From IMG/VR virus record IMGVR_UViG_3300028602_000003: a stretch of 64,000 nucleotides of DNA. The stretch is one strand, 5' to 3'. The notes below the pieces were generated by a model. That model searched no databases. It saw only the letters and a list, made by a program, of their open reading frames with translations, and was not told the DNA's origin. Positions 1 to 64,000 of this stretch are shown one piece after another. This DNA comes from an uncultured virus (IMG/VR IMGVR_UViG_3300028602_000003) (lineage: Duplodnaviria; Heunggongvirae; Uroviricota; Caudoviricetes; Schitoviridae). Numbering within the stretch: position 1 is the first letter of the stretch; every line of letters starts with the position of its first letter. The translations under genes were made by a program, and so were the position numbers.

Positions 1-66
1 GTTGAGGTGTGGGAGGAGACTCATGGACAAGAACAAGCAACCCCTCTTTCTTCCTACATCGTGTGA
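1..66 (+). CDS. 3' end of terminase large subunit (N4 gp68-like), partial
   Basis: Frame 1 reads ...EQATPLSSYIV*; this C-terminus and the position before the gp67-like gene fit N4-like terminases. Confidence 0.65.
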   Translation, partial: VEVWEETHGQEQATPLSSYIV

Positions 67-72
67 GGAATT

Positions 73-774
73 ATGAACGTAGAACAAATGTACGAGGCAT
101 TGTCCTATGGGGAATTGTCCAACCTTGCTTTGTCTGGTGAGGGTTCTGGGCTAATCCTTGATGAGAAAAAGCCTCAAGTTCTTCTGGCATTGAATGAAGG
201 GCTTCTACGTTTGCACACCAAGTTTGTGCTTCGGGAGAAGGAGGTGATTATTGAGATGGTCCGCCATATCACTAACTACCACCTATTGGCTCGCTTTGCT
301 CATTACACAACGCCTGTAGTAGAGCGCTGGACTTACATTCGGGATATGCCAAATGACCGGTTTGTGGAAGATGTCCTGAAGGTCACTGGGGCATACAACA
401 CTTACGGTCAAGCGCTGCCTCTTAATGACTCTGAGCAAGACCTGTCCATTTTTACCCCACAGTTAAATATGGTGCAGATCCCACGACCTGTTCATGGCAG
501 TGCTGTCAGTTTGTTGTACCAAGCGCGGCATGCTGAGCTGTTACTTGATACACCAGAACAAGATATTCTGGTGCCTGACTCGTTGATGGGGGCTTTACGT
601 GCTTATGTGGCTTACAAGATCTATAGCCAATTGGGCACACAAGAGGCTACAGTTAAAGCCGTTGAGCACATGAACACCTACGAGGCTATTTGCAATGAAG
701 TCGAGACGCATGGCATGACGCTCGGCAACCCTTCTACTACTAACGTGCGGTTCGATAAAAGAGGATGGATCTAA
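73..774 (+). CDS. N4 gp67-like virion (head-tail adaptor) protein
   Basis: 233 aa, GAGGA RBS; LSYGELSNL start and N.RFDKRGW end; synteny after terminase. Confidence 0.7.
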   Translation: MNVEQMYEALSYGELSNLALSGEGSGLILDEKKPQVLLALNEGLLRLHTKFVLREKEVIIEMVRHITNYHLLARFAHYTTPVVERWTYIRDMPNDRFVEDVLKVTGAYNTYGQALPLNDSEQDLSIFTPQLNMVQIPRPVHGSAVSLLYQARHAELLLDTPEQDILVPDSLMGALRAYVAYKIYSQLGTQEATVKAVEHMNTYEAICNEVETHGMTLGNPSTTNVRFDKRGWI

Positions 775-775
775 T

Positions 776-3373
776 ATGACTATGCGTACATCGGGCGATG
801 TCTACGGTGGCAGCTGTACGCCAATCGTGGATAACATGATTGGTGATGTTTACCCGGCAGTCGCTGCGGTAGCGCATCATTTGGCAGAGATCTGCTATCT
901 AGCAGCCAATCTGGATAACCTCAAACCACTGGATGTAGAGCTTCGTAGTAACGATGCTACTCAGGCTATTGAGTGGCGCTATGTGGAAGAGGGTGCTGAG
1001 TGGCAGGTGCTTGTTAGCTATGTGGATCTGCTTGGGGCAGATGTACAAGAAGTTCTGGCGCTCCTCCAACAAGTCAGTGCCCAAGTGGCTGCTGATGCTG
1101 CTCAGGTAGCAGCAGATCGTATTGTCTGTGAGGAAGCCGTTGATCTACTCACTGGTTCCATCTCTCTTACTCCTGCTCCAGGTAAGATTCCTATTGCTGA
1201 CGAGAATGGCCATCTTCACCAAGACTGGTTTGAGGCAGCTGCTTCTCACACAGTAGGCCCATTTACTCTGACTGAGGGTCAGACAGAAATCATCTTGCCG
1301 GATGGTTTCACTACTGTTGGTATGCAGGTTGTAGTGGAAGGCTCTGTTGAGTTTGCTTGGACAGCTGACGCCTTTGACCAACAACGCTTTACCCTGAACA
1401 ACAACGACTATCTTGCCGGTACTCGTGTTTGGTGTAGTAAGGGTGTTGCTGGTGCTTCTTTGGGTATGCTCTTTGCCAGTAAAGAGAAAGAGTATGTCGA
1501 TGGTGTAGCACTTACTGTAGATACGGCAGCACAAGTAATCATTCGTGGTGATGAACGCTATCTGGCAAAGCTACCGGCTTCGTTCCCTGTCGCGCTGACT
1601 GGGACGTGGGCGACGGACGAGCCGCTATTGGTCATTCGCGCTGACGATGGTTTGCGGCAGGATTTGGCTGATGATACCGACCCGGCGAAGGGGGCTGGGC
1701 TGTCAGGGTTTAAGGGGCGAACCGTATATGCCAAGCTGTCTGAGTTTGTCAGTGCTAAAGATTCTCCTTATTCAGCTGCGGGCGATGGTGTAACTGACGA
1801 TACATCGAAAGTTCAAGCGTTGCTCTCGGCTGGTGGGCTTTGTTTCATCCCCGAAGGCGAATACATGATTAAAGCCCATCGGGATGACGGTGGTTTCGGT
1901 GGTGTGCGCCCAGTTAGCAACTCATGCATTGTATTCCACCCGAACGCTAAGTTTACGGCCATCACCAATGACAAAGATTCATACGCGATTGTAAACCTCG
2001 CATCTGTTGAGAATGTAACAATTATCAACGCTACACTAGAGGGGGAGAGGGATACTCATACTGGTGTGACTGGCGAGTTCGGCATGGGCGTGTACATGCG
2101 AGATTGTACAAACATTACTATTGAAAACCCTCGGATCACAAAATGCTGGGGTGATGGAATTTATATCGGGCAAGTTGGTTCGGTAGATGGCTGCCACAAC
2201 GTCCGTATCCTGGGTGGCTCGATTAGTGATTGTCGTAGGCAGGGCATGTCTGTGATTTCGGTGGATGGTCTATATGTAGAAGGTACAGATATCTCCGACA
2301 TCGCAGGAACTCCGCCAGCGGCAGGTATTGACTTTGAGCCTAATAACTCGGAGTGTTTGTTAGACAACATTACGCTGGTCAATGTAAAAACACGTAACAC
2401 CGCTAGCGGCATCATAATTGACCTTAACCACTTCGGTGATGGCGTCAAGGTCAAGACATGCAACATCCGAGCAATTGGTTATTCAGACGAGGGCAGTGAT
2501 GTAGGCATTACACTAACTCGATGCCTGCACGCTACGCGCGGTGTTATTGAATTTGATAGCCCGGTAGTCAAGAACAACCTAGGCAACGGGATATTGATTC
2601 GGCGCTGGCACCAAGATGGAGCGCAGGCCCGCATACTAACTCCCACCGTAATCAACCCTAACCGGGGCGCTCAGGGCGCGGTACTAAATGCTGCCGGCAT
2701 TGCCTGCTACACACTGCTGGCTGATGTTACGCCTGATGGTGGCAGTGGCAACGTACTGCTAGATGATCCGCGGGTAGTTTTTGAATCCGGCGTATCCCCG
2801 GCATTCGTACCGCAGATAAGTTTCCGCGATACATTGTCCAATAGTGTCAGGAACGTGCGCATCCTGAATATGCGGGATGGCCCTTCAACATTCATTGAAA
2901 CAACCAATGAGTGGGACGCCACATCATCGAGCATTACCACTAAAAATGTAATATTCTTTGGCCACCCAAGCACACGAACTACAGGTTTTATCAATCATGT
3001 AAACGGTGCAGTTTCCATACTCGGTACTACATCTACGGCAACCATCGTATTGGAAGCAGGCTCTTTGTGGCGAGCAGGAGCGGTCAAAGTTCGTGGGTTT
3101 GCGTGCCAAGCAACGACAGGTACTCCTGGTGCCACCTCGATTGGCGCGGCAGAGTCGGCAATATTCTTCCGCAGCAAAGCCAGCGGGGATGTCCCTGTGC
3201 AGATTAGTAAGACAGACCTAGTTACAAGCGCAAACTTGGTACTGTCTGTAAGTTACCTAGCATCCCCACCAAGGGTAGTTATTACCGCGACTACCCCGGT
3301 TGCCACGCTTATTAGCTGGGATGTTGATTCAGGTGGAAGCGCTGGCGCACCAAGGCAGGTTATATTCAGCTGA
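776..3373 (+). CDS. Tailspike/receptor-binding protein with right-handed beta-helix (putative polysaccharide depolymerase)
   Basis: N-terminal anchor and coiled coil; GDGVTDDT beta-helix entry motif; beta-helix rungs (GMGVY, GDGIYIG, RRQGMSVIS, GIDFEPN). Confidence 0.8.
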   Translation: MTMRTSGDVYGGSCTPIVDNMIGDVYPAVAAVAHHLAEICYLAANLDNLKPLDVELRSNDATQAIEWRYVEEGAEWQVLVSYVDLLGADVQEVLALLQQVSAQVAADAAQVAADRIVCEEAVDLLTGSISLTPAPGKIPIADENGHLHQDWFEAAASHTVGPFTLTEGQTEIILPDGFTTVGMQVVVEGSVEFAWTADAFDQQRFTLNNNDYLAGTRVWCSKGVAGASLGMLFASKEKEYVDGVALTVDTAAQVIIRGDERYLAKLPASFPVALTGTWATDEPLLVIRADDGLRQDLADDTDPAKGAGLSGFKGRTVYAKLSEFVSAKDSPYSAAGDGVTDDTSKVQALLSAGGLCFIPEGEYMIKAHRDDGGFGGVRPVSNSCIVFHPNAKFTAITNDKDSYAIVNLASVENVTIINATLEGERDTHTGVTGEFGMGVYMRDCTNITIENPRITKCWGDGIYIGQVGSVDGCHNVRILGGSISDCRRQGMSVISVDGLYVEGTDISDIAGTPPAAGIDFEPNNSECLLDNITLVNVKTRNTASGIIIDLNHFGDGVKVKTCNIRAIGYSDEGSDVGITLTRCLHATRGVIEFDSPVVKNNLGNGILIRRWHQDGAQARILTPTVINPNRGAQGAVLNAAGIACYTLLADVTPDGGSGNVLLDDPRVVFESGVSPAFVPQISFRDTLSNSVRNVRILNMRDGPSTFIETTNEWDATSSSITTKNVIFFGHPSTRTTGFINHVNGAVSILGTTSTATIVLEAGSLWRAGAVKVRGFACQATTGTPGATSIGAAESAIFFRSKASGDVPVQISKTDLVTSANLVLSVSYLASPPRVVITATTPVATLISWDVDSGGSAGAPRQVIFS

Positions 3374-3495
3374 CAATCCTCGGGCAAGTCTACGCAAGCG
3401 GCGGGGACGCTAAAATACAAATAACGCAATAACTCAGGCACTTTTGTTATAAAACAAAAGTGCCTTTTTTCTATCAAACACACGAGGTAGTAACG

Positions 3496-3681
3496 ATGAG
3501 CACTGAATCCATGTGGAATCCTGTAATACCACTACTACAGTGGAACCAAGAAAACCCTATGATGAATTACTCCAGTCGGGTAATTCGTGACGTGGAAATT
3601 GTGGAAGAAGTGGTCGTACCACCGACTACGTTGCTAGAATGGCAGGAACACTTTAAATGCCACGATAACCTACACAAGTAA
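3496..3681 (+). CDS. Small hypothetical protein (61 aa)
   Basis: ATG at 3496 preceded by GAGG; leads into the lysis cassette. Confidence 0.5.
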   Translation: MSTESMWNPVIPLLQWNQENPMMNYSSRVIRDVEIVEEVVVPPTTLLEWQEHFKCHDNLHK

Positions 3682-3690
3682 GGGCTACTC

Positions 3691-4023
3691 ATGACAGGTG
3701 AATCTATTGAAGTCCAGCTTGCGCGTATGGATGAACGATTCAAGACAGTATTACGTGAGCTTGAGAAAGCCACTGCTAGTCGTAAAGACCAGTACCATCA
3801 ACTGGATGAAATGGGTAAGTCCCTATTATCTATTGATAACCGGGTAGGTAAGGTGGAGCAGAGTCTTGCTAAGAATGCCCCTACCATCGAAGAGTTCATC
3901 ACCATTAAGCATCGTGTTGTTGGCGCTGGGGTAGCAGGACGTTGGTTGTGGGTAGGTGCTACAGCACTACTTGCCTTCCTACTCTCCATACGTGAACACC
4001 TTGTAGCACTGGTGTCTAAGTGA
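3691..4023 (+). CDS. Coiled-coil protein with C-terminal transmembrane helix (lysis-cassette membrane protein, holin/antiholin candidate)
   Basis: Heptad-rich N-terminus, hydrophobic WLWVGATALLAFLLSI; lies upstream of holin and endolysin. Confidence 0.55.
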   Translation: MTGESIEVQLARMDERFKTVLRELEKATASRKDQYHQLDEMGKSLLSIDNRVGKVEQSLAKNAPTIEEFITIKHRVVGAGVAGRWLWVGATALLAFLLSIREHLVALVSK

Positions 4024-4259
4024 TGAAACTCATTCTGGAATGGCGTTCAGCATGGAAGTTTGCCTCTATTCAATGGAGTGCCTTGGGTGTGCTACTCATG
4101 TCGCTTGTTGAGTTAGCAAACTACAGTTTCATCAGTCTCCCGCCTAGCCTACAAGCCCAAATACCTCATTCAAGCCAATTGGCTCTCGGCCTGTTTGCGT
4201 TGACTATGGTAGGTAGGCTGCTCAAGCTCAGTGAACCAAAAGATGAAGCCAATCAGTAA
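4020..4259 (+). CDS. Putative holin (2 TM helices)
   Basis: 79 aa, two hydrophobic segments and charged C-terminus; overlaps endolysin start. Confidence 0.6.
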   Translation: MMKLILEWRSAWKFASIQWSALGVLLMSLVELANYSFISLPPSLQAQIPHSSQLALGLFALTMVGRLLKLSEPKDEANQ

Positions 4260-4839
4260 CACTAAGAAAGGCGTGGCCGGTACGGCAGTGGCAGCCATCT
4301 TGGCTGCCATTTTCACTTTAGAGGGTGGATACGTTAATGACCCGAAAGACCCAGGTGGGGAGACCAATCATGGTATCACCACTTCAGTAGCCAGAGATGC
4401 TGGCTACCTTGGTTCAATGCGTGATATGAGCCAAGAGACTGCCACATTCATTTACATCACCAACTACATTGATAAGCCTGGGTATGGGGAAGTTGTTTCA
4501 CTCTCCCCTGCTGTTGGGCATAAGCTAGTAGATGCTGGCGTAAATACGGGAACAGGCAGATCATCCCGTTGGTTCCAGATAGCACTTAACTCCCTAAATC
4601 GTGGTGGCCGTGATTACCAGAACGTATCGGTGGATGGGAAGATCGGTGCTGGTTCTATTGCTGCATACAAGAATCTTCAGCGTGTGCGGGGTAAGGTTAA
4701 GGCGTGTGAGATGGTGATTAAACTGGTGGATGCCCAACAAGCTAACCACTATATGAGCCTAACGAATCTTTCTGTGTACACACCAGGATGGGTAGATCAC
4801 CGGGTAGGCAATGTTCCTCTTTCCAAATGCGCTGAATGA
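4243..4839 (+). CDS. Endolysin, GH108 N-acetylmuramidase with SAR-like N-terminal anchor (N4 gp61-like)
   Basis: EGGYVNDPKDPGGETNHGIT motif; Gly/Ala-rich N-terminal hydrophobic segment; VDGKIG peptidoglycan-binding motif. Confidence 0.9.
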   Translation: MKPISNTKKGVAGTAVAAILAAIFTLEGGYVNDPKDPGGETNHGITTSVARDAGYLGSMRDMSQETATFIYITNYIDKPGYGEVVSLSPAVGHKLVDAGVNTGTGRSSRWFQIALNSLNRGGRDYQNVSVDGKIGAGSIAAYKNLQRVRGKVKACEMVIKLVDAQQANHYMSLTNLSVYTPGWVDHRVGNVPLSKCAE

Positions 4840-4851
4840 TTGGTGATCCCG

Positions 4852-4977
4852 ATGGAAAAAGACTTCCCGGCTATAAAGCAAGTCCCTGATTACGTTGTGA
4901 TTTGTGATCGCTTTGGTGTTCCACTTAAACAAGTACCAGACGCTTTAGTTACTGGGGGTGGTGTTGATGGTGAATGA
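4852..4977 (+). CDS. 41-aa hypothetical peptide (absent from ORF track)
   Basis: MEKDFPAIKQVPDYVVICDRFGVPLKQVPDALVTGGGVDGE fills the gap between endolysin and Rz. Confidence 0.35.
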   Translation: MEKDFPAIKQVPDYVVICDRFGVPLKQVPDALVTGGGVDGE

Positions 4978-5025
4978 TGCTGCTCAGTGGAAATACGAAT
5001 TGGAATGGGAAGAGCGGGAGCCAGG

Positions 5026-5535
5026 ATGATTAGCACACGTACACTCCTATCGGTAGGGGCAGCTTTAGTGATAGCTGCCTCTTACCTTTTCTGCTTTAAA
5101 TTTGGGGAGGTTGTTGGAGAATCCACCGTACAGAAAGAGTGGGATAAATCAGTAGCTGATTACTCTGCTCAGGTCAGTAAATTAAAAGATGGTCTCCACT
5201 TAAAGGAGATCGAACATGCTACCAAGACAGAGGAATTAACCCATGCTCTTGCACAAGCTAGAATTAACTATGAAAATGCTCTTGCTAGCCACCGGCTTGA
5301 TTATGATAAGCGCCTGCTGCTCGTCGAGAATCGTGCAAGTACCTATCGAAATCAAGCCAACGGTACAGCAGACGAACGAGACACTCTTGCAGAACACGCA
5401 GCCAGACTCGACAGATCTCTTGAAGAAGGCCGAGGATTGGTACGAGAACTCGGGGAAACTATTAGACAGCGTGAACTGACCATTACCCGGTTGGTTCAAC
5501 AGATCCAATTGGATCGCAAACTTTTCACAGAATAG
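5026..5535 (+). CDS. i-spanin (Rz-like)
   Basis: N-terminal TM helix followed by long coiled coil; follows endolysin; nested lipoprotein ORF. Confidence 0.8.
5243..5479 (+). CDS. o-spanin (Rz1-like lipoprotein) nested in the +1 frame of Rz; alternative start 5270
   Basis: [16 protein letters not shown] lipoprotein signal, Pro/Gln/Thr-rich mature part; GAGGA RBS before 5243. Confidence 0.75.
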   Translation: MLLHKLELTMKMLLLATGLIMISACCSSRIVQVPIEIKPTVQQTNETLLQNTQPDSTDLLKKAEDWYENSGKLLDSVN

Positions 5536-5545
5536 AGCGTCCCTA

Positions 5546-7795
5546 ATGGATCAGAACGACATCAATTTCACAGGCAAGGCACCAGAGAAACTCACTGACT
5601 GGGAAAAAGAGCCTGATCTACGGGAACTCAAACAAGACCTTGAGTCGGGCCGTACTGCTCAGCAAATGCAGGTAAGTAAGATCACCCACTGGAATGATCT
5701 TCTTAAAGTGCGTGGTGCAGCTAAACCCAAGAAGGTTAAAGGTCGCTCAGGTGTACAACCTAAGCTCATTCGTCGGCAGGCTGAGTGGCGATACTCAGCT
5801 TTGAGTGAGCCTTTCCTTGGTTCAAATAAGGTGGTTACTGCATCTCCTGTAACCGGTGAAGATGCTGCCGCTGCTCGCCAAAGTGAGTTGGTGATTAACT
5901 ACCAATTCCGAACCAAGCTCAATCGGGTAAAGCTGATTGATGATTTTGTACGGTCTACTGTGGATGACGGCACGTCGATCTTACGTGTGGGCTGGAAACG
6001 AGTAACTGTCCCGATTATGGAGACAGTACCTGTTTACGATTTCTTCCCTATTCAGGACGAACAGCAGCTGCAAGAGATGCAGCAGATGCTAGAGCTGAAA
6101 GCAGAAAGTCCTCGTATGTTCTCTGAGAATGTAAGCCCTGAAGGCCAGGCTGCTATCGAGTATTACGAAGAAACTGGTATGCCAGTTTTTGCAGTACAGA
6201 ACGGGACACAAGAAGTACCTACTGAAAAGGTGCTTGAGAACAAGCCCACTGTTGATGTGCTTAACCCAGCTAACGTAGTCATTGATCCTTCCTGTAACGG
6301 GGATATGGAGAAGGCTATGTTCTGTGTTGTCTCGTTTGAGACATCCAAGGCAGACCTGCTTAAAGAACCAAACCGATACAAGAATCTCGACTCTGTGAAC
6401 TGGGATAGCACCTCTCCAGCTACTGAGTCTAATTATGAAACATCTACCCCAAGTGACTTCCAGTTCACTGACTCTCTTCGTAAGAAGGTAGTGGCATACG
6501 AGTACTGGGGTTTCCACGACATTGATGGGCAGGGTGTACTTACCCCTATTGTTGCCACTTGGATCGGTAATGTGATGGTTCGTCTTGAAGAGAACCCCTT
6601 CCCTGATGCCAAGCTTCCTCTGGTTGTAGTGCCATATCTCCCGGTTAAACGTGACCTGTACGGTGAACCAGACGCTGAATTGCTAGAGGATAACCAAGCA
6701 ATTCTGGGGGCAGTTACCCGAGGAATGATTGACCTCTTGGGTCGCTCTGCTAACTCTCAGCAGGGTTTTGCTAAGGGCATGCTTGATCCTCTTAACCGTC
6801 GTCGGTTTGATGAAGGGCAGGACTATGAGTTCAACCCTGGGACCAACCCACAGAACAACCTGATCCAGCATAAGTACCCTGAGTTGCCACAGTCGGCTCT
6901 GATCATGAGCCAGACCCAGAACCAAGAGGCTGAAGCACTTACAGGCGTTAAGTCTTTCGGTGGTGGTATCAGTGGTGAGGCTTATGGTGATGTAGCTGCC
7001 GGTATCAAGGGTGTCCTTGATGCTGCCTCTAAACGTGAGATGGCTATTCTCCGTCGTCTTGCTAAAGGCATGACCGAAGTCTTTACCAAGATCATGGCTA
7101 TGAACGCTGTGTTCTTGTCTGAGGAAGAAGTCATCCGAATTACGGATGAAGAGTTTGTAACGATCAAGCGTGAAGACTTGGTGGGTAACTATGATGTATC
7201 CGTAGATATTTCTACTGCTGAGGTCGATAACGCTAAGACACAAGATCTTGCCTTCATGCTTCAAACCATTGGGCCAAACACTGACCCAGGTATTGTGATG
7301 ATGATGCTGGCTGAGATTGCTGATCTGAAACGTATGCCTGACTTGGCTCGTAAGATTCGTAACTTCAAGCCACAGCCTGATCCGTTACAGGAACAACTGA
7401 AGCAGCTGGAAGTCATGAAAGCCCAGAAGGAAGTGGAGCTACTGGACTCCGAGATTCGCCTTAATGACGCTAAAGCTCAGGAAGCAATGTCTAAGAAAGA
7501 CAAGACTGATCTGGACTATGTTGAGCAAGAGACTGGTACTAAACACGCTCGTGAGATGGAGCAACAGAAAGCTCAGTCCGAGGGTAACCAGAATCTTCAA
7601 GTGACTAAGGCACTGACCACACCTACCAAAGAAGGTGAGCGTGCCCCTAACATTGAGGCAGCAATTGGCTATAACCGTATTAGCGATAAAATGAACTCTA
7701 CTAGCCAAGAGCCACAACCTAGTAGTACGCTATTACAAGATGAGTTAGTAGAAGCTCCTCTACAAACATTACCTACCCCAAACACAACACTATAA
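5546..7795 (+). CDS. Portal protein (N4 gp59-like)
   Basis: 749 aa; KLTDWEKEP and [22 protein letters not shown] motifs; synteny. Confidence 0.9.
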
Positions 7796-7807
7796 GGACT
7801 ACTCAGC

Positions 7808-8143
7808 ATGTCTGAAGTCATGAAAATGGAACAACACATCGACAAACTGAAAGACGCTATCCAGATGCGTGATGACGCACTGAAGCTGTTTGATAACCGC
7901 CTTTTCAAGAAAGTTATTCTTGAGAACTTCTGTGTTACCGAAGCAGCCCGGTATGTTCAAGCATCCGCTGATCCTGCCCTTGATGCAGCACAACGGGCTG
8001 ATGCCCTGAACCTGGCTCAAGCAAGCGGGCACCTGAAGCGTTATCTTTCGGTATTGGTTCAGATGGGTAATGCTGCTGCTACCAACCTGCGTGACAGTGA
8101 GCAAGCCCTTGATGAGATGCGTGCTGAAGAGGGTAATGAATAA
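7808..8143 (+). CDS. N4 gp58-like protein
   Basis: 111 aa helical protein between portal and gp57-like gene. Confidence 0.65.
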   Translation: MSEVMKMEQHIDKLKDAIQMRDDALKLFDNRLFKKVILENFCVTEAARYVQASADPALDAAQRADALNLAQASGHLKRYLSVLVQMGNAAATNLRDSEQALDEMRAEEGNE

Positions 8144-9252
8144 TGGCCGGCGAACCAGTAGATGTACTGGGGATGTCCGATAGCGACTTCCTTCAGTTGA
8201 ATGAACCACCTGTTGCTTCCACTGAGGAAGCAACTGAGGTTGTTGATACTCCTGAGACTACTGAAGAAGTAGTCGTTGAGTCTGAGCAAAGCACAGAAGA
8301 TCCTGCTGCTGAGACGGAGGAAGAAGAAGAGCCTTCTACTGAAGAGGTAAACCCTCTTGATGACAAGGCACCAGTAACCAAAGAAGAACCTGTACAAGCA
8401 GAGCCTTCTAAAGCAGCTGGTGTGGTTGATGCCGACAAGATTGCCTTCTATGACAAGGCAATGAAAAGCTTCAAGGCTAACGGCAAACAAATCGAAGTAC
8501 GCAGTCCTGAAGAGCTGATCCAATTGGCTCAGATGGGTTGTAACTACACTGCCAAAATGCAACAGATTGCCCCGCATCGAAAAGTTCTACTGATGCTGGA
8601 GAACAATGGCTTGTTGGATGAAGGCAAACTTTCTTATCTGATTGACTTGGATAAGAAGAACCCTGAGGCAATTAAGAAGTTGCTGAAGGACGGTAATATC
8701 GACCCTTTGGATATTGATACCCAAAGTGCTTCGAATTACCAAGAAGGCAATCACCGTGTCGGTGAGGAAGAAGTTAATTTTCGTACTGCATTGGATGATG
8801 TAAAAAGTCAGCCAAAGGGTATCGAGACCCTTCAAATCCTCAACTCAACTTGGGATCAAGCCAGTAAGGATATGCTGTTCAAGAATCCGGACATCATGTC
8901 TATAATGCACCAGCAACGGGAACTCGGTGTTTATGACCGAATCGTTTCTGAGATTGATAGACAAAAAGTTTTGGGTACTGTTTCAGCAAATGAGTCATTC
9001 ATTAAGTTGTATGAGCATGTTGGTAAACAGATGGCAGAAGCAGGTTATTTTAATGACCTCGATGTCCCTGAACGACAAGCTGCTACTCCTGTGGCTACAC
9101 GCGCTGCTACTCCAAAACCAGTTGTGTCTAACAATGACAAGGCTAGTGCAGCATCCCAATCCCGAGCTACTCCACGTACTGCCAAAGTCCTGGTGAATCC
9201 ATTAGCAATGTCTGATGAAGATTTTCTGAAGGAAATGGCTGGTCGCCTTTGA
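8143..9252 (+). CDS. N4 gp57-like protein (scaffold-like; often annotated tape measure)
   Basis: Acidic N-terminus, FKANGK...QMG.NYT.KMQ motif, terminal MSD..FL repeats; directly upstream of major capsid gene. Confidence 0.7.
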   Translation: MAGEPVDVLGMSDSDFLQLNEPPVASTEEATEVVDTPETTEEVVVESEQSTEDPAAETEEEEEPSTEEVNPLDDKAPVTKEEPVQAEPSKAAGVVDADKIAFYDKAMKSFKANGKQIEVRSPEELIQLAQMGCNYTAKMQQIAPHRKVLLMLENNGLLDEGKLSYLIDLDKKNPEAIKKLLKDGNIDPLDIDTQSASNYQEGNHRVGEEEVNFRTALDDVKSQPKGIETLQILNSTWDQASKDMLFKNPDIMSIMHQQRELGVYDRIVSEIDRQKVLGTVSANESFIKLYEHVGKQMAEAGYFNDLDVPERQAATPVATRAATPKPVVSNNDKASAASQSRATPRTAKVLVNPLAMSDEDFLKEMAGRL

Positions 9253-9263
9253 GGAATTAAACA

Positions 9264-10493
9264 ATGTTGAACTACAACGCCCCGGCTGACGGCCAGAAAT
9301 CCACCATTGACGGTGCGAACTCTGACCAGATGAATACTTTCTTCTGGCTGAAGAAAGCGATTATTGAATCGCGTAAAGAGCAGTTCTTTATGCCCCTGTC
9401 CTCGACCCTGAACCTGCCAAAGCATTTTGGTAAGACCATCAAGGTCTATGAGTACATCCCTCTGCTGGATGACCGCAACGTCAATGACCAAGGTATCGAC
9501 GCTTCTGGTGCAACCATTGCTGATGGTAACCTCTATGGTTCCAGCCGTGACGTGGGCACCATCACCGGCAAGCTGCCAACCCTGACCGAGAACGGTGGTC
9601 GTGTGAACCGTGTTGGTTTCACTCGTCTGGAACGTGAAGGCAGTATCCACAAGTTCGGCTTCTTCACTGAGTTCACCCAAGAGTCGATGGACTTCGACAG
9701 CGATGACATGCTGAAGGATCATCTGTCCCGCGAACTCATGAATGGCGCTGTTCAGCTGACCGAAGCCGTACTGCAACGTGACCTGCTGGCATCTGCTGGT
9801 GTGATCCTGTTCGCTGGTGCTGCTACCAGTGATGACACCATTACCGGTGAAATCACTCCAGCTGCTGGTGCTGATCCTGAACTGCCTGCTTCGATTGTCA
9901 GCTACCAGAACATGATGCGTCTGGATCAGATCCTGACTGACAACCGTACCCCGAAGCAGACCAAGGTTATCGTTGGCTCGCGTAACATCGACACCAAGGT
10001 TATTCCTGGTGGCCGTATCATGTACGTTGGTTCCGAGCTGGTTCCTCTGCTGAAAGGTCTGAAGGATCTGTTCGACAACAAAGCGTTCATCGAAGTACAG
10101 CACTACGCAGATGCGGGTAACGTACTGAACGGCGAAGTTGGTTCGATGGATGCCTTCCGTATCATCCAGGTTCCAGAGATGCTGCATTGGGCTGGTGTTG
10201 GTGCTGTTGTCGCTGATAACCCTGGTTATCGTTCTACTCTGGTAGGTGGCGATGAGCGTTACGATGTCTTCCCAATGCTGGTTATTGGCGATGACTCGTT
10301 CCAAACCATCGGCTTCCAGACTGATGGTAAGACCGTTAAGTTCTCGGTTCTGACCAAGATGCCTGGTCGTGAAACTGCGGACCGTAACGATCCATACGGC
10401 GAGACTGGTTTCAGCTCGATCAAGTGGTACTACGGTATCCTGATCAAGCGCCCAGAGCGTATTGGTATCATCAAGACCGTTGCACCAGTCTAA
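9264..10493 (+). CDS. Major capsid protein (N4 gp56-like)
   Basis: 409 aa; [17 protein letters not shown] and [16 protein letters not shown] motifs; strongly biased codon usage. Confidence 0.95.
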
Positions 10494-10513
10494 TAGACTG
10501 TGGAATAGCCTTA

Positions 10514-10545
10514 GGGGTAGTGATCTACCCCTTTGGTTCCAATCT
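10514..10545 (+). terminator. Intrinsic terminator after capsid gene
   Basis: GGGGTAG-TGAT-CTACCCC hairpin followed by TTT. Confidence 0.55.
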
Positions 10546-10566
10546 TTTTAAAATCAAGGGTTTATC

Positions 10567-11205
10567 ATGGACAACACTGAGAACAATCAAACTGACGTAC
10601 AAGACGATCTGGCAGACGCTCTCCAGATGCCAAGCGAGATTGATGTACTGAAGGATCGTGCTCGTATGATGGGTGTGCCTTTCTCCAACAACATTGGTGT
10701 TGAGGCTCTTCGTCAACGTATTGCCGATAAGCTTGCAAACACTGCAACTGAAAAAGAAAGTGGTCTTGGTGAGGTAGCTCAGGCTAACGCTCTCACTGGT
10801 GAAGAGCCTACTGTGCAAGAGAAGAAACTGACTATTCGTCAGTACATGGTTAAAGAACAAACCAAGTTGGTACGTCTTCGTATCACCAACCTGGACCCAA
10901 AGAAAGCAAGTCTGCCGGGTGAGATCTTCACCGTGGCTAATGAATATCTGGGTACGATCCGTAAGTTCGTTCCCTTTGGTGAAGTAACGGATGGTGGTTA
11001 TCACGTCCCATACTGCATCTACAAAATGATGGATGCTCGTAAGTTCCTCCATATTCGTACTTACAAGGATCGTAAGAACAACAACCAAATCAAGGTTGAG
11101 ACTTCGTGGGCTAAGGAGTTTGCCTTGGAAGTACTGCCCCCACTGACCAAAGCAGAACTGGCTACTCTGGCGGCAACTCAAGCAGCGGCTGGTGGTTTAG
11201 CTTAA
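10567..11205 (+). CDS. N4 gp55-like protein
   Basis: LVRLRITNLDPKK.LPGEIFTVAN motif; synteny. Confidence 0.75.
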   Translation: MDNTENNQTDVQDDLADALQMPSEIDVLKDRARMMGVPFSNNIGVEALRQRIADKLANTATEKESGLGEVAQANALTGEEPTVQEKKLTIRQYMVKEQTKLVRLRITNLDPKKASLPGEIFTVANEYLGTIRKFVPFGEVTDGGYHVPYCIYKMMDARKFLHIRTYKDRKNNNQIKVETSWAKEFALEVLPPLTKAELATLAATQAAAGGLA

Positions 11206-11222
11206 ACTCCGCTGTAACAGCT

Positions 11223-11260
11223 AACGGCCCATCGTCTTAGTGACTGATTGGGCCGTTTTA
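11223..11260 (+). terminator. Intrinsic terminator-like hairpin
   Basis: AACGGCCC...GGGCCGTTTT. Confidence 0.5.
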
Positions 11261-11284
11261 CTTTGAGCCAAGAGGATAAACAAC

Positions 11285-12142
11285 ATGAGCTGCGGCGCAG
11301 ATACAGTAGCCAATGATTTAATGGACTCCCTCACAGAAGGTGAGGATTTTGAGATCCCTGATATAGACCTATCTGGCCCCGAGTTTGAGATCCCCGGTGG
11401 TGCTGATGGTCCAATGTATGACCCTATTCCTGCACTCACTGAGGCTCAGCTGACTACTCGTGTAGTTGGTGGTGAGGGCATGTTTGATGGCCTGATGGCC
11501 AGCTACTCTGCCCATATCAAAGACCAGTACAGCAAGGGTTTGATTACTGGTGCTGAGTACACCAAGGCATATATCGCTCTAGCTACCAGTGCTTTGTCTG
11601 GGGCTGTGTCTTACCTGTTGGGTAAAGATCAAGCTTACTGGCAGGCTCAGATTGCTCAGATTGGTGCTGTTACTGCACGAGTGAACTTGGAGACAGCCAA
11701 GGTACAACTCGCCACAGCACAGCTTGAAGCTTTGAACCAAAAGGCTCAGTTCTCTCTCACCAAGATGAAACTGGCTACTGAAGACATGACCTACTGCACC
11801 GGTAAGTTTAACCTTGAGCAGATCATGCCTCAGCAGTTGCTGAACCTTCAGGAACAGAACTCTCTGATCCAAGAGCAGAAAGAATCTCAGCGTGCTCAGA
11901 CACTCGATATCCGTAGTGATGGTGCTGCTGTTACTGGTGTACTTGGTAAGCAGAAACTTCTGTATGCCCAGCAGACTACCTCTTACATTCGCGATGCTGA
12001 GGTAAAAGCAGCCAAGATCTTTAGTGATGCCTGGATCACCCAGAAAACGATGGATGAGGGTCTGGTTGCACCACCTGCATTTACTAACGCAAGTGTTGAT
12101 GTAGTTATGGAAAACATCAAAACAAACAACAACTTGGATTAA
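11285..12142 (+). CDS. N4 gp54-like virion structural protein
   Basis: G.FD.LM and ITGAEYTKAY motifs, WITQKTMDEG C-terminal motif. Confidence 0.75.
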   Translation: MSCGADTVANDLMDSLTEGEDFEIPDIDLSGPEFEIPGGADGPMYDPIPALTEAQLTTRVVGGEGMFDGLMASYSAHIKDQYSKGLITGAEYTKAYIALATSALSGAVSYLLGKDQAYWQAQIAQIGAVTARVNLETAKVQLATAQLEALNQKAQFSLTKMKLATEDMTYCTGKFNLEQIMPQQLLNLQEQNSLIQEQKESQRAQTLDIRSDGAAVTGVLGKQKLLYAQQTTSYIRDAEVKAAKIFSDAWITQKTMDEGLVAPPAFTNASVDVVMENIKTNNNLD

Positions 12143-12146
12143 AAAC

Positions 12147-14828
12147 ATGGGTCTGTTTAGTAGTAAGAAAAAGATCATTGTGTCTTCTGTGGTTTATAAC
12201 CTAGCAGGGGACATCAATGATCGTATTCGGTATTTACCTACCACCATCTCTACAAGCATTTTGTCTAATACTCGTAGCGACCTGGGCGAGACTATTTACC
12301 GATCTCTGCTAAATGGACCCGGTATTAAGATGCGTAGCTTTGCCCGATGGGCAAGGGTATACGGCTACAGTGCGGATATTGGATTGCAGTCAGGTACGTT
12401 GATATTCAACAACAGTTTGGATGTGAACCAACTGGCTGACCTTATCCCCCATGATCCTGGCGAGACTGTAAATATCTCTCTGGCTGAGATTGGACCAGCT
12501 GACTATGGCTACTGGTCGGATCAGTGGATGTTGGCTAATCACCCTGATCAGGCAGACGATCTTTATGAGATTGATTTCAATGAAGAAACCAACACGGTAT
12601 ATCTGACGTTTCCTGATACTACGGTTTACTCGTTTGTGCCTTTGGGCTTCGATATAAACTCGTTGTACATGTACGTTTCGTACTCCAAGTCTAAATCGAA
12701 CATCCCCGGTGCCATTGAGACAGGGGCTGAGATCATCGTTGGTTCCCCTGCTGAATACCCGGATACCACTGATTGGGTTGACGAGGGGCTTGTTTCTACC
12801 CCTGGTTCAATGGATTTAGTGGATAGCGTTAGAACTGTTATCAGTTATTCAGATGGTCGCCCTGATGAAGTCAGCGAGGTGAATACACCAAGCACAGGGT
12901 CGTTCTACTCAAATGACCAGACTTACAGTTACAAGACCTACCACGGTTTCCTTTTAAGTTTGCTGACTGATCTCACTTCTACAGTGGAGTATCAGCACAA
13001 CTTGTCTACAGGGATTCTGGTAGAGGATATTGATGTCACCTCTTCTGACGAGGTAATTGCTGGTGGGGTAATTAAAACAACCACCATCACTACTATTGAT
13101 CAGTCTGTTGGTACTCAGTATTCGTACCGTATAGACACCCAAGAGATTGTTGAAAAGTCTTTTGGGCCTGCTGAAATACTTATTTATGAGCAGAACTCAG
13201 GTAACCCTGACTACGATGCCATGTTCAACACTGGCTCAACTGCTGGGGTATTTTTCCCTTTCATACCTGTTCGTATACGTAACAAGTTCATCTCTGACAC
13301 ATACCTGCCAGACATCTACGCCAAAAATAAAAAAGCATACAAGAAAGCTGTAGGTAAAAAATATGATGCATTGGTGGATAGCATCAAGGAGAACGACTCC
13401 ATAGGTGATGTGGATATGGCGTATATAAACTACGCCGTATCCCTTAATACCAAAGAGAAGGCCAGTCGTAAGTACATTTATAAGTTTTTTCAGGCTGTAA
13501 TCCAGCAAGGTGGTGGAGGTACTTCTGACTATGATAACTGGGATATTCAATGGGGTATCGCTAACGTATCTGTTCAGAATTGGAACAGTTGGTTCCAGGC
13601 TCAGAGCAACCCATCTGATCCTTTGTTTGGGGCAGAGGAACCAATAAAACTACCTTACCCGGATGTGCCGATTAAGCGTCTCCGTGTTAATAGTCCTTCT
13701 ATGGGCTTTGACATGATCATCTCCTGGTCGTCTATGGAGGAATCTGTGTTCAGCGGTGTAGGACAACCTGGGGCTAAACAAGGTGACCTCTGGTGGACCC
13801 AAGGTGTTACACAGGTATACACAGAAGACTACATTCAAACAGGTAATGAGCGTGGTATGTATCAACGTGTCATTGAAATTGAGTACTGCACACTTCATTG
13901 GCAAGACACGAACAGCACCTACCGCACTGTTAGCATGTGGGGGCTCAATCACAACAATGTTGTGTACAAAGGCAAGGGTGTATCTACCAGCGCTAAAAAA
14001 GCACTTAACGATGACGAAGAGTCGGGTTTTCTAATCCCATTGCAAGAAAATTTGCTCAAAAGCATGTCTCTTGCTGACTCTACCCAGATGTCAACTGCCT
14101 GTACTTACGTCGTATTTAATTGCTATGACGTAGTGAAAGAGAAGTGGTATCAGTCCTCTTGGTTCAAGGTGGTACTGATCATTGTTGTTATTGTGATAAC
14201 TGTCCTAACTTCTGGTGCTGGTGCGGGGGGTGGTGCGGGTCTACTAGGTACAGCAGCTTCTGTAGGTGCTGCCCTTGGTTTTGCGGGTACGGTAGCAATC
14301 ATCGTAGGTACGATTGCTAATGCCATTGCAGCAATGCTCCTATCCCAGATCCTTACAGCAGGTGCCAATGCTCTCTTTGGTGAAAAAGTAGGTGCCATTG
14401 TTGGTGCCATTGCTTCTGTAGTAGCTGTGGCTTATGGCACTGGTTATGCCAGTACTGGTGATATGAGTGCCAGCTTTAGCAGTCTTGCTACAGCAGACAA
14501 CTTTATGAAGCTGACCGTTGCAGCAGGCAAGGGCTATGCTGGTTACATGCAGGGTGAAACAAACGAGATCATGGCTGAGATGAATAAGTTTCTTGAGACT
14601 TATCAGGCTCAGTCGAAAGCACTCGCTAAGGCATACCAGGATAACCTTGGTTCAACAGGGATTTTCTTTGACCCTACTGTGTTGACTGAATCGGCTAGTT
14701 TCATAGCAGAACCAGCGGATACATTCTTGTCTCGTACTTTGATGACAGGCACTGACATTGCAGAACTCACTAGCGGCATGTTGACAAACTTTGCGACAAT
14801 GGCTACGACAACAGATCTATTGATATAG
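12147..14828 (+). CDS. N4 gp53-like virion protein with C-terminal hydrophobic region
   Basis: MGLFSSKKKI.VSSVVYNLAG start; 893 aa; long Gly/Ala hydrophobic stretch after KWYQ. Confidence 0.75.
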   Translation: MGLFSSKKKIIVSSVVYNLAGDINDRIRYLPTTISTSILSNTRSDLGETIYRSLLNGPGIKMRSFARWARVYGYSADIGLQSGTLIFNNSLDVNQLADLIPHDPGETVNISLAEIGPADYGYWSDQWMLANHPDQADDLYEIDFNEETNTVYLTFPDTTVYSFVPLGFDINSLYMYVSYSKSKSNIPGAIETGAEIIVGSPAEYPDTTDWVDEGLVSTPGSMDLVDSVRTVISYSDGRPDEVSEVNTPSTGSFYSNDQTYSYKTYHGFLLSLLTDLTSTVEYQHNLSTGILVEDIDVTSSDEVIAGGVIKTTTITTIDQSVGTQYSYRIDTQEIVEKSFGPAEILIYEQNSGNPDYDAMFNTGSTAGVFFPFIPVRIRNKFISDTYLPDIYAKNKKAYKKAVGKKYDALVDSIKENDSIGDVDMAYINYAVSLNTKEKASRKYIYKFFQAVIQQGGGGTSDYDNWDIQWGIANVSVQNWNSWFQAQSNPSDPLFGAEEPIKLPYPDVPIKRLRVNSPSMGFDMIISWSSMEESVFSGVGQPGAKQGDLWWTQGVTQVYTEDYIQTGNERGMYQRVIEIEYCTLHWQDTNSTYRTVSMWGLNHNNVVYKGKGVSTSAKKALNDDEESGFLIPLQENLLKSMSLADSTQMSTACTYVVFNCYDVVKEKWYQSSWFKVVLIIVVIVITVLTSGAGAGGGAGLLGTAASVGAALGFAGTVAIIVGTIANAIAAMLLSQILTAGANALFGEKVGAIVGAIASVVAVAYGTGYASTGDMSASFSSLATADNFMKLTVAAGKGYAGYMQGETNEIMAEMNKFLETYQAQSKALAKAYQDNLGSTGIFFDPTVLTESASFIAEPADTFLSRTLMTGTDIAELTSGMLTNFATMATTTDLLI

Positions 14829-14839
14829 AGGGCATAGTT

Positions 14840-15235
14840 ATGGATTTCCTAGAAAGTCTGCGGGGTATGCTAGGCAGTAGTGGTAGTGGTATTGACCAGG
14901 GAAATGGTGTCACCACATACCCACAACAGCAGAGCCAACCCCTTACATTTGGCCAGGCTCCAGCTGCTGGGGGTGGTGATATTGGTTTTAACTTGGGCAC
15001 TGGTCAGGCTGCGCTACAGGGTCTTGGGGCCTTGTCTAGTCTCTGGTCTGGTAACCAAGCGGCAAAGCTGGCTAAGGATCAGTTCAAGTTCACCAAGAAC
15101 TTTGCGAACAAGAACTTGGCTAACCAAACCAAGTCCTACAATACTGCTCTGTCTGATCGACTCACGGCACGTGGCGTAACTCAGGGTGATTCTGCTGAAA
15201 CTACCCGTGAGCAGATTGAGAAGAATCGTCTTTAA
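14840..15235 (+). CDS. N4 gp52-like small ejection/virion protein
   Basis: AKDQFKF...NLANQTKSYNTAL.DR motif; synteny. Confidence 0.7.
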   Translation: MDFLESLRGMLGSSGSGIDQGNGVTTYPQQQSQPLTFGQAPAAGGGDIGFNLGTGQAALQGLGALSSLWSGNQAAKLAKDQFKFTKNFANKNLANQTKSYNTALSDRLTARGVTQGDSAETTREQIEKNRL

Positions 15236-15249
15236 GCGAGGTTACATAA

Positions 15250-17181
15250 ATGGCCGTCCTAACATGGCGTAACGTAGATACCCCGGATTTCCGGGGTTCT
15301 ATGCAGGGTTACCAGATTGCTGGTGATCAATTTAATAGAGCGTTTGAGTCTGCTGGGGCTGGCCTTCAACAACTACGTGACGACCGTACTGCTGCTGCTG
15401 ATAACAGTGCTCTTGCTAATGCTCTGCGTGTAAACGATGAGCAGGCATTGCAGCAGCAGTTGCAAGGTGCTGACTTGAGTGGTGTGTCTAGTACTGCTTT
15501 GGCATCCTTGGGTAAGCGTCAACAAGACCTGTTGTCGAATGCAGTTACTCGCCAGAACCTCAGTGATACGCAGTATGACTCCCAGCGTACTCAGGCTAAC
15601 AATGCTGCATTGGATGCAGCTCGTCCTTTGATGAGCCAACTGCTTGCAGTTCGTAACGATCCACGGCAAGTGGATGCTTTGCTTGCTCAGAACAAAGGTG
15701 TGTTTGATCAGCTCTCCCCTGACCAACAAGCAGGTTTCCTCTCTGCTATCAGTGGGCAGGATGCCAAAGATATCAGCAATACATCTGCCCGTTTCAATAG
15801 CAACGTAGCTCAGCGTAATGATGCTGTTGGTCAACAGGCTATTGCAGCCGTAAACGAGATCTCTCGTAATTCCCTTACTGGTCTCGATGCACTTGCTGGC
15901 TTGGAACGACTGAACCTACCGCCAGAGGTGTATCAACGAGCACAGGCTGCATTGAATAGTCAGTTTGGTTCGCCTACTGCCCCAGCAGCTGCACCCACTA
16001 CCGGTACTGCCCCTGTTGGCACATTCGATCAAGCAGTTAGCACCCTTGGTTCAGGCGGTGCTCCTGGTACTGCTCAAGGTAATCCTTACGACCGTACCTT
16101 TAACAACAACGCTACCAGTGCCCCAATTACCAGTCAGAACCTGTCTGAAGTAATTAACTACCAGAAGACTGATCTGTTCCCTAAAGCAGGTGGTACTCCT
16201 GTTGGTGCGTACCAGTTCACTAAAGACACCCTTGAGGACTACGGTCCTCGTGTGTTGGGTGAGAATTGGGCATCCCAGAAGTTCACCCCAGAGAACCAAG
16301 AGAAGCTAGCTCAGGCTATCTATGAAGACCGTAAGGGCCGCAACCTTACGGATACTTGGGCATCACTGCCTGATCGCGGTGTGGGTGGTTATAAGGATGT
16401 GCCTTGGTCTGAGGCTCGTAAGCAGATTGCTGCTGGTGAAGTCTCTGCTGGTAATCTTCCAAGTCCTGAAGAAGTACGTGCTCAGCAGGTATCCAGTCGT
16501 GCTCTGCAAGATCAAGGTAATGCCAAGATCAATGAACTTACTGCTACTGGTTCAGCAGTGGATTACTTCAAAGGATTGGGGGATACAGCTACTCCTGCTC
16601 AAGCAGCTAAGGCACTGATCGAGAGTGACTTTACTGGTGCTGATCAGGGTAAGGTTGTTGATCAACTTAACCGTATTGTTCGTGAGAGCAACGGGGTAAT
16701 TAACTACTCCCAAGCTGCGAATATCATGGCCCGTAACCCACAACAGGTAAGTGCAGTTGCTGGGCTTGCGGCAGATGACATCAGTGGCAATCTGGTATCC
16801 GGCCTGTTCAGTGGCGGTCTTGGTATTAACCAAGAGGGTGTATCTGCTGATATTGCTGCTGCTCGTAGTGGGCAGTTGCCAGTTGAAGCTAGTGTGGTAC
16901 GTGAGAACCAAGAACGTGTTGCAATGGTTGGTCAGGCACAGCAAGCAGTACAACAAGCTGAGGACCAACTACGGAACACTATTCGTTTGGCTCAAGCTAA
17001 CCCTAACCTGCAACAGTTCATTCCTCGTGCTCAGGCTGCATTACAATTGGCCCGTGCTCAGTTGGAAGGTGCTCGCCAAAAGGTACAAGAGATCCCAGAA
17101 GTGAACTACTTACCACAGCAAGCAACAGTGGCCCCAGGTACTCGATCTCTGTACCCAGAAGGCTTCATCAATCAACGATAA
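15250..17181 (+). CDS. gp51-like ejection protein with internal lysozyme/transglycosylase-like domain
   Basis: LTWRNV start; GAYQF...FTPENQEKLA...WASLP resembles lambda R-type lytic enzymes; lies before vRNAP. Confidence 0.7.
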   Translation: MAVLTWRNVDTPDFRGSMQGYQIAGDQFNRAFESAGAGLQQLRDDRTAAADNSALANALRVNDEQALQQQLQGADLSGVSSTALASLGKRQQDLLSNAVTRQNLSDTQYDSQRTQANNAALDAARPLMSQLLAVRNDPRQVDALLAQNKGVFDQLSPDQQAGFLSAISGQDAKDISNTSARFNSNVAQRNDAVGQQAIAAVNEISRNSLTGLDALAGLERLNLPPEVYQRAQAALNSQFGSPTAPAAAPTTGTAPVGTFDQAVSTLGSGGAPGTAQGNPYDRTFNNNATSAPITSQNLSEVINYQKTDLFPKAGGTPVGAYQFTKDTLEDYGPRVLGENWASQKFTPENQEKLAQAIYEDRKGRNLTDTWASLPDRGVGGYKDVPWSEARKQIAAGEVSAGNLPSPEEVRAQQVSSRALQDQGNAKINELTATGSAVDYFKGLGDTATPAQAAKALIESDFTGADQGKVVDQLNRIVRESNGVINYSQAANIMARNPQQVSAVAGLAADDISGNLVSGLFSGGLGINQEGVSADIAAARSGQLPVEASVVRENQERVAMVGQAQQAVQQAEDQLRNTIRLAQANPNLQQFIPRAQAALQLARAQLEGARQKVQEIPEVNYLPQQATVAPGTRSLYPEGFINQR

Positions 17182-17194
17182 GTAACCCAAGACA

Positions 17195-17232
17195 CAACAA
17201 GCCTCCCGTAAAAAAGGAGGCTTTGTTGTTTA
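17195..17232 (+). terminator. Intrinsic terminator
   Basis: ACAACAAGCCTCC...GGAGGCTTTGTTGT long stem followed by T tract. Confidence 0.65.
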
Positions 17233-17295
17233 TAAGGGATTAGACTTAACGTATTATCTCTTCCCTCAAACATATACTGAATACAGGGCTTAGAC

Positions 17296-20200
17296 ATGGC
17301 CGATGTGAACGACCTACTCGCTCAAGCAGTTACCCCACCTACTCCTGCTATTACCCCAGAATCCTTTAACCTGACTGATCAAAAGAAGGCTTCTGTGGCT
17401 GTAAACTCTACTGCCAAAAAAGCAGCTATGGGTGGTAGCGAGTTGAACCCATATCAGCTAGCAGTAAGCCAGCAGACAGGTAAAGGAGCTGAGAACCTTA
17501 ATGAGCTGGATACTGATCTTCGCTCACTTAGTTCCTTTGGCCTGATTGAGAAGTATGGGGCTGATGAAGCAGCCCGCCTCATGGCACAAAAGGCTGAAGG
17601 TAGTCGGGCACTCCGTGCTGATCAGGCCGTTCCTGCCCGTGATCCAATCAACTTTGCCGCTGACACATTGGGTGCTGGTGTAGTTGGTTTTGGTACTACA
17701 TTGGCTGGTCTTGGTTCACTGGGTCTTGGCCTTGTTAATGACACTGCTGGTGCTGAATCTGCTCAGGCTATCAGCAACTTCACTGACTTCTTTGACACTA
17801 CCCAGTCTGAGAAACTTCAAGCTGCTAAACGCCCTCTGGAAGCTAAGAACTTCCTCACTGAGCGGGATAACCGTATCCGTCAAGAAGAGGCCATTGCTGA
17901 GGGTACATCCCCTATCATTGCTGGCCTTGAGAACATTGGCCGTAACGTCATTGGTTCTGTTGATAACGCTACCGATGATTTCACTACCTTGAGTGATGGG
18001 GTAGCTAACGCACTTGGTTCCCTGTTTGCTATTCCTGCTCTCTCTCGTGGTGCCGGTGCTGTCAGTGAATTGGCTGTTCCACTCTCTACCCGCAAGGGCG
18101 TTGCTGTAGCAGCTGAGATGGAAGCAGCCCTTGGTTCAAAAGGTGCTGCTACTGTTTTGAACCAATTGGGTAAGCTGACTCCTGGTCGTGTGGCTGCTTC
18201 TATCGGTGCAGTTGAGGCAGGCGGTTCTTACCAGCAGATCGTTTCTGATATTGCTGGCCGTAGTCATGAAACTCTCATGGCCGAGTCTCCTATGTATCAA
18301 GAGCTTATTGCTCAAGGTATGCCACAAGAAGAAGCACGTAATGCCGTAGCTAACCGTACTGGTTTGCTTGCTGCTGCAATTACAGCCCCTGCTGCTGTAG
18401 CTACAGGTGGTCTGGTATCTCGCTTTGAGGGTGCCCCACTTGCTGCGCGTAGTGCTCAACAAGCACTGCGTAACTCTGGTCGTGAGACTGTTGAAGAGGG
18501 TCTTCAGGGCGGTATCTCTCAGCTGTCTCAGAACCTGTCTGAACAACAGTTTGCCAATGAGAACCAAGACTTTGCTGAAGGTGTTGGTCGTCAGATTGGT
18601 GAGGGTGCCCTTTATGGTTTGGGCATGTCTGCTGCTCTTAATGGTCCTGGTTTGGCAGGTGATGCAGCTACTGCTACTGCTCAGTTTGCTGGCCGTAAAG
18701 CAATGGAAGCTGTACGTAAACGTGTTGATAGCATCAACGCAAGCAACGAAGCAGCCTCTCCTGTAGCCACTAATACTGTTCTTCGTGCTGCTCAAGAAGC
18801 ACAGGCTAACGCTGCTATTGATGAACCTATTCTGCGTGATGCTGTGGAAGCAGCTGATGCTGACGATGCGCAGAAGGCTGACCTGAATGACTACATCACT
18901 AACCTGATGAATGCTTCTGCATTCGACCCAGGTGAGGTAGATGCTGCCCTGTCTGGTTCAGTAGCTGGTGCCACTAACCGTGCTGACGCTATTCATAAGC
19001 TGGCCAGTGTTATTGCTGGTAGTACAGATGACGCCACTACCGTTAAGGCAGGGCGTGCAGTCTATGACCTGCTGTCTTCGTATGGTGCCATCATCAACGG
19101 TGACCAAGGCCAACGTGTTAGCAATTTGGTTCCTGAGGACTCTGAGGCAGGTAAGATTCTGGGTGAGTACAACGGCTTGGTTCAGGCTATTACTCAGACT
19201 CCTGCTGTACTGGCTGCACTTGAGGCAGCACACGAGGCATTTGCCAAAAGTCAGGAAGACACTACTCCAGTGACTGAGGAGTCTTTGGCTACACCTGAAG
19301 GAATTGAGCGGGTAAACACTGCTATTGACGTGGCTCAATATGCCCCTGAAGTGGGCAATCTTGAGACTAATAAGCAGATCTTGTATCAAGCTGAACAGGG
19401 TAAGCTCCAGCTTACCCCTAAGCAAAAAGCAGCATTGGACTCTTCAGTAGCCATCCTTGAGGCAGTTAAAGCTGCTGACTTAGAATCCCAGCGCCTCGGT
19501 AATCCTGACCCAGTATCTCTCAATATTCGCTCGGTAGACGGGGAAAAAGGGAAATCTGTTTTGCAGCACACTCAGGGAATCATGTCTGCGTGGAATGCGG
19601 GTGATATGGACAGTGCAAGTGTTCGGCTCACTTCGCTCGGCCAATTCGTACAAGGTCTTAGCAATAAGGTTGCAGCCCTTAACACCCACTTTGCTTCTGG
19701 AAATCCGCAAGGTAAGGGTGTCACCTACTCTACCTTCAAAGACGGGGTTGAAGTCCCGAGTGCTCGCGGTGTCTTTGTTCAGCCGACGAACCAGAGATCG
19801 GTAGATCTTGCACATTCTATCGCCCGCGATGCCAAGATGGTTGGGGACGTGTACAACCGTTTGGTTACTGCTTTTCCCAATCTGAAAGGTAAGCATATTC
19901 CTGTTACTCCGCTTGATAGCCAACTCGATAAACCCAGTAGTGAAGTTGTTGCTGCATACAAGAAAAAACCAGCAGTGGTTACCGGGGCTGCTGATACTAC
20001 TGAGACGACAATTACTCAAACAAGTGCCCCTACCGCTACTGTAGAGCCTACTCCAGAAGCTGTGGAAGTACCGGACGAAGTGTCACAGTCTGTTGAAGAT
20101 TTAACAGATGTTTCTGATGCCGAGCTGAATGACCGCATCAATGAAATCCTCGACATCCGGCCAAGTCGTCGTACCCCTGAACAGGCGGCTACGTTAGTCA

Positions 20201-23200
20201 CTCTCGATGCTGAAATGAGCAAGCGTGAGGACGATGCGGCTATTCGTGCAGAGGAAGAGGCTGATGCAGCTTCTTTGGATCAGCGAGATAAAGCTGACCG
20301 TACTGCTGCACTAGAAGCTACCGAGGTTGTACAGGAAGAGACTGCCCCTACTACTCCTATTGTGGAAGCTACGCCATTTGATCCAGCCAGCATGACTGAT
20401 GAGGCTCTGGCTGCACGACTGGAAGAGTTGGAACTGTTGCCACCTGCTCGCTTCAATGAAGAAGCTCAAACTGAGCTGGATGGGGTTACAGCTGAGATTG
20501 CTAAGCGTGCTGAGACAGTAGAAGAAGCTGAACCAGTGGGTAAAGGTACTGAAGCTGTATTCCCTAACTTGTTTAGTGGCAACTTTGCAGCATCCTTCTC
20601 CCTACCTAAAAAGCAGGGAACTCATACCCTTGGTTCAGGGAGTCCTCTTGCTTTGGTTCAAGAGATCCTGGCTAATGGCCCTGCTTTCGTAGCAGCTGTT
20701 GGTTCTGTGGCAGGTACTTATACACAGGAAATCGCTAAAGCCTATAAAGACTACCTGGGTGCTGCTCCAGGTATGGTGGATGGTATTAAAGCCTCCTTGG
20801 CTCAGTACTTGGAAACCAAGTACAGCAAGGCTAAACCGGTCACCTATGCCGAGATTCTCGCAGGCCAAACAGTTACTGCCTCTACGGGTACTGTCATTGA
20901 CGGTAAGTACCTGGCGAGCACAGCTCGTGGACGTTTGCTGAACATTGCTCGTGAGGTAGATGGTACTTACGAGTTGGATCAGGAACTTGTAGAGGGTGCT
21001 GTGCTGGCTGGGCTCCAGTGGATGCTTGAGGCGAACAACTACGGTGCTTTGATTGATGATGAGGTAGATGCAGCCAAGGTAGCTGGTGTACCTGTTGAGG
21101 CTATCACCCCAGACATTCTTGAGCGTCTGAAGCAGGGTATGAGTGTTGTTGAAGCCAAGTCATCTTTGGCTAACAAGATCACCAATTACTGGGGTCTGCG
21201 TAACAGTGCTGATGGTTTCATCGGTATGCAGAAAGGTATTACTGAAGCCTTGGCTGCTGAGATCCTGACTAGCTTTGTCCAGAGTGGATTGCTCGTAGAG
21301 GATAAGGTTGAGATCTCTTATGTAGAGAATGACGAAGCTACCAAGAAAGACACCATTCGTTTGGTTCCCCAGTCTTTGCCTGAAGATAGCCCTATTCACT
21401 CAATGCCTTCTGCCATTGAGCATGCTGTCTTGGTTGAACCAATTGATGTGAATTACGTGGGTAGCTCTGCCAAGGTTCCTGTTGCGCAGACTCAGATGCG
21501 TAACCCGCTGGTTAGCAATACTGAGCAGCAGCTTGAGGCAATTGAGAATGAGCAGAGCACTGAATACTTCCTGCACCTACCAATGGTTGCCTTGTATAAC
21601 GCCTTTGGTAAAGAAGGGTTGATTCGTCACTTTGGTTCCGGTGGCATCAATGTCGCCAATGCCAACGTAAACCATGCCCAGACACTGGAAGGGCGTAACC
21701 GTGAGATCGTTGCTTCGTATGATCGCCTGAACCAAATGGTTCAAGAAGTACAGAATGTCTCTGAAGCAGAAGGTACTAATCTGGATAGTACCCCTACCAA
21801 GTTCGCCTTCAATATGTCGAAGGTTTCCCGTATGCAGATGCTTGGTCGGTTCAACCCACAAGCCAGCAAACTGGTACGTGAGGCGATGATGCCTACCCAA
21901 TCAACACTGGATCTGACTGACGAGAATGGTAAAGACGCTCGTGCATTTACCCTTGGTATGGCACAGGCTCTTGGTGTGAAGGTTCATAAAAAGACCTACC
22001 AAGCAATTCAGAAAGACCTTGCTGAACGTATCGAGAAGATGATGCCCTCTATTGAGGACATGGGTAACTTCTTGCTTGGCGCTGATCTACAAGACCCATT
22101 GAACCAAAAGTACGGTATCACTGAGGCTGTTAGTCAGCGTCTGGAGCAGAGCTTTAAGGCCATTGGGGAGAAGTCTTCTTACGTTGGTGTACTGGCCTTG
22201 GTTGAGTACTCTCGCTTCCTAAAAGCAAAAGAAGAAGGTACAGAAGGTAGTTTTAATACCCCTCTGTACCTTGAAGCAGACGGCATTACCAATGGCCCAA
22301 TCAACGCAATGGTTATCCTCACTGCTGGTGGTTTTACGGCTAAGTGGGTAGACATGGTAGCGAAGGGTGGCCTGTTCTTTAACATGCCCGGTATGACTGC
22401 TAACCAGCAGTATTCTGAGCGTAACGCCGATGACCTTTACCAAGAGACCACTAATGAGCTGAAGTCTCGCTTGTCTGAGCTGAAGCAGTCTTTGATTGGT
22501 GAGGGCGCTGTACTTGGTCAGCATTTCAATCAGTTTGAAACACTGATGGATTTCTTGCTGCCTGATGTATCGCTGGATGCTTCGGGCAATCTGATCATTA
22601 CTCGTGGTGCCACCAAGAATCCACTGACCATTACTGTCTATGGCTCCGGTGGGGCAGGCATTGCAGCCAAGCTTACTTCGGCTATGACTGATGCTCTTTA
22701 CGAGATCATGACTACTGCTAACGAAGCCCTCATTGCTAACCCTGATTTGACTATGGGGCAGGCTATGTTCGGTACTGATCTGTCTGTAGAAGCTGCCCAA
22801 GCTAAGTTGACTAAGTTTGGTGCTGCGCTTAACAGCCTGATCCAAACCGAGATGGTACTGACCCGTAAGGGACACAAACTGTTCCCTAAACGTACCGGTC
22901 GTAAAGGTAATTTAGACCTGAAGACCTTTACCCTAAACCCAACTGAAATCAATAACTTGCGTAGCTCTGTGAAGATTATGTTTGTCGGCCCAATGTCGGG
23001 TGCCATCTATGAAACCCTTGGTTCAGGTTTGTTCGCTAGTACCGATGTGATCCAGAAGAGTACCCAGCTTCAGTCGATCATGATGTCCCACTACTTCAAG
23101 GGTGAAGTAGAGAAAGCCATTGCAGCCCGTAAAGAAGCTGACCCTCAGTATGTGGAAAGTGACTTCCTGACTAATGCTGAGCTGGATGGTATCTACAAAG

Positions 23201-26200
23201 CGATGCTTGAGAAGTTCCCTAACGTGAAGACCCCTACTCAGGAGTATTTCATCGCCGGTGCTTCCTCGACCGAGGTTAATGCTAAGCCCTTTGGTTCAGC
23301 TGCAAACGGTAAGTTTGCTACCCCTGGTTTTGTGTATGGCCCTGCTAATGCCGGTGTATCGGGTATCCCATACATCAACATTGGTACTGGTGATGGGCAG
23401 ATGATGCAGTCCATTGCAGCTAACGAGGATTACGTTAAAGGCACCTTGAAGGTCTTTGACGGTATGAACATGCCGTTGGATAAGATTGATGAAGGTAGTG
23501 TTCAAGCTAACCAAGCAGTCTTTGATAGCTGGATGGGTAACCCCATGCAGGCATTGAATACCAGTTATGAAGCTTTCCTTGAACAAGCTGACTTCGGGAA
23601 CATGACTAAAGAAGCTATCGCTGAGGTAGTCAAAGCTATTGATCCATTTGGTGAATTGGGGATCTCTTCTGTAGACGATATTCACACCTACGCGATTAAT
23701 CTGGGTAACCGGTTTGGTCACATTTCTAAGCAGATCGAAGCACGTCATGCTGCAATTGCTGCTGTGGATGTGTCTGTTGATCAGATGGCTGCTGCTGTTA
23801 GCCCTTATCAGAATGAGGGTACTGTTGAGCTGGTTGGTGATGACAGCCTAAGCATCGAGAACCAATTGAATAAGCTGTACAGCGATAAGATGAAAGAGAT
23901 CGCTGAAGCACAGCCTAGTGCCCAGATTAGCCAAGGTGTTAAGGAAGTTGGTGATGCTCACCCTACCGGCGTAACTGTCATTAAGAGTGGGCAGTTGGCC
24001 ACGTTGGCAAGCAAGCTCAATCTGCCTAAGAACCAACAGGCAGTAATGGATGAAATCGTACATTCCCTTGCTGCGGATGGTTTCACTATCGTCATGGGTG
24101 ACCAAGAGCAGGTAGCTAATTACAACACCGAGATGGGTAAAGAAGATCACTCTGCTAACGGAATAGATGGTGCTGTTAAGGGCTACACCAATATTGGTGA
24201 GTCCACTATCTACCTACTGAATCCATCCTCTGAAACCTTGGTTCATGAGTTGATTCATGCTGCTACCTTCACTGGCGTACTTGATGTGTACAACGGTAAA
24301 GGCTCTCGCCAAGTGGGTATGGCTGTTCGCAGCATCGAAGAGATGATGATGGAGTTCTTGGATACCGACTTCGGTAACCTTGGGCTTACTCAGTCCGCTT
24401 ACCAGAACGCTGTGAATGCTATTTCAGGTAACTGGAATAAAGGCACCCCAGACGGTAAAGCTGCTGCTGTGAACGAGTTCATGGCCTGGACCTTGAGTAA
24501 CTACGCCCTTCAGCGTTTGGCTAAGCAAACCAAGGTAAGCAAAGCCATCCCCTTGGGTCGTCGTCTGATTGATGCTATCCGTGGAATGTTTGGCATCCGA
24601 ACCAAGGTAGGCACTGATGTATTCAGTAACCTGCTGTTTAACTCTGCTGTGGTGATGCATCGTCAGCCTAATAAATCCACTCGCCAAGCTGCTGCTGTTC
24701 TGTTCCAGAACAACATCTTTGGTAATAACGAGCGTGTGGCTCAGGTGGGTAAAGTCTTTGCTGAGACTGTTGGTCGGTATCTGAACACCCCTATTCAGGA
24801 TGGTGTAGCCGCCCCAAGTAATGTGGTATCTGGTGCAATCATCAATGCCGAGAACATCGCTCAAGCTACTGTAAATAGTGGCTTTAGCATGACCCCACAG
24901 GAAGTGGATACCTTTAAAAGCATCGTTGTTGCTCTTGCCACTGAGGCTCAGATTGATCCTAACGCATTGGCTGGGGCGGCTAAGTTGTACGCCCACTTTG
25001 CCAAGACCGTTGAGGTAGAGGACTTCATGGTAAATCGTGAGGGCAATGATCCTAACGACCGTGCCCAAGCTGTTAAGAAGTATGAGGCACTCTTGGGTCA
25101 GGGCTTGGTATCGGTAGACTTTAAGGGGCGCTCTTCGCTGATGCCCACCTTCTTGGCACTGGCTACTGTGAACGATGAGTTCCGCAGTGTCCTGAATAAG
25201 ATGTCCCTGCCTAAAGGAACCAAGAAAGGCGATGGTACTTTTGACACCATGCTTGAGAATGCTGGTGTGGGGGCTATGGATTCGCTGTCTGCACGTATGT
25301 CTGGTATCGCTAAAGCACCTAACGTCAAAGAGGCTATCGACAGCCTGAATGACCGTATCTCTGACTTGGTTCAACAGCGCGAAACCACCATTGACCAGAT
25401 GGCGTCTAAAGCTGGTGGTGTGATTGATCGCTCTAACGACTACGTTGTGAATGGTCTTTCTAAGCTGAGCAATGCACTTATTGAAAATGGCCGAGCTGTT
25501 GCTAACAGCTCGTCCAATAAGTACAAGAAAGGGCTGGCTCAACTGGGTACTGTTGTTGGGGGCATGATCAACGAACAAGCTGGTGAAGTAGTCTCCCGTG
25601 ATGTTATCTCGTGGGCTAACGAGAAAGGTATGTGGGAACCACTGCATACCTTGATCAACGATATCGTTGGGCGTACTACCTCCAATGCCAATATCTACGA
25701 CATGATCAAGACTGTGCGGTCTATGGTTGCTCAGACTCGTCAGCAGTTCCGTGAGCATTTGCCTGAATTGATTCAGAGCAAGTTCACTCGTGTACTGACT
25801 GAAGCTGAGTGGACCTCCCTGCATACTTCGATGGGTAAAACAGATCTAGCTGTTTTGCGTAGCAGCTTCTCTGATGCTGCTATCTTCGGCATGCTGACTG
25901 ATTCCACCAAACTACAGGCTGCTATTGCTTCCAATGAAGCAACGCTAACCCAGCTGGACAGTGCCACTTTTGCTGAGGTACAGACCAAAGCTAAGCAGTT
26001 GGCTAAGTTCATGCTGACCGGTGTGCCTGGTGTGAATCTGCTGCGTAATGCTACCGCTGTAGCTAACCTCTTTGGTTCAGCGAAGCCTGCTGGTGCAGTT
26101 GCCAAGACTGACTCTTACATCGCTAAGCTTGATCAGCTGATTACCATGTATGCCCTGGAACAGCTGAGCCAAACGGATAAGACTGTTCTGCTTGATATGG

Positions 26201-28053
26201 CCAGAAACCAAAAAGCAGGTATGTCTTTTACCCTGTCTTACTTGGTAGGGCAGCGTGCTGATGAGATGCGTAAAGCACAGACTGGTGTGGCTAAAAATAA
26301 CCACTACAAGGGCTATATCCCAAGCGAAGGTAATACTGGCGTATCGCTCATCGTCGCTGATGATCGTGAGTTCAGTAAGTTGGCTCGTAAGAGCTATAAG
26401 CGTGTGGGTAAATACACCGGTAATGGTATTGAGATTGCTAGCCCTAAGAGCTATTACCTCTCTCCTGCACAAGCTCGTTCGACCTTTGAGCAAGGCATCA
26501 TGCAGAACGTGCGTCAGAGTGCTGCTGGGGTAGACAGTGTTACTGGGTACTCGATGGCACCAACAGCTGGCCGTATTACTGATCCGGAGATGGTGAAGAA
26601 GCTGGCTTCAGTGCATAAGCGTTCGCGTAAAGCGACTGAAACCCTACTGCCAATCTTCGATGAGAACGGTGAGATCGTAGCTTTCGAGCGTAGCCTTGAT
26701 CCTGCCATGACTAAGCTGTCCGCCAATGACAGCAACCTCTCTAAGATGATTGGTGTATGGCGTGGTCGTCAGGTTGAGGAAGAGTCTTCCCAGATCTATA
26801 ACCGCACACTCATTGATAACCTGAAAGCGATGTACGACAAGGACATGGCTGCTCGCCCAGACAAACAACGCGAGTACGTGAACCTAAGTGACACTGCTTC
26901 GCTTGATCCTGTATTGCGTGACGCAGTTAATCTGTTTAATCCAGACACTCTGGCCCACATTGAGAAGGTGTTTGGGCAAGACTTCTATGTCCGTAAAGAC
27001 ATGCTGAATGACGCTCTGGGCTACCGTGCTGCATCTATTGGTGATGCCTGGACCGGTACTAGTCGCTGGTCTCCTGAGACACAAAAGAAGGTGGCTGACA
27101 TTGCTATCAGCGTGTTTGGTAATGACGCATACAAGACAATGGTGAATGCTGAGAAGACTGTTCAACAGATTGTTGCCGATGCTCGCGTACTGATCGTAGT
27201 TAAGTCAGTAGTAGTACCAGTGGCTAACCTGATGTCCAACGTCTTCCAGTTGATCGCACGAGGTGTGCCTATTAGCTCTATTGGTTCAGCTATGCCTAAG
27301 AAACTGGCTGAAGTGAATGAGTACACCAAGAGCCGTATTCGTGAGATTGAGGCTGAAGCTGAGTTGCGTGCTGCCACTGATCCTCGTGTGGTAACTCGTC
27401 TCAAGGTGGAGCTGAAAGCAATCACTGATAGCCACCGTCGTATGAGCATCTGGCCATTGATTGAAGCAGGCGAGTTCAGTGCTATCTCTGATGCTAACTT
27501 GACCCGTAGTGAGGTATTGCTGACCTCTGGTCGTCTTCAGCCGTACATTGAACAGAAGCTGAGTCTGTTGCCTAAGCCTTTGGAAACACTGGGTAAATAC
27601 GCAATGATCACTAAAGACACTGCGTTGTTCCAGGGTCTTCAGAAGACTGTTGAGTATGGTGACTTCTTGGCTAAAGCCATTCTGTTTGATGACCTGACCA
27701 AACGTCAGAAGAAGACACCTAAGCAGGCATTGGCTCGTGTTACTGAAGAGTTTGTGAACTATGACCGTCTACCGGGTCGCTTCCGTGGTTCGATGGAGAA
27801 CATCGGTATGTTGTGGTTCTACAACTTCAAGATCCGGTCCACTAAGGTTGCCTTGTCCATGATCAGGAATAACCCAGTACACGCCTTGCTGGCTACTGTG
27901 GCTCCTGCTCCTGAGTTCTTTGGCAGTGTCGGGTTGCCTACTGAGGACAACATGTTCAGTAAGCTAGCTGATGGCACACTGGACTACTCAATTGGTCCTG
28001 GTCAGGGGTTGAATAGCATCATGCTTAACCCTTGGTTGAATGTGACCCAGTAA
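17296..28053 (+). CDS. Virion-encapsidated RNA polymerase (N4 gp50-like vRNAP)
   Basis: 3585 aa; RMQM, motif A EADGITNG, motif B RGATKNPLTITVYG, motif C VFDG; no Cys seen on reading; HELIH motif downstream. Confidence 0.97.
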   Translation: MADVNDLLAQAVTPPTPAITPESFNLTDQKKASVAVNSTAKKAAMGGSELNPYQLAVSQQTGKGAENLNELDTDLRSLSSFGLIEKYGADEAARLMAQKAEGSRALRADQAVPARDPINFAADTLGAGVVGFGTTLAGLGSLGLGLVNDTAGAESAQAISNFTDFFDTTQSEKLQAAKRPLEAKNFLTERDNRIRQEEAIAEGTSPIIAGLENIGRNVIGSVDNATDDFTTLSDGVANALGSLFAIPALSRGAGAVSELAVPLSTRKGVAVAAEMEAALGSKGAATVLNQLGKLTPGRVAASIGAVEAGGSYQQIVSDIAGRSHETLMAESPMYQELIAQGMPQEEARNAVANRTGLLAAAITAPAAVATGGLVSRFEGAPLAARSAQQALRNSGRETVEEGLQGGISQLSQNLSEQQFANENQDFAEGVGRQIGEGALYGLGMSAALNGPGLAGDAATATAQFAGRKAMEAVRKRVDSINASNEAASPVATNTVLRAAQEAQANAAIDEPILRDAVEAADADDAQKADLNDYITNLMNASAFDPGEVDAALSGSVAGATNRADAIHKLASVIAGSTDDATTVKAGRAVYDLLSSYGAIINGDQGQRVSNLVPEDSEAGKILGEYNGLVQAITQTPAVLAALEAAHEAFAKSQEDTTPVTEESLATPEGIERVNTAIDVAQYAPEVGNLETNKQILYQAEQGKLQLTPKQKAALDSSVAILEAVKAADLESQRLGNPDPVSLNIRSVDGEKGKSVLQHTQGIMSAWNAGDMDSASVRLTSLGQFVQGLSNKVAALNTHFASGNPQGKGVTYSTFKDGVEVPSARGVFVQPTNQRSVDLAHSIARDAKMVGDVYNRLVTAFPNLKGKHIPVTPLDSQLDKPSSEVVAAYKKKPAVVTGAADTTETTITQTSAPTATVEPTPEAVEVPDEVSQSVEDLTDVSDAELNDRINEILDIRPSRRTPEQAATLVTLDAEMSKREDDAAIRAEEEADAASLDQRDKADRTAALEATEVVQEETAPTTPIVEATPFDPASMTDEALAARLEELELLPPARFNEEAQTELDGVTAEIAKRAETVEEAEPVGKGTEAVFPNLFSGNFAASFSLPKKQGTHTLGSGSPLALVQEILANGPAFVAAVGSVAGTYTQEIAKAYKDYLGAAPGMVDGIKASLAQYLETKYSKAKPVTYAEILAGQTVTASTGTVIDGKYLASTARGRLLNIAREVDGTYELDQELVEGAVLAGLQWMLEANNYGALIDDEVDAAKVAGVPVEAITPDILERLKQGMSVVEAKSSLANKITNYWGLRNSADGFIGMQKGITEALAAEILTSFVQSGLLVEDKVEISYVENDEATKKDTIRLVPQSLPEDSPIHSMPSAIEHAVLVEPIDVNYVGSSAKVPVAQTQMRNPLVSNTEQQLEAIENEQSTEYFLHLPMVALYNAFGKEGLIRHFGSGGINVANANVNHAQTLEGRNREIVASYDRLNQMVQEVQNVSEAEGTNLDSTPTKFAFNMSKVSRMQMLGRFNPQASKLVREAMMPTQSTLDLTDENGKDARAFTLGMAQALGVKVHKKTYQAIQKDLAERIEKMMPSIEDMGNFLLGADLQDPLNQKYGITEAVSQRLEQSFKAIGEKSSYVGVLALVEYSRFLKAKEEGTEGSFNTPLYLEADGITNGPINAMVILTAGGFTAKWVDMVAKGGLFFNMPGMTANQQYSERNADDLYQETTNELKSRLSELKQSLIGEGAVLGQHFNQFETLMDFLLPDVSLDASGNLIITRGATKNPLTITVYGSGGAGIAAKLTSAMTDALYEIMTTANEALIANPDLTMGQAMFGTDLSVEAAQAKLTKFGAALNSLIQTEMVLTRKGHKLFPKRTGRKGNLDLKTFTLNPTEINNLRSSVKIMFVGPMSGAIYETLGSGLFASTDVIQKSTQLQSIMMSHYFKGEVEKAIAARKEADPQYVESDFLTNAELDGIYKAMLEKFPNVKTPTQEYFIAGASSTEVNAKPFGSAANGKFATPGFVYGPANAGVSGIPYINIGTGDGQMMQSIAANEDYVKGTLKVFDGMNMPLDKIDEGSVQANQAVFDSWMGNPMQALNTSYEAFLEQADFGNMTKEAIAEVVKAIDPFGELGISSVDDIHTYAINLGNRFGHISKQIEARHAAIAAVDVSVDQMAAAVSPYQNEGTVELVGDDSLSIENQLNKLYSDKMKEIAEAQPSAQISQGVKEVGDAHPTGVTVIKSGQLATLASKLNLPKNQQAVMDEIVHSLAADGFTIVMGDQEQVANYNTEMGKEDHSANGIDGAVKGYTNIGESTIYLLNPSSETLVHELIHAATFTGVLDVYNGKGSRQVGMAVRSIEEMMMEFLDTDFGNLGLTQSAYQNAVNAISGNWNKGTPDGKAAAVNEFMAWTLSNYALQRLAKQTKVSKAIPLGRRLIDAIRGMFGIRTKVGTDVFSNLLFNSAVVMHRQPNKSTRQAAAVLFQNNIFGNNERVAQVGKVFAETVGRYLNTPIQDGVAAPSNVVSGAIINAENIAQATVNSGFSMTPQEVDTFKSIVVALATEAQIDPNALAGAAKLYAHFAKTVEVEDFMVNREGNDPNDRAQAVKKYEALLGQGLVSVDFKGRSSLMPTFLALATVNDEFRSVLNKMSLPKGTKKGDGTFDTMLENAGVGAMDSLSARMSGIAKAPNVKEAIDSLNDRISDLVQQRETTIDQMASKAGGVIDRSNDYVVNGLSKLSNALIENGRAVANSSSNKYKKGLAQLGTVVGGMINEQAGEVVSRDVISWANEKGMWEPLHTLINDIVGRTTSNANIYDMIKTVRSMVAQTRQQFREHLPELIQSKFTRVLTEAEWTSLHTSMGKTDLAVLRSSFSDAAIFGMLTDSTKLQAAIASNEATLTQLDSATFAEVQTKAKQLAKFMLTGVPGVNLLRNATAVANLFGSAKPAGAVAKTDSYIAKLDQLITMYALEQLSQTDKTVLLDMARNQKAGMSFTLSYLVGQRADEMRKAQTGVAKNNHYKGYIPSEGNTGVSLIVADDREFSKLARKSYKRVGKYTGNGIEIASPKSYYLSPAQARSTFEQGIMQNVRQSAAGVDSVTGYSMAPTAGRITDPEMVKKLASVHKRSRKATETLLPIFDENGEIVAFERSLDPAMTKLSANDSNLSKMIGVWRGRQVEEESSQIYNRTLIDNLKAMYDKDMAARPDKQREYVNLSDTASLDPVLRDAVNLFNPDTLAHIEKVFGQDFYVRKDMLNDALGYRAASIGDAWTGTSRWSPETQKKVADIAISVFGNDAYKTMVNAEKTVQQIVADARVLIVVKSVVVPVANLMSNVFQLIARGVPISSIGSAMPKKLAEVNEYTKSRIREIEAEAELRAATDPRVVTRLKVELKAITDSHRRMSIWPLIEAGEFSAISDANLTRSEVLLTSGRLQPYIEQKLSLLPKPLETLGKYAMITKDTALFQGLQKTVEYGDFLAKAILFDDLTKRQKKTPKQALARVTEEFVNYDRLPGRFRGSMENIGMLWFYNFKIRSTKVALSMIRNNPVHALLATVAPAPEFFGSVGLPTEDNMFSKLADGTLDYSIGPGQGLNSIMLNPWLNVTQ

Positions 28054-28055
28054 AT

Positions 28056-28084
28056 AAAAAAGCCCCCATTAAGGGGGCTTTTTG
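28056..28084. terminator. Bidirectional terminator where late and middle transcription converge
   Basis: AAAAAAGCCCCC-ATTAA-GGGGGCTTTTT. Confidence 0.85.
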
Positions 28085-28248
28085 TCATCTGGTGGTTCTA
28101 CATCATCACCACCGAACAGTAGCTTTAACGCAAGCCCAATAACGATTACCACTGCTATTGCGGGGGCTGCTGCGATAATGGCTGCTGTCATGGAACCAAT
28201 AGCAGCCAATATCAGGAACCCGCAGAGCAGGATTCCGTTTTTGCGCAT
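28069..28248 (-). CDS. 59-aa membrane protein (absent from ORF track)
   Basis: MRKNGILLCGFLILAAIGSMTAAIIAAAPAIAVVIVIGLALKLLFGG...; start overlaps stop of upstream gene. Confidence 0.6.
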   Translation of the reverse strand: MRKNGILLCGFLILAAIGSMTAAIIAAAPAIAVVIVIGLALKLLFGGDDVEPPDDKKPP

Positions 28249-28691
28249 CAGCTATTTGTTGGACGTTTGAGATTGGCAAACAGCGAACGAGGACGAGCTT
28301 CTTCAACAACCTCGGCCACCACTTGCTCAGCCTCTTCTTCTTCTACTGCTGGTGCAGGCTCACAAGCCTCTTCTGCCCCAACAGGAGCAGAAAGAACCTC
28401 TGGTTCAGGTTCAACCACAGGCTCTTCTGCGGCTGCTTGAAGCTGTGCTTGAGCTTCTGCCAGTGCGTCAGCTTCGATCTGGGCCTTGGTACGACGAGGA
28501 CGCCGCTGAGGTTTGCTACCATCCGAGGACCGGCTGTTACCTTCCTCAATTGGTTCCTCATTGATCATGACAGTAGCACCGTCTTCATTGATATCAACGC
28601 TGAACTGATTGGAGTCATCCAGGCCCAGAACATCTTTGATGTACTGCAACACAACTTGGGACAGTTCAGTTTGATTGATCGTGATTTGCAT
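28248..28691 (-). CDS. Hypothetical protein with acidic low-complexity tail
   Basis: MQITINQ start, RRTKAQIEAD basic motif, SLF near C-terminus. Confidence 0.65.
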   Translation of the reverse strand: MQITINQTELSQVVLQYIKDVLGLDDSNQFSVDINEDGATVMINEEPIEEGNSRSSDGSKPQRRPRRTKAQIEADALAEAQAQLQAAAEEPVVEPEPEVLSAPVGAEEACEPAPAVEEEEAEQVVAEVVEEARPRSLFANLKRPTNS

Positions 28692-28693
28692 GA

Positions 28694-29251
28694 TTAGTCC
28701 TTTGCGTAAAGACGCATTAAATTCTGGAATAGCGGGGTAGTTACCCCAGCATGAATGGCACCCACAGCATCTGCCGTGTGCTCATTGTCATTAATGAGCC
28801 GACCACTTTTCTCTTTCAGCCAATTAGCTTCAGGGTAGAAACCATACGCACTGTCGATCATTTCTCGCTTAGTAGCCTTCTTGTTACCAGACAGGGATTT
28901 CTTAACCTCTGACGCAGTAACCTCAATGATCTGGATACCCTGTGCTCTTAGCGAACCAAGGATGCCTATGACAATGCCGTAAGACTTCATCCCGTTAGCG
29001 CTCTGGGAACCAACAGGACACTCTACGAAGATGACCTTGCAACGCTTGGCTACTTCAAATGCTTTAGTCGCAAGGTCTTCCGCCCGTTGCAGATCATCAC
29101 TATTGGTTCTGATCTGCTTAGCCTTACCCTTTTCTGTGATAGCAATGCTAAGGGTTAAGTCATCGAGAACCCCTGTTACCAGATCCAAATTACCCTCAGC
29201 GAAACCCCAGTGGGTCAGGCTTGGGTCAAAACCAGCAACAGGAATCTTCAT
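28694..29251 (-). CDS. RuvC-like Holliday junction resolvase
   Basis: GFDPSLTHWG, IFVECP and EHTADA catalytic acidic motifs. Confidence 0.8.
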   Translation of the reverse strand: MKIPVAGFDPSLTHWGFAEGNLDLVTGVLDDLTLSIAITEKGKAKQIRTNSDDLQRAEDLATKAFEVAKRCKVIFVECPVGSQSANGMKSYGIVIGILGSLRAQGIQIIEVTASEVKKSLSGNKKATKREMIDSAYGFYPEANWLKEKSGRLINDNEHTADAVGAIHAGVTTPLFQNLMRLYAKD

Positions 29252-29254
29252 GGC

Positions 29255-30004
29255 TTACTTCTTAGAGAAGAGGCTTTTACGCTCGGTAGGGGCACTGGCA
29301 GCAGCACCTGCTTTAGGTGGAGTACCAACCTTGCCTGCTTGACCATCTTTGATCTTGCGGACATCACGGTCTTTGCCCTTGTTGATTTCCAGCCACTTGT
29401 CCCAGAACTTGGCTTCGTCAGCACCAGCACGGGCTTCAACAACAGTCAGCTTGGTCTCGGTATGGAAGACCTTGTTGATGACGTTACGCTCAACGACTTC
29501 AGCAGTAGGGACGTATTCGTCACCTTGCTTCTCGTTCTTGTTTTGCAGCTCACGCAGGATGCCCAGCGAGATTTCACCACCGATCAAATCGGTGAGCATA
29601 TCAACAGCCTTTGGCTGTTCTTTTTTGGCATCGAAGTCATAGACGTTAATGACTTTTTCTTCGGTGTCTTGCTCAGCCAATGGCTTGTTGGTGACCATCA
29701 AGCAGATGTCATCAATGATGGTAAAACCAGGCAGCGGTACTTTTTTGGTCTTGTCGTCCTTGTTCAGGAAGAAGTTCTCACCTTTTTTATTGGTGATGTA
29801 GACCGTTTCCTTGTACTCGACACCACCAGGAAGCAGAACGATCAGGCTGACGTTGTGAGCACCCCCGGAAGATTGACCGGCATAGGCCGCTTTGATCTTG
29901 CCGGTGTAGATGTCTGATTCAACAGCTTTGAACCCACCACCACCAGCACGGTCTTGGGATTCTTCAAGGCCATTGTTGTTCAGATTAGCGAATAGCTTAC
30001 TCAT
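29255..30004 (-). CDS. Single-stranded DNA-binding protein (N4 gp45-like)
   Basis: Synteny; KVPLPGF motif; C-terminal KSLF tail. Confidence 0.85.
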   Translation of the reverse strand: MSKLFANLNNNGLEESQDRAGGGGFKAVESDIYTGKIKAAYAGQSSGGAHNVSLIVLLPGGVEYKETVYITNKKGENFFLNKDDKTKKVPLPGFTIIDDICLMVTNKPLAEQDTEEKVINVYDFDAKKEQPKAVDMLTDLIGGEISLGILRELQNKNEKQGDEYVPTAEVVERNVINKVFHTETKLTVVEARAGADEAKFWDKWLEINKGKDRDVRKIKDGQAGKVGTPPKAGAAASAPTERKSLFSKK

Positions 30005-30050
30005 GGTTTTCTCTCTTTCATTAAGTGGGGGTATGGCACGCTACGTTGGC

Positions 30051-30304
30051 TTACTTGCCGTTGTAGTATTCATGCAGGTGGTCGAGTAACAACTGAGCGT
30101 CGTTATCCATATACGTCTGATCACGAGTAAACATGCCCATAGGGGAACGAATACGCTCACCTGTGGTTGTCTTAGTGGGACGGGTCTGGAACACGTGTTT
30201 ATAGCCCAGCTCGCGGTCTTCTTCAGTAATGTTCAGGAGGTTTGAAGAGTACTTCTCCAACTCCTTAATGCTTACTTTCTTAGCCGCCACAACGGTAGTG
30301 AAAT
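30051..30304 (-). CDS. gp44-like AAA ATPase (Sak4-like), exon 2
   Basis: Joined to exon 1 gives GVEA-Y-FTTVVAAKK; spliced CDS 753 nt, 250 aa. Confidence 0.85.
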
Positions 30305-31089
30305 CCTTAATGTTCAACATAGGTCGTTAGGCTATGCCCGGATAGTTAATCCAGCTGCATGTCACCATGCAGAGCAGACTATATCTTCATCCCAGTAGGA
30401 TGCTTCCCATTTCGAGCCACTTGGCCCTACGCTTTTCAGCTAGTCGTTGAACGTTCAAATTGGTTTGTCGATCCCGTGATTTGGGTGAAAACCATACTGA
30501 TCTAAGACGGCATTGCGGTCTGCAATGGCATCTTCAATCGAGTAATGAGATTTTAGGTGTACTCGTTTACCCTCAAATGTTACCTCAGCCATGAACTTCT
30601 TCTTGGAATTCTGCTTATTAATCCAGATTCCGGTGTGACCAGTTGAGTTGTCTGATCTCTTAGATTGGTTCCTGTTATTCACTGCCTGCGTCACATCAGT
30701 CAAATTCAGCAGTTTATTGTTCTGCTCGTTATGATCATTGTGATCGAGAAAACCAGTAGGCCATACCCCGTGGTGCAGCCTCCAAATGATGTGGTGTTCT
30801 GGGTATAAAAACCCATTCAACCTGATCACACGGTGCCCATGTGGGGATATAGAACCTGCCCTAGAGCCTACTACTACTTTTCTCGCGTTACCTTTTGCAA
30901 TCCAAGTTAGTTCCCCACTAAGGGGGTCATAACTTAAACGCTCTGACAGTTCTTGCTGAGTTACATCATGTTTTCTCATATTTGCTTCGCTGCTGATTGT
31001 CTGAAATATGATGGTACACCACTATCAGAGTTCCCAGCAATTAGAGAAGTTATCCTATGCTGCTTACGCAGCCAGGGCGCTAATTACTA
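30305..31089 (-). mobile_element. Group I intron with HNH ORF
   Basis: P AATTGCTGGGAA (31031-31042), Q AATCAGCAG (30990-30998), R GTTCAACGACTAG (30440-30452), S AAGATATAGTC (30377-30387); P1 with U.G pair; terminal G. Confidence 0.92.
30455..30979 (-). CDS. Intron-encoded HNH homing endonuclease with AP2-like C-terminus
   Basis: YDP.SG.LTW start, DHNDHNEQNNKLLNL HNH motif, NSTGHTGI. Confidence 0.9.
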   Translation of the reverse strand: MRKHDVTQQELSERLSYDPLSGELTWIAKGNARKVVVGSRAGSISPHGHRVIRLNGFLYPEHHIIWRLHHGVWPTGFLDHNDHNEQNNKLLNLTDVTQAVNNRNQSKRSDNSTGHTGIWINKQNSKKKFMAEVTFEGKRVHLKSHYSIEDAIADRNAVLDQYGFHPNHGIDKPI

Positions 31090-31588
31090 ACGCTTCCACG
31101 CCGTTATTCTTCAGGGCACCCTTGATTGGAACAAAGGTCTTCATTTCCCCTGCTTTCTCATCAAGCTCGTCTTTGACGTGAGCAATGATGATCACAGACT
31201 TCCCGAAGGTTGGTACATGACTCTGCATGATTCGTTTAAAGAACTGTGCATAGTCAGACCACCCTTGCATGGTGTTCGATGAACCAAGTACATACTGGGT
31301 TTCGAACATGTCCATGAGGAAGGTCATACTGTCAACGATCATTCCCTCAACCGAAGGATCTTCTTCGGTTGCGTAGATAAATGCTTCTTCTACCTGAAAT
31401 GGGTCGGTGATGTTAAAGCGTTGGAACTTGTTCTGGAAAGGCAGGCGTTTACCTGCCTCAGTACCTAGATACATCCAGTTCTGCTGATTGCGGATATTCC
31501 GCAAGCTTGCTGACTTACCAGCAGTAGACAAGCCAACAATCAGAACCAGTTGATCCAAGGAGATCTCACTTACATCTTCATCACTCAT
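31090..31588 (-). CDS. gp44-like AAA ATPase (Sak4-like), exon 1
   Basis: Walker A GLSTAGKS, Walker B IVDS. Confidence 0.85.
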
Positions 31589-31641
31589 TTGGTTCTCCCG
31601 CTTGATGACTAGCCAAGAAACAAGATCTTGGTTAATCAGGG

Positions 31642-33792
31642 TTACTGGATCTTGGTATACCGTTTAGCAACGGAGGTCAGGATTGTAGTATCAATCTCAG
31701 ACTCACCAAGGGGGTTGTTTAGCTTTTTGTTGAACGCATGCACTTGCTTGCTCACGTCCATCAGATCCATGCCGTTATCCACAAGGGCGAAGGCATACTT
31801 GATCATCTGGTTGTTACGGTTGCCTGAGGCAATACGTTGAGCAAACCAACGCTCAAGATTATCCAAGGACTGAACAGCAGAGAAACCCTGCTTAAACTGC
31901 TCATTCTTGGATGTTTTAGGGATGAATCCCAGAATATCCAGCAGCTCACCTTCAAGGTTGTAGTGGTAACTCCCATCAAAGGACTCCCACTTCTTAGCCC
32001 TTTGGTTCGCAGACTCATCAGTCTTGAACGGTAGCCAAGCCATTACGTTGTCCATGAACTCCTTGTAATCAGCTATGTCCAGCTCAAGGGTGTAGTTCAT
32101 AGGGATAATCAGCCTGAACCGATTCTCCTCATCGGTATGGCGTTTGGTGGTGTAGGTAAGGAACTTGTATTCCTTCAACAGCTCATGGACCGTATCAAGG
32201 CGAACATCCCCATCACAGTCGAGGGCAATCATGTTGAAGCCCACAAGCACGTTTTCTTCAGCACGGTGACCACCCTTGAATTGGTGGTTGGCCCAGTGCA
32301 TACCACTCTCTTGGGTCAGCATGTGCAGCTGATCGAATGGCACCAGCTCTGCGAGATAGTTGTAAGCCCAATGATCGCTATATGAGACAAGCATCTCATC
32401 AAGATTGGTCTCCTCAAGAGTTTCCCCCTTGAAGAACTCAATACCATCCACGAAGGACTTCTTGATAACGATATGCTTCTTGTAGCCCCAGGCTGTGGCC
32501 AAGGTCATCATTTCGTTACGGGCCGCATTACCAGACTTGTAGAATGGCAATGCTTCCAACAAATCAGCATGGGTAACTTCACCATCCACAGCTGCGATGT
32601 ACTTAGCCAGTTTGACGTAAGCCTTCTCACGGGTAAGGATGGACTGGAACGCTTTACCAGACTCTTCCACAAGCAGGATTGCTTGCTTCAGATGGCTCAT
32701 CTCAATCTCAATTGACTGATCAATGAAGGCCAATGTACCGGCCAGTTTGAGTGCCTTGAAGTAGCGGTGCTCCAGTTCTGCCTTACGAATCTCTTCGTGA
32801 TCGGCATATGTTTGGGACAGCTTTTCACACTCGATTTTGTAGGTAAGAAGCTCAATACCCACATCATCATCTACCACTACTTTCCAGCCATAAATGGATG
32901 GATCAGCCAGCTGGTGGAAGTGGTTTGCCCACTTGTTAATGATGGATGAGTTAGACGGACTAACTAGCCGTGTGTATATCTCAGCCGGGGTCAGCGTGTT
33001 GTGGGATTTTTCAGTGATCATTCCCCAACCAAACAGACAACGCCGAGCGTAACCGGTATCCAGAAAATCGTAGAAACGATCCTCAGTCTGCCCACCATCT
33101 AGCAATTTAGAGGGCGTACCGAACATGAGCAGGTTGGTTGGTGTTTTACCATCCATCTCCTCATTTCGTTGGTTCTCGGCTGTGTTCTTGGTCAGCTTTT
33201 GCTTAACCAAACCCTGGTCATACAGCTCCAAGTACATATTGAGAAGTTCGGTAGAACCATCAAGATTGGAACCAATTTCGTCAATTTGTAGGTTGATCGA
33301 ACCACAGTTGGCCATTACCAGTTTATGACGAAGCTGTTTAACAGCAGGCCCAGTACCGGAGTCGAACGTGAAAGGGATAGCCCCAGCACGGCGAAACTCG
33401 GTCTCAGCCTTTTCAAATTCGTCTTGCTGATCAGTGCCATTACGGGCTGCACGGTCATTGGCAATGTCCCAAAGATGCTTTTCAGCAACAACGGGAAAAG
33501 TGTCTTCCATGAAACGCTTCTTAAATCCTGCAAGCAGTTCATTTTCAACGATAGCTACTGAGTGCCCTTTGCCATAGCCAGAAGTGGCTAAGGCTAGGGC
33601 GTAAATATTGACCGGGATTTCACCACGATCTTTGGTGACGATCAGTGCTCGTTGACTACTTGCCATTTTGGCAAGGAAATACGCCACCTCCACACGAAAG
33701 AAACCACGATCAGTATTTTGTGTCTTTGCGCAAAGCACATCGACAATCTCTTCAATAGCCGGATGATGAGTTATCCCTACGAGATCTATCAT
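31642..33792 (-). CDS. DNA primase (N4 gp43/dns-like)
   Basis: 716 aa; SGYGKG P-loop, C-terminal prim-pol (LDCDG, YTTKRH) and PriCT-like GNRNN. Confidence 0.85.
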   Translation of the reverse strand: MIDLVGITHHPAIEEIVDVLCAKTQNTDRGFFRVEVAYFLAKMASSQRALIVTKDRGEIPVNIYALALATSGYGKGHSVAIVENELLAGFKKRFMEDTFPVVAEKHLWDIANDRAARNGTDQQDEFEKAETEFRRAGAIPFTFDSGTGPAVKQLRHKLVMANCGSINLQIDEIGSNLDGSTELLNMYLELYDQGLVKQKLTKNTAENQRNEEMDGKTPTNLLMFGTPSKLLDGGQTEDRFYDFLDTGYARRCLFGWGMITEKSHNTLTPAEIYTRLVSPSNSSIINKWANHFHQLADPSIYGWKVVVDDDVGIELLTYKIECEKLSQTYADHEEIRKAELEHRYFKALKLAGTLAFIDQSIEIEMSHLKQAILLVEESGKAFQSILTREKAYVKLAKYIAAVDGEVTHADLLEALPFYKSGNAARNEMMTLATAWGYKKHIVIKKSFVDGIEFFKGETLEETNLDEMLVSYSDHWAYNYLAELVPFDQLHMLTQESGMHWANHQFKGGHRAEENVLVGFNMIALDCDGDVRLDTVHELLKEYKFLTYTTKRHTDEENRFRLIIPMNYTLELDIADYKEFMDNVMAWLPFKTDESANQRAKKWESFDGSYHYNLEGELLDILGFIPKTSKNEQFKQGFSAVQSLDNLERWFAQRIASGNRNNQMIKYAFALVDNGMDLMDVSKQVHAFNKKLNNPLGESEIDTTILTSVAKRYTKIQ

Positions 33793-34301
33793 GGAAGTAG
33801 CCCCATCATTTTATTAGTGCGAGCAAAATTACCAAAATACTCTACGGCGGCTGCATCGTAAGCCGCAGCTGCTTCTTGGGGTGTATCAAAAGTACCAAGA
33901 TGTTTTGGAGCACCTTTGCTTAGTATTCTTGCAGTGAACTTTTTACGAAACATACGTACTCCTTTAAATCCTGAAATACGATCTGAATGCCCAGAAGAAT
34001 TACCTGAGTTTTGGGAATCTGTGGCTAATCTCAGATTGCTAAAAGCGTTATTGCTGCGGCAAGTATCTTCATGATCTATTCGAGCAGTCGGCCAAATTTT
34101 GTGTATGTAAAACCATGCCAAAACATGGGCGTAGTATCTTTTACCCAGCAGACGGATACTTATGTATCCATGGCTAGTTAAACTACCAGCCACAGCCCCT
34201 ATTTTTATTCGCCTAGCTGAACTGACAAGCCAAGTAAATTCTCCTGTACTCTCATCATATTTTAAGTTTTCTAACAGGGACTCGTGGCTGATTTTATCCA
34301 A
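33789..34301 (-). CDS. Free-standing HNH/AP2 endonuclease (probable TTG start at 34301)
   Basis: YDESTGEFTW, IDHEDTCRSNNAFSNLR, HLGTFDTPQEAAAAYD; AAGGA RBS before TTG; overlaps both neighbours. Confidence 0.85.
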   Translation of the reverse strand: MDKISHESLLENLKYDESTGEFTWLVSSARRIKIGAVAGSLTSHGYISIRLLGKRYYAHVLAWFYIHKIWPTARIDHEDTCRSNNAFSNLRLATDSQNSGNSSGHSDRISGFKGVRMFRKKFTARILSKGAPKHLGTFDTPQEAAAAYDAAAVEYFGNFARTNKMMGLLP

Positions 34302-35265
34302 AGTTGTATTTATCCTTTTGTTTACATAGGTCAAAAGCGTCGCAGTATCCACACCGTTTAGGTGTACCAGGGATTGTGATAACAACCCCCTTACTACCTT
34401 TCTCTACCTGAAAGGCTTTAGCTTCAGCCAAAGAATCAAAGTTTTTGGTAGAGCGCCCAGCAGTCTTGGTGGGGTCGGCATAGTACTTGTAGCTTGGGGT
34501 ACTCAGCCACAGCTCTTCATCAGTACACTCAGGGATTTCATGCTCAGGGGCATTGATGTACTTACTCACTTGGTTCAGCTTGTTGATGACCCAGTTTTCG
34601 GTATCAGTGATGTCAAGCAAAGGAATGTCCTTCGACTCAACACGTTTCTGAGGATACTTAGGATTCTGTCTGGCAGAGGCACCAGACCAATCAGTAAAGA
34701 TGTAGTTGATTCGGATAAAGTCCTCAGTGATCTTATCCGGGTTGAGCCAACGGTAGATGCTGCCTTGCAAGGCATGCTCATCGTCACGACCACCGTACAC
34801 CCAGGTGTAAGCAGAGGTGCTTTTCTGGTCCTGTACGATGCCCTCTGTGACCATATCGAACTTACCGCCAACGGTGTAACCGTTGATTTTGCGTAGAGCA
34901 CGCTGTTCGATGTAGACCAGGATAGGGTCTTTAAACGCTTTGGCTTCTTCATCGGTTGGGTTGATGAGTACCCGCTTAATCACTTCAGCCGGGTAACCAA
35001 GCTTTTGCAGATTACGCTGATAACCCTTAACCCATGATTTCTCAATGGAGTCATGCAGGGAGTTACCCATTGCACGAGGGATGTAGTCAGCTACGTCTGA
35101 GGTACGCATCTCTGGTGGTACACGACGAGGCAGCACGATTTGCCGGATAGGCTTCATCAGCGTGGTGGCAGAGATGTAATTCTCTTCACTGCTGTAATCG
35201 TAATCGTCATGAACCAACCAGACTGCTAGGGATAACGAGATCCCTGAGTTATTGGAGATCTTCAT
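34294..35265 (-). CDS. PD-(D/E)XK exonuclease (N4 gp42-like)
   Basis: GKFD...DQKST nuclease motif, C-terminal RCGYC..FDLC. Confidence 0.8.
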   Translation of the reverse strand: MKISNNSGISLSLAVWLVHDDYDYSSEENYISATTLMKPIRQIVLPRRVPPEMRTSDVADYIPRAMGNSLHDSIEKSWVKGYQRNLQKLGYPAEVIKRVLINPTDEEAKAFKDPILVYIEQRALRKINGYTVGGKFDMVTEGIVQDQKSTSAYTWVYGGRDDEHALQGSIYRWLNPDKITEDFIRINYIFTDWSGASARQNPKYPQKRVESKDIPLLDITDTENWVINKLNQVSKYINAPEHEIPECTDEELWLSTPSYKYYADPTKTAGRSTKNFDSLAEAKAFQVEKGSKGVVITIPGTPKRCGYCDAFDLCKQKDKYNFG

Positions 35266-35744
35266 ACGTCATCCTTCACTGGTGTTCCAGTGGATATGCG
35301 GTATTTAACAACGTCCATATCTACAAATAAGTGCCGCCACATTTGTTCAGATAGCTGCTGCATTAGGTAGGTCTTTCCTCCCCTGGTCACAGCATCTACG
35401 TACACTTCTGGGCCAACAGGCACAGAAAGCCCGTCATGTGTAATCCAGTCATCAGTAACAGGCTGAGCAGCCTCTTGTTGATACTGACGTAAGCTGGCTT
35501 GGGCGTAATGCACACGCTTTTCAGCGTCATACATAGCCTTCTGTCCTGCCTTACCATTGCCCATACGGGCAGCAGCAGTACGCCAGATAGCCTTGAACTC
35601 ACACCCCTCATCGAAGGTCATGCCAAGTGCTCGGATGATGTCTTCGCATTCAGCCTGATAGGCTGGCTGCTCAGTACGTTGGGGATGGTCCACCTTGACC
35701 AAGTAATAGTTGACTAGCCCTCCTGTGAGGGCTGTCTTTTCCAT
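35262..35744 (-). CDS. Hypothetical protein (DUF3310-like N-terminal domain)
   Basis: ECEDII.ALGMTF.EG..FKAIWR motif common in phages. Confidence 0.5.
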   Translation of the reverse strand: MEKTALTGGLVNYYLVKVDHPQRTEQPAYQAECEDIIRALGMTFDEGCEFKAIWRTAAARMGNGKAGQKAMYDAEKRVHYAQASLRQYQQEAAQPVTDDWITHDGLSVPVGPEVYVDAVTRGGKTYLMQQLSEQMWRHLFVDMDVVKYRISTGTPVKDDV

Positions 35745-36043
35745 TACTGCACCGTTGGGGCAGGTACGTTAAGGAACTCTTTTGGTTCCATGAGGCCCAG
35801 ATTGTTGATGGTCACAATCTGAACGTCTACCACGTTCATCGCCACACCTTGAGTGCGGCTATGCAGTTGCATTTGCAGCCCTTGCTGAGCACGGCCAAGG
35901 TCTTTGGTGGTGATCAGAGGAACCTCAGTGGTGATGATGGTATTCAGGCTGGTAGTGCCAACACCCTGATCTTCTTTACCTTCCTCAAAGAAGGTGACGG
36001 TGCCGTAGACAAGGTGGTAGTGCAGCTTTTGTTCAGTAGACAT
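35744..36043 (-). CDS. Hypothetical protein
   Basis: ATG at 36043 (MSTEQK) with GGAGA RBS; contiguous with neighbour. Confidence 0.55.
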   Translation of the reverse strand: MSTEQKLHYHLVYGTVTFFEEGKEDQGVGTTSLNTIITTEVPLITTKDLGRAQQGLQMQLHSRTQGVAMNVVDVQIVTINNLGLMEPKEFLNVPAPTVQ

Positions 36044-36099
36044 GCTTTTCTCCAGAGAATAGGGGGCCACCAACAGTGGATAAACCCCACACCAACAAA

Positions 36100-36936
36100 T
36101 CAGAGTGATTCAACGTGCTCTTGGATCAGACCACGTATTTCTTCTTCAGAAGCCCCGTTAGGGATTTCCATTTCATCCTTCCAGCTAGGCCAGAAGATGG
36201 ACAACTCACCACCTAAACCTACATCGGGGTGGCGAATATCAGGGTGATCCTGCCATTGCACAGCCTTCACCAGATGCTCATTCGTGAACATCATTACGTC
36301 GATGTCATCACGAATCATGGAGTATTGCGCATCATGGATGTGGGCACATGGTCGTATGGACAGGCGGTGTTTAGAGGCACGTACCTTAGCCCGGAACTCG
36401 TTACTAGCTCGTGAGTTCAGTAGGCACCAGCTTTGCCCAAGGGCATTACCGGCAGTACGTCCTTCTGCTGACGCAGCAAACGGGGTTTTACTGTTGTTCA
36501 GGATGACCTGTTTCAGCAGTGGGGTGCGTACACGGAGGCCGAATGCTACCGTCACGTAGCCGTCTTTGCTAGCCTGCTCAAGCTTATCGTTGATCCACTT
36601 ATCACTCTCTGCATAGAGTTCGTGATAGCGGGTTTCGATAGCTTGTGCTTTCTCTTTGGTCCAACCAAGGTTTCTCATCAAGGTGATGTATGTCCCTTGA
36701 TAAGTAAGGGCGAAAGTTGGGGCCTTGGACTCATCACGAAGATCAGGAAACTTCTTCTTGATTGAGTTAATGGACTCTACGGTATTCACGATCCCGGTCA
36801 TCTGATCAGGAAAATAGCTGAATGCGCGTAGGCAATGGCCATCGTAGCCGGCAGTTTTACCTGATTTTTTAATTGAAAAATTGGCCCCTATTGGGATTTC
36901 AATTGTTGATTTTGCTAAGGTTTCGTAGTGCTGCAT
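36100..36936 (-). CDS. DNA polymerase family A, C-terminal fragment (motifs B and C)
   Basis: GYDGHCLRA, RDESKAPTFALTYQG (motif B), IHDA (motif C); own GGAGG RBS 10 nt before ATG. Confidence 0.9.
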   Translation of the reverse strand: MQHYETLAKSTIEIPIGANFSIKKSGKTAGYDGHCLRAFSYFPDQMTGIVNTVESINSIKKKFPDLRDESKAPTFALTYQGTYITLMRNLGWTKEKAQAIETRYHELYAESDKWINDKLEQASKDGYVTVAFGLRVRTPLLKQVILNNSKTPFAASAEGRTAGNALGQSWCLLNSRASNEFRAKVRASKHRLSIRPCAHIHDAQYSMIRDDIDVMMFTNEHLVKAVQWQDHPDIRHPDVGLGGELSIFWPSWKDEMEIPNGASEEEIRGLIQEHVESL

Positions 36937-37438
36937 TACGTCGGGCCTCCCGCATAGCTTCAGTCCATTTATTGTGAATACCTAGCCGTTTAGCTGTATC
37001 GCGCAACATTTTAGAAAGAGTTTCGGGAGCGCGCCCAATTTCTATAGCTAATTCAGGAACTGGTTTACCTGCTAAGACAGCCGCAAGATGATTTTCTTTT
37101 TCATCAGCTGACATATAGCCGGGGCGTAATCCAGTTCTAAAAGCGTGCTCAATGTTTTCAACTGCTGAGCACCACTCTAAGTTACTAACATGATTGTTAG
37201 TTTTCACCCCGTCCTTATGATTTACTTGCGGATATTCATAAGGATTTGGTATGTAATGCAGTGCTACTAATCTGTGTACTGCAAATATCTTGTGACCTCC
37301 TCTCCCATCCGCTAACCCAACAACTAAGTAACCGTTGTTGTGTTTTATTGGGGCCAGAAGAGTGTTATTAGCTAGATTGATTACCCCACCAGAAACACTG
37401 ATTTTGTATCTGTTTTCATAACGCGCAATAGGCATCAT
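36899..37438 (-). CDS. HNH endonuclease (NUMOD4-like N-terminus) inserted in DNA polymerase gene
   Basis: VHRLVA...VNHKDGVKTNNHVSNLEW; overlaps both polymerase fragments. Confidence 0.9.
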   Translation of the reverse strand: MMPIARYENRYKISVSGGVINLANNTLLAPIKHNNGYLVVGLADGRGGHKIFAVHRLVALHYIPNPYEYPQVNHKDGVKTNNHVSNLEWCSAVENIEHAFRTGLRPGYMSADEKENHLAAVLAGKPVPELAIEIGRAPETLSKMLRDTAKRLGIHNKWTEAMREARRNAALRNLSKINN

Positions 37439-39380
37439 AGAATGCACCCCCAGTATAGGTTTTACCGTCGTGGATGATTGTAGCATCATCACGGATATGA
37501 TGGTCAACCCCATTTATGGTGAGGGTATAAATTACTACGCCGGTGTAAACCTTCAGCTTATTGCTGTCCTTTGTGGTCAGAGCACTGATTCGATCCTCCA
37601 GTGATGCAAAGTCCAGCCCAACAAACAACCAGCCTGGTGGTGCCTGGAAACAGGACTTGAGTAACTTGCCATAGATGCCCTTAACAGGCATGTTCTGTAG
37701 GTTGATCTTGCTGGAACTGAGCCGACCAGAGACTGTGCCACCAAGGTTGAAGTTACCAAACAAGTAGTGCCAACCATCTGGCCCCATAGGTGCATTCACC
37801 ATTGGTTCAATGAAGCTGGTGATCACTTTGTTTACTAACTTAAAGTCCACCAAAGCAGCCAGCAGTTCTTTCACTACTGGATCAGCAGTATGAAACTGAA
37901 GTGCCTTGAGGGTGTCTCCGTCAGTGGATGGTTGTTTGCTTTTAGTAAGCCCTAAAATAGGCAGACCCAAGCGGTTAAACAGTAGATCCTGAAGTTGGTC
38001 GTTTGAGTTGGGATTGAAGACTTCCTTGGCATCTGCCATAGACACACGTTTCTTCACGAGTGTCGTGTTCTTCATGTGTACCCATGCTTCATTCATCTCA
38101 TGGGTATACTTCTCAATAACAGGAGATTTGCGGATCTTAGTTAAAGCTGCTGCCTCGTCAGCAAGCAGAATAGCCTTAACCTCCATTACCCTCTTATGGT
38201 TCAGTGGCATGCCTGTTAGTTGCATCTCAACGATGTCTACACAGGTAGGCTTAAACAGGGTGTCATAAATCTCTAGTTGCTGGTCTCGTACCATAACGGG
38301 ATAGTTCTTTTCCCGTACATGCCATGTGCTGAGACTGTCTACCAAGTTGTACTGAAGCAGGCGCTCCAAAGGGATCTTGGTAATATCCTTGATCTCTTCC
38401 TCTGCATAATTACCTGCAAATTCCTGAGCTTGGTCTTTAAGCCCTAACTTGTTGCCAGCACAAGAGTTAGTGGCTAAGTAACTGATTTGCTTAGTGCAAT
38501 CGAAGTTACTCATCATCACATCCAATCCATGAAGTAGTCCCTCAGTATCAAGAAGGTCTTTCATATACAGCTGGTAAATCAGGATGTAGATGTCAAAGCA
38601 GGCATTGTGGTAGATGGCTTTTTGGGCGTATTTATCAAAGAACTCCCGCAATAAAGCACGGACTTCATGATTTACCATATTGGTTCCAAAGGGTGCTTTA
38701 GTAGCACCAGGAATCTCTTCATAGTCCACAGCGAAGGCAATGCCTTCATTCTTGTTCCATGCAAAAGAGATTGAACCAATACCGGCGTCATAGTGCTTTA
38801 GCCCAAACGCCTCAATGTCAATTGTGAGAGGACAGTTCATGTCGAGAAGCTTGTCCAACCACACCTTAATATCTTGGGTAGTTACCGGGTATTCGGCAAA
38901 GTGAATAATGTCTGCACCTGGGTCGGTGTAGTTATTCTGGTGCAGGGATATGACAGTCTCCATGCCCTGTTTAATCTTTGCCCCAATCTTCACAGGGTCA
39001 TAGAACATAGCCCGGTAGTTGGGAACGTAAACAACTTTGAAATCTCCATACCCAGAGTCCAATGCATAACCTAAATGGGCTTCTGCTTTGGCCACTCCAG
39101 CAAGTTCCTTGAAGTAGTCAGCATCAGCAACCACAACAATCTCTGCTTTAGCTGTTCTCAGTACGTCGGTAAGTACCTCTTTGCAGTACTGACGTATTTC
39201 AGAAACTGGAGTCTTCTTCTTGGTTTGGCTGTAAGACAGCCCTACGACGAGTACCTCATTGGGGTCTATGTTGAAGGGGGTAATGTAGGTCTTTGCAATA
39301 TCATCCTTACGGATTGTTGGAACCAAGAAGGTGATTGGATAGCCGTCCAATTCTTCTTCAGAGAAGACTAAGTAATTCAT
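37416..39380 (-). CDS. DNA polymerase family A, N-terminal fragment (3'-5' exonuclease and motif A)
   Basis: ExoI IDIEA, YHNACFD, YNLVD; GTVSGRLSS, INLQN, motif A DFASLEDR. Confidence 0.92.
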   Translation of the reverse strand: MNYLVFSEEELDGYPITFLVPTIRKDDIAKTYITPFNIDPNEVLVVGLSYSQTKKKTPVSEIRQYCKEVLTDVLRTAKAEIVVVADADYFKELAGVAKAEAHLGYALDSGYGDFKVVYVPNYRAMFYDPVKIGAKIKQGMETVISLHQNNYTDPGADIIHFAEYPVTTQDIKVWLDKLLDMNCPLTIDIEAFGLKHYDAGIGSISFAWNKNEGIAFAVDYEEIPGATKAPFGTNMVNHEVRALLREFFDKYAQKAIYHNACFDIYILIYQLYMKDLLDTEGLLHGLDVMMSNFDCTKQISYLATNSCAGNKLGLKDQAQEFAGNYAEEEIKDITKIPLERLLQYNLVDSLSTWHVREKNYPVMVRDQQLEIYDTLFKPTCVDIVEMQLTGMPLNHKRVMEVKAILLADEAAALTKIRKSPVIEKYTHEMNEAWVHMKNTTLVKKRVSMADAKEVFNPNSNDQLQDLLFNRLGLPILGLTKSKQPSTDGDTLKALQFHTADPVVKELLAALVDFKLVNKVITSFIEPMVNAPMGPDGWHYLFGNFNLGGTVSGRLSSSKINLQNMPVKGIYGKLLKSCFQAPPGWLFVGLDFASLEDRISALTTKDSNKLKVYTGVVIYTLTINGVDHHIRDDATIIHDGKTYTGGAFYDAYCAL

Positions 39381-39391
39381 AGGAATGGCCC

Positions 39392-39886
39392 TTAATAAAG
39401 CAGCCTAGTGGCTGAGTAGAACTCAATTTTGGGCAGTATCTTTTCGTACTGCCTCTTAAACATTTCATCCTTGGGTGCCCAGAAACCTTGGGCATATACC
39501 CGAGGGACTGACGCCAGGGCGGGAACCAAAGGGATAAGACACTCAGGCAGTGTGTCTCGTATTTCCTGAGTCGTCCCGCAGTGGAATAGCAATCTAGTAA
39601 GCATCTGCTCAATAGTCGCTTTGTCTAGCAAGACGCTATCCATGTCTTTGAGGTATGCATCCCCTTGGTTCCATAGCTGGAAGGTTAAAGAGGGCAGTGG
39701 CATAGCCACTATTTGACTCCCCTCAGGGATATAGTTTTTACCCTTAAACATGAACCCTCGGGTGGTTAGCTTGGATAGCTCCCTGTTATGGGTATCAAGC
39801 GTCTTCACTATCTGAGCTAGACGCCTGAACTCTGCTTCAAATAACTTCCCTGTTATTTGCTGAACAAGTATGCCAACAGCGCTCAT
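39392..39886 (-). CDS. N4 gp38-like hypothetical protein
   Basis: QEIRDTLPECL motif; lies between helicase and polymerase. Confidence 0.6.
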   Translation of the reverse strand: MSAVGILVQQITGKLFEAEFRRLAQIVKTLDTHNRELSKLTTRGFMFKGKNYIPEGSQIVAMPLPSLTFQLWNQGDAYLKDMDSVLLDKATIEQMLTRLLFHCGTTQEIRDTLPECLIPLVPALASVPRVYAQGFWAPKDEMFKRQYEKILPKIEFYSATRLLY

Positions 39887-39895
39887 AGGCACCTC

Positions 39896-41209
39896 TTAAT
39901 AAATCAGCCCACCGAACTTCTCAGCAAGATTGCCAAATAGGCGAATGCTTTTACGTGGGCGAGTAAACGCCACGTAGAGCATACGAGCTGCTTGGCTTGG
40001 ATCACGGCAATCGCTGATGTCACCAAGGTCGATGTAAGCAGTGTCGTAGGTGCTGCCCTGTGCTTTGTACACAGTGGCTGCGTCGCTTTGACGGAGATCC
40101 GGGAAGGTGTTCTTCAGATAAAAGTAACGGTTCCAGTTCTTGGCTTTTTGGTAGTACTTGATCAGTTCACGAAAGTGGGTGTAGTCCACCGGAATAGGTA
40201 CACGGAACTGAGCACCAAGGTTGTTTTCCAGTAGGCCGTACCGGACATCAAGAAAGACGTTGTTGTCGATCTCCTCCTGTTCGATGGAGTTATCCAACTG
40301 GAGAAGGGTTACTTCTGCCTCAACGGAGAGCATGCCAAAGGAGTTGCCACCACCACTCACACGAATGGCTGTGTTGTTAATCAGATGCTCCCCTTCAGTA
40401 AACTCAGTAGGCAAACCACGAACCTGCCGGATGTATTCGTTGTACTGAATAACCCGGTTGTTGGTATAAGCCATGATCCGGTTGGTGTGGGCATCATCGA
40501 GGAAGTGGGTATCAAGATGCTGTTGCATCTCAACCAGGCTGAGTAAATCAATCACGCCAGGCACGATACGAATCGGTTTGAAGACACCTGTTTCAACAGT
40601 TTCACGAAGCTGCTGACAGACTGTCTGAAGCGTAGGGGAATCAGCATTCCTCATTGGTTCAGTCAGTTCGTAGAACGGCAGGTTCTGTAGGTAGATTGGA
40701 GACAGCTTCTCTTTAACAGGAGCAAGCTGACAGTGATCCCCTACATAGATGATCTTGCACTTTAAGGTGCTTTCACGAATCTCTTTCAGCAGGTTCTTGT
40801 CGATCATGGAAGCTTCATCAATAAAGATGATGAGGTTTTTGTGAATCCTCCATGCTTTAGTCTTTTCGATTCGTTGTTCCCCGGTCGCATAGTTATCTGT
40901 GACCTTGAGGTTCATGAACGAATGGACAGTTTCTGTTGGGCGTTTAGTACTGCTAGACAGCACCTCAGCCGCTTTGTTTGTTGTGGCCGTCATCACCACA
41001 GAGTCGTACTCGTGGGGGATGCCCAACATCTGACAGGTCTGTTGGTATTGGGGGATGATATTGTTGATGAGATAGCCCATCAAAAAGGTCTTGCCCACCC
41101 CACCAGGACCGCTAATGATCAGCTCTTTCTTATCGTCCATAAGGAACTTGAAGAAGCCATCAGCCGCAGCTTGTTGGCCTTTATTGAGCTGCTTACTCAT
41201 CTCTTGCAT
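39896..41209 (-). CDS. SF1 (Dda/RecD-like) DNA helicase
   Basis: GPGGVGKT, IDEASM, GDHCQLAPV, TVYKAQGST, YVAFTR. Confidence 0.92.
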   Translation of the reverse strand: MQEMSKQLNKGQQAAADGFFKFLMDDKKELIISGPGGVGKTFLMGYLINNIIPQYQQTCQMLGIPHEYDSVVMTATTNKAAEVLSSSTKRPTETVHSFMNLKVTDNYATGEQRIEKTKAWRIHKNLIIFIDEASMIDKNLLKEIRESTLKCKIIYVGDHCQLAPVKEKLSPIYLQNLPFYELTEPMRNADSPTLQTVCQQLRETVETGVFKPIRIVPGVIDLLSLVEMQQHLDTHFLDDAHTNRIMAYTNNRVIQYNEYIRQVRGLPTEFTEGEHLINNTAIRVSGGGNSFGMLSVEAEVTLLQLDNSIEQEEIDNNVFLDVRYGLLENNLGAQFRVPIPVDYTHFRELIKYYQKAKNWNRYFYLKNTFPDLRQSDAATVYKAQGSTYDTAYIDLGDISDCRDPSQAARMLYVAFTRPRKSIRLFGNLAEKFGGLIY

Positions 41210-41225
41210 ACAGTAATCTCCTAAC

Positions 41226-41254
41226 AAAAAGCCCTCAGTTAAGAGGGCTTCTTA
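41226..41254 (-). terminator. Intrinsic terminator
   Basis: AAAAAGCCCTC-AGTTAA-GAGGGCTT on + strand. Confidence 0.65.
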
Positions 41255-41266
41255 TTTACAAATGAA

Positions 41267-41734
41267 TCAGGTGGGTAGGTAGGGGGCCAGATCTGGCTTG
41301 AAGTAGTTCGGGCCTTTCATGATCTTCTGGTTCTCGTTAAAGATCGGCTGACCTTCAGCATCGAACTTACTGAAGTTTGAAGCATTCACTTCAGTCATGG
41401 CGGCTACTACATCATAGCCCAGCATGTGGGCAACACCGGTAGCTGTCACGATCTGATCGCAGATACCATCCAGCATCTCCAGTGGATCAACCACATCAAC
41501 ACTGTTCTGATCAGCTTTACATTGCTCACCCAACGTATCCAATGCAGAGATAGCGTCTTGCAACAGATGGACTACAGCAGGTGTACGGCCCTCCAGTGCT
41601 TGCAGCATCTCGGCTACTTCTTCCAGATGGACACCCAGCTGTGTGCTGAAGTTTTTACCCGTTGGTTCAGGCACTGCCTTTTCAAACCAAGTTTTCGTAT
41701 CCAGCAGGGTGCAGTTCTCAAACGTCTGGTTCAT
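41267..41734 (-). CDS. MazG-like NTP pyrophosphohydrolase
   Basis: EEVAE, LDGICDQIV, EVNASNFSKF, KGPNYFKPDL. Confidence 0.85.
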   Translation of the reverse strand: MNQTFENCTLLDTKTWFEKAVPEPTGKNFSTQLGVHLEEVAEMLQALEGRTPAVVHLLQDAISALDTLGEQCKADQNSVDVVDPLEMLDGICDQIVTATGVAHMLGYDVVAAMTEVNASNFSKFDAEGQPIFNENQKIMKGPNYFKPDLAPYLPT

Positions 41735-42047
41735 TGGTTTTTCCCTTATTACGGTCTGCGTATGCTTGGACCATGAGGTTTTTAACGTATGCCTTGATTG
41801 ACTGGCCTCCCATCATTTGGTCGGCTAGCCATTCTTGGTGGCTTGGATCAAGGCTAACAAATACGTCTTCCATGAATGTACGCCGGGTATCCGCAGGAGG
41901 CACATTAAGGGATTTCAGTCGTAGGGTGACGGTCGTAGGGTGGCAACCAAGCACCTTGGCAATAGTGGCCAACGAAAGACCGACACTGTTAAGACGGACA
42001 ATATCCCCGTCATGCGCTTTACGGTTAGGGCGGTAGACAGAAGACAT
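41718..42047 (-). CDS. HTH DNA-binding protein
   Basis: GLSLATIAKVLGCHPTTVTLRL helix-turn-helix. Confidence 0.75.
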   Translation of the reverse strand: MSSVYRPNRKAHDGDIVRLNSVGLSLATIAKVLGCHPTTVTLRLKSLNVPPADTRRTFMEDVFVSLDPSHQEWLADQMMGGQSIKAYVKNLMVQAYADRNKGKTNEPDV

Positions 42048-42111
42048 AGCTGATTCACCTCAATAAAAGATACCTCTAGTCTATGTGATTAGGGGTATCT
42101 AGGTGAAGTAC

Positions 42112-43791
42112 TTACTGGGAAGCAAGCTTCTCGATATGGTTCTGCTCCTTGGTAGACACACCGAGAGCAGCCCAAGATTTCTTGGCTTTCTTCTTGAGTG
42201 CTACAGCAGCTTGCGCTGAACCAATGGAGGAAATACCACCGTCAATCAAGGCACGCAGGCGCTCTTTGGGAGTGCCTAGATTGGTCGGTTGCTTAACCTT
42301 TTTCAGTTCAACCTCGAAATCACACTGGGATAACTCCAGTACGCTTTCACCTTCAAGAGGAGTAATGCCTAGTCGTTCCCAACTGACCTTAGCCGCCTTC
42401 TTGTAAGACATAAGGTCTTTAGCTGCTTGGATCTTTTTGTTAGGTGTAAGCGCCGACAACATAGCCCGCATCATGTCCTCGGCTACTTGCTGACGACCGG
42501 ACTTTTTGTCACCAAGGGACTTGGCCAACTGCACCGCATCCACTTGAGAGGCTTCCTTGGTGGATTGCTCAATGGAGTCTAGGGACTGGGTTTGCTTGGA
42601 CGCGTCCAGCACCACTTCAGTAGTCCCTTTGGTTACAGGCTTGATGATCAGGCCGCCACCCTTGCTTTCGGTGATCTCTACTGTTTCGATGATGCCAACG
42701 TGGTTACCGGCAACTGCATTGCCCAGCAGCACAGTATCGGCCATTGGACGGTTGCTGTTGACCAGTCGGGCATCCTCATCACTAAGGCGGGCGATGATGT
42801 GATAGCCCTTGGCGCGCAGCTTACGAGCATCGCTGTGGGGTACAGCAATTACATCTTCAGGAGCCAGCTTGGCTAGAACGGTTACGTCACCGTAAAAGGC
42901 TGTCAGGTAATCCCGGCGAGCCACGTGCAGACCATTGGAACAGTCCACACGACGGTTGGCATCGACCAGCTTCTCATCCATAAACACATGCGAACCAACA
43001 CGTTGAGTCACTTTTTTGGAGTGACAGTCCACGAATACACCTCCCAGCGCGGTGGCTTCCAGACGCTTGTAGACCAGTACAGACCCATCATCGGCGATGG
43101 GCAGCTCACCTTTCTGCATGAAGGTCAGCAGATCAGATACCGAATGGTTACGCTTGACCGAAGCCACACGTTCGAAGAAACGCTGCACACCAATGGCACT
43201 GCCCAGCTTTGCGGCTACGCCTTGAATCTGGATGTCCAGCTTCTCCACACCAGAGACCAGCGTACCGGTCTCTGGCATAACAGCGACCACAGTTTCTTCT
43301 TTGGTCATTGGGTCATGGAACTGTGCCGAAGAAGCAGGAATGGCATTTGCCATAATTTCACTGACTGCTGTTTGGGCTTTAGTAGTCGAAGCGGTAGCCA
43401 CAACACACTCAGCTTCGCCCTCTTCTTGATCTTTCTTCAGTGCAGGCCGGGTGCCAATTTGTACATCAGCTACCGGGATTGGGGTTTCTGGTTCTAGATC
43501 AAGCTGATCCAGTTGCTCCAGCAATCCTTTAAGAGACGACTTGAGCACACGGTAAAACTTGATGAAGCCGTTCGACTGAAGCTCCACCTCACCGTAGTGC
43601 GGCAGGGATTCCAGATCACGGATTTCGAGGTCGCAGAAGTTGTCAGCCTCAATGGCCGGCACCAGCTTGGCGACCAGTTCACGGATACGGGGGTCACCTT
43701 GGGGAATCACGATGGATTCCCCGTCTTCCTTGTACATCGTCAGTTCGCGGGTATCCACCACGGCTGCGATGATGCGAATGGTATTGCTCAT
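42112..43791 (-). CDS. rIIB: rIIB-like protein
   Basis: LPIADDG..LVYK and CSNGLHV motifs; downstream of rIIA. Confidence 0.85.
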   Translation of the reverse strand: MSNTIRIIAAVVDTRELTMYKEDGESIVIPQGDPRIRELVAKLVPAIEADNFCDLEIRDLESLPHYGEVELQSNGFIKFYRVLKSSLKGLLEQLDQLDLEPETPIPVADVQIGTRPALKKDQEEGEAECVVATASTTKAQTAVSEIMANAIPASSAQFHDPMTKEETVVAVMPETGTLVSGVEKLDIQIQGVAAKLGSAIGVQRFFERVASVKRNHSVSDLLTFMQKGELPIADDGSVLVYKRLEATALGGVFVDCHSKKVTQRVGSHVFMDEKLVDANRRVDCSNGLHVARRDYLTAFYGDVTVLAKLAPEDVIAVPHSDARKLRAKGYHIIARLSDEDARLVNSNRPMADTVLLGNAVAGNHVGIIETVEITESKGGGLIIKPVTKGTTEVVLDASKQTQSLDSIEQSTKEASQVDAVQLAKSLGDKKSGRQQVAEDMMRAMLSALTPNKKIQAAKDLMSYKKAAKVSWERLGITPLEGESVLELSQCDFEVELKKVKQPTNLGTPKERLRALIDGGISSIGSAQAAVALKKKAKKSWAALGVSTKEQNHIEKLASQ

Positions 43792-43801
43792 GTGGCCTTC
43801 C

Positions 43802-46219
43802 TTATTTAAACGCCAGACGAAGAATTTCGTAGGCAGGTTGAACTTCTGGGCTGTTAGCTGGGTAACTGGTCAAGTATCTGTGGATGCCTGAGGTTCCTAG
43901 CACCTGGAAGTAGCGGGAATTTACTAACCGAGTCTTCAGTTCCATCAGTTTCTCGTTGGGTTTAATTTTATCCAGCAGTGCTACCACACCCGGATAATTG
44001 CTGAAGTCGTAGCTGGCGTGTTTAGCCAGTTCGATAAGCACAGCTGCTTCAGGGTTGATGTGCAAACGCATACCCAAAGAGTTGATGAACTCAGGATGAA
44101 AACAGATAGCATGCATCAACTTTTCAGGCATGTAATTACTGCCGGCAAAGTGGAATGCCCCGGCCAGATAACGCTTAAAGTCTGGTGACGAAGTAAGTTG
44201 TTCATCAACATACTTGTTAATGAATGCGTCCACTCGTGGAACTCCTTTCTGCTTTAGTTTTTCAGCCTGTATGGCAGTAACAACAGCGATCTGATCACCA
44301 AAGAGTTTGTTAATTATCTGACAAGCGTCTTTGGCTATATAAGCAAAGATCCAAGGACATTCACCCTTATTGTTAAGCACGGCATAGGCCACAGGGTCAG
44401 ACACCATAGTCTCTGTTGTGTACTTCTCACGCGCACGGGATAACAGAAAGTTATTGTCTGTAGGGCAATAACTATGGCTGAGTGTGTAGTAAGAATCTTT
44501 CTTCTTACGTGGCTTCTCTAGTGCATCAAGGGCTACTGTGCCATCAGTAGCTAAGGCGGGCTTACGTGTTGCTTTTACCCTTTCTGGGAAGTGGGTCAGT
44601 ACTGCATAGCCCAACTCTTCCATCATCAACTGCCCAGCTACTGCACGAAGCCCTGCTTCTTTCCCTGAACCAACAAGAATCACGTACACGAAGCAGTGCT
44701 TGTGCGCATATTCTTTATCCAAGAATATTTCGACCTCTTTAATACTACGGCCAATAACGGCAGTCTTATTAAAGTAAGGCAGGAAGTTATCACTGGTGGA
44801 TTTATACGCTTCATGCATATTCTTATACATTGAGCCGGCCCGGTAACCTTGCCTCATATAACAGCGCGTATTTACATCTTTCATCTCTGGGTATTTCTGC
44901 AAAATAGCCAGGTTAATTGGGGCTACTACGAAGCGATTAAAGAGGCTTTTAATTTCTTTAGTACGCTCATAGCGACTCCTTCCCATAGTTGAATATGACC
45001 GAACCATCTTGGAAGCTAACTTGCGATCAAACACTCCTCGGGCTTTCAGCTCTTTAATTACCTTAATCTGTTGCACAGAGTTAGGAATGTCAGAGCCTTC
45101 GCGTAGTGCTTTGGCTGTAATAGCCTTCTGTGCGGTAGTGAAGGTATTTGCCCCACCTGTGGATAAGTGAACACGTGTGTCAAAGAACTCTTGTTTGAGC
45201 AAAGCAGTCTTTAGCCTATCCACTGGTTCAGCTTTAATTCGCTGATTCACTACTTTTTGAGCTACTTGAGTAGCTGTCTTACCAGCCCCACTACGGTTGT
45301 ATGGCTCATACTTCTTCAACAGCTGGGTGATTGCTTCGACCGTGGTGTCGGTCAAGATCAGAGTCTCCCGACTTGGGGCAATCGTGATGCTGTCTGGCTC
45401 GGCCATGAAGATGATATTAGTGGCAATGCCCAGATACTCCATGTCCAGCAACGCCTTGCGGTACAGCTCGGCATAGATGTCGTGTTCAGGGATCGGGTAC
45501 ACCACGTTACCGTAGCGCAGTTTCACCCGGCTCTTGATGGTCGAACGGAAGTTGTTGATCAGGTAGCCGGTGGGGCTTTGGCTCATTGGCAGTTCCAGCT
45601 CAACTAACTGACCATTGAGTTTGACCGGAATCTCACCCAACTGGATGACTTCCGTGATCAATTTCATGAACTCATTGGAGTCCTCTTCTTTGATCAGGCC
45701 GAAGGCTACCTGCATGCCGGTCTCTTGCGTTGGCATGTCCACGATCTTGTTGATGGTGGGCTTGCCCCCCTTCTCCATCGAAGACTTTGAGACCCGGTAG
45801 ATAGTCTTGGTGCCGACGTGGTGGGACACCACTTCGAAGTTGTCGGTGTAGGCAAAAGGAGCCTTTGAACCAAGACCAAAGCCACCAGTTACTGTCGAGT
45901 CATCACGCTTGGTGGAGTTGCCGTAGGTGCCATAAATCTCACCGATCTTGGCGTGGGGAATACCGTAACCATAGTCACGCACAGTGATACGGTTAGCTTC
46001 CACTGTTACCTCAACAGGGCGATCTGTAATGCCAGAAGCAATATGAGCATCCCACGCATTACAGATGATCTCACGCACTGTAGCCAGTCGTGGGTAGGTA
46101 TACAGAGTGGCTGAGAAGATGTGCATCAGGGCTGCATCATTGCTGACGCCCATAGATACGGATTCTTGATTACCCAACACAGCGTGTGTGATGTGGGTGT
46201 CTTGTTGGCTGACCTGCAT
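43802..46219 (-). CDS. rIIA: rIIA-like protein (GHKL ATPase N-terminus)
   Basis: REIICNAWDAH, VRDYGYGI, GGFGLGSKAPFAY. Confidence 0.88.
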   Translation of the reverse strand: MQVSQQDTHITHAVLGNQESVSMGVSNDAALMHIFSATLYTYPRLATVREIICNAWDAHIASGITDRPVEVTVEANRITVRDYGYGIPHAKIGEIYGTYGNSTKRDDSTVTGGFGLGSKAPFAYTDNFEVVSHHVGTKTIYRVSKSSMEKGGKPTINKIVDMPTQETGMQVAFGLIKEEDSNEFMKLITEVIQLGEIPVKLNGQLVELELPMSQSPTGYLINNFRSTIKSRVKLRYGNVVYPIPEHDIYAELYRKALLDMEYLGIATNIIFMAEPDSITIAPSRETLILTDTTVEAITQLLKKYEPYNRSGAGKTATQVAQKVVNQRIKAEPVDRLKTALLKQEFFDTRVHLSTGGANTFTTAQKAITAKALREGSDIPNSVQQIKVIKELKARGVFDRKLASKMVRSYSTMGRSRYERTKEIKSLFNRFVVAPINLAILQKYPEMKDVNTRCYMRQGYRAGSMYKNMHEAYKSTSDNFLPYFNKTAVIGRSIKEVEIFLDKEYAHKHCFVYVILVGSGKEAGLRAVAGQLMMEELGYAVLTHFPERVKATRKPALATDGTVALDALEKPRKKKDSYYTLSHSYCPTDNNFLLSRAREKYTTETMVSDPVAYAVLNNKGECPWIFAYIAKDACQIINKLFGDQIAVVTAIQAEKLKQKGVPRVDAFINKYVDEQLTSSPDFKRYLAGAFHFAGSNYMPEKLMHAICFHPEFINSLGMRLHINPEAAVLIELAKHASYDFSNYPGVVALLDKIKPNEKLMELKTRLVNSRYFQVLGTSGIHRYLTSYPANSPEVQPAYEILRLAFK

Positions 46220-46304
46220 AAGTTAGGCTCCTTGGTTCAGTAATATTCAAATAAAAAAGCCCCAATGTTTCCAAAGGGGCTTACCACCAAAACAAACTAT
46301 GACG

Positions 46305-47201
46305 CTACACCACGTACTCGCCCGGTAAGGTTTTGCGGTGTTGTACCCAGCCAGTAAAGTTACCGTGCAGATGTGGCTCTGAGTAACCTTCTTTACTGCC
46401 AGCAGTGAGATCAGGGGTTGCTTGATGCTCGGTAGGGCTGGCATGCAGTGGCGAGGAACCAACGAGACGATCAAACAACTCAATGTCTTTGGTGATGTCA
46501 GGTGCAACACCATCGTGTGTCAGGTAACTAACACGAGCACAACGAGCAGCACTGATACGTTTCAGCAGTTCAGTGATCTCAGCTTGCTTAGACAAGCCTT
46601 CACTAACACGGCTGATCTGGCAGTAATCTTCTACCAGTTCACGGTCTACATCAGTGATGTAAGGCAGATGCCATTCACCAGGCAGAAGCAACAGAGGCTT
46701 CTGTTTGTTGTAGCTGCTGTGCATCATGTCAGCCAGATATTTGATCTCGGGCTGAGCATCTTTGTGACAACGAAGGTGAAAGAAGTTCTGGAGATTGGTG
46801 GTAGTCATTACTACTGACATCCACTGGTAAGGTTCCAGAATACGATTCACTACCTGTTTATGCAGATTGAGACTAAGCATCTCTTCAGCACGATCAGCAG
46901 CTAGATTTGCTGCTTTACGCCACAGGAAGCGAGCAGAGATTTGCTCATGTGAGTCAAGCTCTGCATGTGCCTGCATACCCGGCTGGTTCACGCCCCAGTG
47001 AATAGGCATAGCTGGGTCTTCCCGTACAGCCTCAATCATCTTGGCTACTGGAATAGCCCGAGATGAGCTTGCGTTACGACTGAACTCACGATGAGTCATA
47101 AACTCAGCATGAATGAATCGGGGATACTTCAGTTGCAAGGTAGTGATTCGATCACCTCCTTGGTTCACGCTATCAGCGATAATTTTGACTTCAAATGCCA
47201 T
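46305..47201 (-). CDS. thyX: Flavin-dependent thymidylate synthase
   Basis: EFMTHREFSRNASSSRAIP, LRCHKDAQPEI, ARCARVSY. Confidence 0.85.
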   Translation of the reverse strand: MAFEVKIIADSVNQGGDRITTLQLKYPRFIHAEFMTHREFSRNASSSRAIPVAKMIEAVREDPAMPIHWGVNQPGMQAHAELDSHEQISARFLWRKAANLAADRAEEMLSLNLHKQVVNRILEPYQWMSVVMTTTNLQNFFHLRCHKDAQPEIKYLADMMHSSYNKQKPLLLLPGEWHLPYITDVDRELVEDYCQISRVSEGLSKQAEITELLKRISAARCARVSYLTHDGVAPDITKDIELFDRLVGSSPLHASPTEHQATPDLTAGSKEGYSEPHLHGNFTGWVQHRKTLPGEYVV

Positions 47202-47221
47202 GATGTTTTTCCTCTGTAAAT

Positions 47222-47251
47222 AAAAAAGCCCCCTTCAATGAGGGGGCTTTT
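47222..47251 (-). terminator. Intrinsic terminator
   Basis: AAAAAAGCCCC...GGGGCTTT on + strand. Confidence 0.7.
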
Positions 47252-47271
47252 CAGACCGGGATAAGCAGGAT

Positions 47272-47583
47272 CTATACGGTAGCCCTGCCTGTAGCGCCGA
47301 TCATACCCTCGGTCACCCCGCTACCAACCAGGCTGTCTTGCACGAAACCGTGACTCATAACAGTAAGGGCACCGGTCAGGCTACACATTCGCTCATCAGC
47401 GAGTGTGTACATCTGGGCGACACTCGCCTGATGTACAGCGTAGTCAGAGCCGTATTTACCAGCATCAGCCGCATAAGCAACTACCGCACTGGGTACACGC
47501 AGCACATCGGCAAAGCCCATGCTGGAGAAAGCCAGAGCAATAGCCGAAGCGAAGTACAGCAGAGTTCGACGGATCTTGAACAT
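47272..47583 (-). CDS. Exported protein with Sec-type signal peptide
   Basis: MFKIRRTLLYFASAIALAFSSMGFA: basic n-region, hydrophobic h-region, small-residue cleavage site. Confidence 0.6.
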   Translation of the reverse strand: MFKIRRTLLYFASAIALAFSSMGFADVLRVPSAVVAYAADAGKYGSDYAVHQASVAQMYTLADERMCSLTGALTVMSHGFVQDSLVGSGVTEGMIGATGRATV

Positions 47584-47650
47584 TGCATCTTCCTTTTGGT
47601 TCAGGGGTGGGAGAATTGGCAGTATGCCAAAGTTATCTCGTTATTAGCAA

Positions 47651-47968
47651 TTAGCCAATAAAGCGAAATTCTACGGAGCTAGGGTCAACGCCCATTTGAT
47701 ATAGAAGCTCTTTAACAGACTTGAGAGCCTGCTCACGAGGGTCTGCTTTAGTGGCGTTGGACGATGTGTCCTGTGCATCACCAACTTGACCTTCGCTCGT
47801 TGGTTCACGAACGATGTCCAGCATTTCATCCAGCTCACGCAGTACCTGAGCTTTCATAGCAGACTCGTTGATCTTATCCAGATCTTTAGCAGCTTGAGCC
47901 AAGGAGGCAATAGCTGCTGCGTTGTTGCGGTTGATGAGGGATTCTTCAAGGGCGCAGATAATGCACAT
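47651..47968 (-). CDS. Hypothetical protein
   Basis: ATG at 47968 (MCIICALEE) with AGGA RBS. Confidence 0.6.
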   Translation of the reverse strand: MCIICALEESLINRNNAAAIASLAQAAKDLDKINESAMKAQVLRELDEMLDIVREPTSEGQVGDAQDTSSNATKADPREQALKSVKELLYQMGVDPSSVEFRFIG

Positions 47969-48130
47969 GGTGCTTTTCCTTATTGGTGGTGGTTTTCTTT
48001 CATGGGCTATTCCCCACAAAAGGTATGATTTTCCAATAACCGATCTATAAAATAAAGTAGGTGATATTATCACCACACCTTTATCTGCTATGGGGCAGGT
48101 AAGCCGTCATAGCGAACAAGAGGATCTACC

Positions 48131-48304
48131 ATGAGCAAGGGTAAAATCACAGAACTGCTGCGTATTCACTCGGGTAATGGGTCACCTGAGGGTGTATTAG
48201 CTGCGCCTGTTGGCTCGCTGTATACCCGTCTTGATGGGGGTGCTAACACAACTTTGTATGTTAAAGAGTCTGGGGTTGGTAATACAGGTTGGGTAGCTAA
48301 GTAG
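48131..48304 (+). CDS. 57-aa protein resembling a tailspike/fibre C-terminal module (absent from ORF track)
   Basis: MSKGKITELLRIHSGNGSPEGVLAAPVGSLYTRLDGGANTTLYVKESGVGNTGWVAK; GAGGA RBS; own terminator. Confidence 0.75.
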   Translation: MSKGKITELLRIHSGNGSPEGVLAAPVGSLYTRLDGGANTTLYVKESGVGNTGWVAK

Positions 48305-48309
48305 TAAAG

Positions 48310-48338
48310 TAAAGGCCACCATTACGGTGGCCTTTTTA
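48310..48338. terminator. Terminator between convergent genes
   Basis: AAAGGCCACC-ATTAC-GGTGGCCTTTTT. Confidence 0.75.
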
Positions 48339-48923
48339 TTACGCCTCACCCAAGAACTTGGTGAGGACTTCATTGATGCTAGTGATGACTTCCCGCACTC
48401 CTGCCTTGTAATACTCGGCCTTGGATGGCGTCATCGCTGCCGGGGCACACACTGAATTAACCGCTGACTGGATTGCCTCCACCAGCCCTTGCACGTTCGC
48501 TGGCGGCCAGCCTTTTGCGCGCCAGCGCTCTGCTACTTCTGGATCGTAGGTCGTGGCTGATTTGTCGGTTAGATGATCTTCGGTATACCAGCCAGCCGGA
48601 TCAGCACTGCCCGCGCTCGCCGCCAGAATGCGCTGGTGCTGGGCGACGGTCATAAGTGGTTCGCGGTTGCGACCTGGCGCATTCCACACTGCGCACGATG
48701 CAGAGCATTCACTCTTTAGCGCGTTTAGCTGCTGCTTGTCGCCATAAGCCACCACCTCAACAGTCTCGCCACCTTGGCTGGGCAGCTGGGCGCGGAGTGC
48801 TGCGTTTTCGGCCAGCAGATCGTCATACATTTGAGGAAGCGTCTTGCTTGGCGACGCCGGATCGTAATGGCATTCCAAGCAGAAGTTTCGCCCGTGTCGG
48901 CACGCTTTCAGTTCGTCTGACAT
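48339..48923 (-). CDS. Mosaic hypothetical protein of temperate-phage type
   Basis: CRHG..FCLEC start, EPLMTVAQHQRI module; GC-richer than the core genes. Confidence 0.55.
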   Translation of the reverse strand: MSDELKACRHGRNFCLECHYDPASPSKTLPQMYDDLLAENAALRAQLPSQGGETVEVVAYGDKQQLNALKSECSASCAVWNAPGRNREPLMTVAQHQRILAASAGSADPAGWYTEDHLTDKSATTYDPEVAERWRAKGWPPANVQGLVEAIQSAVNSVCAPAAMTPSKAEYYKAGVREVITSINEVLTKFLGEA

Positions 48924-48935
48924 GTGTTTTGCTCC

Positions 48936-49529
48936 CTATAAGTATCTGGTTCGCAGTGCTTGCGCTATGCGCGGGTCTGTTTGTTGTTCAGCGTATAGGC
49001 ATGCTAATTCGTGCTTGCGCTTGCGCCAGGATTCGTGGGCAGCATCGGGGTCAGAGAACATGCCCAGATGCTCTTGCTTGCAGGTGAAGGGGTTGCGGCA
49101 GTAGGCCTTGAATTTATCAGCGGACTTTTGCCAGCTCACGCCAATTGGCCACTCGCCGCGAGCTGCTGCGCGGTCTGTCATAAACATATTTAGATGAGAC
49201 GGAACGAAAATACAGGCATCAGGCGAATAGACCTTGTTCCCAGGCTCTAGGATGTCCTTGTCAAGCTCGCTGCCTTCCCATGGCTGCGTCAGCATCCACG
49301 CCCGAAAAGCAGCAAATGAATGCCATCCCGGCGTAACCGAGCAGCCGCGATAGGTTGGGTATTTGGCCTGGAACTTCTGCGAGTAGCAGCGCGCTATCAT
49401 GTGTTTCCACGCGTGGTAGAAGTGACACGTTCGCAGCTGCTTCAGCTTCCCGTCGATGACGTCATAAATCGTTACCGGGTAATCAGCATCGTTGCGGCCA
49501 ATACCGTGAACGAGTTTTGATTTGGCCAT
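48936..49529 (-). CDS. HNH-family endonuclease-like protein with AP2-like domain
   Basis: LVHGIGRND, W..MI.RCY, LDKDIL..GNKVYSPD.C, PIGVSW, HLGMF. Confidence 0.75.
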   Translation of the reverse strand: MAKSKLVHGIGRNDADYPVTIYDVIDGKLKQLRTCHFYHAWKHMIARCYSQKFQAKYPTYRGCSVTPGWHSFAAFRAWMLTQPWEGSELDKDILEPGNKVYSPDACIFVPSHLNMFMTDRAAARGEWPIGVSWQKSADKFKAYCRNPFTCKQEHLGMFSDPDAAHESWRKRKHELACLYAEQQTDPRIAQALRTRYL

Positions 49530-49530
49530 G

Positions 49531-49764
49531 TCAGCTACTCCGCTGCTGGTTTTCGCCCCACGGGTCGGCTTCTTGAAGCTCAGCATCAACGCGCTCTTTC
49601 ATGTATTTCATGTAAGTGCGTGTAGGGCTTTCGTCAGAAGTAAATCCGCTGGCGCATTCGTAGCCGTCGCTTTCCCGAAAAATGCTGTAGTAGAGCTGCG
49701 CCCAACCGCCCAAGCATTTATCGCGGAAGACCTCGATTTCATGGCCTCGATAGCTGGCTTTCAT
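49531..49764 (-). CDS. Hypothetical protein
   Basis: 77 aa, coupled to neighbours. Confidence 0.55.
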   Translation of the reverse strand: MKASYRGHEIEVFRDKCLGGWAQLYYSIFRESDGYECASGFTSDESPTRTYMKYMKERVDAELQEADPWGENQQRSS

Positions 49765-50201
49765 ACATCACCGCCCTGACTGCCTGGGGATGGGGCGACG
49801 CCTCTGTACTCCATGCACTTCATGCCTAGGTATTCAGAAAGTTCCTTGCTTTGTCGACCGTGGCGAATAAGGCCAGCAGCGTCCATTACAGCGCTTAGAA
49901 ACTGAGAAAAATCCTTGGTAATGGCGGGGCTTGGACAAGCCGAAAGCATGGATTTGTATGTTGCCGGCGTTCCGATGTATTTATCTCCAGCCTCCAGCAT
50001 TGCATCTGTCGGCTCTGCCGGCACCAACTGCCACCCCTCCCGCACCTGCTCACCATGGCTAGGCGCTGAGAGGGCGGCGCGGGCTTGCATCCGGTTAAAT
50101 AGCTCTGTGGCCGCATCGTCATAGCCACTACAGCCAGAAACCCATCCAAACAATTCTTTGCAATCAGCGATAAACGCTTCCCGCTCTTTGTCGATACTCA
50201 T
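49761..50201 (-). CDS. Hypothetical protein of temperate-phage type
   Basis: EREAF start, GWQLVPAEPTDAML module. Confidence 0.55.
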   Translation of the reverse strand: MSIDKEREAFIADCKELFGWVSGCSGYDDAATELFNRMQARAALSAPSHGEQVREGWQLVPAEPTDAMLEAGDKYIGTPATYKSMLSACPSPAITKDFSQFLSAVMDAAGLIRHGRQSKELSEYLGMKCMEYRGVAPSPGSQGGDV

Positions 50202-50443
50202 TTCTTGGTTCCTTTCTCAGACTCAAGCATTTCAGCCAACCACCCTTGAAGAGACTCTTCAGTGATCACCTTTAGCTCACAGTTATGAATCAAATAACCA
50301 ACGAAGCGTTCCCAGATCTCTAGATCAGCAATACGTTCATTGGCTTTTTTAAGCTTGGTTACTTGAGACAGTATCGTTGCCTTCTGGCTCGCATTACGCT
50401 CTTCAAGGGTATTTGTCTTTTCCACTTGGCTCACCCATTGCAA
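50198..50443 (-). CDS. Hypothetical coiled-coil protein
   Basis: ORF track; contiguous in operon. Confidence 0.45.
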   Translation of the reverse strand: MQWVSQVEKTNTLEERNASQKATILSQVTKLKKANERIADLEIWERFVGYLIHNCELKVITEESLQGWLAEMLESEKGTKK

Positions 50444-50729
50444 ATAGCGATAAATCGTCTGGGTTACTTAGACGGCATACCTTGTTGATATGAACCAATA
50501 CAGTGATGAGCATTGCGTCATCAGGCAGCAGACTCATCTCAATGAATTTATCCCTTTGGTTCAAAGGAACCAAAAGAGCTAGCCTACTGGTCAGGTTACG
50601 TAGCTTCACAAGATCATTCTTGTGCAGGCGTAGGCATAGCGCGAAGTACACAGCTACGTCTAATGGGGTGACCTTAGGTCTTTTGGTTGGTGGTTTACTC
50701 AACCAACGAGGCAACGTAATAACACTCAC
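50403..50729 (-). CDS. Hypothetical protein
   Basis: GTG start after AAGG. Confidence 0.5.
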   Translation of the reverse strand: MSVITLPRWLSKPPTKRPKVTPLDVAVYFALCLRLHKNDLVKLRNLTSRLALLVPLNQRDKFIEMSLLPDDAMLITVLVHINKVCRLSNPDDLSLFAMGEPSGKDKYP

Positions 50730-50754
50730 GAGTGATTACCTTACTTTGGATAAT

Positions 50755-50781
50755 AAAAAGCCCTAGAAGACTAGGGCTAAA
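50755..50781 (-). terminator. Intrinsic terminator
   Basis: AAAAAGCCCTAG-AAGA-CTAGGGCT on + strand. Confidence 0.7.
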
Positions 50782-50789
50782 AGTACATC

Positions 50790-51095
50790 TGCTAACTTGC
50801 ATAGGGTTAGCTGGTCTTCAGAGCTAGTGACTCTATGACAAACACATCATGTGTTTGCTGACCCAAGTGCTTGACGCCTCCCGGCGTTGTACCTTCCCAG
50901 TCGGAATGAACGATTCGCTCTGGTTGTGATGCGCGATATTGCGCATCGGGGAGTGGTCTGCGTCAAAGGGATATTCCCGATTACCCTAAGCCTGGCTCGC
51001 TGCACCTGTCTATTCTGAGTCGGGCGTCAGTTAGTACACGATTCACGCTGCTAGACCACTCACCGATACGACCTGTTGTCAGGTGATCGGTATTA
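50790..51095. ncRNA. Candidate structured non-coding RNA
   Basis: No ORF of 60 aa or more; at least six inverted-repeat stems including a long-range 9-bp pairing. Confidence 0.4.
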
Positions 51096-51096
51096 C

Positions 51097-51417
51097 TTAC
51101 TTCAGATTACCCCATCGACCACGCGGACCCTTGGGTTTCTTACGCTTGTCTTCAGCAAGAGGCAGATCATACATCTCTGGGTGGGATGTGCCATAGACCA
51201 AGCTATTCATCAGACGAAGCTCAACAGCAGAAAAGTCATCGACAATTAGCATATCTGGGATACGTCCCACAGCTACGTCATCAATCTTCTTACGATGAAT
51301 CTCATAGCCTACCTGAGCAAGATGCTCACATAGGCGACTAACACTCCTACGGTAGGTAGGGGTAGTGTCTTCCACGATCATTACACGAACAGGCTGTGTT
51401 TCGTCACTTTGGTTCAT
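51097..51417 (-). CDS. Hypothetical protein
   Basis: 106 aa, GGAGAAGG RBS, basic C-terminus. Confidence 0.55.
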   Translation of the reverse strand: MNQSDETQPVRVMIVEDTTPTYRRSVSRLCEHLAQVGYEIHRKKIDDVAVGRIPDMLIVDDFSAVELRLMNSLVYGTSHPEMYDLPLAEDKRKKPKGPRGRWGNLK

Positions 51418-51604
51418 TGCCTTCTCCTTTGGCTTTAGTAAAAGCCATGTCAGTGTCCCAGTAACCAGCTAACCAAGCACACCGTCTACGCAAATCAGTG
51501 GTGTAGTAAGGGCATTGTCTGTAGCTGTCTTCGTTGTCATAACGACACTGAACACCTTCTTGATAAGGTGCCTTATCGAAGAAGGCTAATGAGTTGAGTG
51601 TCAT
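51404..51604 (-). CDS. Ribosome modulation factor (RMF)-like protein
   Basis: YQEG...CPY......R.AWLAGY pattern; GGAG RBS before ATG 51604. Confidence 0.5.
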   Translation of the reverse strand: MTLNSLAFFDKAPYQEGVQCRYDNEDSYRQCPYYTTDLRRRCAWLAGYWDTDMAFTKAKGEGNEPK

Positions 51605-51618
51605 TGTTTGCTCCTTAT

Positions 51619-51645
51619 AAAACACCCGCCGAAGCGGGTGTTTTA
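51619..51645. terminator. Terminator hairpin
   Basis: AAAACACCCGC-CGAA-GCGGGTGTTTT. Confidence 0.7.
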
Positions 51646-51660
51646 TTGAATTACTGAGAG

Positions 51661-51843
51661 TTACTCAGCTTCTTTTGGCAGACGATTGCTGACAGTCTGG
51701 AAAGACTCTTGCACTTCGATCACATCATCATTTGCCATGGTGATGGCGGTGCCACGACTGGTTTCCTCGATATAGAGGGCTTTGTCCAGGTTAACACGTA
51801 CACGCATGCCACTGTGCAGTTTCAGCTTTGTGAAATTCGACAT
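51661..51843 (-). CDS. FlbD-like small protein
   Basis: F.KL....G..V.VN.D....IEE...GT.I.M.....I.VQES pattern. Confidence 0.5.
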   Translation of the reverse strand: MSNFTKLKLHSGMRVRVNLDKALYIEETSRGTAITMANDDVIEVQESFQTVSNRLPKEAE

Positions 51844-51900
51844 TGTTATTTCCTTGTTTATGGGGGAGTTTCTAAAAGGTTATTCAACCCAAAGCAGAGA

Positions 51901-52416
51901 TTATTTGGACTGAATAGCGGAGACAGGCATATCAGGTTGTCCCTGATACTTACCGGTGTAAGCCTTACGGCAGCTCAGTTCATGGAACACTACCTGAGCA
52001 ATACCTGAACCAGCTGGGATAACTAACTCACTGTTTCCGTGGTAGACCAGCTCAAGGGTTAAATGACCAAACCACCCAGGTTCGATCACGGTATTAAATA
52101 CAGATAGCCCCTGACGTGCCCATGTGGATTTGTCATGGACAATACCCATCAGGTCATCAGGCATTTGGAACTCTTCAATAGCAGAAGCTAAAATGAATCG
52201 TCCCGCATGCTCAATCTCACCAAACGGGTTATTACGATCAGCTACAGCCATGCTGAAGGTAAGTACCTTGCCTGGGTAGAACTCAATACGCTGCTTGATA
52301 CGAATATCGTACCCAGCCTCAGACAACCCATGAGACACGCCATGTCTAGCCTCTTTGGTTCCAAGCATGTCTTTGATGGGTGCCTTATTCAGTAAAAGAT
52401 CACCGTTGATAACCAT
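51901..52416 (-). CDS. dcd: dCTP deaminase
   Basis: GYDIR, HDKSTWARQG, IEPGWFGHLTLEL, YTGKYQGQ. Confidence 0.9.
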   Translation of the reverse strand: MVINGDLLLNKAPIKDMLGTKEARHGVSHGLSEAGYDIRIKQRIEFYPGKVLTFSMAVADRNNPFGEIEHAGRFILASAIEEFQMPDDLMGIVHDKSTWARQGLSVFNTVIEPGWFGHLTLELVYHGNSELVIPAGSGIAQVVFHELSCRKAYTGKYQGQPDMPVSAIQSK

Positions 52417-52418
52417 GA

Positions 52419-53528
52419 TTAACCCTTGATGTGAATGAGTTTTCCAAAAGGTACTGTTCTGCCTTTTGCATTTACAGCTACCCAGATGACAGGAATATCT
52501 ATGGGCAATCGCTGCATAGGAGAGCAGACCAAATCAGTAAAGATAATGGCTGCTGTTGGGCGATTCTTAATGATGTGTTCACGTACTGGCACAAGGGATG
52601 TACCACCACGCCCCACTACCACAATCTCTTCAAAGCGGTCAGATTCTTCAAATACCTTCTCATTTTGGATGATGGTATCGAACTGAACCAAGACGAGCTT
52701 TTTAGGGTTAAACACGTCCTTGATGTACTTAACCTCTGAGTTGAATCGCAGTACATCATGGTTAGACACTGAGCCAGAGACATCAAGGTAATACACCAGA
52801 TGCTCTAGCCGACCATCATCAAGTACACGGGAAGGCAGGTATATATCCTGATGCCGTCTGCTAGGGCGTGCCCACGTATGATCCTCGTTGAGCAGGTCAG
52901 TGAAGAAGTTCTTCAGCTCTTGCTCCCAAGGCACAACAGGGTCAAGGAACTTGTTGATGATCTCTTGGACGTGACCAGGAATATTACCTGCTTGGTTCGC
53001 TGCTTTAGCCTGTTGGATAGCCTTAACCACATTGTTAATCTGACGATGTATATCAGGCGTAACAGGCTCAATCATGTCACCAGACATAGGTGAGTTAGGT
53101 GGTGGCTTACCTTGTTGGATCAGGTCATCATAGATGTCCTCTTCGGTCCATCCACGGTACTTAGGGTCAATACAGCCCCACTCAATACCGTCGAATGAGT
53201 AACCCTCATCTTGCAACATGATGTTGATTCGGTAGTCGCAAGCGCTATTCCAAATGTCAGGGCGGCGAGTACCTCGACGTACTTCATGCAGCAAAGCAGG
53301 ATGCCACAACTCATGCACCAAGATTGTTTTTCTGGTCTCAGGCTTCAGTGAAATAAACCATTCACTGTTCCACCAGAGATGCTGCCCATCAGTCTCAGCA
53401 GACTCTACGTTATCGTCCCAAACGAAGATAAGGTCACACATAATGGAACCAAGGAAAGCAGCATTCTTGCCAAGGAATACCTGTGACTTGGTTCGGTCTA
53501 ACTGAAAGTTAAGTTCTTGAGTATCCAC
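52419..53528 (-). CDS. N4 gp25-like metallopeptidase/vWA protein
   Basis: HELWH zincin motif, MIDAS DVSGS, GRGGT. Confidence 0.85.
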   Translation of the reverse strand: MDTQELNFQLDRTKSQVFLGKNAAFLGSIMCDLIFVWDDNVESAETDGQHLWWNSEWFISLKPETRKTILVHELWHPALLHEVRRGTRRPDIWNSACDYRINIMLQDEGYSFDGIEWGCIDPKYRGWTEEDIYDDLIQQGKPPPNSPMSGDMIEPVTPDIHRQINNVVKAIQQAKAANQAGNIPGHVQEIINKFLDPVVPWEQELKNFFTDLLNEDHTWARPSRRHQDIYLPSRVLDDGRLEHLVYYLDVSGSVSNHDVLRFNSEVKYIKDVFNPKKLVLVQFDTIIQNEKVFEESDRFEEIVVVGRGGTSLVPVREHIIKNRPTAAIIFTDLVCSPMQRLPIDIPVIWVAVNAKGRTVPFGKLIHIKG

Positions 53529-53549
53529 AGGTATTTACCTTTATTCTTC

Positions 53550-53720
53550 TTAGGCAAGTTCAACCCAGACCATCCCAGCATCTCGCTTTTTAGGGCGGAA
53601 ATACTCAATAGCTCGCTGCTTGGCTGCTGCCAAGGAAGGAGCATACAAACCTACTTCGGTGCCTTTGAAGCCAGCGATATAGGGATACTCGGCTACTTTC
53701 TGTTCGTTGATGATTTCCAT
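53550..53720 (-). CDS. 56-aa hypothetical protein (absent from ORF track)
   Basis: MEIINEQKVAEYPYIAGFKG...AIEYFRPKKRDAGMVWVELA fills the gap between the ATPase and vWA genes. Confidence 0.55.
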   Translation of the reverse strand: MEIINEQKVAEYPYIAGFKGTEVGLYAPSLAAAKQRAIEYFRPKKRDAGMVWVELA

Positions 53721-53722
53721 TG

Positions 53723-54115
53723 TTACCCCACGAGGTACTTACTGAGAGAGATTGCTGCTTGTTGAAAAGCAGGATGGTTACGCAGTTCAGGTTTACTCAC
53801 CATAACCATACGGAAGAACAGAACACGGAAAGGCAGATCGAAACGACTGGCGTATTGAGCCAATGCTTCGAAATTCTTCTCAGTGATTTTGGTAGTCAGT
53901 GAGGTAATCACTGCCCACATTGTCGAGTTATCCCCTGGCAGCATGTAGTTAGCCGGGTCTTCGATGATGTGTTCGATGCATGGCATCGTGGCGTACACCT
54001 TCACAAACTGAGTGAACTCAGCAGCTACCGTAGCTGTGATGGTGCCTGCATATAGAGCAGTCTTGGCTTCGGTAACTTCTTTGCCTGTAACCAGTTTGTT
54101 CATGAACTCCCATGT
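53723..54115 (-). CDS. gp24-like MoxR-type AAA ATPase, exon 2
   Basis: Joined to exon 1 gives FCCPR-TWEF; spliced CDS 1056 nt, 351 aa. Confidence 0.85.
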   Translation of the reverse strand, partial: TWEFMNKLVTGKEVTEAKTALYAGTITATVAAEFTQFVKVYATMPCIEHIIEDPANYMLPGDNSTMWAVITSLTTKITEKNFEALAQYASRFDLPFRVLFFRMVMVSKPELRNHPAFQQAAISLSKYLVG

Positions 54116-54992
54116 CCTGATGTTCAGTAAGCCCCGCAACAGGCTTACCCGTTCTCTATCATGATCGAGAACTGCTGCACATCTCTATGCAGAGCAGACT
54201 ATATCAACACCCTCAGCATTATCTGTTTGGGTGGCTACCATTTCGAACACCATTAGCTTGTGTCCTACGTCTTTCGACTAGTCGTTGGGCATTTAAGGCT
54301 ATGGAAAATTTCTCTGTCTTTGTGTATCACCGATAGAATCTAAGAAAGCATCAACAGCTTTCGCAGCTTCGATCTCACAAGTAAACTGCTTATTAATCAG
54401 TATCTTGTAATTGTCCTTAACTTTCGCTGCATAGTAGGTGTAGGTTTTATCCTTGTACCTAGATGTAACTATGTGGACATTGTGGTAGACAGATTTACCC
54501 GGCTTAGGGGTTAATCCATTTTTATGTGCGTGCAGGTTATTTCCCTGGTGTGTGGTTATCTCTAAGTTGGTCTTAGCGTTGTTTAGCTTATTACCATCTA
54601 AGTGATTAACCACACATCCATAGGCTGCATTAGGAAAGAAGGCCACAGCCACTAACTGGTGGACTGTTTTCTTACTTGCTCTACCGTCTTTTGACAGTGT
54701 TGCATATAGGTAACCAAACCTGTTCCGGCTTACTGCACGCGGCAATGGTTTTGGGGTTACATATTTATTTTTACATTGCTTATCCGGGTGTCTCCGTACA
54801 TTCCCTAAAGAGGAAACTTGGTATAACCCTTCAAAATCTACAATGTCTTTCCAAATTTCACACATAAAAGCACCTATTTAGCAACGGATTGTCTTGTTTT
54901 TGATTTTACCGCGCAGGGCAATAAAATCACAAGAGTTTCCCGTTTTAGGCAGCTTTCGACATAAGATTTCTCTTATGAAGCGCAGTATGTTT
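54116..54992 (-). mobile_element. Group I intron with HNH ORF
   Basis: Complementary P/Q (AACGGG/ATCCGTTG), R CAACGACTAG (about 54278-54287), S GATATAGTC (about 54197-54205); exon ends in U, intron ends in G. Confidence 0.88.
54299..54865 (-). CDS. Intron-encoded NUMOD4-HNH homing endonuclease
   Basis: EIWKDI..FEGLYQVSSLGNVR, VNHLDGNKLNN...NLE. Confidence 0.9.
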   Translation of the reverse strand: MCEIWKDIVDFEGLYQVSSLGNVRRHPDKQCKNKYVTPKPLPRAVSRNRFGYLYATLSKDGRASKKTVHQLVAVAFFPNAAYGCVVNHLDGNKLNNAKTNLEITTHQGNNLHAHKNGLTPKPGKSVYHNVHIVTSRYKDKTYTYYAAKVKDNYKILINKQFTCEIEAAKAVDAFLDSIGDTQRQRNFP

Positions 54993-55655
54993 ACGGGGGC
55001 AACAGAACGTCTTGTCTTGGTGATCAGGTTTGAAGTCCATCAAGCGATTGTTGTTTTGGCTCAGGAAGGCAATGACGCGAGGGTCATAGTTCTCTTTCAG
55101 AGCTACGTCGTAGAGCCACTCATCGAAACTGGCCATCATCTCAATGTGAACCACACGAGATTCAAGTGCTGTACCGATTGGGTTGACCAAGGCCCTGTCA
55201 CTACCCAGATTACCAGCCAACATCATGGCTACGTTTGGATGCAGCTTCTTTTGGCCAACCATCCTATCCAGCAGAAGCTTGTAACAGGAGGCTAGCACCA
55301 GACGAGTAGCTGAGTTGAACTCATCCAGCAGAAGCAACCAACCGTCATATTCATGACCGTTCTCATCTTTGGGAAGAGGTGTGCCTTCCAATGGGAAGAT
55401 GTCCTCAAAGGCGGCATGCTCAGCAAAACCACGTTGGTTAAAACGAGGTAGACCAGTTTGGTCTTCTGGGGCAGCACCACTCAGACGGTAATCAATCAAC
55501 AACAGGTTGAATTGCTTAGCAACTAGCTTAGCGATGGATGACTTACCTAATCCCGGCGAAGATGTCACATACGGGACCAGCCCACTACTAAGGCACTCTT
55601 CAACATACTGGCGAGTAACACGAGGTGTTACTCGGTACAGGTTTAATTCAGACAT
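54993..55655 (-). CDS. gp24-like MoxR-type AAA ATPase, exon 1
   Basis: Walker A SSPGLGKS, Walker B LLLDEFNSA. Confidence 0.85.
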
Positions 55656-55678
55656 TGGTTACTCCATTTGATTTGGGT

Positions 55679-55954
55679 TTATACGAGATCTTCAGGAGTA
55701 AGTTCTCGTATGGCTTGGAAGCACAGCCGTACCGTGTGGCCGTCTGTAGTCACCACGTTGGCCTCGCCTTCGTCGAGCAGGATGTCCTGATCGGCAAACT
55801 CCCAGTCGTCGCTGTCCGAGGTGGTAAGACGCACGTAGGGTGCGCCCGTGTCGCGGGCGTCGCTGAAGCCAATCTCAATCACTTCGACGCTGCCGACTAG
55901 CACGCAATTAGCGCGCTCTACACATCTGAAGAGGCTTACCAAGGTTTTACACAT
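55679..55954 (-). CDS. Hypothetical acidic protein
   Basis: ATG at 55954 with GGAGA RBS. Confidence 0.45.
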   Translation of the reverse strand: MCKTLVSLFRCVERANCVLVGSVEVIEIGFSDARDTGAPYVRLTTSDSDDWEFADQDILLDEGEANVVTTDGHTVRLCFQAIRELTPEDLV

Positions 55955-55987
55955 AGATTTCTCCACAGTTAGTTGAACCAAATAAAA

Positions 55988-56015
55988 AATAATGGCCCGG
56001 TTAAGGGCCATTATT
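55988..56015 (-). terminator. Intrinsic terminator
   Basis: AATAATGGCCC-GGTTAA-GGGCCATTATT with upstream A tract on + strand. Confidence 0.7.
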
Positions 56016-56029
56016 CAGCTGGTTACTGC

Positions 56030-56431
56030 TTAGCTCAGGGCGTTAATACGCTCTTGAATTTGCTCAGGAGTGAGCTTCTCCAGCTCAGCATCCTGGCTAC
56101 GCTCCAGTGCAGACAATAGGCGTTGACGCTCAGCCTTCTTCGCTTTCTCAGTAAGGGCGTTATCACGCTCTTCAATCTTGACCGCGATGATGTGCTTGAC
56201 CAATTCCAGCTTCTGTTCCAGCTCGGTCTTGGCAGGGCTAACCTTGTCCACGAACGAGGTTTCAGTAGCTGCACTCAGCTCAGCATTGACACCTTTGGCG
56301 ACTGTATCCAGATCCAGACCATTCTTGGATTGCAATGGCAGATCCCACAGAACCTCGATACCCAGCGGGCCGGATACCGAAGCAAAGCGGAATTTCTTAC
56401 GGGAAGCTTGTTCAAAGAGATTCATGATCAT
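56030..56431 (-). CDS. Conserved phage coiled-coil hypothetical protein
   Basis: FEQASRKKFRF...LWDLPL motif. Confidence 0.65.
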   Translation of the reverse strand: MIMNLFEQASRKKFRFASVSGPLGIEVLWDLPLQSKNGLDLDTVAKGVNAELSAATETSFVDKVSPAKTELEQKLELVKHIIAVKIEERDNALTEKAKKAERQRLLSALERSQDAELEKLTPEQIQERINALS

Positions 56432-56434
56432 TCC

Positions 56435-58423
56435 TTAAAATTGGATGTTGTGGGTGGTGACTTCACCGGTGTAAGCAGTCACCTGCACGGTTACTACTTG
56501 TTCTTTGGTGGAGGAGAACCCCACACCACTCAATTGCTCGTTGACCACAGGGCACATGGTTTCAGCACCTAGCACTTCAAACACCTTACGGTGCTCAGCA
56601 AGGTCATTACGCAGGTACTCGTTGTAGATACCGCGAGCAGGCTTATCATTGAGACAACCCTCAAGCATGAACAACCAGTGCTTATTACCCACTTGGTTCT
56701 CATCCCAGTAGTTAGGGCTGTACATCAGGGTAGTCACTGGAACCAGGGTTTCAGTTTCGATACCCCAAACTTTCTGGGTAATGCCGCCCCCTATCAGGCC
56801 AGCACCCACGTCCAGTTCGATGATTACCCCATTGTGTACTTGAAAGCTGATGGCTTGAACTGTACCGGATACTACTTTGTTGTAGCTGTATTGGCTCAGC
56901 TGACCGTTGTTCTCAACTTCAATGATGAAGCCGGGGCGGTCTTTAGTACGTTGGTCATACTGGTGAATAGAGACAACGTACTTACCATCACGAGGGTTCT
57001 TCCAGCTCAGGTTCTCCACCGGGTCGGTGTCTGATTTTGGCCCCCATGCGTTCATATCTACGTCCAGAACACCCATCTTATCGCGAAAACAGATATGACC
57101 CTCTGGGGCAACACAGTGAATATCTAGGTCATCTGGGTTAAACCAGCTTAGTGATACACGCAGTTTGGCATCGGTATTACCACCAGCACGCTTCACTTTC
57201 TCCTTGATGGAGTCAGTGATATTGCCGTTGTAGGACCAGGCAAAATCGTTATCCCATTTGAACAGTTGACCTACTGCTGTATCTGCTGGAGCGGTCAGGC
57301 TGACCAGATTAGGAACCAAGGGGTTCTTCATCAGCAGCTTCATGGAGGCTGCTTTAGGCACGATCTCGTCCATGAACACGTCGATAGGCATGTTATCGCC
57401 TACCACTGATACAGGCTTCTTCTTCACCTGCTTAGACGCCATCATGCGATCAGACAGACTGTCTTTCATGACTGCTTTGGAAGAGCCACTTGCCCAGATT
57501 ACGTTGTTGATGGATACATCAGACAACTTAGCAAAGCGACGGTTTACAGCTTCTTCAAGACCCAGTTCTTTAAGCTTGGTCAGAGCAGCTTTGATCATCA
57601 CAGGGGTAATCAGTGCAGTGGTACGTTTGTAGTTGGTAGGGGCTACTTTGGCCTCAAAAGAAGCCACAGCACGTCCCAGCTCAACACCTTCAGCCAAGTC
57701 CTGCAACAGCGAACCAATGGCGGTATTACGGATGCGTGCGCCTATTTCCTTGTAGAACTCGAAAGGGAAGACCTCTTTCTGTTTTACGCTGGAAGCTGCG
57801 TAGTGCTGTTGCAGCGTGTGGAACGAGTTCACAGCAGCCCAGAACTCTTCACCACGGTAGATCGAGTTGTTGTCGATCAGGTCGAGTACTGTCTTGGTGA
57901 CCTCATCAGGAATCTCTTTCAGCCCGCGCTCAAATACAGCAATGGTGCTGTTGATGTCACCAATAGCTTTACCTGGGGTTGTGCTGAACTGAGCAGGGTG
58001 TACTGCGCCATGAAAGTGATTCCAGCGATGGGACTTACCATCAATCAGTTCCAGGTTGTATTCGGCCCCGTAGCTCTTTTCCTTGGTTCGGTACACGCCG
58101 TTAATACCAGCATTCTGTACTACTGCGTCAAGGTGAGCAGCCACCAGATCGTATGGGTATTCCAGTCCAATATCAGACCACACGGTCTTGATCTCGCCTG
58201 CTTGAATACTGACCACACGGCCAAGGTTTTTGATGAAATTCCGGCAGCAAGAGCAATCATGCTCGGTACGCTCACGGAAGATTTCATTGGTTCCAGCTGG
58301 GAAAGATGACAGGTACGCAGCCCACAGCTCATCACCCGTGATGGTTGATTCAAACAGCTCACCAGCTTGGGCCATTGCGTTGTAGCGTGCATGTGTAGCA
58401 GAAGAGAACTTAACAAAAGACAT
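56435..58423 (-). CDS. Large hypothetical protein (662 aa)
   Basis: HDCSCC motif, LSWFNPDDLDIH domain; clean long ORF. Confidence 0.7.
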   Translation of the reverse strand: MSFVKFSSATHARYNAMAQAGELFESTITGDELWAAYLSSFPAGTNEIFRERTEHDCSCCRNFIKNLGRVVSIQAGEIKTVWSDIGLEYPYDLVAAHLDAVVQNAGINGVYRTKEKSYGAEYNLELIDGKSHRWNHFHGAVHPAQFSTTPGKAIGDINSTIAVFERGLKEIPDEVTKTVLDLIDNNSIYRGEEFWAAVNSFHTLQQHYAASSVKQKEVFPFEFYKEIGARIRNTAIGSLLQDLAEGVELGRAVASFEAKVAPTNYKRTTALITPVMIKAALTKLKELGLEEAVNRRFAKLSDVSINNVIWASGSSKAVMKDSLSDRMMASKQVKKKPVSVVGDNMPIDVFMDEIVPKAASMKLLMKNPLVPNLVSLTAPADTAVGQLFKWDNDFAWSYNGNITDSIKEKVKRAGGNTDAKLRVSLSWFNPDDLDIHCVAPEGHICFRDKMGVLDVDMNAWGPKSDTDPVENLSWKNPRDGKYVVSIHQYDQRTKDRPGFIIEVENNGQLSQYSYNKVVSGTVQAISFQVHNGVIIELDVGAGLIGGGITQKVWGIETETLVPVTTLMYSPNYWDENQVGNKHWLFMLEGCLNDKPARGIYNEYLRNDLAEHRKVFEVLGAETMCPVVNEQLSGVGFSSTKEQVVTVQVTAYTGEVTTHNIQF

Positions 58424-58425
58424 GA

Positions 58426-58800
58426 TTACTCCTTGGCTCGCTTAGCACGTAGCCGTTGATTTCTGAGATGACTTACCAATTCAAGGTGTGCAGGGTTACA
58501 GCACAAGCGGTTATTGCACTTGTGATCCACCTGCTTTTTACCTGGGATGTACCCATAGAAATGGGTGAATACAACTAGATGCACAGCCACTGTCTGACTG
58601 TTAAGAGACATACGCCCATAACCGCCACCACGCCCAGTGCCTGAATCAGGACCGATCCAAATGTGACAAGGGCTTGGTTGGTTATTTAAGACAAAACCCA
58701 TATCACGTACTTCTACGCGCTCATGGATACGTTTCAGAATACAGTCACGACGTTCGTAGCTGACTTGGGCATCTAGTGCTAGAGGCCCGTACTTACTCAT
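58426..58800 (-). CDS. HNH endonuclease (Zn-binding type, N4 gp22-like)
   Basis: CHIWIG, GYGRM, VDHKCNNRLCCNPAHL. Confidence 0.8.
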   Translation of the reverse strand: MSKYGPLALDAQVSYERRDCILKRIHERVEVRDMGFVLNNQPSPCHIWIGPDSGTGRGGGYGRMSLNSQTVAVHLVVFTHFYGYIPGKKQVDHKCNNRLCCNPAHLELVSHLRNQRLRAKRAKE

Positions 58801-59326
58801 TTTTACCAGTAAGCCTTTCGACTTCACCCAAGTACTTAAGAATGGCAGCACGCAATGGTGCTTTGAGATTGTTAAACAACAAAGCAGACTTCTCAGGGCA
58901 AGCTTCGTTAAACACCCAAGCAGCATTGTTCAACGCAGTGCCCCAATTCTCAGCATCAGCGGTGTAATCAATGCCTTGCTTTACTGGTTCAGGTTTTACC
59001 TCTGGTTCACCTTGCTCAACAGCATCTTCGAAAAACTTCCCCATCGTGTAGTAACCACGTTGAGACACAGTGGTGCGTAGCACGTCTTTACGTACATCAA
59101 CGTACTCAACACCCAGCTGCTTCATCGTTGGCGGGTTATCCATCTTGGCCACTAAAGCCATGAAGTGTGCGAAGTCACTTGGGAAACAGGTTATTACATG
59201 GGGGCGATCCCACGTTTCACTGATACCGAAAGCTGTACTGAGCTGATGGATAACCTTGTTCTGTACAGCCAGTGATAGTGTCATGCGTACACGAGGGACA
59301 GGTTTGTACTTGTCGTTGCTCATCAC
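58793..59326 (-). CDS. Hypothetical protein
   Basis: ORF track; overlaps neighbours. Confidence 0.55.
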   Translation of the reverse strand: MMSNDKYKPVPRVRMTLSLAVQNKVIHQLSTAFGISETWDRPHVITCFPSDFAHFMALVAKMDNPPTMKQLGVEYVDVRKDVLRTTVSQRGYYTMGKFFEDAVEQGEPEVKPEPVKQGIDYTADAENWGTALNNAAWVFNEACPEKSALLFNNLKAPLRAAILKYLGEVERLTGKNE

Positions 59327-59532
59327 AAAACCTCTTGGTTATTGAAATACCGACGAAGGTAGTACCCACGCAACAAACTCCACACAGTGCAAATGATCAC
59401 TGTAATGGTGGCAGCAATGGTCTTGTCTTCGATTGAGTAGAGAACCAATACAGTGATAATCCAGCTTCCAATGAAGCCAATAGTGGTATTGGTTACTACC
59501 TCTTTAGCGGATTGTCTCTTTGACTGGCACAT
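59323..59532 (-). CDS. Small two-TM membrane protein
   Basis: QSKRQS..E...N..IGF start, SLLRGYYLRRYFN end. Confidence 0.65.
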   Translation of the reverse strand: MCQSKRQSAKEVVTNTTIGFIGSWIITVLVLYSIEDKTIAATITVIICTVWSLLRGYYLRRYFNNQEVL

Positions 59533-60359
59533 CAGACATCACGCATGAAGTACTGGTGAATGCAGCTGTTAAGCAGACGAATACCAATATTCATCTCCTC
59601 ATTCTGGATCTTCAGCATCTTGATGATCTCAGCTACATCCTTACCCTGTTTAGTTTTGCTGAACATGCGGCGATACTTGATGAACAAGTCAATGCTTGGG
59701 ATAGCAGCCTCAAGCTCGGCCAATGTTACCGGGCTGGTTGAATAGACCAATGGCACACGACCAACGAACTCAGTACGCAGGCCAGCATCTTTAAGCTGAG
59801 CCAAGGTGGTGATCTCTTGGTTGCTGTAAGCACCAGCGAAGATGAACAGGCTGTTCTCAATCACCGTTGGTTCGTATTTGCCGTAGTCAGTGAACACGCT
59901 GGTGTACTTGCTTTCCAGGCTAGTCAGGAATTCATCCTGTACAGCAGAGCGGAAGCTTTCAGTGGTCTCACCATTACGCTGAAAGAGCTTGTCGAACTCA
60001 TCCACAAAGATGATGTTCGGCTCATTCCAGTGATCACGCAGCTTACGCAGTGCCTTGGACAGACTGTTACCAGACAAGCCTTCAGTAGTGATACCAGCAG
60101 CATTCACCTCAATGAATGGGATCTTGAGCTTCTGGGCATTCTGTTTGATCAGAAAGGACTTACCCGTACCACTCTCACCAGTCAGGTGAAAGTGAGGGCG
60201 GATCTCTGCATCACTGTCTTTGAAGATGGTGAAGATCTTTTCGATCTGTTGGTTGATCTTTACTTGTGAAGGGAATACCAGATTGCCGTGATCATCGACA
60301 ACAGCAACAGGGTTGCTTGGTACGTTACCGTTGAACAACTGTGCTTTTGCTGATGCCAT
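59532..60359 (-). CDS. AAA+ ATPase, ClpX/HslU-like
   Basis: GESGTGKS, IIFVDEFDKL, VQDEFL, LFIFAGA, EFVGRVP. Confidence 0.8.
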   Translation of the reverse strand: MASAKAQLFNGNVPSNPVAVVDDHGNLVFPSQVKINQQIEKIFTIFKDSDAEIRPHFHLTGESGTGKSFLIKQNAQKLKIPFIEVNAAGITTEGLSGNSLSKALRKLRDHWNEPNIIFVDEFDKLFQRNGETTESFRSAVQDEFLTSLESKYTSVFTDYGKYEPTVIENSLFIFAGAYSNQEITTLAQLKDAGLRTEFVGRVPLVYSTSPVTLAELEAAIPSIDLFIKYRRMFSKTKQGKDVAEIIKMLKIQNEEMNIGIRLLNSCIHQYFMRDV

Positions 60360-60376
60360 TACGTTCTCCTAGTCAT

Positions 60377-60403
60377 AAAAAAGCCCACCATGAAGGTGGG
60401 CTT
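60377..60403 (-). terminator. Intrinsic terminator
   Basis: AAAAAAGCCCACC-ATGAA-GGTGGGCTT on + strand. Confidence 0.7.
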
Positions 60404-60430
60404 GTGAAGTTAATAAACCCAAGAAAGGAT

Positions 60431-60916
60431 TTATGGAGCGGTAACAGTCACAGCACAGGTCGCAGTAAAACCACCATCTTCGGTGGTGACAGTGATCACC
60501 ACTGGTTCAGTGGTCACTTCTACGGCAGTGATCAGACCAGTTTCGCTAACAGTGGCCTTGGTTACATCGCTTGATGCATAGGTAACAGCATCAATGGTTG
60601 GTGCAACAGGGATGAGTGTAGGGGTCAGCTGCTGGGTAGCCAGTACAGCCAGCGACACACTACGAGGGGATACAGTAATGCCTTGTACTGAGGCAAAGTT
60701 CAGGGTGATCGTTTGCATATTCTCTTCGCCGATGGCGTAGAGAGCATCACGAACATGGTGCCAAACCACATGGTTTACGGTAGCACCCAGCGGATCAACA
60801 CTGTTTTCATGCTCGAAAGAACCAATGTCAGTGGAACCAACAGGGACTGCTTCCCCGTCTACTTGGAGAGTAACCACACGAGTGGTCTCGTTGTATGCGA
60901 TTTGCAGGATGGTCAT
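60431..60916 (-). CDS. Ig-like (Big_2) domain protein, probable capsid decoration protein (N4 gp17 position)
   Basis: VTYASSD..KATVSETGLITAV...TTEDGGFTATCAVTV; directly downstream of RNAP2. Confidence 0.75.
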   Translation of the reverse strand: MTILQIAYNETTRVVTLQVDGEAVPVGSTDIGSFEHENSVDPLGATVNHVVWHHVRDALYAIGEENMQTITLNFASVQGITVSPRSVSLAVLATQQLTPTLIPVAPTIDAVTYASSDVTKATVSETGLITAVEVTTEPVVITVTTEDGGFTATCAVTVTAP

Positions 60917-60972
60917 TTTTGTATCCTCTTACATAAAAAAATTATGGACTCCCCGAAGGAAGTCCATAGAGT

Positions 60973-61160
60973 TTAACTTAACGAATAGTTTGCCTGTAGA
61001 ACATCATCAGCCAAGGTAGCGTCAAGCTTTCCGATTACTACGTCATAGCCTAGTAGCTGTGATAGCACACTGCTGAGCAGGTTTGACTTGGCAATCAGAT
61101 ACAGTTGGCGGTTGTACTGCATACGCAGGTCATTGCCATAGTTGGGCAAGCAACGGAAAC
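60973..61160 (-). CDS. RNA polymerase II subunit 2 (N4 gp16-like), exon 2 (absent from ORF track)
   Basis: Joined gives VHD-C-FRCLPNYGNDLR...ANYSLS*; spliced CDS 1209 nt, 402 aa. Confidence 0.88.
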
Positions 61161-62142
61161 CACTTGTTTACTGTGAGCGTTACCTCACAGCCTTAGACAC
61201 CATGATTAACATGGAAACCATATTTCACATCAGCAGCTTTCCTGGCTGCGGCTGCTTCATCTAGTGTTTTGTAAGAGCCTAATCCGACTTGTTTACGATT
61301 CACCATAATGAAAGCTTGGTACTTACCTGACGGTAATTTACGTACTCCTTGTACGCCGGATGTGTTATTGCGACGCAATCGCATATTCATCTGGTTTTCT
61401 CGACTACCCACATCTCTCATGTTGAGCCAACGATTGTTGGACCGGTCATGATCAATGTGGTCAATCTGTACTGGCCACTCTCCTGTCTGCATCATCCATA
61501 TGACCCTATGGGCAAGGTATTCCTTTCCCCCAATAGACATACTGCGATACCCCCCACTATGTGAGTAAGTAGCAATATTCCCCTTGGTTCCCTGTAAAGT
61601 GTCCAGCTTTCTTGTTATTTCCCCTGAGTAAGGGCAGTAACTAAAGACTGCTAGTAACTCTGCTTGGGTTATTACGGTCATATTTGTTATGCGGTTTTTG
61701 CACTGATAACAGAGATGCCCTACGTTGCTTTTGCGGGCATCGTAGATGTTTACTACGTACCGGTTTGGGCAGTAGTGGCATACGCATTTGGCTTTGTGTT
61801 TGGAGAGTTTTTGAATAATTTGATGGTCTTGTAGCATATGGCTTACTCGGTTTGTGCATGATGGTTTAGATCATACCCTAACCTTGTTACTAAGTCTCCG
61901 TCTTTCGTCGGAGTGTCGGACTATATCTTCACCCTCTGTAAACAGTAGGGGCAAGGCACTTCAGCGGGGACTTCCCTCGCTTACGGACATTATTCACCGT
62001 TCTGGTGTCTCGTCCTAGTCTCTGAACCTTCTATACATTCCTGCATAGCTTGGCTGCTGATTGGCATAGGCGTAAGCCCTTAGCTTTCCAGCAATTCACC
62101 TTGTATCGGTACGGATTACTCCGTAAAGGACCGTTTATATTC
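61161..62142 (-). mobile_element. Group I intron with HNH ORF in the 3' (P9) region
   Basis: P AATTGCTGGAAA (62085-62096), Q AATCAGCAG (62054-62062), R GTTCAGAGACTA (62016-62027), S AAGATATAGTC (61919-61929); P1 GACU/GGUC. Confidence 0.93.
61193..61837 (-). CDS. Intron-encoded HNH endonuclease with N-terminal Cys cluster and AP2-like C-terminus
   Basis: CHYC...CYQC, IDHIDHDRSNNRWLN, NNTSGVQGV. Confidence 0.9.
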   Translation of the reverse strand: MLQDHQIIQKLSKHKAKCVCHYCPNRYVVNIYDARKSNVGHLCYQCKNRITNMTVITQAELLAVFSYCPYSGEITRKLDTLQGTKGNIATYSHSGGYRSMSIGGKEYLAHRVIWMMQTGEWPVQIDHIDHDRSNNRWLNMRDVGSRENQMNMRLRRNNTSGVQGVRKLPSGKYQAFIMVNRKQVGLGSYKTLDEAAAARKAADVKYGFHVNHGV

Positions 62143-63163
62143 AGTCATGCACAGTCAGGATCTGGAAAGGCTTCTCAGGCAGGCTGTCGATAAGCTCCCA
62201 GATGTCCTTGTGATCCACCAGCATGGCGTTATGCACCTGGATATGATCCAAGATGCGTGCAGACAGATAGCCGGTCTTCTTGTAGTGATCCCACAAGGTC
62301 TGGACCATACGGCTATCTTTATCCTCCTTTGGTTCCTCAATGATGTGGCAGTTGTCCATAGCGTTGATGCAACGAATGATCACAGCAGGATCATAGTCAC
62401 AGCGACGTACCATCTCACGAACGATCATGCCGTCAAAGGTGTGGGTTGAGTTAGCCCCCAATGAACGACCGCCTTCGGTAGGCATATTCACTTCAGTGAA
62501 TACATCGAAAGGCTCATTAAGGAAGTGAACAGTCTCTTTGACTTTGCCCATTACCTTCCACTTAGCATGGAAGTTGTCAGGCATCACCAGTGAGTAGCTG
62601 TAAGCTTCTGGGTTCCAAATAGACAGGTATGTCTCATTCAGTTCCCATGCAGCAGGAGCTACTGTCTTCATCACGTCGTAGAACACGTTAAGCAATGTAC
62701 CTGTGCCAAATACATCCTTAGGCACAGCAGTGGAGCCATACAGCGCAGTCAGGATGGCATCCTTGGTTCGCTCTCGGGAGATAACACTGCTCTCGCCAAG
62801 GGCACGTACCATCATCTCGTAGATGACTGTGTAGGCATCCTCACGGTCACCTGTATCAACTACGTTGCACAGTTCAGCAGCACTGCGATCACCTGTCAGT
62901 ACAGCCAAGATCTGGAAACCAGAGGCAGTAGCATCGAGTGAGATTGGGTAGCCAGAAGCTTCACCACGTTCAGCTGCCTTGAAGGCATTGATACCAGCGA
63001 AGTACATAGCTGGTTCTTTGGCTTCTTTGATGAGATCAAGCAGGTGGTGACTATTGTTGTCGAACCAAGTAAGACGCTCATTCCAGCTCTTCTTGTCTAA
63101 GCCATAGCTGTTGGCTATGTCGATCTTTAGATACTCTTTACCAGTGAAAGTTTGAAAAGCCAT
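62143..63163 (-). CDS. RNA polymerase II subunit 2 (N4 gp16-like), exon 1
   Basis: YLKIDIAN, motif A DATASGFQ, motif B K.AI....YGS; ends at motif C VHD. Confidence 0.9.
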
Positions 63164-63209
63164 GCTTATTACTCCTAGTTAATTGGATGCGTCTTTGGCC
63201 TGTTGCTAT

Positions 63210-64000
63210 TTACTGAGTAACTTCCTGATTAGCGAAGTTGATGGTTGCCTTGTTCCAAGGTGCTCCTTGGTAGTTCACGTGATAGCCTTGAGCATATGAA
63301 CGACCACGTTTGTCATAGCTATGGGTTAAGTGAAATACATCAGTGTGCTCACTGATCACTGCAATCACGTCATGAGCAGTACGGTCATACTTCTCAAAGG
63401 CACGCTTACGCTTTTCAAAGTCTTGCTTTGATTCACCTTCTTTAGGCTTATCGAGATTACGCCATTGGTTCTTAACCATAGCGATAACGTCATGGTTAAA
63501 GGACAGCTCAACACTGTTGCAGTGGTTGATATGGTCCAGACACACATCATCATCATGATGGTTGTCTTTCAGAATGATTGACTTACTACTAGTGAGATAA
63601 CCATTCTGGGAGTTGTTATTCACTTTCTTGGGTCGCACTACCATAGGCAGTGGGTACTGATAACGATCAAGATCTTCTTGAACATCATCACTGATACCGA
63701 AGCGATGGATGAATACCTTGAGTGCTGGATTCCAGTCCACCAAGTCATACTCTGCACATAGCAGGATCATGTCAGTAGTCTGTTGCACATCGTCATACAT
63801 CTTGTTGAGTACACCTACCAAAGTAGGCAGGTCACAGCGCTTATGCAGCACCATCTGAGCCAATAGGTTGAATCCAAACTTTGGATCAATGCCTACGTTC
63901 TCCATGTGTTCCAGGTAGCCTTTCTCTGAGATGAACTCAGACTTGATACGACTAAGTGTCTGGTTCTTGTTGTACAGCTTTTCAAGCTGGCGTTGCTGAT
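63210..64000 (-). CDS. RNA polymerase II subunit 1 (N4 gp15-like), 5' end outside window
   Basis: Frame stays open to the window edge (QLEKLYNKNQ); YQYPLPMVV and YDKRGRSYAQGYHVNYQG motifs. Confidence 0.9.
   Translation of the reverse strand, partial: QQRQLEKLYNKNQTLSRIKSEFISEKGYLEHMENVGIDPKFGFNLLAQMVLHKRCDLPTLVGVLNKMYDDVQQTTDMILLCAEYDLVDWNPALKVFIHRFGISDDVQEDLDRYQYPLPMVVRPKKVNNNSQNGYLTSSKSIILKDNHHDDDVCLDHINHCNSVELSFNHDVIAMVKNQWRNLDKPKEGESKQDFEKRKRAFEKYDRTAHDVIAVISEHTDVFHLTHSYDKRGRSYAQGYHVNYQGAPWNKATINFANQEVTQ

Follow-up and report, generated by a model that had tools for sequence, protein, structure and literature searches.

A PolA gene of an N4-like phage encoded as two reading frames around an HNH gene, with a tail and a leader that may act as a clasp

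The mechanism that we propose here for a split phage DNA polymerase has precedents in T4 gp39/gp60 and Aeh1 nrdA. In T4, an HNH element, MobA, brought a C-terminal extension of about 44 aa to gp39 and an N-terminal extension to gp60 (10.1101/2022.08.31.505936; PMC11461880). In the solved T4 topoisomerase II (8YO3) both extensions together form one pendant domain, an insertion of about 70 aa that has been proposed to be an assembly chaperone (PMC11461880). In Aeh1 the C- and N-terminal extensions of the nrdA fragments are supplied by the HNH element mobE; the two fragments bind each other without them, but higher-order assembly requires them (PMC3045599). Crona and colleagues predicted that each split would have its own unique tails, fitted to that site, and considered both random DNA and a degenerate intein as their possible source (PMC3045599). 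In Aes123 PolB1 (JN377899; PMC11923092), split inteins flank an endonuclease in the order N-part plus extension, endonuclease, extension plus C-part, which is also the layout of the locus described here.

The window, by which we mean the whole 64,000-nucleotide stretch of viral DNA that was analysed, carries the PolA gene of an N4-like phage. We confirmed that this gene is encoded as two ORFs, of 654 and 278 aa, split by an HNH gene and free of intron and intein signs, as the preliminary description had proposed. The three minus-strand ORFs, the 41-aa tail, the 29-aa leader, the GGAGG and both overlaps also proved to be as described there. The features are:

37416 to 39380, minus strand: PolA N-fragment ORF, 654 aa, with an exonuclease-like region, thumb, motif A and then the tail (ORF and Pfam)
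36100 to 36936, minus strand: PolA C-fragment ORF, 278 aa (ORF and Pfam)
36899 to 37438, minus strand, frame open from 37513: HNH homing endonuclease (NUMOD4-like, HNH_3, HTH-like)
37419 to 37541, minus strand: C-terminal tail, 41 aa, residues 614-654 of the N-fragment
36847 to 36936, minus strand: N-terminal leader, 29 aa, plus the junction Gly
36946 to 36950, minus strand: GGAGG ribosome-binding site of the C-fragment, within the HNH ORF
36847 to 37540, minus strand: putative mobile cassette (tail, HNH, leader), 694 nt, with boundaries placed from relatives
37590 to 37613, minus strand: DFASLEDR, which we take to be polymerase motif A, on the N-fragment
36694 to 36726, minus strand: KAPTFALTYQG, presumably motif B, on the C-fragment
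36328 to 36342, minus strand: HIHDA, assumed to be motif C, on the C-fragment
36769 to 36792, minus strand: second PolA split site of the family, empty in the window
37539 to 37543 and 36847 to 36851, minus strand: CCGGC, copies 1 and 2

Pfam DNA_pol_A matched the first ORF at profile positions 20-180 (E 3e-25) and the last at 200-303 (E 1e-10), and HNH_3 matched the middle ORF above the cut-off (E 4.4e-7). The HNH ORF ends at 36899; its longest start is 37513 and the likely one 37438, since the record of phage Pylas annotates the same 540-nt CDS with a ribosome-binding site. The GGAGG lies 9 nt from the ATG of the leader. As in Aeh1 nrdA-a/mobE/nrdA-b, the active-site residues are shared out over two chains, the tails are oppositely charged, with the polarity reversed between the two systems, and there would be no splicing.

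Our preferred reading, to which we give a probability of roughly 0.7, is that a cassette has split the polymerase into two chains whose tail and leader fold together as a clasp, without splicing. A homing cassette ordered tail-HNH-leader would have replaced about two codons in the loop between motifs A and B, and one mRNA would yield three overlapping proteins by separate translation. An acidic tail of four strands would close the N-fragment, and a basic leader of two strands would open the C-fragment; these may fold non-covalently into a pendant beta-domain of about 70 residues, which would keep the cut ends close and aid polymerase assembly with neither RNA nor protein splicing. By analogy with MobA, the HNH protein may nick the empty allele in co-infecting phages, whereupon the cassette would be copied in.

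The same layout was found in 6/6 split cultured-phage records examined, which rules out an assembly artefact, a concern of the preliminary description. Among 80 IMG/VR loci, 11 have this split (site 1) and 56 a plain continuous PolA. The leader begins 54 of the 86 C-fragment relatives (read by eye), and an SD-like motif is present in 12 of 15 site-1 loci. No description of this PolA split or of its tails was found in a literature search that covered few subscription journals; extensions of this kind may be tabulated in the supplementary files of the MobA preprint.

The cassette boundaries come from comparison with locus L019 and with an uninterrupted window-like contig. The cassette replaces about 5 nt (about two codons) of the empty allele, which reads KVYT-DN-YDGH in close relatives. 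Empty, site-1 and site-2 alleles are all present in one phage lineage, with cassettes swapped between near-identical flanks, and the window's own lineage includes an empty allele without the tail and leader module. A DNA pattern scan for micro-insertions at motif B returned, among 22 matches, only L019's own contig.

Could the insert be an intron that splices itself out and carries an HNH gene, giving a single-chain polymerase? Two of the six cultured records (AlfredRasser and Pylas) annotate the polymerase as a joined CDS, the BASEL paper derived its intron limits from comparing genomes (PMC8594841), and a genuine group I intron does occur in the window (61896-62152, the only one found by Rfam in the whole window, where its sensitivity is limited and where the preliminary description counted three). 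Yet the insert itself has no Rfam group I match, splice-site bases at the junctions are not conserved across loci, and RNA structure at the junctions and at the two starts is no better than in shuffles (z -0.46 to 0.29). Outside the HNH ORF there are only about 102 and 52 nt of insert, all of it coding sequence under selection. Furthermore, L017 has lost the HNH gene and stays split, with tail, leader and a new SD retained and about 17 nt between the ORFs, and the re-fused forms described below keep the inserted residues. We regard the intron as very improbable.

A single chain could also be restored by trans-splicing of an atypical split intein, or by ribosome hopping or DNA excision at the CCGGC repeat. 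The best PDB match of both tail profiles is indeed a split intein (9HTH, E 0.0012 and 0.014), and the second half of the tail resembles its first strands and helix (E 0.0012). Against this, the module is about half the length of a Hint domain, and the intein motifs searched for in tail and leader (N-terminal Cys/Ser, block B TxxH, and C-terminal HN followed by Cys/Ser/Thr) were not found; it differs from split inteins in having no catalytic residues, half the size, and a leader without a C-intein match. The tail scored 77.8 with the first intein lobe and 5.0 with the second, and the leader 0.2 with the C-intein; the sequences suggest a partial link only. As for the repeat, the CCGGC copies do flank the insert in the same codon phase, as had been noted. 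The circularisation read into them did not hold: a 5-nt repeat was found at the junctions of 0/12 other split loci (the longest had 4 nt, read by eye). The only junction feature shared across split loci is a Gly codon on each side, and we judge the repeat to be chance around these two codons. With the repeat not conserved, CCGGC was rejected as an excision or hopping signal, and the idea of a DNA circle fails. Nor does the 5' copy have a stop codon after it, a further point against the restoration of one chain. Such restoration by any of these routes seems to us about as improbable as the intron.

The data agree with the preliminary description in that tail and leader are protein segments under selection and belong to a single small module rich in beta structure. 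Nucleotide differences in the tail fall on codon positions at 0.24/0.23/0.48 (15 loci), codon changes in five close pairs, which overlap and are non-independent, number 27 synonymous vs 10 non-synonymous, and third codon positions at the junctions vary freely. The tail is acidic in 15/15 loci and the leader basic in 12/15. In an AlphaFold2 model of a re-fused relative, P0133, the tail is predicted as four strands plus a helix (pLDDT 73-77), with the leader at 68 and the linker at 32-40; confidence in the model as a whole is low (mean pLDDT 58.5, pTM 0.50), with only 4 alignment rows for the leader. Single-sequence folding of P0072 gave no usable model (pLDDT 36). Pfam returned nothing at cut-off and no intein match for 21 tails, an ESM Atlas search with the module (best 0.84) returned small unnamed or PolA-linked clusters, which we treat as a lead, and in fold searches with the P0133 model the polymerase domain filled both lists, so the module was barely probed.

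Whether tail and leader bind each other is the point on which the main rival differs: the polymerase halves might assemble through their own interfaces, with the tail and leader serving stability, higher-order assembly, partner binding or translational coupling. Deletion of the Aeh1 tails left the heterodimer intact (PMC3045599); since those tails are dispensable for fragment binding, that the PolA extensions hold the cut ends together is something we infer, and their role may differ. Leaders also differ in length, those of one site cannot be aligned with those of the other, and some site-2 tails (L079, L130, L133) end early, after the first hairpin. The complex prediction that the preliminary description had called for scored 0.33, above the best of three controls (0.02), with at least 89% of contacts shared between runs and a partner pLDDT of at least 59. 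Of the reference pairs, 116/157 solved and 2/215 mismatched ones attained the mark, and passing scores of 0.60 or less include only 18/157 solved pairs and both mismatched ones, which leaves a weak hint of tail-leader contact; the pass may, moreover, reflect likeness to a similar domain already solved (8YO3). On the other side, every split locus with both ends visible has tail and leader, the two stand side by side in re-fusions and carry opposite charges, and the T4 extensions form one pendant domain (PMC11461880). Assembly by own interfaces is therefore, in our estimate, unlikely, while being the most serious competitor of the clasp.

Recurrence of the tails at another split site had been suggested as a check, and it was found. 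In 13/80 IMG/VR loci PolA is cut at another place, about 25 residues further on, and there carries homologous tails; the tails of the two sites align with an HHalign value of 98.4 and a score of 58.5, where 60 shuffles gave 12.1 at best. The flanks of one of the carrier phages are 97-99% identical. Among cultured phages, site-2 cassettes did not turn up. Between the site-2 halves there is an HNH gene, other genes, or nothing; the site-2 loci with an HNH gene have a short insert, with a stop in it, within motif B. Petrov reportedly described in 2010 a PolB of T4-related phages split into gp43A and gp43B, two chains with unrelated genes between them. The site-2 loci L038, L061 and L079, with unrelated genes between the halves, are like gp43A/gp43B in layout, as a replicative polymerase in two chains, but the latter is of family B. 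Aeh1 tails are described as unique, without a database match and predicted to be site-specific, which sets them apart from the conserved PolA family reused at two sites.

In P0062, P0065 and P0072, leader, polymerase piece and tail are joined in single short proteins, from which it appears that natural three-piece polymerases exist. There are also in-frame re-fusions, P0133 and P0163 (947 aa, 5 members); no DNA locus was found for P0133. Both run tail-linker-leader and not leader-then-tail, the order of the 70-aa fusion envisaged before. Such single chains with the whole insertion would fit a domain that had long been inserted in frame in PolA, and that the HNH gene later cut mid-way and never carried as cargo. 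Only 2 fused clusters stand against the 54 split C-fragments, however, the window's lineage has the empty allele, 56/80 loci are plain and continuous, and at the break the fused forms have an additional linker, modelled with low confidence. This is the least probable of the explanations considered.

As judged from the sequences, the window locus is of the tail-rescued genes-in-pieces type of T4 gp39/gp60 and Aeh1 nrdA: an essential gene is cut by an HNH gene, selected extensions are absent from the empty allele and outlive the HNH gene (in L017, L056-L058 and L067), and secondary fusion occurs. MobA likewise has extensions at both new ends, their persistence after endonuclease loss, and secondary fusions (10.1101/2022.08.31.505936; PMC11461880). 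The PolA tail aligns gap-free with the T4 gp39 extension over 34 ungapped columns (HHalign 94.5, score 31.9; best of 60 shuffles 13.0, reversed 9.5), and is probably a remote relative of it. 8YO3 was absent from the HMMER matches of the tail profiles up to E 10, and there were no topoisomerase tails among 72 matches in a search of 1.84 billion proteins, so the T4 link depends on aligning the two profiles directly, over a short pattern of the beta-hairpin kind. A scan of viral contigs for the MobA extension returned unsplit topoisomerases only. The leader is not alignable to the gp60 extension (no profile match, with 4 short rows only), and no profile similarity links the leaders of the two PolA sites with each other or with the N-terminal extension of MobA (HHalign 0.3-0.5). 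The systems differ in host enzyme (PolA vs topoisomerase II) and phage family; the 50-nt ribosome bypass of T4 is absent at the PolA site, where the C-fragment ORF is open for 278 aa; and PolA, unlike the MobA case, is split at either of two places and also occurs in three pieces. The tail is probably a portable module.

More tentatively, and in our view more likely wrong than right, tail and leader could be half of a Hint (intein) domain that can no longer splice and has turned into a general-purpose, self-assembling clasp, one family carried by several homing endonucleases into unrelated essential genes (two N4-like PolA sites and a T4-type topoisomerase II), and stackable to three-chain polymerases. 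New here are the second PolA tail site, the persistence after HNH loss, the three-piece and re-fused forms, the match to the MobA tail and the partial split-intein link. A conserved tail family at two PolA sites, and probably also in T4 topoisomerase, contrasts with the one-off tails expected by Crona and colleagues, and this reuse makes tail specificity and tail origin testable on a 70-residue domain in laboratory coliphages such as AlfredRasser. Among the N4-like polymerases in the databases, some of the CDS joins entered as introns are probably mistaken. A clasp that proves portable would offer a natural means, of very small size, to hold split proteins together; and if its derivation from Hint is true, introns and inteins would be joined by a third route, whose one origin can be traced.

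The window belongs to an N4-like (Schitoviridae) phage: N4-like phages provided the best record matches for its positions 36100-39380, where the gene for a family A DNA polymerase (PolA) is present as two ORFs, with an HNH ORF between them that overlaps both:

39380-37416, minus strand, PolA N-fragment ORF, 654 aa (ORF calling)
37540-36847, minus strand, cassette of tail, HNH gene and leader, replacing about 5 nt (bounds from relatives)
36936-36100, minus strand, PolA C-fragment ORF, 278 aa (ORF calling)

The Pfam DNA_pol_A profile is divided between the ORFs, positions 20-180 matching the first and 200-303 the second. In uninterrupted relatives (G7C and 56 of 80 IMG/VR loci) the junction reads KLKVYT-DG-YDGH; compared with these, the window has an extra 41-aa tail on the N-fragment and an extra 29-aa leader, with its own GGAGG, on the C-fragment. 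The same layout was found in VEc25, AlfredRasser, SP5M, PD205, Pylas and Pollock; two of these six cultured-phage records annotate a joined CDS, that of Pylas explicitly as an intron. Thus, the preliminary description of a polymerase split around an HNH gene, with tail and leader, was real and correct. Among the best 80 of 190 loci, 11 carry this split (some are near-duplicates), and of 86 sequences related to the beginning of the C-fragment, 54 open with the leader, counted by eye.

Splicing, by an intron or an intein, was considered as the alternative. Rfam, at two thresholds, found no intron in the insert, a weak test by itself because it calls a single group I intron in the whole window (61896-62152, 83.5 bits; three had been counted previously). 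Outside the HNH ORF, almost all the insert DNA is coding and under selection, with tail differences by codon position of 0.24/0.23/0.48 in 15 loci, and, for five closely similar pairs that overlap in part, 27 synonymous versus 10 non-synonymous changes. Third positions vary among the junction bases of the split loci compared, and RNA folding at the junctions was not better than in shuffles. One relative (locus L017) has wholly lost the HNH gene but is still split, with tail, leader and an SD in place, and the intein catalytic residues are absent from tail and leader. Together these results argue against splicing, in line with the initial proposal. The CCGGC repeat flanking the insert, linked at first to circularisation of the insert, is missing in all 12 other split loci shown, and the cassette bounds from relatives (37540-36847, replacing about 5 nt) rule it out as a target duplication.

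Locus L019 matches the window at 99.6% identity in the stretch 40700-37541 and at 97.5% in 36708-34412. It lacks the cassette at the window's split site (site 1), and a distinct cassette lies some 25 codons downstream (site 2). Four public assemblies were compared with L019. Site 1 is spanned without a break by a 276-nt contig of run X2 (depth 3.9) with window-type letters, and site 2 likewise by a contig of run X1; therefore, with L019 and the window, one phage lineage holds empty, site-1 and site-2 alleles.

Site 2 is split in 13 of the best 80 of 190 loci, although L071 is an uncertain case; the two halves are separated by an HNH gene, by unrelated genes or by nothing. In L038 a 647-aa ORF (3380-5323) lies there, presumably resembling a class II ribonucleotide reductase. 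The tail recurs at this second site, as the tails of both sites align with an HHalign probability of 97-98 (score 58.5, against at most 12.1 in 60 column shuffles). In L079, L130 and L133 the site-2 tails end early, after the first hairpin, and the leaders are short. The merged tail profile had 72 matches among 1.84 billion proteins: by eye, 64 PolA tails at either site and 8 repeat proteins.

In all three HNH-carrying site-2 loci (L019, ~4050-4054; L046, ~4165-4170; L055, ~4082-4088), motif B of the C-fragment contains 5-6 inserted nt that include a stop codon. The codon affected differs among the three loci, and the insert reads CT-stop-CT every time. None of the eight distinct HNH-less site-2 loci with motif B in view has such an insert (Fisher p 0.006; loci not independent). 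Run X3, a separate assembly possibly from the same source, repeats the L019 insert letter for letter, and a pattern scan revealed no more cases. Judging from sequence, the insert may be a stop-hop or frameshift, reminiscent of the T4 gene 60 bypass, which shields against MobA, the HNH element splitting T4 topoisomerase II into gp39 and gp60. A phage contig (run X3, record 8) matches to the same motif-B codon, at L019 4048, and continues with unrelated sequence, which suggests a longer insertion there, perhaps an intron. In the window, two further HNH-like ORFs, recognized by eye (30455-30979 and 33789-34385), overlap or abut replication genes; ORF 31064-31588 ends just before the former and may itself be interrupted.

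Three of the profile matches (P0062, P0065 and P0072) are short proteins from the middle of the polymerase, carrying both a site-1 leader and a site-2 tail; from these sequences, the polymerase apparently comprises three chains. In two clusters, P0133 and P0163 (947 aa, 5 members), tail, linker and leader follow one another in frame within one chain. These natural fusions run tail then leader, not in the leader-then-tail circular order built previously. P0011, an N4-like PolA piece, has a C-intein-like start and a site-1 tail end, a split intein and a tail cassette in one gene.

An AlphaFold2 model of P0133 (26 alignment rows, picked for correct tail alignment), poor overall (58.5), gave a tail of four strands and a helix (pLDDT 73-77), a two-stranded leader (pLDDT 68) and a low-confidence linker. 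Tails are acidic in 15/15 loci, leaders basic in 12/15. Complex prediction for the window tail and leader scored 0.33 versus 0.02 for the best control (contact agreement at least 89%, partner pLDDT at least 59). Solved pairs reach the mark used in 116 of 157 cases and mismatched pairs in 2 of 215; in the low range of the present score, however, there are only 18 of the 157, together with the two mismatches, and a similar domain already has a solved structure. The predicted complex thus lends weak support.

Through MobA, gp39 bears a ~44-aa C-terminal extension and gp60 an N-terminal one; both are retained once the endonuclease is lost, as well as in secondary fusions (10.1101/2022.08.31.505936). 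By cryo-EM, the ~70-aa insertion forms a pendant domain, for which a role as an assembly chaperone is proposed (PMC11461880). In Aeromonas phage CC2 (L124), the MobA extensions are fused into a single-chain topoisomerase, the counterpart of P0163. PolA tails aligned ungapped with six MobA extensions across 33-35 columns, at a probability of 91.7-94.9 and a score of 31.9 (best shuffle 13.0), and a common origin of the tails is likely on this comparison. As points against it, HMMER with the tail profiles reached neither 8YO3, the T4 structure with the insertion, nor any topoisomerase tail, and leaders did not align between systems or sites.

Among 177,635 PDB sequences, both tail profiles matched 9HTH best, with E values of 0.0012 and 0.014; this is the split intein of Aes123 PolB1. 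In a comparison with 49-53 relatives from its intein family, the tail resembled in its second half the first strands and helix of the intein, at a probability of 77.8 and a score of 25.1 (25 shuffles gave at most 15.5, the reversed control 14.5). The intein second lobe was matched marginally (5.0; MobA extension, 20.5), and the leader had no match to the C-intein. The Hint fold is internally symmetric. It has two lobes (PMC11923092). As a tentative lead from this symmetry, the module could be one symmetric Hint half devoid of catalytic residues; if true, this would account for the ability of its two ends to replace two loop residues.

The biochemical precedent is Aeh1 nrdA, with the caveat that its tails are required for activity but dispensable for fragment binding (PMC3045599). 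We propose, as the most likely mechanism, non-covalent assembly aided by a split domain that the cassette carries. This kind of system is already known; new, as far as the literature searched extends, are its occurrence in a family A polymerase and the conserved tail family at two sites and, within the same literature, the three-piece and re-fused forms and an origin probably shared with the T4 extension.
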